Assembly (NCBI GenBank): GCA_019912745.1
Contig: JAIOIA010000159.1
Coordinates: 1 to 53,912 of the forward strand
From: Comamonas sp.
GTDB taxonomy: Bacteria; Pseudomonadota; Gammaproteobacteria; Burkholderiales; Burkholderiaceae_C
Direction: 5' to 3'
DNA length: 53,912 nt
Below the pieces are notes generated by a model that was not told the origin of the DNA, did no database searches, and saw only the letters and a program-made list of their open reading frames with translations. Made by a program: the position numbers and the translations under genes. Below, one piece after another: positions 1 to 53,912 of the stretch. Every line of letters begins with the position of its first letter. The first letter of the stretch is position 1.

Positions 1-554
1 CGCCGCTGGCGCTGCAGATCGGCGCTGCGCTGCTCGGCGTCGACGGCGACCAGGCGCGCGAGCTTGAGTTCGGCGTCCAGCGCGGCGCGCTGCTTGTCCA
101 GCGCCTTGCGCTGGCGGATCACGTCGGGCGCGTCGGCCGGCGAGCCTTTCTCGGGCGCCGGGCCCAGGCCTTCGAGCCGCCGGTCCAGCTCGGCCAGTTC
201 CGTGGTGCGGCGCGTGATCACGCGCTCGGCCGCCTTGCCGATGGTGCTGACGTCGGTCAGCAGCTTGCGGCCGTCGTCCTCCTCGCCCAGCTTCTGCGGA
301 ATCGCGCTCAGCTGCTTGCGCAACTCGTCCACCGGAATCAGGGGTGTGTCATCCGTATCGGCCTGGGGCGCGGCCGGCGCGGTGAGCGCTGGCAGCGCAG
401 CGGGCACGGAAGCGGCGGGCAGCAATGCGCCGGCCCGGCCCTGGGCACGCGCTGACGTGGTGCCCATGCAGGCCAGCCAGATCGCGAAGAAGAGGGTGGG
501 CAAGAGGCGTGCCGCCGCGGGTGCGGGCGGGCGGATGCGGGTCGGGCGGTGCAT
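1..554 (-). CDS. DUF3772-domain / MscS-family mechanosensitive channel, N-terminal part (runs off the window)
   Basis: Not in the ORF track. Manual translation from ATG 554 gives a signal-like hydrophobic segment (LLPTLFFAIWLACMG), then a coiled coil with ELDRRLEGLGPAPEKGSPADAPDVIRQRKAL, typical of DUF3772. The frame is open to the window edge. Confidence 0.7.
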   Translation of the reverse strand, partial: MHRPTRIRPPAPAAARLLPTLFFAIWLACMGTTSARAQGRAGALLPAASVPAALPALTAPAAPQADTDDTPLIPVDELRKQLSAIPQKLGEEDDGRKLLTDVSTIGKAAERVITRRTTELAELDRRLEGLGPAPEKGSPADAPDVIRQRKALDKQRAALDAELKLARLVAVDAEQRSADLQRQR

Positions 555-602
555 GCGCGGATTGTCCGCCGCGGCCGCGGTGGGCTGTAACAGATGACGC
601 GG

Positions 603-1352
603 CTATGCCGCCGGGCTGAACAGGTCCACGCGGTCGGTGATGATGCCGTCGGTGCCGAGGCCCCACAGGCGCTCGGCCGCCCATTCGTCGTTGACGGTGT
701 AGCTGAGCGCGCGCAGGCCGGCGGCGTGTGCCGCCGGCACCGTGGCGGCGTCCCAGAGCGCGTGGTTGCAGACCATGGCGATGCAGCTCAGGCGAGTGGC
801 GGTGTCCAGCCAGTCCGGGTGGAGTCGATCGAGCAGCAGGCCTCGGGGCAGCGTGGGAGCGCCCTCGCGCGCGCCTTGGAGCGCCAGGGGCTGAAACGAT
901 GTGAGCAGCGGCGGCGTGTGGCCTTGCCACAGGCGCGCGGCAAGCAGGGCGACGGCGTGGCCGGTGTCGCGCTCGGCGCCTGGCGTGGGCTTGATCTCGA
1001 TGTTCAGATGCAGGCTGTTGGCGATGCACCAGCGGGCAATGCGCTCCAGCGTGGGCAGGGGCTCGCCCGCGAAACGGCGCGAATGCCAGCTGCCGGCATC
1101 GAGCTGGGCGAGCAAGCCCCAGAGCTGGTCACCGCCCGTGCCGTGGCCGTTGGTGGTGCGCTCCAGGCTGGTGTCGTGCATGAGAAAGAGCACGCCGTCG
1201 CGGCTGAGCTTGGCGTCGCATTCGAACATCCGATAGCCGTGCGCCGCACCCAGGCGGAACGCCGCGAGCGTGTTTTCGGGCGCCAGCGTGCCCGCGCCGC
1301 GGTGCGCGATCCAGCGTGGATAAGGCCAGTAGGGCAGGGAGGTGTTTGACAT
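603..1352 (-). CDS. ugpQ: glycerophosphodiester phosphodiesterase
   Basis: AHRGAGTLAPENTLAAF and FECDAKLS motifs; last gene of the ugp operon. Confidence 0.95.
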   Translation of the reverse strand: MSNTSLPYWPYPRWIAHRGAGTLAPENTLAAFRLGAAHGYRMFECDAKLSRDGVLFLMHDTSLERTTNGHGTGGDQLWGLLAQLDAGSWHSRRFAGEPLPTLERIARWCIANSLHLNIEIKPTPGAERDTGHAVALLAARLWQGHTPPLLTSFQPLALQGAREGAPTLPRGLLLDRLHPDWLDTATRLSCIAMVCNHALWDAATVPAAHAAGLRALSYTVNDEWAAERLWGLGTDGIITDRVDLFSPAA

Positions 1353-1399
1353 GAAATAAGCCTAAAACCCTTGTGAAACAAGCGCGGGCAGCTATCAAA
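1351..1399 (+). repeat. dispersed ~50-bp REP-like repeat, copy 1
   Basis: Core CAAGCGCGGGCAGCTATCAAA shared with copies at ~4233, ~7614, ~17569 and ~44296; boundaries approximate. Confidence 0.65.
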
Positions 1400-1411
1400 C
1401 CGGAGTACGCG

Positions 1412-2436
<1,025 letters not shown>

Positions 2437-2437
<1 letters not shown>

Positions 2438-3291
2438 TATTTTTCAGTATCGACGAGGCCCTTGACGAACCACTTCTGCATCAGGATGACGACGATGGCC
2501 GGCGGGATCATGGCCAGGATGGCGGTGGCCATGACCACGTTCCATTCGACGTAGATCTCGCCGAAGATGGCGCGCTTGATGCCAAGCACGATGGGGTACA
2601 TGTCCTCGCTCGTGGTGGCGATCAAGGGCCAGAGGTACTGGTTCCAGCCGTAGATGAACTGGATCACGAAGAGCGCCGCCATGGTGGTCTTGGACAGCGG
2701 CAGCAGGATGTCGATGAAGAAGCGCATCGGCCCGGCGCCGTCGATGCGCGCGGCCTCGGCCAGTTCGTCGGGCACGGTGAGGAAGAATTGGCGAAACAGA
2801 AAGGTGGCCGTGGCCGAGGCGATGAGCGGCACCGTCAGGCCCGCGTAGGTGTTGATCAGACCCAGGTCGGCGACCACCTGATAGGTCGGGCCGATGCGCA
2901 CCTCCACGGGCAGCATCAGCGTGATGAAGATCATCCAGAACACCAGGCCACGAAACGGAAAGCGGAAGTAGACGATGGCAAATGCCGAGATGATGGAGAT
3001 GGCGATCTTGCCCAGCGCGATCGTCATGGCCACGACGAAGCTGATCCACAGCATCGGCCAGCCCGGCGGGATGGTGCCGCCCGCCGCCACCTTGCCGCCC
3101 ATCAGCGCCAGGGTGTAGCTGCTGACGATGTTGCCCCCGGGCACGAGCGAGAGCGGGTTGCTGCCGGTGATCTGCGCCGCGGTCTGCGTGCTTGCGACGA
3201 AGGCGACGTAGACCGGGAAGGCGATGATCGCCACGCCGATGATGAGCACGGCGTGCGAGACGAAATCCAGGACGGGCCGGCGTTCGATCAT
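2437..3291 (-). CDS. ugpE: sn-glycerol-3-phosphate ABC transporter permease
   Basis: True start MIERRP at 3291 overlaps the ugpA stop; EAA loop EAARIDGAG; C-terminus [10 protein letters not shown]. Confidence 0.93.
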
Positions 3292-4172
3292 CAGTACTGC
3301 ACCTTCTTCTCGACGAAGCGGAACTGGAACACCGTGAGCAGGATGACAATGGCCATGAGCACCGCGGACTGCGCGGCCGAGCCGCCCATGTCCAGCGCCT
3401 TGAAGCCGTCGTAATAGACCTTGTAGACGAGGATGGAGGTGTCCTTGCCGGGGCCGCCCTGCGTGGCGGCGTCGACAATGGCGAAGGTGTCGAAGAAGGC
3501 GTAGATCACGTTCATCACCAGCAGGAAGAAGGTGATAGGCGAGAGCAACGGAAAGACGATGCTCCAGAAGCGCCGCCAGGGTGAGGCGCCGTCGATCGTG
3601 GCCGCTTCGATCACCGAAGAGGGTACCGACTGCAGTCCCGCGAGGAAGAACAGGAAGTTGTAGGAAATCTGCTTCCAGACCGAGGCCATCACGATCAGCG
3701 CCATGGCGTCGGTGCCGCTCAGCAGGTGGTTCCAGTCGTAGCCCATGGCCTGCAGCGTGTAGGACACCACGCCCCAGGGCGAGGCGAACATCATCAGCCA
3801 GAGGACGCCCGCGACGACCGGGGCGACGGCGTAGGGCCAGATCAACAGCGTCTTGTAGAGGGCGGCGCCGCGCACCACGCGGTTGGCCATCACCGCCAGC
3901 AGCAGCGCGATGCAGATGCCCAGCACCGCCACCAGCAGCGAAAAAATGGCGGTGGTGTAGAACGAGCCGAGGTAGCTCGGGTCTTCCCACAGCCGCTCGA
4001 AGTTCTGCCAGCCGACGAACTGGCGACTCATGCCGAAGGCGTCTTCCTGCAGCACGCTCTGGTACAGCGTCTGGCCCGCGGGCCAGAAAAAGAACACCAG
4101 CACGATGGCCATCTGCGGCGCCACCAGCAGCCAGGGCAGCCAGGCTGATTTGAAACGAACGCGTTTTTCCAT
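3291..4172 (-). CDS. ugpA: sn-glycerol-3-phosphate ABC transporter permease
   Basis: MEKRVRF start, [26 protein letters not shown], ends VEKKVQY. Confidence 0.95.
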
Positions 4173-4232
4173 GGCAGTGGGCGAATGCGTGAACGGTGTG
4201 CGGCCACGGATTTGGGCCGATCAACTCTTAAA

Positions 4233-4286
4233 GTAGGAGCGCGTAGCGCTTGCCCTGTATGGGCTTTCGCTGGATTTGACTTTAAT
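4233..4286 (-). repeat. dispersed REP-like repeat, copy 2 (degenerate)
   Basis: Reverse strand reads TCAAATCCAGCGAAAGCCCATACAGGGCAAGCGCTACGCGCTCCT, same layout as the other copies. Confidence 0.5.
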
Positions 4287-4315
4287 CTGGCGGCCAGCCC
4301 TGTGGCGGGTGGCGT

Positions 4316-5632
4316 TCAGCCCCCGTTGGCCTTCTGAAAGCGCACCAGCTGTTCGTTACCGCGCTTGACCGCGGTGTCCAGCGCTTCCTTGGCGCTCTTC
4401 TTGCCGGACCAGATGTTCTCGGTTTCCTCGTCGATGATGGTGCGGATCTGCACGAAGTTGCCGATGCGGATGCCGCGCGACTTGTCGGTGGTCTTGCGGA
4501 TCATCTGCTGCACCGCCACGTCGGCGCCGGGGTTCTTGGCGTAGAAGCCGGATTTTTCGGTCAGCTCATACGCGGCCTTGGTCACCGGCAGGTAGCCCGT
4601 GCGCTGGTGGCTGGCGGCCGCCACGTCGGGCTTGGCCAGGAAGCTCAGGAACTCGCCCACGCCCTTGTAGGTCACGTTCTTCTTGCCGGACATCACCCAC
4701 AGGCTGGCGCCGCCGATCACGGAGTTCTGCGGCGCGCCGGGCACGTCGGGGTAGTAGGGCAGGGTGCTCACGCCGAAGTCGAACTTGGCGTTGCGCTTGA
4801 GGTTGCCCAGCAACCCGGCCGAGGCCGTGGCCATGGCGCATTCACCCGAGACGATGGTGGCGTCGGCCGCGTTGTTGCGGCCCTTGTAGACGAACAGGCC
4901 CTGCTTGGACATGTTGGCCAGGTTCTCGAAGTGGCGCACGTGCAGCGGGCTGTTGAAGACCAGGCGCGTGCCCAGGCCGCCGAAGCCGTTGTTCAGCGAC
5001 GAGAACAGCACGTTGTGCCAGGCGGAGAAGTTCTCCAGCTGGGTCCAGCTGATCCAGCTCGTGGTGAACGGGCATTTCTGGCCCGCCGCCTTGAGCTTGC
5101 CCGCGGCCAGCACCACCTCGGGCCAGGTTTTTGGTGGCTTGTCGGGGTCCATCCCCGCGGACTTGAACGCGTCCTTGTTGTAATAGAAGACCGCCGTCGA
5201 GCTGTTGAACGGCATGCTCAGCATCTGGCCGTTGGGCGCGGTGTAGTAACCGGCCACGGCGGGCACGTAGGCGTTGGGGTCGAAGTTGACGCCAGCCATC
5301 TTCATGACCTCGGCCACGGGCTTGATCGCGCCCTTGCTGGCCATCATCGTGGCCGTGCCCACTTCGAACACCTGCAGGATGTCGGGCGCGTTGCCGGCGC
5401 GAAAGGCCGCGATCGCCGCCGTCATGGATTCGTCATAGCTGCCCTTGAACGTCGGGACCACCTTGTAGTCCTTCTGGCTCGCGTTGAACTGGTTGGCCAG
5501 GTCCGTGACCCACTCGCCCAGTGCGCCACCCATGGAATGCCACCACTGGATTTCGGTCTGGGCGTGCGCGGGCACGGCCATCGCCACCGACAGCATCGTG
5601 GCGCCGACCAGCGCCAGGGGTTTGAATCGCAT
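4316..5632 (-). CDS. ugpB: sn-glycerol-3-phosphate ABC transporter substrate-binding protein
   Basis: Signal peptide ending AHA; EIQWWHSM and LQVFEVGTATMM motifs; ATG 5632 preceded by AAGGAG. Confidence 0.95.
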   Translation of the reverse strand: MRFKPLALVGATMLSVAMAVPAHAQTEIQWWHSMGGALGEWVTDLANQFNASQKDYKVVPTFKGSYDESMTAAIAAFRAGNAPDILQVFEVGTATMMASKGAIKPVAEVMKMAGVNFDPNAYVPAVAGYYTAPNGQMLSMPFNSSTAVFYYNKDAFKSAGMDPDKPPKTWPEVVLAAGKLKAAGQKCPFTTSWISWTQLENFSAWHNVLFSSLNNGFGGLGTRLVFNSPLHVRHFENLANMSKQGLFVYKGRNNAADATIVSGECAMATASAGLLGNLKRNAKFDFGVSTLPYYPDVPGAPQNSVIGGASLWVMSGKKNVTYKGVGEFLSFLAKPDVAAASHQRTGYLPVTKAAYELTEKSGFYAKNPGADVAVQQMIRKTTDKSRGIRIGNFVQIRTIIDEETENIWSGKKSAKEALDTAVKRGNEQLVRFQKANGG

Positions 5633-5928
5633 GAATACTCCTTGTGGATCAGATAAGTGCGGCATGGGCATTGCGCCGAGCGCCGCTCTCATGGGGCCGA
5701 GCGCGTGTTTTCGCACAGCACCATGCAACGTGCAACCGGGTTTACCCGCCGCAAATTGTGTCAGAGATATATGACGTTTCAACCGTGTTCACCCGCGGTG
5801 AATGAGGCGATCGGCGCGGTGTCTGGCAAGGGCTGCGTGAAGCCTTCATTGGTGCGGTGCACAATCGCGACTTTGCAAGCCGTTTTTCAATGCCTGCCCG
5901 CAGGCGCCATAACTATCGGAAGTGCATC

Positions 5929-7158
5929 ATGCCCAAGACGTCCCTGGACAAAAGCAAAATCAAGTTCCTGCTGCTCGAAGGCATCCACCAGTGCGCGGTG
6001 GATGCCCTGCATGCGGCCGACTACACCAACGTGGAGTTGCTGCCGCGTGCGCTGGAAGGGCAGGAGCTGCTCGACAAGATCGCGGACGTGCATTTCGTCG
6101 GCGTGCGCTCGCGCACCCAGCTCACCGCCGAGGTGCTGGCGCACGCGCACAAGCTGGTGGCCATCGGGTGCTTTTGCATCGGCACCAACCAGGTGGATCT
6201 GAACACCGCGCGTGAAAAGGGCATCGCGGTCTTCAACGCACCGTACTCCAACACCCGCTCGGTGGCCGAGCTGGTGCTGGCCGAGGCCATCCTGCTGCTG
6301 CGCGGCATCCCGGCGCGCAACGCGGCGGCGCACCGTGGCGGCTGGCTCAAGAGCGCCGAGAACTCGCACGAGGCGCGTGGCAAGACGCTGGGCATCGTCG
6401 GCTACGGCGCGATCGGTTCGCAGTTGTCGGTGCTGGCCGAGAGCCTGGGCATGCACGTGATCTTTCACGACGTCATCGCCAAGCTGCCGCTGGGCAACGC
6501 GCACCAGGTCGAATCGCTCAAGGCGCTGCTGGCGCAAAGCGACATCGTGAGCCTGCACGTACCGCAACTACCTTCCACCCAATGGATGATCGGCGAGGCC
6601 GAGATCGCCGCGATGAAGCCGAACAGCATCCTGATCAACGCCTCGCGCGGCACCGTGGTGCGCATCGAGCCGCTGGCCGAGGCGATCAAGGAAAAGCGCC
6701 TTGTGGGCGCGGCGGTGGACGTGTTTCCGGCCGAGCCCAAGAGCACCAAGGACGAATTCGTCTCGCCGCTGCGCGGGCTGGACAACGTCATCCTCACGCC
6801 GCACATCGGCGGCTCCACGCTGGAGGCGCAGGCCAATATCGGCGTGGAGGTGGCGGCCAAGCTCATTACCTACAGCGACACCGGCGCCAGCACCTCATCG
6901 GTCAATCTGCCCGAGGTTGCGCTGCCCGCGCACCCGGGCAAGCACCGCGTGCTGCACATCCACCGCAACATTCCCGGCGTGATGTCCGAGATCAACCGCA
7001 TCTTGTCGGACGGCGAGGTGAACATCTCCGCGCAGTTCCTGCAGACGCGCGACAACGTCGGCTACGTCGTCGTCGACCTGGATGCGCGCTCGTCCGACAT
7101 GGCGCTGGAAAAGCTCGCCAAGGTGCCCGGAACGATCCGCACGCGCGTGCTGTTCTGA
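5929..7158 (+). CDS. serA: D-3-phosphoglycerate dehydrogenase
   Basis: KIKFLLLEGIH, GCFCIGTNQV, GIVGYGAIG, TPHIGGST, C-terminal ACT domain. Confidence 0.96.
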   Translation: MPKTSLDKSKIKFLLLEGIHQCAVDALHAADYTNVELLPRALEGQELLDKIADVHFVGVRSRTQLTAEVLAHAHKLVAIGCFCIGTNQVDLNTAREKGIAVFNAPYSNTRSVAELVLAEAILLLRGIPARNAAAHRGGWLKSAENSHEARGKTLGIVGYGAIGSQLSVLAESLGMHVIFHDVIAKLPLGNAHQVESLKALLAQSDIVSLHVPQLPSTQWMIGEAEIAAMKPNSILINASRGTVVRIEPLAEAIKEKRLVGAAVDVFPAEPKSTKDEFVSPLRGLDNVILTPHIGGSTLEAQANIGVEVAAKLITYSDTGASTSSVNLPEVALPAHPGKHRVLHIHRNIPGVMSEINRILSDGEVNISAQFLQTRDNVGYVVVDLDARSSDMALEKLAKVPGTIRTRVLF

Positions 7159-7174
7159 AGTGGAAGGCAGGGTG

Positions 7175-7618
7175 GTGCCCGAGTGCCCGCTGTGCCTTGC
7201 CGACGGCGGGCGGCTCGTTTGGCGCGGCGCCCGCCTGCGCGTGATCCATGCCGACGAGCCGGGCTTTGCGGCGTTCTACCGCGTGATCTGGAACGCGCAT
7301 GTGCCGGAATTCTCCGATCTCCCGCCCCGTGAGCGCGAACACTGCATGCAGGCCGTGGTGCTGGTGGAGCAGGTTCTGCGCGAGCAGCTTGCGCCCGCCA
7401 AGATCAATCTGGCCGAGCTGGGCAACAAGGTGGCGCACCTGCATTGGCATGTGATCGCCCGCTTCGACTGGGACAGCCATTTCCCGGATGCCGTCTGGGG
7501 CGCCGCGCTGCGCGCGCAAGACACTGACCGCGTTGCGGCCATGGCAGCGCGCCAGCCCATGGTGCATGATGCGCTGCGTTCGCGCCTCGATGCTTGGGCG
7601 CAAAAGCAACTTGTTTGA
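7175..7618 (+). CDS. HIT family protein
   Basis: CPLC at the N-terminus and histidine triad LGNKVAHLHWHV; GTG start at 7172 or 7175. Confidence 0.88.
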   Translation: MPECPLCLADGGRLVWRGARLRVIHADEPGFAAFYRVIWNAHVPEFSDLPPREREHCMQAVVLVEQVLREQLAPAKINLAELGNKVAHLHWHVIARFDWDSHFPDAVWGAALRAQDTDRVAAMAARQPMVHDALRSRLDAWAQKQLV

Positions 7619-7663
7619 TAGCTGCAAGCGCTTGCTGTACAAGGCTTTGTGGCGTATTTGACC
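7614..7663 (-). repeat. dispersed REP-like repeat, copy 3
   Basis: Plus strand TTTGATAGCTGCAAGCGCTTG...ATTTGACC; contains the HIT gene stop codon. Confidence 0.7.
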
Positions 7664-7684
7664 TTGATAACGCTAGACAAGACC

Positions 7685-8104
7685 ATGGCAGACCAGACCA
7701 CCGGCACCCCCATGCCCACGTCCATCACCGTTCACCAGGCTTCCCGCATTCTCGAAATTTTGTTTTCCAGCGGCGAGCATTTCAGGATTCCGCTCGAATT
7801 GATGCGCGTGTATTCACCGTCGGCGGAGGTCACGGGCCACGGGCCGGGCCAGGAAGTGCTGCAGACGGGCAAGCGCGAAGTGACCGTGAACGACATCGAA
7901 CCCATGGGCAACTACGCCATCCGCCCCATCTTTTCCGACGGGCACGACAGCGGCCTGTTCACCTGGAGCTACCTTTACAAGCTCGGGCGGGAGCAGGATG
8001 CGCTCTGGGCCACCTACCTGCAGCGCCTCGAAGAGGCTGGCGCCAACCGCGACACGCCCATGATCCGCAGGGGCGCCACGGTGTCGAAAAAGAAAGAGCA
8101 TTGA
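7685..8104 (+). CDS. DUF971 / gamma-butyrobetaine hydroxylase-like N-terminal domain protein
   Basis: [36 protein letters not shown]. Confidence 0.9.
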
Positions 8105-8201
8105 TGGCGGCGGGCGTCGATTCAACGAAATAGCGACACATGACCGGGGGATACCCCGGGGTGTCACTGCATTTGTCGCATCCCTCGCCTACGATGGCGG
8201 C

Positions 8202-8933
8202 ATGGGAACGACACATTTCGGGTTTCAGGCGGTGGACGAGCGTGACAAGGCACGGCGCGTGCGCGGTGTCTTCGATTCGGTCGCGCCGCGCTATGACCTG
8301 ATGAACGACCTGATGTCCGGCGGCCTGCACCGCCTGTGGAAGGCGGCCACCGTGATCGCCGCCCACGTGCGCGAAGGCGATCGGGTGCTCGATATCGCCG
8401 GCGGCACGGGCGATCTGGCGCTGGCGTTCGCGAAGCAGGTGGGCGCAAGCGGCGAGGTCGTGCACACCGACATCAACGAAGCCATGCTGCGCACCGGGCG
8501 CGATCGGCTCATCGACCGGGGCTTCGTGTTGCCCACCGTGGTCTGCGATGCCGAGCAGTTGCCGTTTGCGGATGGCTACTTCGACCTGGTGAGCGTCGCC
8601 TTCGGCCTGCGCAACATGACGCACAAGGAGCGGGCGATCGCCGAAATGGCCCGCGTGCTCAAGGACGGGGGCCGTCTGCTGGTGCTGGAATTTTCCAGGG
8701 TGGCCGCGCCTTTGAGAAAAATCTACGACGTGTATTCCTTTCAGGTGCTGCCGCGTTTAGGCAAGTGGGTGGCTGGTGATGCCGAGAGCTACCGCTATCT
8801 CGCCGAATCGATACGCATGCATCCCGGGCAGGAGGAACTTAAAGCCCTGATGCAACACCATGGATTCGGGCATGTCGATTTTCACAACATGACCGGCGGC
8901 GTGGTGGCGCTGCATGTGGGCGTGAAGTGCTGA
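8202..8933 (+). CDS. ubiE: ubiquinone/menaquinone biosynthesis C-methyltransferase
   Basis: [25 protein letters not shown] motif [17 protein letters not shown]. Confidence 0.97.
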
Positions 8934-8967
8934 TGTCTTTTTTGAAACCTGGGTGGATGAGGAAACT

Positions 8968-9963
8968 ATGAAACAACTGTGGTCTGTGGTTCTGGTGACG
9001 CTGCTCACGCTGGTGTACGCAGACGCAGAGGCAGCACGATTGGGTGGCGGGCGCTCGGCCGGCCGCCAATCGGCCAATGTGACGCAACGCGAAGCGGTAC
9101 GCGCGCCGGCTCAGGCGACCAATGGGGCGCAGGACGCCGCCAGCAGCACCAGCGCGGCCAAGTCGGCCAGTGCGGCCAATACCGCGACGCGCAAGCCGTG
9201 GGCGGGGATGCTCGGTGGCTTGGCTGCGGGCCTCGGGCTGGCATGGCTGGCGAGCTCGCTGGGTCTGGGGGCGGAGTTCGGGCAGTTCCTGTTGATTGCG
9301 CTGCTGGTGCTGGTGGCGCTGGCGGTCGTGCGCATGCTCATGCGTCCGCGTCAGGCGGCCTCGGGCGCACCGTCACTGTTCGCCTTCCAAGGGGCGGGCG
9401 GTGCCACGCCCGCGCCGCCCGAGCGCGTGCCCGGACAGTACAACCCAGCCAAGGTTGGCAACGATGCCTCGGCGCGCCCGTGGGAAGATCCACGCATGGC
9501 TTTTGATGCGGCGCCCGCGGCGGGGGCGGTCAACATCGGCTCGGCCTTGGCCGGCGCGCAGAACTGGGGCGTTCCGGCGGGTTTTGACGTGCATGGCTTC
9601 CTGGAAGCGGCCAAGCGCAACTTCACCACGCTGCAATCGGCCTGGGACCGCAGCGACTTCACCATGCTGCGTTCCATGATGACCGATGGCATGCTGGGCG
9701 AGGTGCGTGCCCAGCTCAAGGAGCGCGAGCAGCAACGCGACGGTGCGCAGGAGCCGAACCATACCGAGGTGCTGATGCTCGAAGCCAAGCTGCTCGGCAT
9801 CGAAGAGATGGATGGCGAGTACATGGCCAGCGTCGAATTCTCCGGCGTGATCCGTGAGGAAATCTCGAGCGGCCCCAACCCCTTCCGCGAGGTCTGGAAC
9901 ATGACCAAGCCCAAGGACGGCAAGAGCGGCTGGCTGGTGACGGGGCTGCAGGCATTGCAGTAG
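8968..9963 (+). CDS. Tim44-domain membrane protein
   Basis: AEAARLGGGRSAGRQS N-terminus; C-terminal LQSAWD...ASVEFSG...EVWN...WLVTGLQ; usual position between ubiE and ubiJ. Confidence 0.88.
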   Translation: MKQLWSVVLVTLLTLVYADAEAARLGGGRSAGRQSANVTQREAVRAPAQATNGAQDAASSTSAAKSASAANTATRKPWAGMLGGLAAGLGLAWLASSLGLGAEFGQFLLIALLVLVALAVVRMLMRPRQAASGAPSLFAFQGAGGATPAPPERVPGQYNPAKVGNDASARPWEDPRMAFDAAPAAGAVNIGSALAGAQNWGVPAGFDVHGFLEAAKRNFTTLQSAWDRSDFTMLRSMMTDGMLGEVRAQLKEREQQRDGAQEPNHTEVLMLEAKLLGIEEMDGEYMASVEFSGVIREEISSGPNPFREVWNMTKPKDGKSGWLVTGLQALQ

Positions 9964-9994
9964 CCCGCGCCCAAACGGGGAATAATCGGGGACC

Positions 9995-10552
9995 ATGAAA
10001 CCACGGTCCCCTTTTTCTTGGCTGCACGAATTGACGCAACGCCTGCCCAGGCCCCCCGCGGCGCCCGATTGGCTGGTGCAGGGCGTGCAGCATCGCCTCG
10101 TGCTGTGGCTCAACCACGTATTGATGCAGGAGCCGCAGGCCATGCAGCGGCTCGCGCGCCAGCGCGGCCGCGTGGCGCGCGTGCAGTGGCGCGGATTTTT
10201 CATGGCGCTGCAGGTCACCCCGGCGGGCCTGCTGGATCTGGCGCCGATGGGGGCGGTGGCGGATCTGCGCGTCGAGCTGACCCAGGCGTCGCCGTTCGGA
10301 CTGGCGCGTGAAGCGCTCGCCGGAGAGCGTCCCGCGATCCGCATCGAAGGGGATGTGCAGCTGGCCAGCGATATCCAGTGGCTGGCCGAAAACCTGCGCT
10401 GGGATGTCGAGGAAGACCTGGCGCGCATGGTCGGCGATGCGCCCGCGCATGCCATCGCTTCGGCGGCGCGGCGCGTGCACGCCGCGCTGCGCCGCTTTGT
10501 GGGCGGACGCGGCCGCGCGTCGGCGACCACGGCGGGGCACGGGGCTGCATGA
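9995..10552 (+). CDS. ubiJ: ubiquinone biosynthesis accessory factor (SCP2-like)
   Basis: [35 protein letters not shown]; stop overlaps the ubiB start (ATGA). Confidence 0.85.
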
Positions 10553-12117
10553 GCCGGTTTCTTCGTGGTGTGGCCATCCTCTGGGTGGCGCTGCGTCACG
10601 GGCTGGACGAGCTGGTGCTCTCGCGCTTTTCGCGCCCCTGGGTGCGGGTGCTGACGCGCTGGGTCACTGTGGGCCGGCGGCTGGACGCGCCGCGCGGTCA
10701 GCGCCTGCGCGAGGCGCTGCAGCAGCTGGGGCCGATCTTCGTGAAGTTCGGCCAGGTACTCTCCACCCGGCGCGATCTGATGCCGGCCGACATCGCCGAT
10801 GAGCTTGCGCTGCTGCAAGACCGCGTGCCGCCGTTCGACCCGGAGATCGCGGTGGCGACGATCGAGCGTTCGTTCAAGAAGCCGATCGGTGACATCTTCG
10901 TGTCGTTCGAGCGCACGCCCGTGGCCAGCGCCTCGATCGCGCAGGTGCACTTTGCCGTGCTGCGCGATCGCGACGGGCGCGAGCGTGAGGTTGCCGTCAA
11001 GGTGCTGCGCCCGGGCATGCTCGAGGCGATCGAGAAAGACCTGGCCCTGATGCGCATCGTCGCGGGCTGGGTCAGCCGCCTTTCGGCGGACGGCCGGCGC
11101 CTCAAGCCCCGCGAGGTGGTGCGCGAGTTCGACAACTACCTGCACGACGAGCTCGATCTCGTGCGCGAGGCGGCCAATGCGGCGCAGCTGCGGCGCAACA
11201 TGGCGGGGCTCGATCTGGTGTTGATCCCCGAGGTGTTCTGGGACTGGTGCCACAGCGACGTTCTGGTCATGGAGCGCATGCGGGGCGTGCCGATCAGTCA
11301 GATCGCGCAGTTGCGCGATGCGGGCGTGGACATTCCCAGGCTCGCGCGCGACGGCGTCACCATTTTCTTCACCCAGGTGTTTCGCGATGGCTTTTTCCAT
11401 GCGGACATGCATCCGGGCAACATCATGGTGAGCACCGCTGCCGAGACCTTCGGGCGCTACATCTCGCTGGATTTCGGTATCGTCGGCTCGCTCACGGCCG
11501 TTGACAAGGAATATCTCGCGCAGAATTTCACCGCGTTCTTCCGCCGCGACTACAAGCGCGTGGCCGAACTGCACATCGAAAGCGGCTGGGTGCCGCGCGA
11601 TACGCGCGCCAATGAACTCGAAGGGGCGATCCGCGCGGTCTGCGAACCCTATTTCGACCGGCCGCTCAAGGAAATCTCGCTGGGCATGGTGCTGCTGCGG
11701 CTGTTTCAGACCTCGCGACGCTTTCAGGTGGAAATCCAGCCGCAGCTCGTGCTGCTGCAAAAGACCCTGCTCAACATCGAGGGGCTGGGCCGTCAGCTCG
11801 ACCCCGAGCTTGATCTGTGGAGCACGGCCAAGCCTTTTCTCGAGCGGTGGATGCGCGAGCAACTCGGTCCCCGGCGCCTGTGGCGCGAGCTGCAGGCCGA
11901 GGCGCCGCATTACGCACAGATGCTGCCCGAGCTGCCGCGGCTGCTGCACGGCTGGCTGCGTCAGCCGCAGCAGCAGGGCGAATCGCAGGCGCTGCAGGAG
12001 CTGCTGACCGAGCAAAGGCGCACCAACCGGCTGCTGCAGCGGCTGCTCTACGCCGGGCTGGGTTTTGTGCTCGGCCTCATCGTGGTGCAGCTCATCGTCC
12101 GGGTCACGGTGTTGTAA
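10549..12117 (+). CDS. ubiB: ubiquinone biosynthesis regulatory protein kinase
   Basis: [52 protein letters not shown]. Confidence 0.96.
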
Positions 12118-12205
12118 ATACGCGCATTGCGCCGTGGTGACGGAGGTGCGGCCACGACAGCCGGGATAATCCGCGGCGCTTTTTCCACTGCACGCGGAGC
12201 GGCCC

Positions 12206-13654
12206 ATGCTGGTGACTTTCATCGTCCTGTATCTGCTGGTATCGATCGCCATCGGCCTGCTGGCCGCGCGGCGCGTGAAAAACACGGCGGATTACGCGGT
12301 GGCCGGGCGCAGCCTGCCGCTGGCGGTGGTGATTGCCACCACCTTCGCCACCTGGTTCGGCTCGGAGACAGTGCTGGGCGCGCCGGCGCAGTTCGTCAAG
12401 GAAGGGCTGCATGGCACGGTGGAAGATCCGTTCGGCGCGGGCCTGTGCCTGGTGCTCGTGGGCCTGTTCTTCGCACGCAAGCTCTACGCGATGAACATCA
12501 TCACCATCGGCGACTACTATCGGCGCCGGTTCGGGCGCGTGGTCGAGGTGCTGTGCTCCACCATCATCATCCTGAGCTACCTCGGCTGGGTGGCAGCGCA
12601 GATCACGGCGCTGGGCCTCGTATTCAGCATCCTGAGCGACGGCGCCATCACGCTCTCTTGGGGCATGGTGATCGGCACCGTGGTGGTGCTGATCTACACG
12701 CTCTACGGGGGTATGTGGTCGGTGGCGCTGACCGATTTCGTGCAGATGATCGTCATCGTGGCCGGGCTCGTGGCCATCGCCTGGTACGCGGCCGACATCG
12801 CCGGGGGCGCCGAGCGGGTGGTGGCCTACGCGGACAGCGAGGGCAAATTGCGCTTTCTGCCGACGGGCGGCGTCAAGGAGTGGACGTTTTTCTTCGCCGC
12901 GGCGATCACCATGATGCTCGGCTCGATTCCGCAGCAGGATGTGTTCCAGCGCGTGATGTCGTCCAACAGCGCCAATACCGCCCAGAACGGGCCGATTGTC
13001 GGCGGACTGCTGTACATCGGCTTCGCCTTCGTGCCCATGTTCGTGGTGATGGCCGCGCTGCTGGTGCTGCCGGGCACGGCCGCCATGCTCGACGACGACC
13101 CGCAAAAGGTGCTGCCCACGCTGGTCATGACGCACATGCCGGTGCTGCTGCAGGTGGCCTTCTTCGGCGCGCTGCTCTCAGCCATCATGTCCACCGCGTC
13201 GGCCACCTTGCTCGCGCCTGCCACGACCTTCGTGGAAAACATCCTGCGCAACCTCAAGCCCGGCATGAGTGATGAAGAGACGCTCAAGGCCATGCGCGTG
13301 AGCGTGCTGGTGTTTACCTTCTGCGTGCTCATCTATTCGATAACGATGGAGGGCTCGTCGATCTACGATCTGGTGTCGGGCGCCTACCAGGTGCCGCTCG
13401 TGGGGGCCTTCGTGCCGCTGCTGATGGGCGTGTACTGGAAGCGTGCGACAACCCAGGGCGCGCTGCTGGCCGTGGTTCTGGGCATCGCGGTGTGGCTGTG
13501 GTTCGTGGCCAGTCCGGTGCTCAACGAAGCTTTTCCGCAGCAGCTCGCGGGGCTGATCGCCTCCTTTGCCGGCATGTTGGGGGGCTCGCTGGCGCCGCAG
13601 TTCATCGCCGACCAGAAGGGGCGCACGCACCATTACGAGACGGCAGGCGCCTGA
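12206..13654 (+). CDS. sodium:solute symporter family protein
   Basis: VAGRSLP, ATWFGSETVLG, YTLYGGMWSVALTD, AIMSTASATLL; polytopic membrane protein. Confidence 0.92.
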   Translation: MLVTFIVLYLLVSIAIGLLAARRVKNTADYAVAGRSLPLAVVIATTFATWFGSETVLGAPAQFVKEGLHGTVEDPFGAGLCLVLVGLFFARKLYAMNIITIGDYYRRRFGRVVEVLCSTIIILSYLGWVAAQITALGLVFSILSDGAITLSWGMVIGTVVVLIYTLYGGMWSVALTDFVQMIVIVAGLVAIAWYAADIAGGAERVVAYADSEGKLRFLPTGGVKEWTFFFAAAITMMLGSIPQQDVFQRVMSSNSANTAQNGPIVGGLLYIGFAFVPMFVVMAALLVLPGTAAMLDDDPQKVLPTLVMTHMPVLLQVAFFGALLSAIMSTASATLLAPATTFVENILRNLKPGMSDEETLKAMRVSVLVFTFCVLIYSITMEGSSIYDLVSGAYQVPLVGAFVPLLMGVYWKRATTQGALLAVVLGIAVWLWFVASPVLNEAFPQQLAGLIASFAGMLGGSLAPQFIADQKGRTHHYETAGA

Positions 13655-13738
13655 ACCGGCGCGCCGCACGGGTGTGCCGCCCGGCCGGGCTGCGCTCCCT
13701 ATAATCGTGGGCTTTGCAAGAAATTTGCGCCATTTGAG

Positions 13739-14062
13739 ATGCCCATTTATTCCTACCGCTGCAGTCATTGCGGTCATGCCCAGGATGCGCTGCAAAAAAT
13801 ATCGGATGCGCCGCTCACGCATTGCCCTGCCTGCGGGCAGGATGCGTATGTCAAGCAGTTGACGGCGGCGGGTTTCCAGCTCAAGGGTACAGGCTGGTAC
13901 GAGACGGATTTCAGCGGCCGCAAGAGCAGCGCGCCCGCCGATGGCGCCAAGCCGCCGACCGCGGCCCCGGCGCCAGCCGCCAGCCCCGCAGCCACGGAGG
14001 TTGCCAAACCAGAAGCGCCTGTCGCGGCACCAGCAGCTGCTCCCGCCACTTCAGACGCTTGA
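13739..14062 (+). CDS. FmdB family zinc-ribbon protein
   Basis: MPIYSYRCSHCGH...CPACG...GFQLKGTGWYETDF with an Ala/Pro-rich tail; TATAAT at 13700-13705 upstream. Confidence 0.92.
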   Translation: MPIYSYRCSHCGHAQDALQKISDAPLTHCPACGQDAYVKQLTAAGFQLKGTGWYETDFSGRKSSAPADGAKPPTAAPAPAASPAATEVAKPEAPVAAPAAAPATSDA

Positions 14063-14076
14063 GGCGGAGTGCATTG

Positions 14077-14706
14077 ATGGCTGCATTGCGCAAATGGCTT
14101 TTCGCCGGCCTGCTGGTGATCGTGCCGGTGATCATCACCGCCTGGGTGTTGTCCTGGGTGGTCGGGATGCTCGATCAGACGCTGGAAATCCTGCCGACTG
14201 CCTGGCAGCCGGACCGCTTGCTCGGTTTTCACATCCCCGGCTTCGGCGTCGTGCTCACGCTGCTCATCCTGCTCGTCGTGGGGGGGCTCGCCAGCAACTT
14301 CTTTGGCCGCAAGCTCGTCTCCATGGGCGATGCGCTGGTGAGCCGCATCCCGGTCGTCCGCTCGATCTATTCCAGCGTCAAGCAGGTCTCGGACACGCTG
14401 TTTTCCGAAAGCGGCAACGCCTTTCGCACGGCCGTGCTGGTGCAGTGGCCGCGCGACGGGATGTGGACCGTCGCCTTTGTCACGGGCAACCCCAATGGCG
14501 AGGTGGCGGGCTATCTGCGTGATGAGTTCGTCAGCGTCTACGTGCCTACCACGCCGAACCCGACTAGCGGCTATTTCGTGCTCATGCGCAAGAGCGACTG
14601 CATCGAGCTGGAGATGAGCATTGACGAGGCGCTCAAGTACATTGTTTCGATGGGCGTCGTGGCGCCGCCCGACCCGGTGCTGGCCGACAGCGAGCAACAC
14701 CTTTGA
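14077..14706 (+). CDS. DUF502 domain membrane protein
   Basis: [27 protein letters not shown]; usual position before aspS. Confidence 0.92.
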
Positions 14707-14747
14707 CTGATCGACAGCGCCCCGCGCGGGCGCAGGAAGAAAACACC

Positions 14748-16544
14748 ATGGCCATGCGTTCCAACTACTGCGGTCTTGTGACCGAGGCCCTGATGGGTCA
14801 AACCGTCACCCTGTGCGGCTGGGTGAATCGCCGCCGCGACCATGGCGGCGTGATCTTCATCGACCTGCGCGACCGCGAAGGCTATGTGCAGGTGGTCTGC
14901 GACCCCGACCGCGCCGAAATGTTCAAGACGGCCGAGGGCATCCGCAACGAGTTCTGCCTGCAGGTGAAGGGCCTGGTGCGCGCGCGTCCCGAGGGCACCA
15001 CCAACGACAAGCTCACCAGCGGCCAGATCGAGGTGCTGTGCCACGAGCTCACGGTGCTCAACCCTTCGGTCACGCCGCCGTTTCAGATGGACGACGACAA
15101 CCTGTCGGAGACCACGCGCCTCACGCACCGCGTGATGGATCTGCGCCGCCCGGCCATGCAGCGCAACATGATGCTGCGCTACAAGACCGCGATCCAGGTG
15201 CGCAATTTCCTCGACCAGGAAGGCTTCGTCGATATTGAGACCCCCATGCTCGGCAAGAGCACGCCCGAGGGCGCGCGCGATTATCTCGTGCCCAGCCGCG
15301 TGCACGATGGCCAGTTCTACGCGTTGCCGCAGTCGCCGCAGCTGTACAAGCAGATGCTAATGGTGGCCGGCTACGACCGCTACTACCAGATCACCAAGTG
15401 CTTTCGCGACGAAGACCTGCGCGCCGACCGCCAGCCCGAGTTCACGCAGATCGACTGCGAGACCTCGTTCCTTGGCGAGGAGGAAATCCGCGACATCTTC
15501 CAGCGCATGATCAAGGAAGTGTTCCAGACCCAGTTGAATGTCGATCTGGGCGAGTTCCCGGTCATGAAGTACGCCGAGGCCATGCACCGCTACGGCTCGG
15601 ACAAGCCTGACCTGCGCGTGAAGCTCGAATTCACCGAGCTGACCGACGTGATGAAGGACGTTGACTTCAAGGTGTTCTCCGCTCCTGCGACGACGCCTGG
15701 GGGCCGCGTGGTGGCGCTGTGCGTGCCGGGCGGCGCGCAGATCTCGCGTGGCGAGATCGACGGTTACACCGAGTTCGTGAAGATCTACGGCGCCAAGGGC
15801 CTGGCGTGGATCAAGGTCAACGAAGCGGCCAAGGGCAGGGACGGCCTGCAGTCACCCATCGTCAAGAACATCCACGATGCGGCGATCGCCGAAATTCTCA
15901 AGCGCACCGGCGCGCGCGACGGCGACCTGATCTTCTTCGGCGCCGACAAGGCAAAGATCGTCAACGACAGCATCGGTGCCTTGCGCCTGAAGGTGGGCCT
16001 GAGCGAGTTCGGGCGCAAGCACGGCCTGTTCGAGGACCGTTGGGCGCCATTGTGGGTGGTGGACTTCCCGATGTTCGAGCACGACGACGAGGAAGACCGC
16101 TGGGTGGCCGTGCACCATCCGTTCACCTCGCCGAAGGACGGCCATGAAAACCTGATGGACACCGACCCGGGCGCCTGCCTGTCCAAGGCCTACGACATGG
16201 TCCTGAACGGCTGGGAGCTGGGCGGCGGTTCGGTGCGTATCCACCGTGCCGATGTGCAGAGCAAGGTGTTTGCCGCGCTCAAGATTGGCCCCGAGGAAGC
16301 GCGTGCCAAGTTCGGCTACCTGCTCGATGCGCTGCAGTACGGAGCGCCGCCGCATGGCGGCCTGGCGTTCGGCCTGGATCGTTTGATCACCCTGATGACC
16401 GGCGCCGAATCCATCCGCGACGTGATCGCCTTCCCCAAGACCCAGCGCGCGCAGGACCTGCTCACCCAGGCACCGTCGCCGGTCGATGAAAAGCAGCTGC
16501 GCGAGCTGCATATCCGGCTGCGCAACCCGGTGGTGGCTGGTTGA
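14748..16544 (+). CDS. aspS: aspartate--tRNA ligase, probably non-discriminating Asp/Asn type
   Basis: [57 protein letters not shown]. Confidence 0.97.
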
Positions 16545-16571
16545 ACGCGATAACGCGTGATGCAGAATGCA

Positions 16572-16598
16572 AAGGGCGCCTTGTGCGCCCTTCGTTTT
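16572..16598 (+). terminator. probable intrinsic terminator after aspS
   Basis: AAGGGCGC-cttgt-GCGCCCTT stem followed by CGTTTT. Confidence 0.6.
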
Positions 16599-16608
16599 GG
16601 GAGGTGGG

Positions 16609-17526
16609 ATGGTGATTCCGGATTACGAATCTTTGATGTTGCCGCTGTTGATGCGCTTGGAGGATGGGCGAGAGCGCGTGCTCAAAGATCTGCAGCAGGA
16701 GCTGGCCGATGAATTTCGGCTGACGGATGAGGAGCGCATGCAGTTACTTCCCAGTGGGGCAACGCTCACGTTTGCCTCCAGGATGGGGTGGGCGAAGACC
16801 TATCTGAAGAAGGCAGGGCTGGTGAGTCAACCTCGACGCGGTGACGTGCAGATCACTGAACGTGGCAAGGAGGCGCTAGCGCAGAAACCAGCACGGATTG
16901 ACGTGAAGTTCCTGGAGCAGTACGCCGACTTCATGGAGTTCAGGAGTGGTGCGAAGGCCAAGGAAGGCACTGAACACGAGCAGGCGAACACCGCACTCGC
17001 TTCCGATCTGACTCCAGATGAAATCATGGAGTCTGCATATTTGAAATCCCGTTCCGCATTGGCAGATGAGGTTCTGGAGCGCATTGCTGGGTGTTCCCCT
17101 GCGTTCTTCGAGCGGCTCGTGGTTCAGTTGCTCATCAAAATGGGCTACGGTGGCAGCCGTGACGAGGCGGGGCGGGCCGTGGGCCGCAGTGGCGATGGCG
17201 GGATTGACGGCGTCATCAATGAAGACCGCCTGGGGTTGGATGCCATCTACCTGCAGGCCAAGCGCTGGGGCAATGGGGTGGGGCGCCCGGAAATACAGCA
17301 GTTTGTCGGTGCATTGGCAGGGCAAAGAGCGAGCAAGGGCGTGTTCATCACGACCTCCCGCTTCACGCAGGAGGCGCGCAGCTACGCGGCCAACAGCCAG
17401 TACAAGGTGGTGTTGGTTGATGGTGAGCGCCTGGCGGACCTGATGATCGACAACGAACTGGGCGTGTCGGTCATTGCCAACTACCCGATCAAGCGCATCG
17501 ATTCGGACTTCTTTGCCGAGGAATAA
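16609..17526 (+). CDS. mrr: Mrr-family type IV (modification-dependent) restriction endonuclease
   Basis: Mrr_N winged helix (IPDYESLMLPLL...RMGWAKTYLKKAGLV) and catalytic DGGIDG...YLQAKRW...GVFITTS; GGAGG before ATG 16609. Confidence 0.93.
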   Translation: MVIPDYESLMLPLLMRLEDGRERVLKDLQQELADEFRLTDEERMQLLPSGATLTFASRMGWAKTYLKKAGLVSQPRRGDVQITERGKEALAQKPARIDVKFLEQYADFMEFRSGAKAKEGTEHEQANTALASDLTPDEIMESAYLKSRSALADEVLERIAGCSPAFFERLVVQLLIKMGYGGSRDEAGRAVGRSGDGGIDGVINEDRLGLDAIYLQAKRWGNGVGRPEIQQFVGALAGQRASKGVFITTSRFTQEARSYAANSQYKVVLVDGERLADLMIDNELGVSVIANYPIKRIDSDFFAEE

Positions 17527-17568
17527 GGCACGGTTGGAGTGCCATCCGACTCTATCGGATATATTGGT

Positions 17569-17617
17569 GGAATACGGTTCTAACGCTTTCTGGATAAGCG
17601 CTGGCAGCTATGGAAAC
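17569..17617 (+). repeat. dispersed REP-like repeat, copy 4
   Basis: GGATAAGCGCTGGCAGCTATGGAAA between the convergent mrr and pirin genes. Confidence 0.65.
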
Positions 17618-17619
17618 AG

Positions 17620-18495
17620 TCATTTCGGCAGCGGGATGAACTCCACCTCGTCGCCCACCACTTTCGGAAAGCGCTGTGCCTGCCAGTCTTCGCGTGAGCG
17701 CTCGATGCGCTCCTTGGTGCTCGCGACGAAGTTCCAGTCGATGAAGCGCTTCCCTATGGGGTGGCCGCCGATCAGCGCAATGCGCGCGTCGGTCGTGGCG
17801 CGTATCACCACGTCTGCCGGGCCATCGACTACAGCAAGTGCATGCTCGGGCAGCGCCGTGTCGCCCGCAGCGAGGGTGCCGCTGGCGGCGTACAGCGCCA
17901 GCTCCGGAACCTGCGGCAGGCGCAGGGTCTGGCCGGGTGCCATATGAGCTTCGGCGTAGAGCGCACCCGCATAGGTCGGTACCGGGGATTGCAGGCCCCA
18001 GGCAGCGCCCATCATCACGCGGACGTTCACGTCATTGATGGTCGTGCGGGGCAGGTCACTGGCGTCGTAGTGAAAGAAGGCCGGTGTGCAGTCCTCGTCC
18101 TCTTCGGGAAGCGCCAGCCACAGCTGCAGGCCATGTAGCCGGTGGACGCGATCGCGCACCTCGGGGCGTTCGCGCTCCGAATGCGTGATGCCACGCCCGG
18201 CCACCATCAGGTTGATGTCGCCGGGCGTAATGGTCTGCGCATGGCCCAGCGAGTCACGGTGCAGGATTTCGCCCTCGAACAGGTAGGTGACGGTGGCCAG
18301 TCCAATGTGCGGGTGCGGGCGTACGTTGATGCCGTCGCCTGGCGCGAACCGGGCCGGGCCCATGTGATCCAGGAAGATCCACGGCCCCACGGTCTTGCGC
18401 CGCGCGGTGGGCAGCAGGCGGCGCACCGCCAGGCCGTCCAGCGGCCGCTCGCGCGCCGCGATGATGTCGATGACGCCGTCGTGTGCTGCAGTCAT
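17620..18495 (-). CDS. pirin family protein
   Basis: GPWIFLDHMGP, PHPHIGLATVTYLFEG, HRDSLG, GITHSE, LQLWLALP. Confidence 0.94.
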   Translation of the reverse strand: MTAAHDGVIDIIAARERPLDGLAVRRLLPTARRKTVGPWIFLDHMGPARFAPGDGINVRPHPHIGLATVTYLFEGEILHRDSLGHAQTITPGDINLMVAGRGITHSERERPEVRDRVHRLHGLQLWLALPEEDEDCTPAFFHYDASDLPRTTINDVNVRVMMGAAWGLQSPVPTYAGALYAEAHMAPGQTLRLPQVPELALYAASGTLAAGDTALPEHALAVVDGPADVVIRATTDARIALIGGHPIGKRFIDWNFVASTKERIERSREDWQAQRFPKVVGDEVEFIPLPK

Positions 18496-18500
18496 GGCGC

Positions 18501-19382
18501 TCAGCCCTCCACGGCGGCGCGGCCCGGCATCTCGCCGAAGTGTCCGCCCTGCAGATCGACGAAGGCCTGGCGGATTTCGGCCTGGGTGTTCATCACGAAC
18601 GGGCCGTAGGCGGCGATGGGCTCATCGATCGGTTCGCCGCTCAGCACCAGCAGATGCGCGCCGCTCTCGGCAGCCACGCGTGCGCCGCTGCCCGCGCGGC
18701 TCAGGTGCACCACCTGCGCGTCGAACGCGGCGGTGTCGCCCACGGTCATATGGCCCTGCAGCACGACCACGGCGCTGCTCCAGCCCTCGGGCAGCGGCAG
18801 CTCGCAGGCGCCGCCCGCCGTCAGACGCACGTCCCAGACGTGCATGGGGGTGAAGGTGTTGGCCGGGCCTCGTCGGCCATCGAGCTCGCCCGCGATGAGA
18901 CGCGCGCTGCCCGCGCCATGGGCCAGCACCACGGTGGGAATCTGCGCGGCGCTGATCGCCTGGTAGCCGGGCGCGGCGCGCTTGTCGCGCGCGGGCAGGT
19001 TGACCCAGAGCTGCGCCATCTCGAACCGGCCGCCCCGGCGTGCCCATTCGCGACCGTGGAATTCCTCGTGCAGGATGCCGCTGGCGGCGGTCATCCACTG
19101 CACGTCGCCCGGGCCGATCGTGCCGCCCTGGCCAGTGGAATCGAGGTGCTCGACCTCGCCATCGAAGACGATGGTGACGGTTTCAAAGCCCCGGTGCGGG
19201 TGCTCGCCCACGCCGCGCCGGCGCGTGGTGGGCTCGAATTGCGCCGGGCCGCCGTAATCTAGCATCAGGAAGGGCGAGAGCAGCGGCGCGTGCTGGTGGT
19301 AGTTGAACAGCGTGCGCACCGGAAAACCGTCGCCCACCCAGTGGCCCTGTGGGGCGCTGAAGACGTGCTCTACCTGCTTCAT
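18501..19382 (-). CDS. pirin family protein (second subfamily)
   Basis: HWVGDGFPVR, HPHRGFETVT, WMTAASGILHEE, YGPFVMN; AAGGAG before ATG 19382. Confidence 0.94.
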   Translation of the reverse strand: MKQVEHVFSAPQGHWVGDGFPVRTLFNYHQHAPLLSPFLMLDYGGPAQFEPTTRRRGVGEHPHRGFETVTIVFDGEVEHLDSTGQGGTIGPGDVQWMTAASGILHEEFHGREWARRGGRFEMAQLWVNLPARDKRAAPGYQAISAAQIPTVVLAHGAGSARLIAGELDGRRGPANTFTPMHVWDVRLTAGGACELPLPEGWSSAVVVLQGHMTVGDTAAFDAQVVHLSRAGSGARVAAESGAHLLVLSGEPIDEPIAAYGPFVMNTQAEIRQAFVDLQGGHFGEMPGRAAVEG

Positions 19383-19407
19383 GGTGAACTCCTTTGCTCT
19401 GGTTTTG

Positions 19408-19479
19408 ATTGTAAAAACCAATACAAATTCAGGGCGTTGGCCTGAAGGCGTTACACCGTTTCATTTGTGATGCCAATGG
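19408..19479 (-). promoter_or_regulatory. pirin operon promoter with dyad elements
   Basis: Minus-strand TACAAT (19413-19408) overlaps a TTGTA-N8-TACAA dyad (19409-19426); a second imperfect dyad CCGTT...AATGG lies at ~19456-19479. Confidence 0.4.
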
Positions 19480-19495
19480 CCGGAAATGGTCGGAC

Positions 19496-20317
19496 TCAGT
19501 AGCCGAGCCGTTCCGGCCGGATTTCCTGCAGGATAGTGGTAGCGATCTCTTCGATGGATTTGGTGGTCGAGGACAGCCAGCGGATGCCCGAGCGGCGCAT
19601 CATGGCCTCGGCCTCGTGCACCTCGGCGCGGCAGTTGGTCAGGCTGGCGTAGCGTGAGCCGGGGCGGCGCTCGCTGCGGATCTCCGACAGGCGCTCGGGG
19701 CTGATGGTCAGGCCGAAGATCTTCTTGCGAAACGGCGCCAGCGCGGGTGGCAACTGCTTGCGTTCGAAGTCCTCGGGAATCAAGGGGTAGTTGGCCGCCT
19801 TCAGCCCGTGCTGCATCGCCAGATACAGGCTGGTGGGTGTCTTGCCGCTGCGCGAGACGCCCACCAGAATCACGTCGGCACCGACCAGGTCGTCATGCGT
19901 CTGGCCGTCATCGTGCGCCAGGCTGAAGTTGATCGCCTCGATGCGGTCGTGGTACTGCTTGTTCTGGCTGATGTCCGAGAAACGCCCGACGCGATGGTGG
20001 CTCTTGATGCCCAGCTCGTCTTCCAGCGGTTGCACGAAGGTGCCGAACATGTCCAGCATCATGCCCTTGCACTCATCCCGGATCACCTTGAGCACCTGCA
20101 TGTCCACGAGCGTGGTGAACACCAGCGGCTTGCGCGCTTCGACCTCGGCCGTGTGATTGATCTGGCGCACCACCTGATGCGCCTTGTCCTCGGAATCGAT
20201 GAAAGGCAGGCGCACGCGCCGGGGCTCGATGTCGAATTGCGCGAGGATGGCGTTGCCGAAGGTTTCGGCGGTGATGCCGGTGCCGTCGGAGACGAAAAAT
20301 ACGGTGCGATGGGTCAT
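19496..20317 (-). CDS. ppsR: PEP synthase regulatory protein (kinase/pyrophosphorylase)
   Basis: [35 protein letters not shown]; divergent from ppsA. Confidence 0.95.
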
Positions 20318-20518
20318 GCGTGCGGGCCGGGGCCGGGTCGACAGGGGGTAGCGGCGTTGCATGCGCAACGCCTACAATCGAGTGATTATTCATGTTTCTT
20401 GCACCATGCAGCGCGCTGGCCTACACCTCCAACGACAAAGCCCAAGAGGCTGCATGGGCGTTCGCCTGCCCGACTTGCGGGGCGCGGCAGACCCGGTTTC
20501 AACTTCTGGAGCTTTCCC

Positions 20519-22909
20519 ATGTCTGCACGCTTTGAGGCGACCGCCCTGGTCGTACCGTTTGAAAACCTGAGGATGACCGACGTCGAGGTGGTCGGCGGCA
20601 AGAATGCCAGCCTCGGCGAGATGATTTCTCAACTGCCCCAAGGCGTGCGCGTGCCCACGGGCTTTGCGACGACGGCGCACGCGTTTCGCGAGTTCCTGAA
20701 ATACGAAGGCCTGTCGGCCCGCATCAGCGAGCGCCTGGCGCGCCTCGATGTCGATGACGTGCGCGCGCTGGCCGAGGCGGGCACCGAGATCCGTGGCTGG
20801 GTGGAAAACCAGCCTTTTCCGGCCGACCTGGAAAAGGCCGTGCGCGATGCCTTCGCCGCGTTGAGCAGCGGAAACGCGCAGACGAGCTTCGCCGTGCGCA
20901 GCTCGGCCACGGCCGAGGATCTGCCCGATGCCTCGTTTGCCGGACAGCAGGAGACTTTTCTGAACGTCGTCGGTATCGAGGACGTGTTGCACAAGATGAA
21001 GGAGGTGTTCGCCAGCCTCTACAACGATCGCGCCATCAGCTATCGCGTGCACAAGGGCTTCGCGCACGACGTGGTGGCGCTGTCGGCGGGCGTGCAGCGC
21101 ATGGTGCGCTCGGACCTGGGCGCGGCCGGCGTGATGTTCACCATCGACACTGAAAGCGGTTTTGATCAGGTGGTTTTCATCACCAGCAGCTACGGCCTGG
21201 GCGAGACGGTGGTGCAGGGCGCGGTGAACCCGGACGAGTTCTACGTGCACAAACCCATGCTGCGCGCGGGCAAGCGCGCGGTGATCCGGCGCAACCTCGG
21301 TTCCAAGCTGATCCAGATGGTGTTTTCCACGCCCGAGGAAAAGGCCGCCAGTGGCAAGCTCGTCAAGACCACCGATGTGGCTGCCGAGCTGCGCAACCGC
21401 TACAGCCTGACGGATGCCGAGGTGGAGCAGCTCGCGCACTACGCGCTCACCATCGAGCAGCATTACGGCCGTCCGATGGACATCGAATGGGGCAAGGACG
21501 GAGGCGACGGCCAGCTTTACATCCTGCAGGCGCGCCCCGAGACGGTGAAGAGCCAGGCCAAGGGCCAGGCCGAGCAGCGCTTCAGGCTCAAGAGCACGGG
21601 CGCGGTGCTGGCCGAGGGCCGCGCGATCGGGCAGAAGATAGGCACCGGCCCGGTGCGGCTGGTGCACGACATCCGCGAGATGGACAAGGTGCAGGCCGGT
21701 GACGTGCTCGTGACCGACATGACCGACCCCAACTGGGAACCGGTGATGAAAAAGGCCAGCGCCATCGTCACCAACCGGGGCGGCAGAACCTGCCACGCGG
21801 CCATCATCGCGCGCGAGCTTGGCATTCCCGCTGTGGTCGGCTGCGGCAATGCGACGGAATTGCTCAAGGATGGCACGCTGGTCACGGTGAGCTGCGCCGA
21901 GGGCGACACCGGTCACATCTATGACGGCCTGCTGGAGACCGAAGTGACCGAGGTGCAGCGCGGCGAGATGCCCAAGATCGCCACCAAGATCATGATGAAC
22001 GTCGGCAACCCGCAGCTCGCGTTCGATTTCGCCCAGCTGCCCAACGACGGTGTGGGGCTGGCGCGGCTGGAATTCATCATCAACAACAACATTGGCGTGC
22101 ACCCCAAGGCCATCCTGGACTACCCCGCCGTCGATGCCGACCTGAAGAAGGCGGTGGAGAGCGTGGCGCGCGGCCATGCCAGCCCGCGGGCCTTCTACGT
22201 GGACAAGGTGGCCGAGGGCGTGGCGACCATCGCTGCCGCCTTCTGGCCTAAAACCGTGATCGTGCGCCTGTCGGACTTCAAGAGCAACGAGTACCGCAAG
22301 CTCATCGGCGGCAGCCGCTACGAGCCCGACGAGGAGAACCCAATGCTGGGCTTTCGCGGCACGGCGCGCTACATCAGCGCCGAATTCGCCGAGGCGTTCG
22401 CCATGGAGTGCGAGGCCTTGAAGCGCGTACGCGGCGAGATGGGTCTCGTCAACGTGCAGGTGATGGTGCCGTTCGTGCGCACGCTGGGGCAGGCCAGGCG
22501 CGTGACCGAGCTGCTGGCCGAGCACGGCCTGAAGCGCGGCGAGAACGACCTGAAGATCATCATGATGTGCGAGGTGCCGAGCAACGCGGTGCTGGCCGAC
22601 GAATTCCTCGAATATTTCGATGGGTTCTCGGTCGGATCGAATGACCTGACGCAACTCACGCTCGGGCTCGATCGCGATTCGGGGCTGGAGCTGCTCGCGC
22701 GTGATTTCGACGAACGCGATCCGGCCGTCAAGGCGCTGCTCAAGCAGGCGATCGCCGCGTGCAAGCGCCAGGGCAAGTATGTGGGCATCTGCGGCCAGGG
22801 CCCTAGCGACCATCCGGATTTCGCCCAGTGGCTGGCGGATGAGGGCATCGTCTCGATTTCGCTCAACCCAGATACGGTGGTTGCCACCTGGCAGCAGCTG
22901 GCGCGCTGA
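20519..22909 (+). CDS. ppsA: phosphoenolpyruvate synthase
   Basis: [23 protein letters not shown], phospho-His motif [25 protein letters not shown]. Confidence 0.97.
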
Positions 22910-22932
22910 GCGCCGCGCCCCCTGAATCGCGC

Positions 22933-23253
22933 ATGTTGCCGGCCCCCGCACCCGACTCCGGCCCCGAGCGGGTGGGGGTGCCGCTGGACCCGGCTTTGCC
23001 GGACCTGCACCACCTCGGCTTCAAGCTGGTGCTGCTCGCCGTATGGGCGGCATCGTCGTTCGGCGTGGGTTATTTCGCCGAGTACCTGCAATTCCGGATT
23101 GGCCCGTGGCCTTTCAGTTACTGGGTGGCGGCGCAGGGTGGCGTGCTGGTGTTCATCGTGCTCATCTGGGTCTACTACTGGGTGATGCGCGGGTATGACC
23201 GACGTGCCGACGAAGTCGCGTCGGCACGCGGCGATGCGGGGCCACATGGCTGA
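22933..23253 (+). CDS. DUF4212 small membrane partner of a solute symporter
   Basis: Two TM segments, GPWPFSYWVAAQG; overlaps the start of the downstream symporter. Confidence 0.85.
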   Translation: MLPAPAPDSGPERVGVPLDPALPDLHHLGFKLVLLAVWAASSFGVGYFAEYLQFRIGPWPFSYWVAAQGGVLVFIVLIWVYYWVMRGYDRRADEVASARGDAGPHG

Positions 23254-25306
23254 GTCGGTGGAGCGCCCCTACATCGCACGCCTGAATCGAGTGATGGGGC
23301 TGTACGTCATCGGCCTGCTGGGCTTCGTCGGCGCCATGGCCTGGGCCGAGCAGCGCGGGCTCTCGCGGCACTGGATCGGACCGATCTTCCTGTTCCTGAC
23401 CGTGATGGCCTATGCCGCGGTCGGCGTCTATGGCCGCACTTCCGATCCGGCGGAGTACTACGTCGCCGGACGGCGCATCCCGCCGATCTACAACGGGATG
23501 GCCACCGCCGCCGACTGGATGAGCGCGGCCTCCTTCATCAGTCTGTCCGGGGCGTTGTACCTGCAGGGGTTTTCCGGTGTTCCAGGCGTGCCGGGGGGTC
23601 TGGCCTACATGCTGGGCTGGACGGGAGGGTTCGTGCTGGTGGCGATGCTGATTGCACCGGCCCTGCGGGCGATGCAGCTCTACACCATTCCGGATTTTTT
23701 CCAGGTGCGCTTCGGTGGCAGCTGGCCGCGCATCCTTGCGGCCATCGGCGCGGTCCTGTGTTCGTTCACCTATGTGGTGGCGCAGATCTATGGCGTGGGG
23801 CTGATTGCGTCGCGGCTCACCGGGGTGCAGTTCGAGATCGGCATCATGCTGGGGCTGGGGGGCGTGCTGCTGTGCTCGTTCCTGGGTGGCATGCGCGCGA
23901 TCACCTGGACGCAGGTGGCCCAGTACGTCGTGCTGCTGCTGGCATTCCTGATTCCCGTCTCCTGGCTGTCCTACAAGCAGCTGGGCAACCCGGCCGCACC
24001 CCTGGCCTACGGGCAGCAGCTGGGCAAGATCGCCGAGCGCGAGAGCGCGCTGCTGGCGTCCGACGCCGAGAAGCAGGTGATTGCCGCCTACGAGAACAGG
24101 GTGCACGACTACCAGGAGCGCCTGGCCGATGTGCCCGCCGCGCTCGAGCGTGAGCGGCGCGAGGCGCGTGAGCGCATCCAGCAATTGCGCTCGCGCAATG
24201 CGGAGGTGGACCTGATCGTGGCGGCGAGCCGGGAGCTGCTGGCGATGCCGCGCGACGAGGCGGAGGCCCGTGCCCGCTGGACGCGGGAGCTGGTGGAAAA
24301 CCAGGAGCGCGCCCGGCCGCTCGGTGGTCTGCCCAGGCACACCCAGCCCTTTGCGGGCGACCCGGCGGGAGATGAGACGCAGCAGGCGCAGTACGAAATT
24401 TCGCGGCGCAATTTTCTGGCGCTGTTGTTTTGTCTGATGCTCGGCACCGCCGGCATGCCCCACCTCCTGATGCGTTACTACACCGTGCCCTCGGTGGCGG
24501 GCGCGCGCGCGTCGGTGGCCTGGTCACTCGTGTTCGTGGCGCTCCTGTACCTGAGCATTCCAGCTCTTGCGGCACTGGTGAAGTTCGAGATGATGACGCA
24601 TCTCGTGGGTAGCCGCTTCGATGCGCTGCCCGGCTGGATTGCGCAGTGGGCGAGGGTGGATCCGTCGCTCCTGTCGGTGCAGGACATGAACGGCGACGGC
24701 ATCGTGCAGTTCGGCGAGGTGCACCTGGGTGCTGACCTGCTGGTGCTGGCGACGCCCGAGATCGGGGGGCTTCCCTACGTGATTTCGGGGCTGGTGGCCG
24801 CTGGTGGGCTGGCGGCGGCACTGTCGACGGCCGACGGCTTGCTGCTCACGATCAGCAATGCGCTGGTGCGCGATCTGTACTTCCAGTCCACCCGGCACAG
24901 GGCCTCGCCGGAGCAGCGCGTGATTCTCACCAAGTTCACGCTGCTCACGGTGGCGCTGGCCGCGGCCTTTGTCGCCGCGCTCAAGCCTTCGGAAATCCTG
25001 CCGCTGGTGGCGGCCTCGTTTTCAATCGCGGCCGCGACCTTCGTGCCGACCATGGTGCTGGGCATTTACTGGCGCAGAACCACGCGGGCCGGCGCCGTGG
25101 CTGGCATGCTGGTCGGCCTCAGCGTGACGGTCTACTACCTCGTGATCCACAACACCGCGCTGCGCGCCCTTCTGCCGCAATCGATGCTGGTGCCGGGTCT
25201 GTGGTGGGGCATAGAGCCCATCTCGGCGGGTGTCTTCGGAGCGCCGCTGTCCTTCGTGACGACCTGGGTCGTGAGCCTGCTCACGCGCTCCCGGGTCAGT
25301 CGATAG
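23246..25306 (+). CDS. sodium:solute symporter, ActP/VC_2705-like subfamily
   Basis: NGMATAADWMSAASF, GGMRAITWTQVAQY, GTAGMPHLLMRYYT, AAALSTADGLLL. Confidence 0.92.
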   Translation: MAESVERPYIARLNRVMGLYVIGLLGFVGAMAWAEQRGLSRHWIGPIFLFLTVMAYAAVGVYGRTSDPAEYYVAGRRIPPIYNGMATAADWMSAASFISLSGALYLQGFSGVPGVPGGLAYMLGWTGGFVLVAMLIAPALRAMQLYTIPDFFQVRFGGSWPRILAAIGAVLCSFTYVVAQIYGVGLIASRLTGVQFEIGIMLGLGGVLLCSFLGGMRAITWTQVAQYVVLLLAFLIPVSWLSYKQLGNPAAPLAYGQQLGKIAERESALLASDAEKQVIAAYENRVHDYQERLADVPAALERERREARERIQQLRSRNAEVDLIVAASRELLAMPRDEAEARARWTRELVENQERARPLGGLPRHTQPFAGDPAGDETQQAQYEISRRNFLALLFCLMLGTAGMPHLLMRYYTVPSVAGARASVAWSLVFVALLYLSIPALAALVKFEMMTHLVGSRFDALPGWIAQWARVDPSLLSVQDMNGDGIVQFGEVHLGADLLVLATPEIGGLPYVISGLVAAGGLAAALSTADGLLLTISNALVRDLYFQSTRHRASPEQRVILTKFTLLTVALAAAFVAALKPSEILPLVAASFSIAAATFVPTMVLGIYWRRTTRAGAVAGMLVGLSVTVYYLVIHNTALRALLPQSMLVPGLWWGIEPISAGVFGAPLSFVTTWVVSLLTRSRVSR

Positions 25307-25652
25307 CCAGCAATTCGACGTCGAAGATCAGCGTGGCGTTCGGAGGGATCACGCCACCGGCTCCGCGAGCCCCATAGCCGAGCGCTGAGGGAATGAGCAG
25401 CGTGCGCTGGCCACCCACCTGCATGCCCTGTACGCCCTCGTCCCAGCCTCGGATCACCATGCCGGCGCCCAGCGGAAATTCGAAGGGCTCGCCCCGGTCG
25501 CGGCTGGAATCGAAACGTGCTCCCCTGGCGCCGTCCTCGTGCAGCCAGCCCGTGTAATGCACATGAACGGAGCAGCCTGCCGAGGCGGGTGTTCCGCTGC
25601 CGATGCACACGTCTTCGTATTGCAGTCCGGACGGGGTGGTGATGAATGGCAC
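25296..25652 (-). CDS. FKBP-type peptidyl-prolyl cis-trans isomerase
   Basis: VHYTGWL, FDSSRDRGEPFEF, VIRGWDEGV, LGYG, IPPNATLIFDVELL; GTG start. Confidence 0.95.
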   Translation of the reverse strand: MPFITTPSGLQYEDVCIGSGTPASAGCSVHVHYTGWLHEDGARGARFDSSRDRGEPFEFPLGAGMVIRGWDEGVQGMQVGGQRTLLIPSALGYGARGAGGVIPPNATLIFDVELLAID

Positions 25653-25686
25653 GCGCGTATTCCTTGTACAGGGAGGGGGAGGTGGG

Positions 25687-25992
25687 TTATTTCCTGGCGC
25701 GCGCCGCGACCCAGCGCGTGGCGAACGCCTGCAGGTCCGACAGACGCTTGAGCAGATCCTGGCCTGAGGCGGTCACGATGTAGCCGTCGCTGCCGTGGTC
25801 GAGGAAACCGGCTTCGCGCAGTTCCTTGATGCGGGTGTTGAGGGTGTTCGGGGTGATGTTGCCCACGCTGTCCTGCAGCAGGCGGAAGGTCTGCGGATGC
25901 CCGTCGCGCAGTGCCCAGAGCACGCGCAGCGCGTAGCGTCGCTCCAGTCGTTCCAGGAGCTGATTGACGGCGGCGTTTTCTTTTGAACCCAT
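25687..25992 (-). CDS. HxlR-family winged-helix transcriptional regulator
   Basis: RRYALRVLWAL...TFRLLQ...PNTLNTRIKELREAG; GGAG before ATG 25992. Confidence 0.85.
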   Translation of the reverse strand: MGSKENAAVNQLLERLERRYALRVLWALRDGHPQTFRLLQDSVGNITPNTLNTRIKELREAGFLDHGSDGYIVTASGQDLLKRLSDLQAFATRWVAARARK

Positions 25993-26223
25993 GTACGTGT
26001 CTCCTGGTGCTGAAGGATGCACAGATGCGGCAATGTCCGCCGGAACATCGAAAAGGATAGCGCTATGGTAACGTGGAAACGCGCGTACCGCCAGTTTGGA
26101 TGATAAAGTCCGTTGCCATTTGCGGGCCGCCTTGCGCGCGTGCGCTGATTTTGTTGCTTTTGCGCACCTTTTCCACCGCGCGCCCGCACGGCTCAAGCGC
26201 GTGCCGCTATGAAAGGCGAAGAT

Positions 26224-27168
26224 TCATGCCGTGTCCGCAGGGGCGCCGCAACCCTGCCGCATGCGCACCAGGACGAGCAGGGCGTGATTGACGGGCGTGG
26301 CGATGCCGAGGGCCCGGCCCCGCTGGACCACATAGCCATTTAGATGCTCGATTTCCGTAGGCTTGCCGCGCGCGATGTCCTGCGCGGTGGACGAGAGCTG
26401 CCCGGGCATCGTCTGCACGATGGAGCGCAGCGCCGCCTGGATGTCGCCGGGGATGCTCACGCCATCCGCATGGGCCACGGCGAGGCATTCGGCGACGATG
26501 TCCTGCACCAGCTCATCGGCGCCGGGCTGGCTCATCAGCCAGCCGTAGGGCTGCTGCAACAGGGCGGACAGGGCGTTGTAGGCGCTGTTGATGATGAGCT
26601 TCGCCCAGAGGGCGCCCCGGACGTTGTCCGAGACACGCGTCGGAATGCCGGCTGCCTGCAGTTGCGCGGCCACTTGCTCGCTCATCGGCGAGGGAGCCAG
26701 CACGAGATCACCGCGACCGTAGTGGCGCACATGGCCCGGTGCCGCCATGGCCGTGGCGACATACACCACGGCGGCCGCCACGGTGCAGCGCTGGCCGAGA
26801 ATGGCGCGCGCCTGCTCATCGTTGTCCAAGCCGTTTTGCAGCGTCAGCACCAGCGTGTGCGGGCTGACGAAAGGCTCGATCTGGCGCGCGGCCTCCTGTG
26901 TGTCTCCGGACTTGACGCACAGCAGCACGATGTCGGCTCCGCGCACCGCGTCAGGCTGAGTGCTGGCCGTCAGGGCAATGTGTTCATCGCCCGTGGTCGT
27001 CTGCAGCCGCAGGCCGCTCGTCTGGATGGCCTGCACGTGCGACGTGCGCCCCACCAGCGTGACCGCGTGGCCCGCGCGCGCAAGCAGGGCGCCGAAGTAG
27101 CATCCCACGGCCCCCGCCCCCATGACGGCAAAGGAAAAGGGGGCTGAAGAGCGGGTCGACGGGATCAT
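26224..27168 (-). CDS. panE: 2-dehydropantoate 2-reductase (ApbA/PanE family)
   Basis: GAGAVG, CVKS, LQNG, LWAKLIIN, SSTAQD, EIEHLNG. Confidence 0.9.
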   Translation of the reverse strand: MIPSTRSSAPFSFAVMGAGAVGCYFGALLARAGHAVTLVGRTSHVQAIQTSGLRLQTTTGDEHIALTASTQPDAVRGADIVLLCVKSGDTQEAARQIEPFVSPHTLVLTLQNGLDNDEQARAILGQRCTVAAAVVYVATAMAAPGHVRHYGRGDLVLAPSPMSEQVAAQLQAAGIPTRVSDNVRGALWAKLIINSAYNALSALLQQPYGWLMSQPGADELVQDIVAECLAVAHADGVSIPGDIQAALRSIVQTMPGQLSSTAQDIARGKPTEIEHLNGYVVQRGRALGIATPVNHALLVLVRMRQGCGAPADTA

Positions 27169-27366
27169 GACTTGCTTTCCTCGATGCGGGTGCAGCGATC
27201 GTAGCGTGCACGCCTGGCTGGCACAGAACAGATGAATTCATATGGTGAAATCATGAATTCTCTGTTGAAAATTCAAATGTTGCAGCGCACGAAAATTTCT
27301 CAATACAAGAAATTCTATTTCACTATTTGATAAACTCATCGCATTCAATTGATTTCATTGAATAAA

Positions 27367-27416
27367 ATTTATGTCTTGTATAAGACACAAGACATAAATC
27401 AACTCTTCTATAAGAC
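27367..27416. promoter_or_regulatory. palindromic operator(s) upstream of aceA, resembling the GntR-family TCA-cycle regulator (SdhR-type) site
   Basis: Perfect 13-bp inverted repeat ATTTATGTCTTGT-N7-ACAAGACATAAAT (27367-27399) containing TGTCTTGTATAAGACA; second core TCTTCTATAAGA at 27404-27415. Confidence 0.65.
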
Positions 27417-27477
27417 TTAGAATTCAACCATGGCGCCGACGCAGGCACCACCCCATTTTCAACGTTCGGAGAAGACC

Positions 27478-28809
27478 ATGCCGCAATCGATCACCGCGCA
27501 ACTCAGTCGTGAACAACAAATCGCCGCCCTCGAAAAGGACTGGGCGCAGAACCCGCGCTGGAAGGACGTGAAGCGCGGCTACAAGGCCGCCGACGTGGTG
27601 CGCCTGCGCGGCAGCGTCCAGCCCGAGTACACGCTGGCCCGGCTGGGCGCCGAAAAGCTCTGGGAGAAGCTGCATGGCGGCGCCAAGAAGGGCTATGTCA
27701 ACGCGTTTGGCGCGATCACCGCGGGACAGGCCATGCAGCAGGCCAAGGCCGGTCTCGAAGCCGTCTACCTTTCGGGCTGGCAGGTGGCGGCCGATGGCAA
27801 CACCAGCGAGACCATGTACCCCGACCAGTCGCTGTACGCCTACGACTCGGTGCCCACCATGGTGTGCCGCATCAACAACACCTTCAAGCGCGCCGACGAG
27901 ATCCAGTGGGGCCGCGGCACCAACCCCGGCGACAAGGAATTCATCGACTACTTCCTGCCCATCGTGGCCGATGCCGAAGCCGGATTCGGCGGCGTGCTCA
28001 ACGCCTTCGAGCTGATGAAAAACATGATCACCGCGGGCGTGGCGGGCGTGCACTTCGAAGACCAGCTCGCGGCCGTGAAGAAGTGCGGCCACATGGGCGG
28101 CAAGGTGCTGGTGCCGACGCAGGAAGCGATCGAGAAACTCACGGCGGCACGTTTCGCAGCCGACGTGATGGGCGTGCCCACCATCGTGCTTGCGCGTACC
28201 GATGCCGAAGCCGCCAATCTGATCACGTCCGACCATGACGCCAACGACAAGACCTTCCTCACGGGTGAACGCACGCAAGAGGGTTTCTTCCGCGTGAAGA
28301 ACGGCCTGGAGCAGGCCATCAGCCGAGGCGTCGCCTACGCGCCCTATGCCGACTTGGTGTGGTGCGAAACCGGCGTGCCCGATATCGGCTTCGCGCGCGA
28401 GTTCGCGCAGGCCGTGCTGGCCTCGTCGCCCAACAAGCTGCTGGCCTACAACTGCTCGCCCTCGTTCAACTGGAAGAAGAACCTGAGCGACAAGCAGATC
28501 GCCACCTTCCAGGACGATCTCTCGGCGTTGGGCTACAAGTTCCAGTTCATCACGCTCGCGGGCATCCACAGCAACTGGTTCAACACCTTCAAGCTGGCGC
28601 ATGCCTATGCGCAGGGCGAGGGCATGAAGCACTACGTGGAAATGGTGCAGGAGCCCGAGTTCGCGGCGCGCCAGCAGGGCTACACCTTCGTGAGCCACCA
28701 GCAGGAAGTGGGTGCGGGCTATTTCGACGACGTGACCACCGTGATACAGGGCGGCACCTCTTCGGTCAAGGCGCTCACCGGTTCCACCGAAGAAGCGCAG
28801 TTCCACTGA
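27478..28809 (+). CDS. aceA: isocitrate lyase
   Basis: [22 protein letters not shown], catalytic [20 protein letters not shown]. Confidence 0.97.
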
Positions 28810-28849
28810 GACCACGGGCAGTTCTGCTGCCCCTCGATGAACGGACGAC

Positions 28850-28874
28850 AGAACCACCCTGCGGGGTGGTTTTG
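28850..28874 (+). terminator. intrinsic terminator of aceA and target of the intron insertion
   Basis: AACCACCC-tgcg-GGGTGGTT stem with a T run. Confidence 0.75.
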
Positions 28875-28878
28875 CGTT

Positions 28879-29321
28879 GTGCGCCCGGCACGGGCGCACT
28901 CTTGCGGGTGCGAGTCCGCCGTAAGTTGATCACAGCGAGCGAAGCGAAGCGCAACTGCATGAGGGCGACCGACTGTGGGGAGGAAGCGTGGAGCGAAGCT
29001 GCGAGCGCGAGCTGGACGAATGGCTGCGTCACCGATTGAGGGCGATCCAGCTCAAGCACTGGAAACGACCGGCAACCATGTACCGTGAGCTCAAGGCGCT
29101 CGGTGCGGGGGAGACTGAGGCACGACGGGTGGCGGCCAACGGCCGCCGCTGGTGGCGCAACAGCGAGCGCCTGCTGAAGACCGTGCTGACCATCGCCTAC
29201 TTCGACCGGCTGGGCGTTCCCAGACTGTCATGACCTCAAACTCTCGGACCGCCCGGTGCGGACCCGCACGCCGGGTGGTGTGGCAGGGGTGCCTCCTATG
29301 ATGGAGGCCCCCTATGCCGAT
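28879..29321 (+). mobile_element. group II intron, class IIC, internally deleted remnant (443 nt)
   Basis: 5' end GTGCGCCCGGCACGGGCGCA; domain V ACCGCCCGGTGCGGACCCGCACGCCGGGTGGT (29248-29279, CGC triad, 2-nt bulge); domain VI hairpin with bulged A ending ...CTATGCCGAT; inserted just after a terminator. Confidence 0.9.
29007..29233 (+). pseudogene. C-terminal maturase (domain X) fragment of the group II intron reverse transcriptase
   Basis: ELDEWLRHRLRAIQLKHWKR...RRWWRNS...AYFDRLGVPRLS; RT core including YADD is absent; ends just before domain V. Confidence 0.85.
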
Positions 29322-29362
29322 TTCGGGCTCAGGTATGGGCGTCGATTGCCGATACTGATCTC

Positions 29363-29644
29363 ATGCAAGTCCAGGCAACGCCCCGCGAGCACTCGCCCGA
29401 AGCCGTCCCGCAGGGATGGAGCAAACACTTCGTCATGCCGGTGTTCCGCCATGGCGTTCGGGTCAAGTATGCGGGGCGCTGGGAAACCGTGGACTATGTG
29501 AAACTGCGCCGGCTCGAGCTGATGGTGTATCTGCTGGACCATGCGGAACCGGTGGCGACGCGCGAGCTGGAGCTGGCCCCCACCTTGTTCACGACAGAGC
29601 GCATGCCGACGCTGCAGAACCTGGGCTATACCCACAGCCTCTGA
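29363..29644 (+). CDS. hypothetical protein (93 aa)
   Basis: ATG start, host-like GC-rich third codon positions, non-repetitive composition; no recognised motif. Confidence 0.65.
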   Translation: MQVQATPREHSPEAVPQGWSKHFVMPVFRHGVRVKYAGRWETVDYVKLRRLELMVYLLDHAEPVATRELELAPTLFTTERMPTLQNLGYTHSL

Positions 29645-29845
29645 GGCTGAAGGGGGCCGTTGAATGCGTCCGTCGGCACCGCCGGCGGTGTGCCTGGCGA
29701 GGCCGGTGATGACAAAGCGCACTCCCGCGCCAGCAAGGGCCGAGCCGCGGGGCGTGTTGCCGGTGGCGCTGTCACCCCAAGGGTGAAGGCGGCAAAATGC
29801 CCGAAGGGTCAGCTTCCGTGATGACGGGTCGAGGGTCGCGAGCGG

Positions 29846-30712
29846 TCAACGGCCATTTTCAGTTTCGGCGCCTTCCTGTGCCATGGTTTCTCCCAAGCGC
29901 ACGGCGCGTCCAGGGGTCCAGTCGGCCTGCCACTGCGTGGGCCCTTCGGGAAGTAGCACGATCACGGTGGAGCCGAGCTGAAATCGTCCCATTTCCTCGC
30001 CCTGGTTCAGGGTAATGTCTTGTTGCGCGTAGTCCCAGTGACGGATGTGGCCGGATCGTGGCGGGTTGACCTGGCCGTGCCAGACCGTGCACATGCTGCC
30101 GACGATGGTGGCGCCCACCAGCACGAGCGCCATGGTGCCGAGTTCGGTTTCAAACAGGCAGACGATGCGTTCATTGCGGGCGAACAGTCCCGGGACATTG
30201 CGTGCCGTCACCGGGTTGACCGAAAAAAGACTGCCCGGAATGTGCGTCATGTGCGAGAGCCGTCCGCGGCACGGCATGTGGATGCGGTGGTAGTCGCGCG
30301 GGCTCAGGTAGAGCGTGACGAACCGCCCCCCCTCGAACTGCGCCGCCAGGGCACGGTCGCCCCCGAGCAGGGCACTGGCGGTGTAGGTATGGCCCTTGGC
30401 CTGGACGATGCTGTCCTGCGTGATGCGGCCCAGCTGGCTGACCGCGCCGTCCACCGGGCAGATCAGGCGCGCGGGTGCGATGAGCCGGGCCTCGGGCCTG
30501 AGCGCACGGGTGAAAAAATCGTTGAAGCTCGCGTAGGCCGTGATGTCGGGTTCAAGAGCTTCGGCCATGTCCACCTGATAGCGCCTGACGAACCAGCGTA
30601 TCGTGGCTGTGGTGAAGCGGCCCGCTCGCGCGTGCGCCCAGCGACCGGCCAGTTGCGTCATGGCCTGCTTGGGGGTCAGGTATTGAAGGGCGGTGGCGAA
30701 GCGGTCTGACAC
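29846..30712 (-). CDS. psd: phosphatidylserine decarboxylase proenzyme
   Basis: [27 protein letters not shown], autocleavage motif FQLGSTV. Confidence 0.95.
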
Positions 30713-30863
30713 GGCGGGTGCAAAAGCGCGCAGTGTAACGGCATGCCCCGAAAGCGCCCCTCAAAGTTGCGACTCACAGTACAATACGCGATTGACTTTC
30801 GCTTGCGCGGCTGGGTTGGCTCGAGCGCGATGGCGACCCCTCCGGAGAAAAGCACAGACCTTT

Positions 30864-31106
30864 ATGGCAAAGGAAGAACTCATTGAAATGCAGGGCAGCG
30901 TGACCGAAGTGCTGCCTGATTCGCGCTTTCGCGTCACGCTGGACAATGGCCACCAGCTCATCGCCTATACGGGCGGCAAGATGCGCAAGCACCACATCCG
31001 CATTCTGGCGGGCGACAAGGTTTCGCTGGAGATGTCGCCCTACGATCTGACCAAGGGGCGCATCACCTTCCGCCACCTGGCGGGGCGCGGACCGGCTCCA
31101 ACCTGA
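30864..31106 (+). CDS. infA: translation initiation factor IF-1
   Basis: [11 protein letters not shown]...[16 protein letters not shown]...[13 protein letters not shown]. Confidence 0.96.
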
Positions 31107-31142
31107 TCCGGTTGCCGCGCGAAGGCGCGTGGATTGACTCTT

Positions 31143-31219
<77 letters not shown>

Positions 31220-31225
31220 AAATGC

Positions 31226-31258
31226 ATGGGGTTGACTTCGAAGTCAACCCCATTTTTG
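31226..31258 (+). terminator. intrinsic terminator after infA/tRNA-Pro
   Basis: ATGGGGTTGACTT-CG-AAGTCAACCCCAT followed by TTTT. Confidence 0.85.
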
Positions 31259-31291
31259 TTTCTGCCGCGCAGGCGGGCCCAAGAGGTGAAC

Positions 31292-32059
31292 ATGCCGTCG
31301 GATGAATCGAATCCTTCAAGCCGCTACGCCGTGCTGGATGCGCTGCGCGCCCTCGCGCTGGTGTGGATGACGCTCTACCACTTCGGTTTTGACCTGAATC
31401 ACTTTGGTTACTGGCACCAGGATTTTTACCGCGACCCGCTCTGGACGGTCCAGCGCACGCTGATCCTGAGCCTGTTCCTGCTGTGCGCAGGCATGGGGCA
31501 GGCCATCGCCGAGGCGCACGAGGTTTCGTGGCGGCGCCTGGCCAGGCGCTGGGCGCAGATTGCCGCGTGCGCGCTGTTGGTGACAGCGGGCTCGCTGGTG
31601 ATGTTTCCACGCAGCTTCATCTATTTCGGGGTGCTGCACGGCATGGCGTTGATGTGGCTGCTCGCGCGCATCACGCGGGGCCTGGGAAACTGGCTCTGGC
31701 TTGCCGGCGGCTTGGCCTTGCTGTTGCCGTCGGCGGCGTCGTGGCTGCTGGGTGGACCCCTGGCGTTCGCGGCCGATGCGTTCGACAGCCGCTGGCTGAA
31801 CTGGCTGGGCCTGATCACGCGCAAGCCCGTCACGGAAGACTATGTGCCGCTGTTTCCGTGGATGGGGGTCTTCTGGTGGGGCGTGGCCAGCGGGCAAAGG
31901 CTGTTGCGGCATCGCCCGGCGTGGCTTGCCAGGCCACTTGCAAGCGGCGGGTCAAGGGCGCTCGCATCGCTGGGACGCCACAGCCTGCTGTACTACATGT
32001 TGCATCAACCGGTCATGATCGCTGCGCTGATGCTGGCCGGCTGGGTCGCCAGGGCATGA
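31292..32059 (+). CDS. DUF1624 / HGSNAT-like membrane acyltransferase-domain protein
   Basis: LDALRALALVWMTLYHF, IYFGVLH, TEDYVPLFPW, LGRHSLLYYMLHQP. Confidence 0.9.
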   Translation: MPSDESNPSSRYAVLDALRALALVWMTLYHFGFDLNHFGYWHQDFYRDPLWTVQRTLILSLFLLCAGMGQAIAEAHEVSWRRLARRWAQIAACALLVTAGSLVMFPRSFIYFGVLHGMALMWLLARITRGLGNWLWLAGGLALLLPSAASWLLGGPLAFAADAFDSRWLNWLGLITRKPVTEDYVPLFPWMGVFWWGVASGQRLLRHRPAWLARPLASGGSRALASLGRHSLLYYMLHQPVMIAALMLAGWVARA

Positions 32060-32081
32060 AAAACGCGGCCATCGGCCGCGT
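32059..32081 (-). terminator. probable terminator between convergent genes
   Basis: ACGCGGCC-atc-GGCCGCGT stem preceded by an A run (U tail on the minus strand). Confidence 0.6.
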
Positions 32082-32105
32082 CGTTCCTGAAGTGCCCGCG
32101 TGTGC

Positions 32106-32891
32106 TTATTCCACCTTGGCCTTCTCGCGCAGATCCTTCTGGAATTGCGCGAGCTTTTGCTGTTCTAATTGCTGGCGAATCTGGGTTTTCACGTCGTCGA
32201 GCTTGGGCAGCTGGGCATCGCGCACGTCGTCCAGGCGGATGACGTGCCAGCCGAATTGGCTCTTGACCGGCGTTTGCGTGATCTTGCCTTTTTCGAGCTT
32301 GATCATGGCCTCGGTGAATTCTGGGACATAGCTGCTCGGATTGGCCCAGCCCAAGTCACCGCCCTTGGCGCCGGAGCCCGGATCCTTGGATTCCTTCTTG
32401 GCGATTTCCTCGAAGTTGCCACCCTTGTCCAGTTGCGCAACGATGGCCTTGGCCTTGTCTTCGCTGTCCACCAGGATGTGACTGGCCTTGTATTCCTTTC
32501 CGGTATTGGCGACGACGAACTTGTCGTATTCGGCCTTGATTTCGGCGTCGGTGACCGGGTTCTTCTTCTGGTAGTCGGTGAACAGTTCACGGATCAGCAG
32601 GGCTTGGCGGGCCAGTTCCATCTGGTCCTTGAAGTCTTGGTTGTTCTGCAGACCGCGCTTCTGCGCTTCCTGCATGAAGACTTCACGCGCGATGACCTCT
32701 TCCTTGATCTGCTTCTTGAGCTCAGGCGTGACCTCGCGGCCCGACTGCTCCAGCTGGTGTTGAAACAGGTCGGCGCGTGACGTCGGCACGGGCTTGCCGT
32801 TGACGACGGCGATGTTTTGAGCAGCAACCGGCAGGGCGAACGCGCCCGCGACGGCAACGGCCATCAGGCCGGACAAGAGCTTGTTTTGCAT
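32106..32891 (-). CDS. periplasmic parvulin (PpiC)-type peptidyl-prolyl isomerase
   Basis: Signal peptide; ASHILV, SKDPGSGAKGGDLGW, VKSQFGWHVI. Confidence 0.93.
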   Translation of the reverse strand: MQNKLLSGLMAVAVAGAFALPVAAQNIAVVNGKPVPTSRADLFQHQLEQSGREVTPELKKQIKEEVIAREVFMQEAQKRGLQNNQDFKDQMELARQALLIRELFTDYQKKNPVTDAEIKAEYDKFVVANTGKEYKASHILVDSEDKAKAIVAQLDKGGNFEEIAKKESKDPGSGAKGGDLGWANPSSYVPEFTEAMIKLEKGKITQTPVKSQFGWHVIRLDDVRDAQLPKLDDVKTQIRQQLEQQKLAQFQKDLREKAKVE

Positions 32892-32952
32892 GGAGATGAT
32901 GCGAGGAAGGAAAGAGAACGGGCGGCGTGCCCGCGAGCAACATGAGATTGAA

Positions 32953-33246
32953 TCAGAGAATTTCAATGGCGACGGCATGCGCGCCCATGGCGATGTAGTC
33001 GCGAAGCGCATCATACACAAGGCGGTGTTGCTCCACGCGGCGCTTGCCGTGCAGGGTGGCGGCTGCGATGCGCACGCGAAAGTGTGTGCCGTAACCCGTG
33101 CCGTTGGCGCCGGTGTGTCCTTCGTGCTGCCAGCTTTCGTCCAGCACTTCGAGCTGCGTGGGCTCGAAGACCGTTCGCAGATGGCTGTCGATGGCTTCGG
33201 CGGTGACGGCGTTGCCTGTGCCCGGCGGCGTGATGGTGGTGCTCAT
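32953..33246 (-). CDS. bolA: BolA family protein
   Basis: [37 protein letters not shown]. Confidence 0.9.
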
Positions 33247-33803
33247 GGTTGTGCGTCCTGGCGCGGCACGCTGGCGTCTTCTTCGACATAGCGCGAGAGA
33301 TACAGGGCCTGCGCGATGATGAAGACGACCATGAGGCCGAGGCTGCCGAAGAGTTTGAAATTGACCCAGGTGTCGGTATCGAAGGTGTAGGCTACCCAGA
33401 GGTTGATGGCGCCCATGGCCGTGAAGAACCCCGTCCACCCCCAGTTCAGGCGGGCCCAGATGGTGTCCGGCAGCGTGATCTGCGCGCCCATGAGGGTTTT
33501 GATGAAGTTCTTCTTCAAAATCAACTGCCCCACGAGCAGCGCCCCGCCCATGAGCCAGTAGAGCACGGTGGGCTTCCACTTGATGAAGGTCTCGCTGTGG
33601 GCCAGTAGCGTGGCTCCGCCGAACACCACGATCACACCCAGACTCAGCCACTGCATGGCATCGACCTTGCCGTGGCGCATGCGCATGTAGCCGATCTGCA
33701 CCACGGTGGCGGCGATGGCCACGGCGGTGGCGGTGTAGATGCCCCAGAACTTGAATGCTGCAAAGAACAGGATGATGGGGAAAAAATCGATCAGCAGCTT
33801 CAT
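33243..33803 (-). CDS. yciB: inner membrane septation protein A (IspZ/YciB)
   Basis: [33 protein letters not shown]. Confidence 0.94.
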
Positions 33804-34213
33804 CGCGAGGGAGGCTCGAAATCGAGCGAGGCGGAATTCATGCAGTATCGCAGACCGGTGGGGGCCGGCCCATCGTTGAAGACGTGGCCCAGGTGTGCGC
33901 CGCACTGCGCGCACACGGTTTCGGTGCGCCGCATGCCGAGGCTGTCATCCTCGATTTCGCGGATGGCGCCGGGGAGAGCCTCGGAAAAGCTGGGCCAGCC
34001 GCAGCCTGCATCGAACTTGGTGCCGGATTCGAACAGCTTCGCACCGCAGCAGATACAGTGGTAGCTGCCGTCCTCCCAGTGTCGTTCATATTTGCCGGAA
34101 AACGGGCGTTCGGTGGCGGCGTGGCGCGCGACCTGGTACGCGCCGGGCTCCGCGTTCTTGCTCGCGAGCAGCGCGCGCCACTCGTCTTCGGTCTTGGTGA
34201 TGGGAAAAATCAT
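33800..34213 (-). CDS. msrB: peptide-methionine (R)-S-oxide reductase
   Basis: TERPFSG, two Cxx[24 protein letters not shown]. Confidence 0.97.
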
Positions 34214-35676
34214 GAGGAACAGCTCAGGGAAAGGGTGCCTGCCCAGTCGGGCGGGAAACCGGCCCAGGCATCGTGGCCGGGGTGTTCATCGAAAGGATGC
34301 GCCAAAACGCGCTGCAGTGCTTGGACCGTGCTGAAGTCGCCGAGTTTCGCGTCGCGTATCGCGAGCTCGGCGAGGTGGTTGCGCAGCACGTATTGGGGAT
34401 TGGTTTTGAGCATCAAATCAGCCTCTGGCGCTTTCCCATCAAGCGCGAGCAGCTTCTCGAATGAGAGCAACCAGGTATCCCATGCCGCGCCGTCGATGAA
34501 CAACCCTCGCACTGGTGCATGGTCGCCACTGGCCGCCGCGTGCGACAGGCGACGCCAGAAGATCGGGTAATCGACCCGTTCGCTCGCGAGCAGCCGCAGC
34601 AGGTCGGCGATGCAGGCTTCGTCGCCTTCAAAGGCCGCGCGCAGTCCGAGCTTGGCGCGCATCCGGGCGAGGTAGGCGTCGTGGAACGCTGGCGTATAGG
34701 CCGCGATCACGGTCTGCGCGAGCGCGACGTCGGCGATCAGCGGCAGCAGCGCCCGTGCGAGACATGCGACATTCCAGTGGCCCACGCCGGGTTGCTCGTC
34801 AAAGGCGTAACGGCCGAGCGGGTCGCTGTGGTTGCAGATGTGGCGCGGGTCGTAGCCGTCCATGAACTGGAACGGTCCGTAGTCGAGCGTGAGGCCGAGG
34901 ATGCTCATGTTGTCGGTGTTCATCACGCCGTGCATGAAGCCGGCCGCCTGCCACCGCGCGATCAGGTGCGCGGTGCGCTCGCTGATCGCGCGCAGCAGGC
35001 CGGCGTAGGCATTGCCGCCCGTGCTGTCTGCGTCGCGGCATTCGGGGTAGTAGCGCTCGATGACGTAGTCGGCGAGCTGGCGCAGCTCTGTCGTCTGGCC
35101 TTGGGACGCGAACCATTCGAAGTGGCCGAAGCGGATGAAGCTGGGCGCGACGCGCGTGAGGACCGCGGCGGTTTCCGGTTCCTCGCGCTGAACGGGCAGG
35201 GGCGAGCCGATGAGCGCCAGCGCTCGCGTGGTCGGGATGCCCAAGCCATGCATGGCGGTGCTGGCCAGGAATTCGCGGATCGACGAGCGCAGCACGGCGC
35301 GCCCGTCGGCGCCGCGTGAATAGGGGGTACGCCCGCTCCCTTTGAGCTGGATTTCCTGCCCCTGCATGGTTTCTCCGAGCAGTACGGCACGGCCATCTCC
35401 CAGGCGCCCGGCCCAGATGCCGAACTGGTGGCCGCCGTAGACGCTGGCCCATGGCGTGCTGCCGGGCAGCACGGCGTTGCCGCTCAGGGCTTGCAGCGCC
35501 TCGTCGCTTTGCAGCCAGTGCGCGGGCAGGTGCAGCAGCGTGGCCACCGCGTCGTCGCGGGTGATCCAGTGGGGTTCGGGCAGTAGTGTGGGCGGCTGCG
35601 CGGTGCCGAAGGCCGGGCCGAGCGCACCATAGCCCTGGCGCCAGGCGATGGGAGCATGTGTGGCGGTGGTGGACAT
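34210..35676 (-). CDS. selO: protein adenylyltransferase SelO (YdiU family)
   Basis: YGGHQFG...[42 protein letters not shown]-terminal SCSS. Confidence 0.95.
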
Positions 35677-35837
35677 GGGTGCATTGTGTGACCGGGCACG
35701 ATCACTGGTGGTGCGCGGGGTTGCTTTGTCCGGTAGGGGACAGATCACCCGCGCATCAGGGCTTGCCCGCTACGCGTCGGGGAGGGCGAGCGCTACCATC
35801 GTATGGTTCATTTCAATCAAAGTGATAAGGAGCCATC

Positions 35838-37481
35838 ATGCTGCTGGGACAGATGCAGAACCAACCCCTGCTCATCTCGATGTTGATCGATTTCGCTGAA
35901 CGCCACCATGGCGACGGCGAGATCGTCTCGCGCCGGGTCGAGGGCGACATTCATCGCTACACCTACCGCGATCTGGCACGGCGCTCCAAGAAGCTGGCCA
36001 ATGCGCTGCAGGCCAGCGGCACGGAGCAGGGGGATCGCATCGCTTCCATCGCCTGGAATGGCTACCGCCACATGGAGCTGTACTTCGGCGTGGCCGGCTC
36101 GGGGCGCGTGATGCATACGCTCAACCCGCGCCTGCATCCGACGCAGTTGGTGTGGATCGTGAACCACGCCGAGGACAAGGTGGTGTGCTTTGACGCCACC
36201 TTCCTGCCGCTGGTGCAGGCGGTGCACGCCAAGTGCCCGACGGTCAAGAGCTGGGTGCTGCTGTGCGACGCGGACAAGCTGCCGGCGGACAGTGGCATTC
36301 CGGGCCTGACGAGCTACGAGGCCTGGATCGCCGGTGCCTCCGACGAGTACGCCTGGCCGCAGTTCGACGAGAACACGGCGGCCGGCCTGTGCTACACCAG
36401 CGGGACCACGGGCGACCCCAAGGGCGCGCTCTACAGCCACCGCTCCACGGTGCTGCATGCCTACGGCGGCGCGTTGCCCGACGCGCTCAATCTGTCGGCG
36501 CGCGACTCGATGATGCCGGTGGTGCCGATGTTCCACGTCAACGCCTGGGGCCTGCCCTATGGCGCCGCACTCACGGGCTGCAAGGTAGTGTTTCCCGGTC
36601 CGGCGATGGACGGCAAGTCGATCTACGAGCTGATGGAAGCCGAGGAAGTCACGATGGCCGCGGGCGTGCCGACGATCTGGCAGATGCTGCTCGGGCACCT
36701 GCAGGCGGGCGGGCTGAAGTTCTCGACGCTCAAGCGCACGGTCATCGGCGGTTCGGCCTGCCCGCCAACGATGATCGACACCTTCCGCGACACTTATGGC
36801 GTGGACGTGCTGCACGCCTGGGGCATGACGGAGACCAGCCCGTTGGGGACGGTGTGCACGCTCAAGAACAAGCAGCTGCACCTGCCGGCCGAGCAGCAAC
36901 TGGCTATCCGCACCAAGCAGGGGCGCGCGATCTTCGGCATCGACATGAAGATCGTGGGCGACAACGGCCAGGACCAGCCCTGGGACGGCAAGACCTATGG
37001 CGACCTGCTGGTGCGTGGCCCGTGGATCATGGACCACTACTTCAAGGTGGAAGGCAGCCCGCTCATCAAGGATGCCCAGGGTCGCGGCTGGTTTCCGACC
37101 GGGGATGTGGCGACGATCGACGCCGACGGCTTCATGCAGATCACCGACCGCAGCAAGGACGTGATCAAATCCGGCGGCGAGTGGATCAGTTCGATCGACA
37201 TCGAGAACATCGCCATGGCGCATCCGGCCGTGGCCATGGCCGCGTGCGTGGGCATGCCGCACCCCAAGTGGGACGAGCGCCCCGTCATCGCCGTGGTCAG
37301 GAAGCCGGACGCCGATCTCACGCGGGATGGGCTGCTCAAGTTCTACGAAGGCAAGATCGCCAAGTGGCAGATTCCGGACGATGTGGTCTTCGTCGAGGCC
37401 ATCCCGCTGGGGGCCACCGGCAAGATGCAGAAGAGCAAGCTGCGCGAACAGCTCAAGGGCTACAAGCTGCCGGGGCTCTGA
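35838..37481 (+). CDS. acyl-CoA synthetase, AlkK/DmdB-like (medium-chain fatty acid or 3-methylthiopropionate CoA ligase)
   Basis: [51 protein letters not shown]. Confidence 0.9.
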
Positions 37482-37612
37482 ATCGCGCATGAAGAGCGCC
37501 GATGCAGTCATGTAGGTGACTGGATCGGCGCCGGAACCCGGGCAAACCCTGAACGCTTGTTTCGTGGTCTCTTGTAGGCTATGGCGCAATGCCAACACCC
37601 CAAGGAGATTTG

Positions 37613-38851
37613 ATGCGTTTCACTATCAAAACAATGGCTGCCTGCACCGCACTGGTGTGCGCTGGCGGCGCTTTTGCTCAAAGTGGCCAGACGGTCAAGA
37701 TCGCCATGATCGAGGGGCTTTCCGGGCCCATGGGCAATGTCGGCACCAACCAGTTCAAGAGCTGGCAGTACGTGGCGGCGCACCTGAACGCCCGGGAAAA
37801 TCCCGCGGGCGTGAAGTTCGAGATTGTGCCCATGGACAGCAAGAGCTCGCCGCAGGAGGCGATCAACCTGCTCAAGGCCGCGGTCGATCAGGGCATCCAC
37901 TACGTCGCGCAGGGCAATGGCTCCAACGTCGCGCTGCCGCTGGCGGACGCCGTGGCCAAGAGCAACGAGCGCAACCCCGGCAAGGAAGTCATCTACATGA
38001 ACTATGCGGCGGTCGATCCTGCATCGACCAACGAGAAGTGCAACTACTGGCACTTCCGTTTCGACGCCGATACGTCGATGAAGATGGCCGCGCTCACCAA
38101 CTTCATGAAGGGCCAGGGCGAGATCCACAACGTGTATCTGGTCAACCAGAACTATTCGCATGGCCATCAGGTGGCCAAGTACTTCAAGGAAGGCATCGAG
38201 CGCAACCGCCCCGACGTGAAGATCGTCGGCGAGGACTATGTGGCGCTCGGCCAGGTCAAGGACTTCGCGCCCTATGTGGCCAAGATGAAGGCCGCGGGCG
38301 CCGACACGCTGGTGACGGGCAGCTGGGGGCAGGACTTCACCCTGCTGGTCAAGGCCATGAACGACGCGGGCCTGAACATCCCGATCTATGCCTACTATGC
38401 TGGGGTCTCGGGCACGCCCACTGCGCTCGCGCAGGGCAAGATCGCCGAGGTCTACCAGATCGCCTACAACCACTCCAACTACCCCGGCCGCATGGGTGAG
38501 CTGATGAAGGGGTTCAAGGCGCAGTACAACGACGATTTCTACACCTTCTCGGTCTACAACGCGCTGGTGGCCCTCTCGGACGCGATGGCCAAGACCAAGT
38601 CCACCGACCCGGTGAAGGTGGCCGCCGCGCTCGAAGGCCTGCGCTTCGACGGATTCAACGGCGAGGCGCAGATGCGCGCCACCGACCATCAGTTGCAGCT
38701 GGGCATGTGGATCTCCAAGTGGCAGAAGGTCGATGCCAAGAACAGCTACAGCGTGGAGAACACCGGCTACACCTTCGCGCCGGTCAAATACCTCGAGCCC
38801 TACATCGCCAGCACCCCCACGAGTTGCCAGATGAAGCGCCCGGGCAAGTAA
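37613..38851 (+). CDS. LIV/HAAT-family ABC transporter substrate-binding protein
   Basis: Signal peptide ending AFA; VKIAMIEGLSG, QGNGS, DFAPYVAKMKAAGAD; AAGGAG upstream. Confidence 0.9.
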   Translation: MRFTIKTMAACTALVCAGGAFAQSGQTVKIAMIEGLSGPMGNVGTNQFKSWQYVAAHLNARENPAGVKFEIVPMDSKSSPQEAINLLKAAVDQGIHYVAQGNGSNVALPLADAVAKSNERNPGKEVIYMNYAAVDPASTNEKCNYWHFRFDADTSMKMAALTNFMKGQGEIHNVYLVNQNYSHGHQVAKYFKEGIERNRPDVKIVGEDYVALGQVKDFAPYVAKMKAAGADTLVTGSWGQDFTLLVKAMNDAGLNIPIYAYYAGVSGTPTALAQGKIAEVYQIAYNHSNYPGRMGELMKGFKAQYNDDFYTFSVYNALVALSDAMAKTKSTDPVKVAAALEGLRFDGFNGEAQMRATDHQLQLGMWISKWQKVDAKNSYSVENTGYTFAPVKYLEPYIASTPTSCQMKRPGK

Positions 38852-38933
38852 GCGCCTGCCACGAACCGCCGATGCCGGGCGGCGGGGCCTGGCGGTCGGC
38901 GCCGCGTGTCATCTTGCTGCCTCGGGAGGGCAG

Positions 38934-39881
38934 ATGGAATTTTTCACGATCTCGTTGCTCAACGGACTGAGCTACGGGCTGATGCTGTTCATGCTCAGCT
39001 CTGGCCTCACGCTCATCTTCAGCATGATGGGTGTGCTCAATTTCGCGCACGCAAGCTTCTACATGCTGGGCGCGTATTTCGCCTTCGCGCTGTCGCAGTC
39101 CCTGGGCTACTGGCCCGCGCTCGTGATCGCACCGCTGGCCGTCGGGCTGGTCGGGGCGGCATTCGAGCAGCTGTGCCTGCGCCGCGTGCACAAGTGGGGG
39201 CACGTGCCCGAGCTGCTCATCACCTTCGGCCTCTCGTATCTGGTGCTCGAGGTGGTGCAGCTCATCTGGGGGCGCAACGTCGTGCCCTATGGCCTGCCCG
39301 ATCAACTGCAGGGGCCGCTGTTCACGCTGTATGGCACGCAGTTCCCGAAGTCGCGCGCCTTCGTGATGCTGGTGGCCGTGCTGATGCTGGGCGGCATCTG
39401 GCTGGTGCTTCAGCGCACGCGCATCGGTCTCGTGATCCAGGCGGCGCTCACGCACCCGGACACGGTGCAGGCGCTGGGGCACAACGTGCCGCGCGTGTTC
39501 ATGCTGGTGTTTGGCGGCGGTGCGGCGCTGGCCGCGCTCGCGGGCGTGGTGGCGGGCAACACCTACGTGACCGAGCCGGCCATGGCCTATGCCGTGGGTT
39601 CCATCATCTTCGTGGTGGTGGTCGTGGGCGGCATGGGGTCTCTGGCCGGGGCCTTTCTGGCGTCCATCCTCATCGGCGTGGTGCAGACCTTCGCGGTGGC
39701 CATTGACGTCTCGCTGGCCGATCTGCTGGGCGCCGCCGGGCTCAAGGTGGCCAGCGGCAATCCGATGGAGCAGGCGCTGCGCCTGACCGTGGCGCAGGTG
39801 GCGCCCATGCTGCCCTACCTGTTCATGGTGCTGATCCTCATCTTCCGCCCGCGCGGACTCATGGGCACGCGGGAGGATTGA
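38934..39881 (+). CDS. LIV-type ABC transporter permease (LivH-like)
   Basis: GLTLIFSMMGVLNFAH, VVVVVGGMGSLAGA, RPRGLMG. Confidence 0.92.
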   Translation: MEFFTISLLNGLSYGLMLFMLSSGLTLIFSMMGVLNFAHASFYMLGAYFAFALSQSLGYWPALVIAPLAVGLVGAAFEQLCLRRVHKWGHVPELLITFGLSYLVLEVVQLIWGRNVVPYGLPDQLQGPLFTLYGTQFPKSRAFVMLVAVLMLGGIWLVLQRTRIGLVIQAALTHPDTVQALGHNVPRVFMLVFGGGAALAALAGVVAGNTYVTEPAMAYAVGSIIFVVVVVGGMGSLAGAFLASILIGVVQTFAVAIDVSLADLLGAAGLKVASGNPMEQALRLTVAQVAPMLPYLFMVLILIFRPRGLMGTRED

Positions 39882-39882
39882 C

Positions 39883-41172
39883 ATGAGCGCTTCAACGATG
39901 ACGACCGCTCGCGGGCGCTGGCTTGCCTGGGGCGGACTGGCGGCGGCGCTGATCGCGGCACCGTGGATATTTCGCAGCAGCCTGGCGCTGAACATGCTCT
40001 CGCAGATGGGTTATCTCATCATCATCTGCCTGTCCTACAACCTGCTGCTGGGGCAGGGCGGGATGCTGAGCTTCGGTCACGCGGTGTTCACGGGCCTGGG
40101 CGGCTACGCGGCGGTGGCGGCGATCGGCTATGTCGATGGCCACGGCGTCGCGTTTCCGCTGGTGCTGATGCCGTTGGTCGGCGGCCTCATGGGCGCGCTG
40201 GTGTCGGTGCCGCTGGGCTATGTTTCAACCCGCAAGGCAGGCACCACGTTCGCCATGATTTCGCTCGGCATCGGCGAGTTGGTGGTGGCGTTTGCCATCA
40301 TGCTGCCGGATCTGTTCGGTGGCGATGGCGGCATCTCGATCAATCGCACCTACGGCAAACCTTGGGGGGGCATCACTTTCGGCCCGCAAATCCAGCTGTA
40401 CTACCTGATCGCGGCCTACTGCTTCATCTGCACCGCGCTGATGTACGCCTTCACCGCGACGCCGCTCGGGCGCATGCTCAACGCCGTGCGCGACAACCCC
40501 GAACGTGCGCAGTTCGTCGGCTACAACACCCAGCTCGTGCGCTGGTACAGCTTCATCATCGCCGGCTTCTTCGCGGGTGTGGGCGGGGCGCTGAGCACGA
40601 TCAACTTCGAAATCTTCAACGCCGCCGATTCATTGAGCGGCATGCGCTCGGGCGCCTATCTGCTGTTCACCTTCCTGGGTGGTGTGACCTTCTTCTTCGG
40701 GCCGATGATAGGCGCGGTGCTGATGGTGCTGTGCACCGTGCTGCTGTCGGAACTCACAGCCGCGTGGCTCCTGTACCTGGGCCTGGTCTTCGTGCTGATG
40801 ATCATGTATGCGCCCGGCGGCGTGGCCAGCCTCATCATGATGAATGTGCGAATGGCGCGCGCGGGCAAGCTCGGGCGCTTTGCGGGGCTGTATGGCGCGC
40901 TGGTGCTGGCTTGCGCGCTGCTGATGCTGGGCACGTCGGCGCTGATCGAGATGATCTACCACATGCAGCTCAACGCCGCGGTCGGCTCGGAGGTGAAATA
41001 CCTTGGCATGCGGCTCGACGCCGCCACGGTTGCGCCGTGGCTGGGTGCGGTGGTGGTCGCGCTCATCGGTGCACTGGCGGTGCACCAGGTGGGCCGGCGC
41101 TTTGCGCACGCCTGGGGCAAGGCACAGGAAGAGATCGAGGCCGGGCTGCAGCACGGGGGGCAAGCGGCATGA
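39883..41172 (+). CDS. LIV-type ABC transporter permease (LivM-like)
   Basis: YNLLLGQGGMLSFGH, GRMLNAVRDNPERA, APGGVAS. Confidence 0.92.
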   Translation: MSASTMTTARGRWLAWGGLAAALIAAPWIFRSSLALNMLSQMGYLIIICLSYNLLLGQGGMLSFGHAVFTGLGGYAAVAAIGYVDGHGVAFPLVLMPLVGGLMGALVSVPLGYVSTRKAGTTFAMISLGIGELVVAFAIMLPDLFGGDGGISINRTYGKPWGGITFGPQIQLYYLIAAYCFICTALMYAFTATPLGRMLNAVRDNPERAQFVGYNTQLVRWYSFIIAGFFAGVGGALSTINFEIFNAADSLSGMRSGAYLLFTFLGGVTFFFGPMIGAVLMVLCTVLLSELTAAWLLYLGLVFVLMIMYAPGGVASLIMMNVRMARAGKLGRFAGLYGALVLACALLMLGTSALIEMIYHMQLNAAVGSEVKYLGMRLDAATVAPWLGAVVVALIGALAVHQVGRRFAHAWGKAQEEIEAGLQHGGQAA

Positions 41173-41939
41173 CCTGTGCGCTCGAACTGAAAAACCTCTG
41201 CAAGAGCTTCGGCAAGACCGAGATCATTCGCGGTGCCAATCTGGCCGTGCGCGCGGGCGAGCGCGTGGCCATCATCGGTCCGAACGGCGCGGGCAAATCC
41301 ACCTTGTTCAATCTCATCAGCGGGCGCCTGGCGCCCACGAGTGGCGAAGTGTTGCTCAACGGCACGCGCATCGATGGCAAAAAGCCGTTCGAGATCAACC
41401 GACTCGGGCTCTCGCGCAGCTTTCAGATCACCAACATCTTCCCGCGCCTGAGCGTGTTCGAGAACCTGCGCTGCGCCGTGCTCTGGAGCCTCGGTTATCG
41501 CTATACCTTCCTGCGTTTTCTCTCCAGCCTGCACGATGCGAACGCACGCGCCGACGAACTGGTGGCGCAGGTCGGCCTTGTGGCCAAGCGCGATGTGCAG
41601 GCGGTCAACCTCACCTATGCAGAACAGCGGGCGCTGGAGATCGGCATCACCATCGCGGGCGGCGCGCAAGTGATCCTGCTCGACGAGCCCACGGCCGGCA
41701 TGAGCACGACCGAGACCGCCCACTTCATTGCGCTGATTCGCGAGGTGACCGAGGGCAAGACCCTGCTCACCGTGGAGCATGACATGGGCGTGGTGTTCGG
41801 TCTGGCCGACAGGATCGCCGTGGTCGTCTACGGCGAGGTGATCGCGTTCGACACCCCCGAGGCGATCCGCGCCAACGTGCGCGTGCAGGAGGCCTATCTG
41901 GGCTCCAGCGTAGCCGAGGCGCAGGAAGGGGCGCACTGA
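41169..41939 (+). CDS. LIV-type ABC transporter ATP-binding protein (LivG-like)
   Basis: GPNGAGKST, LLDEPTAGM, VEHDM, VQEAYLG; ATG 41169 overlaps the previous stop. Confidence 0.93.
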   Translation: MTCALELKNLCKSFGKTEIIRGANLAVRAGERVAIIGPNGAGKSTLFNLISGRLAPTSGEVLLNGTRIDGKKPFEINRLGLSRSFQITNIFPRLSVFENLRCAVLWSLGYRYTFLRFLSSLHDANARADELVAQVGLVAKRDVQAVNLTYAEQRALEIGITIAGGAQVILLDEPTAGMSTTETAHFIALIREVTEGKTLLTVEHDMGVVFGLADRIAVVVYGEVIAFDTPEAIRANVRVQEAYLGSSVAEAQEGAH

Positions 41940-42634
41940 TGCTGAACATTCAGGGCCTTCATGCCTGGTACGGCAAGAGCCATGTGCTGCACGGCGTGAA
42001 TTTCACGGTGCGCCAGGGGGAGATCGTCGCGCTGCTCGGGCGCAATGGCTCGGGGCGCTCCACCTGCGCCAAGGCTGTCATGGGCATGGTGCATGCCGAG
42101 GGCAGCGTGCGTTTCAAGGATCAGGAGCTGCTGGGCCACAAGTCGTTCGAGATCGCGCACCTGGGTCTGGGCTATGTGCCGGAAAGCCGTGACGTTTTCC
42201 CGCGCCTGACGGTGCAGCAGAACCTGCTGCTGGGGCGCAAGGGCAGCGGGCGCGGCAGCCGCTGGGCCCTGGAGGACATGTATGCGATGTTCCCGCGCCT
42301 GAAGGAACGCTGCGCGATCGAGGCGGGGCTGCTCTCGGGCGGCGAGCAGCAGATGCTCACCCTGTGCCGCACGCTCATGGGCGACCCGGACTGCATCCTG
42401 ATCGACGAGCCGACCGAGGGCCTCGCGCCCAAGATCGTCGAGCAGGTGGGGCAGTACCTCACGCGGCTCAAGGAGCGCGGGATCGCGGTGCTGCTCATCG
42501 AGCAGAAGCTGACGATTGCGATGGATATTTCGGACCGCGTGCTCGTCATGGGGCACGGCGCCATCGTCTTCGAAGGCACCCCCGACGCCCTGCGTGCGAA
42601 TGCGCAGGTGCGAAAGGAGTGGCTGGAAGTCTGA
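41939..42634 (+). CDS. LIV-type ABC transporter ATP-binding protein (LivF-like)
   Basis: GRNGSGRST, LSGGEQQML, LIDEPTEGLAP. Confidence 0.93.
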   Translation: MLNIQGLHAWYGKSHVLHGVNFTVRQGEIVALLGRNGSGRSTCAKAVMGMVHAEGSVRFKDQELLGHKSFEIAHLGLGYVPESRDVFPRLTVQQNLLLGRKGSGRGSRWALEDMYAMFPRLKERCAIEAGLLSGGEQQMLTLCRTLMGDPDCILIDEPTEGLAPKIVEQVGQYLTRLKERGIAVLLIEQKLTIAMDISDRVLVMGHGAIVFEGTPDALRANAQVRKEWLEV

Positions 42635-42743
42635 TCCGAATTTGCCTTCGATCGTCCCGCTTTGTGGGTTCGCCTTGCCGTGCGGCCGCACGGTTTCCGG
42701 CTTCCCGCCTCGTCATCCGAGACCGGATGCAAATCCGTAAAGC

Positions 42744-44225
42744 CTAGCGCGGCAGCGTGGTGGTGCCCATCAGGTATTTGTCCACCGCGCGCGCCGCCTG
42801 GCGGCCTTCGCGGATGGCCCAGACCACCAGGCTCTGGCCGCGGCGCATGTCACCGGCGGCGAAGACGCCCTTGGCGTTGGTCTTGTAGCCCAGGGAATCG
42901 TCCACGCTGGCACGCGCGTTGCCACGCGCGTCGCGCTCCACGCCCAAGGCATCGAGCAGCGTGGTCGTGGGCCCGGTGAAGCCCATGGCCAGCAGCACGA
43001 GATCGGCCGGCCAGTCCTTCTCGGTGCCCGGAATTTCGGTGGGCTTGCCACCCTTGATTTCGATCTGCACGGTCTTGAGCGCCTTGACGGCGTTGCCGCG
43101 GCCGCCGCCCACGAACCCCTGGGTGGAGATGGCGAACTCGCGCTGCACGCCTTCGGCGTGGCTGTCGCTGGTGCGCAGCTTGATCGGCCAGTAGGGCCAG
43201 GTGAGTTCCTTGTTTTCTTGCAGCGGCGGCATGGGCATGAGCTCGAACTGCGTCACGCTTGTGGCGCCCTGGCGGTTGCAGGTGCCGACGCAGTCGCTGC
43301 CGGTGTCGCCCCCGCCGATCACGATGACGTGCTTGCCCTTGGCTGAAATCGCGTCCTTGACCTTGTCGCCCGCGTCAGCGCGGTTTTGCTGCGGCAGCAA
43401 TTGCATGGCGAAGTGGATGCCGCGCAGCTCGCGCCCGGGCACCGGCAGGTCGCGCGACTGTTCGGCGCCGCAGGTGAGCAGCACGGCGTCGAATTCTTCG
43501 AGCAACTGGTCGGCGGAGATCGTCTCGCGCGACAGGTTGGTGATCGTGGTGCCCACACCCTCGCTGGGCATGCCGCCCACCAGCACGCCGGTGCGAAAGC
43601 TCACGCCTTCGCCCTGCATTTGCGCGATGCGCCGGTCGATGTGCGATTTTTCGAGCTTGAAATCCGGAATGCCGTAGCGCAGCAGGCCGCCGATGCGGTC
43701 GTTCTTCTCGAACACCGTGACCTCGTGCCCCGCGCGCCCAAGCTGCTGCGCCGCCGCCAGCCCCGCAGGCCCGGAGCCGACCACCGCCACGCGCTTGCCG
43801 CTCTTGCGCGGTGCCGGTCGCGAGACCACCCAGCCCTCGGCCCAGGCACGGTCGATGATCGCGCGCTCCAGCGACTTGATGCCCACGGGCTCGCTGTTGA
43901 TGTTGAGTGTGCAGGCGACTTCGCAGGGCGCGGGGCAGATGCGGCCGGTGAACTCGGGGAAGTTGTTGGTGGAGTCGAGCACCAGAAAAGCGTTTTTCCA
44001 GTCGCCCCGGTAGACCAGATCGTTGAAATCCGGAATGATGTTGTTGACCGGGCAGCCGTTGCTGCAGAACGGGATGCCGCAGTCCATGCAGCGCGCCGCC
44101 TGCTGGCGCGCCTGCGATTCGGTCAGGGTGGTGACGAATTCGTGAAAGTGCGTGACGCGCTCGGCGACCGGCGCGTGCGGTTCCTCGACGCGGTCGAATT
44201 CCAGAAAGCCAGTGATCTTGCCCAT
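42744..44225 (-). CDS. gltD: glutamate synthase small (beta) subunit
   Basis: [61 protein letters not shown]. Confidence 0.96.
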
Positions 44226-44273
44226 GGTGAGTGTCCTGTTGCGTGTGTCTTTGTTTTGAAAACCGGGGCCCGC

Positions 44274-49067
<4,794 letters not shown>

Positions 49068-49140
49068 GATGGACTCCGGCAATGACTGACTTGACAGTGA
49101 GGCTAACACTCGCCGAATCGCATCACAAGAACAATAAAAC

Positions 49141-49321
49141 GGGGTCAGATAACAATTAAATCCACCAGATTTACTAGCCAATTAAATAAGGGTCAGAACA
49201 ATTTGAAATGAACAAGGTCTCATCAGCGTTCAGAGGGGTCTGTCGCCGCGGTCTGAACCGGGTTCCCCGCCTGTCGGCAACGGAAATACCCGCTGTTTAT
49301 TAAATAGGGGTCAGACCAAAT
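49141..49321. repeat. AT-rich cluster of GGGTCAGA direct repeats between the Y1 transposase-like gene and gltB
   Basis: GGGGTCAGA 49141, AGGGTCAGA 49189, GGGGTCAGA 49307, degenerate GGGGTCTGT 49235; the 49189 and 49307 copies extend to ATTAAATARGGGTCAGAMCAA. Confidence 0.8.
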
Positions 49322-49979
49322 GTTGGTTGCGTGGCGGACGCCCCGGGGCGCGTGGGGCGGCCGGACGGCCGTGCGCGCCAGCGGCGCTGACGAACCCGGG
49401 CGAGCCGAAAGCCCAGCCCCCGCGGGCCGCACGGCGCAGGCGTGCCGCCTGGGCTTCGGCAATCCCGCCCGTCAGACGATCGCGCCATGCCGCTTCACGT
49501 GCAAAGGGCGTGTTGCCGAGGCTCCAGTAGGCCGGCGGGTCCGTGATCAGCGGATCGCGGCGGTGGCCGAGGTGGTGCGCGGCGCTGGTGGCTTCGGCCG
49601 TGTTGCCGCTTTGCTCCACCCAGCTCATCGCGGTCAGCAGGGGCTCGCCCGGCTCGACCGCAGCGGCGCTGAACCGTCCGTTCCACAGTGTTCCACTGCG
49701 GCCATGGCGATGGTTGAAGGCGACGACATAGCGGCGGCCGATGGTCTGCATCAGACGGGCCAGTGATTGCGGTGCGGCCGGCGTGGCCAGCAGCTGGATT
49801 TCATGGGTGCGCAGCGCGTAGGCATGCAGCTGCACGCGTTCATCCGCCAGGCCCATGCGCAGCACTTCGATCAGGCGGGCGAGGTCTTGCTCATCCATGA
49901 AGATGGCCTGCTGGTCCAGTGCGCGCTGGATCAGCAGGTGCGGCTGGCCGGCAAGGACGAGGCGGGGCAGGCGGGCCAT
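49311..49979 (-). CDS. Y1/HUH (IS200/RAYT-like) transposase homologue, apparently catalytically inactive
   Basis: MARLPR...PHLLIQR, LHAYAL, LMQTIGRRYV..FNHRHGRSGTLWNGRF match the family; the HxH position reads EIQ and the catalytic Tyr position reads W. Confidence 0.8.
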   Translation of the reverse strand: MARLPRLVLAGQPHLLIQRALDQQAIFMDEQDLARLIEVLRMGLADERVQLHAYALRTHEIQLLATPAAPQSLARLMQTIGRRYVVAFNHRHGRSGTLWNGRFSAAAVEPGEPLLTAMSWVEQSGNTAEATSAAHHLGHRRDPLITDPPAYWSLGNTPFAREAAWRDRLTGGIAEAQAARLRRAARGGWAFGSPGFVSAAGAHGRPAAPRAPGRPPRNQHLV

Positions 49980-50079
49980 GGCGCGTGGTCACGAATGCGG
50001 CCTGCCCGCCGTTTGCATGCCCTCCAGGGCGGCATGGCGGGGCCAACTGAGCGGGAACGACGAGGGCGGTAGCGCGAAC

Positions 50080-51504
50080 TCAGTCATCGAGCCCCAGCTC
50101 CTGGATCTTTCGCGTGAGGGTATTGCGGCCCATGCCCAGCCTGTGCGCTGCTTCGGCGCGATGTCCGTCGGTAAGCGCCAGCGCAGTTCGCAGCAGCTGG
50201 GTCTCGAACAGGTTGCCGAGCGTGCGCCAGAGATCACTCTCGCCGGCCTGCAGGCGCAGGCGCACTTCCTCGGCCAGCGGTTCAAGCCAATGCGCGGTCG
50301 TGGCGCTGTCGATTTGCGCGCTGCCCTCGGACGCAGGGTGCCCAAGCGCGGGCGCGACGACGTCCGGGGGCAGGTCGCCGAGCTCGATCGTTTGCGCCGG
50401 AGCCATCACGGTGAGCCAGCGGCACAGATTTTCGAGCTGGCGCACGTTGCCCGGAAAGTCGAACGCACTCAGCCGTGCGAGTGCCGCCTCGCTGATGTGC
50501 TTGGTTTCCACGCCCAGCTCGCGCGCGCTGCGGGCGAGGAAGTAGGACGTGAGCATGGGGATGTCCTCGCGGCGCTCTCGCAGCGGCGGCAGACGCAGGC
50601 GGATGACGTTCAGACGGTGATACAGGTCCTCGCGAAAGTGCCCTTCGCGCACGCGTTGCTCCAGGTTCTGGTGCGTGGCCGTGATCACGCGCGCGTCGGC
50701 CTTGAGCGGTTCCTGGCCGCCCACGCGGTAGAAGTGCCCGTCACTGAGCACGCGCAGCAGCCGCGTCTGCAGCTCCAGCGGCATGTCGCCGATTTCATCG
50801 AGAAACAGCGTGCCGCCCGCCGCCTGCTCGAAGCGCCCGCGCCGGGTGGCCTGCGCGCCGGTGAAGGCGCCGCGCTCATGACCGAACAGCTCGCTCTCGA
50901 GAAGCTCGCGCGGCACGGCGGCGGTGTTGATGGCGATGAATGGCCCGCTTGCGCGCGGGCTGTGGCGGTGCAAGGCGTGGGCGACCAGCTCCTTGCCGCT
51001 GCCGCTCTCGCCCGTGATGAGCACCGTGGTGTGGCTCAGGCTCAGTCGGCCGATGGCGCGAAACACGTCCTGCATGGCCGGGGCCTGACCCAGCATCTGC
51101 GGGATGTCCGGCGAGCCTGGGGGCGGCGTGGCGGCGCGCAGGCTTTCGTCGGCGGCGCGGCGGATCAGATCCAGCGCCCGCGAGATGTCGAAGGGCTTGG
51201 GCAGGTACTCGAAGGCACCACCCTGCAGCGCGCCGACGGCGCTGTCCAGGTCGGTATAGGCCGTCATCACGATGACGGGCAGCAGCGGCAGGCGCCGCTT
51301 GACCTCGGCCAGCAGGGCCAGGCCATTGCCGCCAGGCATGCGAATGTCGCTCACCAGCACCTGCGGCGTCTCGCCCGCTTGCAGCGCGGCCAGCACCTCG
51401 TCCGGGCCGGTGAACGCGCGCACCGGCAGGTCGCTGCGTTCGAGCGCGCGCTCGAGCACGAAGCGGATGGACTGATCGTCGTCGACGATCCAGATCGGGT
51501 GCAT
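50080..51504 (-). CDS. glnG: nitrogen regulation response regulator NtrC (NR I)
   Basis: [38 protein letters not shown]-terminal [15 protein letters not shown]; alternative start 51519. Confidence 0.95.
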
Positions 51505-51528
51505 GGCAGTTCGCGGCATGTGTGGTGC

Positions 51529-52620
51529 TCAGCGTGAGTCTGCCAGAGGCAGCAGCAGCGTGAAACGGGTCTGGCCCGGCACGCTGTCGCATTCGATGAT
51601 GCCGCCGTGCTGCTGCACGTAGGTCTGCGCCAGCGTCAGTCCCAGCCCGCTGCCGCCCGCCCGTCCGGAAACCAGCGGCTGGAAGATGCGCTCGCGAAGC
51701 GCCTGCGGCACGCCCGGACCGTTGTCCTCGACGTCGATCTGGATTGCCAGCCGGTGGCGCCTGCCCCCAAGCGTGGCCTGGCGCGCGATGCGCGTGCGCA
51801 GCACGATGCGGGCATCCCCCTGGGCGATGCGCTGACTCAGCGCTTGTGCGGCGTTGCGCACGATGTTGAGCAGTGCCTGGATCAGGCGCTCCCGGTCTCC
51901 GATCAGGTCCGGCAGCGACGCATCGTAGTCGCGCTGGATCTGAAGCCCACGCGCGAATTCGGCGAGCACCAGCATGCGCACACGCTCGCAGACTTCGTGG
52001 ATGTTCAGCCGCGCCCGGGCGGGGGCGCCCTGATGCGGAGCGAGCAGGCGGTCGACCAGCGTTTGCAGCCGGTCCACTTCGTGAATGACGACGTCGGTGT
52101 ACTCGCTGACTTCACGCGATGCGGCGTCCAGCGCCAGCAACTGCGCGGCGCCGCGAATGCCCCCCAGCGGGTTCTTGATCTCGTGGGCCAGGTTGCGCAG
52201 CAATTGCTTGTGCGCCTCGATCAGGTCGTTGGCGTGTTCCTCGCGTTCGAGCCTGGCCTGCTGCTCGGTTTCCGTCATCTCCACGAGCACAACCGGCAAA
52301 GGGCCATCGGATGGCGCCGGACTCACGCACACGTGGACCGGCAGATCGGATGATCCTGGCGGGTGAAAGTGCAGACTCGCCTGCAGGCGGCTGCTCATCA
52401 CGGTCTGGTCGGCCACGCGTTGCAGCGCTTCGCGCATGGGGGCAGGCTCGGCAAACCACTCGAACGCGTTGCTCCCGGTGAGCTTGCGTCGGGATTGGTG
52501 CAAGGCGTTTTCGAGCGCGGTGTTGACCATCAGGCAGACGCCGTCCACGCGCACCAGCGCCACGAGCGTGGCCAGCCTGTCGTAGGCTTCCTGGGTCCTG
52601 TAGTCGAACGCGGCGGTCAT
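51529..52620 (-). CDS. glnL: nitrogen regulation sensor histidine kinase NtrB (NR II)
   Basis: PAS-like N-terminus, LAHEIKNPLGGIRGAAQLL, RDYDASLP, DNGPG, GSGLGL. Confidence 0.94.
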   Translation of the reverse strand: MTAAFDYRTQEAYDRLATLVALVRVDGVCLMVNTALENALHQSRRKLTGSNAFEWFAEPAPMREALQRVADQTVMSSRLQASLHFHPPGSSDLPVHVCVSPAPSDGPLPVVLVEMTETEQQARLEREEHANDLIEAHKQLLRNLAHEIKNPLGGIRGAAQLLALDAASREVSEYTDVVIHEVDRLQTLVDRLLAPHQGAPARARLNIHEVCERVRMLVLAEFARGLQIQRDYDASLPDLIGDRERLIQALLNIVRNAAQALSQRIAQGDARIVLRTRIARQATLGGRRHRLAIQIDVEDNGPGVPQALRERIFQPLVSGRAGGSGLGLTLAQTYVQQHGGIIECDSVPGQTRFTLLLPLADSR

Positions 52621-52650
52621 GGCGGTGCGGCGCTTGCGGCCTGTGCTACC

Positions 52651-53487
52651 TCATGAGGCGAGCCAGACGCCGTCAAACACGAAACTTGCCGGACCGCTCT
52701 GGTAGACGTGGTTGTCGGCCTCGTCCCAATGGACGTGCAACTCGCCGCCCAGCAACTTGACGCGCACGCTGCGCTCGGTCCGTGCGTTCAGCACGGTCGC
52801 CACGACGACGGCCGCAGCGCCGGTGCCGCAGGCCAGCGTTTCGCCGCTGCCGCGCTCCCAGACGCGCATCTCAAGCTGCTCGCGTGAGTGCACACGCACG
52901 AACTCCACGTTCGTGCGCCGGGGAAACAGCGGGTGGCGTTCGATCTGCCGGCCGATGCCGTGAACGTCAAAGGTCGACGGGTCGTCCACGAAGATCACCG
53001 CGTGCGGATTGCCCATGCTCACGCAGCTCATGCGCCATGTCTGGCCACCGATGGCGATGGGTTGGTCGATCACGCGCTCGCCCGGCAGATCGACCGGTAT
53101 CGCTGCGGGCGCGAGCATCGGCTTGCCCATGTCCACGCGCACCTGCGTGACCTGGCCCGCGTCGATCCGCAGGTCCAGCGTCTTGATGCCGGCCTTCGTG
53201 GCGAGCGTGAGCGTGGTCTTTTGAGTCAGGCCGCGTTCGTAAACGTACTTGGCGATGCAGCGCACGGCATTGCCGCACATCTCGCCCTCGGAGCCGTCGG
53301 CGTTGAACATGCGCATGTCGAAGTCCGCCGTATCCGAGGCGCCGATGAGCACCAGCCCGTCGGCGCCGACGCCGAAATGCGGGCGCGACATCGCCACGGC
53401 CAGGGCCGGGGGATCGGCCACGAACTCATCCAGCGTGTTGACGTAGATGTAGTCGTTGCCGATGCCATGCATCTTGGTGAATTTCAT
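52651..53487 (-). CDS. dapF: diaminopimelate epimerase
   Basis: FTKMHGIGND, NADGSEGEMCGN, SMGNPH, RVWERGSGETLACGTG; both catalytic Cys present. Confidence 0.95.
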   Translation of the reverse strand: MKFTKMHGIGNDYIYVNTLDEFVADPPALAVAMSRPHFGVGADGLVLIGASDTADFDMRMFNADGSEGEMCGNAVRCIAKYVYERGLTQKTTLTLATKAGIKTLDLRIDAGQVTQVRVDMGKPMLAPAAIPVDLPGERVIDQPIAIGGQTWRMSCVSMGNPHAVIFVDDPSTFDVHGIGRQIERHPLFPRRTNVEFVRVHSREQLEMRVWERGSGETLACGTGAAAVVVATVLNARTERSVRVKLLGGELHVHWDEADNHVYQSGPASFVFDGVWLAS

Positions 53488-53501
53488 GGCGCCCTTGGGG
53501 T

Positions 53502-53912
53502 TTACATGCTGTAGTACATGTCGAATTCGATGGGATGGGTTGTCAGGCGCAGGCGCGTGACTTCGGCCATCTTCAGTTCCAAGTAGGCGTCGATCATCGC
53601 GTCCGAGAACACGCCGCCGCGGGTCAGGAAGCCGCGGTCCTTGTCAAGGTAGCCGAGCGCCTGGTCGAGGCTGTGGCACACGGTAGGCACCTTGGCATCT
53701 TCTTCCGGCGGCAGGTGGTAGAGGTCCTTGTCCATGGCTTCGCCGGGATGGATGCGGTTTTCCACACCATCGAGCCCGGCCATGAGCAGCGCGGCAAACG
53801 CCAGGTAGGGGTTGGCCAGCGGGTCCGGAAAGCGCACCTCGACGCGCCGCGCGACTGGATTGGCCACGTAGGGAATGCGGATCGAGGCCGAGCGGTTGCG
53901 CGCGCTGTAGGC
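53502..53912 (-). CDS. glnA: type I glutamine synthetase, C-terminal part (5' end outside the window)
   Basis: [32 protein letters not shown], adenylylation-site Tyr in [21 protein letters not shown]. Confidence 0.96.

Follow-up and report, generated by a model that had tools for sequence, protein, structure and literature searches.

The window analysed here is a stretch of 53,912 nucleotides of a Comamonas sp. contig (JAIOIA010000159.1). On its minus strand, an open reading frame (ORF) of 222 amino acids lies between genes that we take to be glnG (ntrC) and gltB, with a presumed gltD following (Table 1). This gene order had been given correctly in the original prediction, but the start of gltB is the TTG codon at 49067 and not position 49181. 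The GC3 of the ORF is 0.80, compared with 0.84-0.88 for its neighbours. Further upstream (51529-53912), a gene which is presumably dapF lies between the presumed glnA and glnL; in genome G006 (L272) an extra gene of ~405 amino acids, which we take to be aminotransferase-like, is also found between glnA and glnL.

Table 1. Features of the gltB upstream region and adjoining genes in the window
Feature	Coordinates	Strand	Remarks
glnG/ntrC	50080..51519	(-)	upstream neighbour, 100 bp before the ORF; specific to this lineage
TIRYT-derived Y1/HUH protein, catalytically dead	49311..49979	(-)	222 aa
Third box	49299..49323	(-)	its TGA is the stop codon of the ORF
Box 1 (distal)	49185..49205	(-)	centre 49195, ~-102 from the predicted gltB start site
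Box 2 (proximal)	49137..49157	(-)	centre 49147, ~-54; pseudo-palindrome, AT-rich flanks
gltB promoter, predicted sigma70	49100..49128	(-)	family alignment
gltB, glutamate synthase large subunit	44274..49067	(-)	TTG start 49067, GGAG 49077-49074; predicted target
gltD, glutamate synthase small subunit	42744..44225	(-)	

The ORF is open throughout and contains the motifs quoted in the original prediction, and the loss of both metal-binding histidines and of the catalytic tyrosine claimed there is confirmed. In an alignment with catalytically intact orthologues, the HUH columns read E60, I61 and Q62, the catalytic tyrosine column (Y---NP in class 2) is occupied by W120, and the NPVRAG loop has lost ~10 residues. 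The protein scores below the cut-offs of both Pfam Y1_Tnp (PF01797; 15.1 bits against 23) and NCBIfam REP_Tyr_transpos (17.5 against 80), PF01797 being matched by 20 of the 32 relatives in the protein alignment, and a PDB sequence search returned no relevant match. The AlphaFold model, calculated from a 32-row alignment, has a pLDDT of 94.4. Its top Foldseek match is TnpA-REP (4er8_A, E = 2.3e-6, TM by target 0.63), the structure against which a comparison had been suggested, and the next matches are the IS608 and ISDra2 TnpA transposases; the Y1 core fold is clear in the predicted model.

The WxxGNTPFxRE motif spans residues 152-162, and the C-terminus is a GRP AT-hook-like tail. Among the best 120 of 4324 homologues the HUH, tyrosine and NP-loop columns vary, and R3, R6, H14, Q78, W99, WxLGNTPFxRE and the GRP tail are near-invariant. 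W152, N156, T157, P158 and F159 are invariant wherever the gene is linked to gltB, are missing from 12 unlinked relatives, and form a candidate new functional surface; the residues missing in dead copies are grouped on the catalytic face. The gene has a single match in its own genome, unlike an active insertion sequence with multiple copies at varied sites.

Three TCTGACCC boxes lie 3' of the ORF, boxes 1 and 2 being 48 bp apart. The repeats reported in the original prediction are real: the pattern TCTGACCC[CT]n0-2TT[TA] has three matches in the 2.52-Mb, 81%-complete assembly, all at this locus, with minus-strand starts at 49315, 49197 and 49149. The GGGGWSAS end motif occurs beside the gene as GGGGTCAG at 49307 and 49141 and as AGGGTCAG at 49189. 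The third box is kept in three of the five gene-bearing genomes of the genus, and in several unlinked TIR-flanked relatives a box likewise overlaps the stop codon. The window holds no inverted box upstream of the ORF, unlike the two-sided inverted repeats of a TIRtron, and the three box copies of the 81%-complete assembly, all local, do not resemble the genome-wide abundant palindromes of REP/REPIN elements. No second box pair comparable to that at gltB was found elsewhere in the same genome. A fourth, degenerate half-site, ACAGACCCC, is present on the minus strand between the third box and box 1 (49232-49272) and was not seen in G001.

The predicted gltB promoter consists of a -35 element TTGTGA (49128-49123), a 17-bp spacer, and a TGn with the -10 element TAGCCT (49105-49100). 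It is called from the family alignment; a simple consensus promoter scan of 48900-53912 listed none. Two sub-threshold Rfam matches in 48900-50200 were taken as chance.

The distribution of the gene was examined by a census anchored on gltB rather than on the transposase-derived gene. gltB is present in 149 of the 151 family genomes and all 149 loci were examined; four are cut by contig ends, leaving 145 evaluable. In 139 of these the gene precedes gltB at the same site and in the same orientation, which supports its vertical retention. One of these 139 copies (L256) is split. The idea of an invertible switch was discarded, as none of them is flipped. At the level of the order, 13 of 20 matches hand-picked from 64 rows also lie beside gltB, and the other seven are gltB-unlinked, catalytically intact, without the GNTPF motif and mostly flanked on either side by inverted ends. 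A gene that we take to be dgt-like runs directly into gltB in four other families, and a dgt-like gene precedes the transposase-derived gene in 38 of the 139 loci, which together suggest that a single ancient insertion took place between dgt and gltB. The distances in the gene tree and in the gltB tree are correlated (rho 0.56; 200 permutations reach at most 0.09), although the gene tree shares only six of 140 splits with the gltB-fragment tree, itself poorly resolved. The AU test does not reject a single gltB-linked clade (p-AU 0.79).

Catalytic death is not a family-defining trait, because 73 of the 139 gltB-linked copies keep HUH and tyrosine; 47 lack both, 10 lack only the tyrosine and nine only HUH. 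Catalysis was lost more than once, as had been anticipated: placing the dead copies in one clade is rejected (p-AU 0.025; 17 rows vs 22), and the catalytic states change at least 13 times on a rough tree, the counts of 13 and 23 state changes being approximate because the gltB-fragment tree is poorly resolved. Selection was estimated with a Nei-Gojobori script. Within the genus, all 10 pairs have a dN/dS of 0.09-0.22, for the core and the C-terminal part alike, and across pairs with dS < 1.5 the median is 0.22 for dead-dead (14 pairs) and 0.16 for intact-intact comparisons (32 pairs). The terminal branches of dead copies are about twice as long as those of intact ones (0.53 vs 0.25). Dead copies evolve faster than intact copies, yet not neutrally. 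A functionless, decaying transposon relic could account for these longer branches, for the scores below the Pfam and NCBIfam cut-offs and for the single split copy, but we consider it most improbable: it is already refuted at sequence level by the dN/dS values within the genus, the frames are open across dead lineages, and columns invariant among the best 120 of 4324 homologues are accompanied by a fixed box geometry. The purifying selection foreseen by the original prediction is therefore observed, and the neutral decay that it named as the opposite outcome is not.

This geometry was followed across the family. The spacing between boxes 1 and 2 is 47-50 bp in all 99 loci where the pattern, which allowed ~44-56 bp, found both, and 133 of 148 loci have a TTG-17-TAnnnT promoter positioned +19 to +21 after box 2. 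The centre of box 2 is fixed across 132 loci, with a strong right half in 104, both halves strong in nine, the left only in eight and neither in 11; judged from this DNA pattern, box 2 appears to behave as a dyad. Four gene-bearing loci fall below zero on the box matrix, each with box 2 in flipped orientation or with a strong box 1. At four loci (L161, L164, L186, L206) the gene and gltB are separated by 0.5-1.1 kb, yet the boxes remain beside gltB. The median score of box 2 is lower in doubly dead lineages (28.9 vs 39.5, kin not being independent).

Alternatively, the protein may still act on the boxes as its ancestors did, as single-stranded or hairpin DNA, and in a structural role (topology, replication or local repair) rather than as a classical regulator; intact lineages would nick or stabilize the unwound promoter and dead ones would only bind it. 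We regard this as improbable. The retention of HUH and tyrosine in 73 of 139 copies would be in line with such an activity, as would the fate of the inverted upstream box, which is kept in 53 of 137 census orthologues and survives in 46 of 72 intact but only four of 46 doubly dead copies. The latter link is, however, not significant on independent pairs, where kinship is handled (median p 1). The two ends are also more alike within a genome than across genomes (5.4 vs 4.4 of 8 nt, relatedness not controlled). Against this possibility, the gene is inverted in none of the 139 loci, most boxes have one strong half only and so make no good hairpin, and dead copies are still conserved.

A coupling between gene and boxes is seen in genomes in which the gene has moved or is missing. 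Six census genomes lack it at gltB. Two of them, G166 and G046, have a dead, GNTP-containing orthologue at another place, where it has no boxes, and both boxes stay at gltB (box-pair scores of 20 and 47, respectively). The boxes are absent from all eight gltB-bearing family genomes without an orthologue, four from the census and four genus-mates, whose box-pair scores are -22 to -45, the best of 60 shuffles reaching -3.3; these eight represent at most five events, and four of the assemblies are incomplete or fragmented. One of the eight, G043, carries TIRtron-type copies, all of them unlinked. The gene is also missing from G007 (a complete genome of the same genus), G065 and G131, the three genomes in which gltB had no match. 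The association of gene and repeats put forward in the original prediction is thus upheld, the boxes staying where the gene has moved (2/2) and being absent where it is absent (8/8).

In the four gene-less genus-mates the entire gltB promoter region differs, so that there the loss of the boxes could be due to rearrangement alone. Their loci (L273 = G002:C6, L031-L034) have the order glnA-glnL-glnG-glnK-amtB-gltB with a sigma54-type site before gltB, and their gltB is 72-74% identical to that of the window; the gltB cluster was possibly replaced. In G043 (C1, 1.274-1.280 Mb; L275, L277, L278), an intact TIR-flanked relative is found and, at a distance of 2 kb, a second copy that is split; both lie among repeated membrane-protein-like ORFs. 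A box-like site at G000:C229:5085-5106, in the region between the divergent genes rppH and proS, partly coincides with the predicted ribosome-binding site of rppH; it was rejected as a target, being kept in all nine genus-mates, five of them without the gene.

A further reading is that the boxes serve another host factor or form an RNA polymerase UP element, with the gene kept for an unrelated task and its adjacency to gltB historical. The AT-rich right flank of box 2 does lie in the UP-element zone, the promoter holds another conserved site (the PhaR-like element below, in 90 of 125 spacers), and the high expression of the likely B. cenocepacia orthologue described below could suit a general DNA-binding role. 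We nevertheless judge this explanation quite improbable, as it is opposed by the absence of boxes in all eight gene-less genomes and their presence in both genomes with a moved gene, by the lack of the gene in all three genomes without gltB, and by the lack of a comparable box pair elsewhere in the Comamonas genome.

The PhaR-like sequence TGCRNYGCA (the PhaR site consensus of PMC6201568) lies between -35 and -10 in 90 of 125 family gltB spacers (e.g., L135, L138, L139) and once in the control window; it is absent from the Comamonas window (49106-49122). Family gltB may also answer to the PHB regulator PhaR. At 29 gene- or box-bearing loci (L137, L138, L155 and others) the -35 element and spacer also read TGGCA-N6-TTGC, of sigma54 type, so that sigma70 and sigma54 elements may overlap there.

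Published expression data were consulted for two species. In B. cenocepacia, dRNA-seq places the gltB start immediately behind the counterpart of the -10 element, as predicted, and BCAL0288, the likely orthologue, is transcribed from a start site of its own, with a mean RPKM of 935, compared with 106 for gltB (PMC4603805). The locus tags BCAL0288/0289 are confirmed in the supplement of that paper, and BCAL0288 is taken to be an orthologue from its position and length and from promoter strings that match L285. In P. phymatum under nitrogen starvation, the likely orthologue Bphy_2789, assigned from its position, is reduced (log2 -1.40, p 0.046) and gltB shows no significant change (+0.56, p 0.33) (PMC5748707); Bphy_2789 is unchanged in rpoN nodules (PMC5979394). 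These expression data do not settle activation versus repression. RNA-labelled public contigs cover the ORF, one of them spanning 49191-53912, and were set aside as expression evidence, since they show no strand, level or single transcript and may contain DNA.

The original prediction also placed the gene under Ntr control through its position behind glnG, and as a general feature this does not hold. ntrC adjoins the gene in two of 139 census loci, both from this genus, and in two of 80 named loci, and Bphy_2789 is down under nitrogen starvation and unaffected by the loss of rpoN. In this genus alone, an Ntr output by way of transcription behind glnG is an unlikely but conceivable role for the regulator. 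Here the gene stands at the end of a same-strand glnA-dapF-glnL-glnG run, 45-100 bp behind glnG, and one RNA-labelled contig reaches across this region, although such a contig shows no single transcript; co-transcription behind glnG is possible. The rarity of the ntrC adjacency and the P. phymatum data speak against such control, as does the lack of a strict sigma54 or NtrC site in 49001-53912 and upstream of glnA in G006. The supplements of the H111 ntrC paper and, apart from one file, of the Herbaspirillum Tn-seq paper contained no match.

Taken over the whole locus, the domesticated TIRYT probably binds the two end-derived boxes and regulates transcription of gltBD, a role supported by co-occurrence and geometry. 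An ancestral TIRtron would have inserted between dgt and gltB, and its right end would have become part of the gltB promoter. The protein is predicted to bind each GGGGTC/GACCCC half-site as double-stranded DNA, with the GRP tail gripping the AT-rich flanks of the boxes. From centres near -54 and -102 it would most likely help RNA polymerase; judged from the geometry, activation is slightly favoured over repression because the sites lie upstream of the core promoter rather than on it. A new contact or signal surface would be provided by WxxGNTPFxRE, which is invariant and restricted to gltB-linked copies. Cutting would be dispensable for a regulator, and would therefore have been lost in several lineages, including that of the Comamonas window. 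Observations that count against the regulator reading include the retention of HUH and tyrosine in 73 of 139 copies, which a pure regulator would not need, and the weaker boxes of doubly dead lineages. Of the domestication originally proposed, vertical retention, purifying selection, repeated catalytic loss and the gene-box link stand, and Ntr wiring as a general feature does not. We give about even chances to the fuller picture of a whole branch of Burkholderiales whose glutamate synthase has come under a hitherto unrecognised class of transcription factor, an HUH single-strand transposase turned duplex-DNA regulator, reading its own former ends in the gltB promoter in trans and passing a signal to RNA polymerase, or sensing a metabolite, by way of a newly evolved WxxGNTPFxRE surface.

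If correct, this would name a missing regulator of a central step of ammonia assimilation in widely studied betaproteobacteria and add an HUH case to TldR-like domestication. The host role of domesticated RAYT/TIRYT proteins is posed as an open question in PMC3733652, PMC6006769 and 10.1101/119735. With a single gene, a single target promoter and two defined sites, and with intact, dead, relocated and lost variants occurring naturally, the present clade makes that question directly testable.

The protein and its repeats belong to the described TIRYT/TIRtron family, and only the gltB-locked arrangement is undescribed. TIRYTs are characterized by the GGGGWSAS end motif and by HUH and tyrosine in all members aligned (Di Nocera et al. 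2013, PMC3733652), and largely correspond to TnpA-Y1 subclass 2.1 (Quentin et al. 2018, PMC6006769) and RAYT group 1 (Bertels et al., 10.1101/119735); a placement in subclass 2.1/2.1.1 is suggested by the motif and the unlinked relatives. Like them, the window protein combines a Y1 fold and a long C-terminal extension; its boxes fit GGGGWSAS, one of them overlapping the stop codon, and the closest unlinked relatives of the gltB-linked gene have inverted ends on both sides. Unlike them, it lacks HUH, the tyrosine and an upstream inverted end, is confined to one fixed locus, where two direct boxes lie in the gltB promoter, and has the extra WxxGNTPFxRE motif. The accessible text of the TIRYT (PMC3733652) and subclass (PMC6006769) papers does not mention glutamate, and our literature search, with subscription papers and bioRxiv supplements outside it, found no paper on the gltB-linked clade.

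The best structural match, E. coli TnpA-REP/RAYT (PDB 4er8), is likewise a single-copy domesticated HUH protein. It is an active single-stranded DNA nuclease on GTAG hairpins, of which the genome holds many copies. The window protein differs in being dead, in having three local non-REP boxes and in its REP_Tyr_transpos score of 17.5 vs 80. As for glutamate synthase itself, GltC and Lrp are known regulators of gltBD. NtrC and ArgR act on it in some Proteobacteria, and the accessible part of the same source names no transposase-derived regulator (PMC5343134). The two boxes resemble the operators of these four regulators in lying upstream of the glutamate synthase promoter, and both the fold and the sites are unrelated to theirs. 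The nearest parallel in concept is TldR, the nuclease-dead TnpB repressors (10.1101/2023.11.30.569447), where a transposon nuclease has also repeatedly lost catalysis and become a transcription factor; TldR is TnpB-derived and RNA-guided, whereas the window protein is of the HUH/Y1 type and is predicted to read its own former ends.
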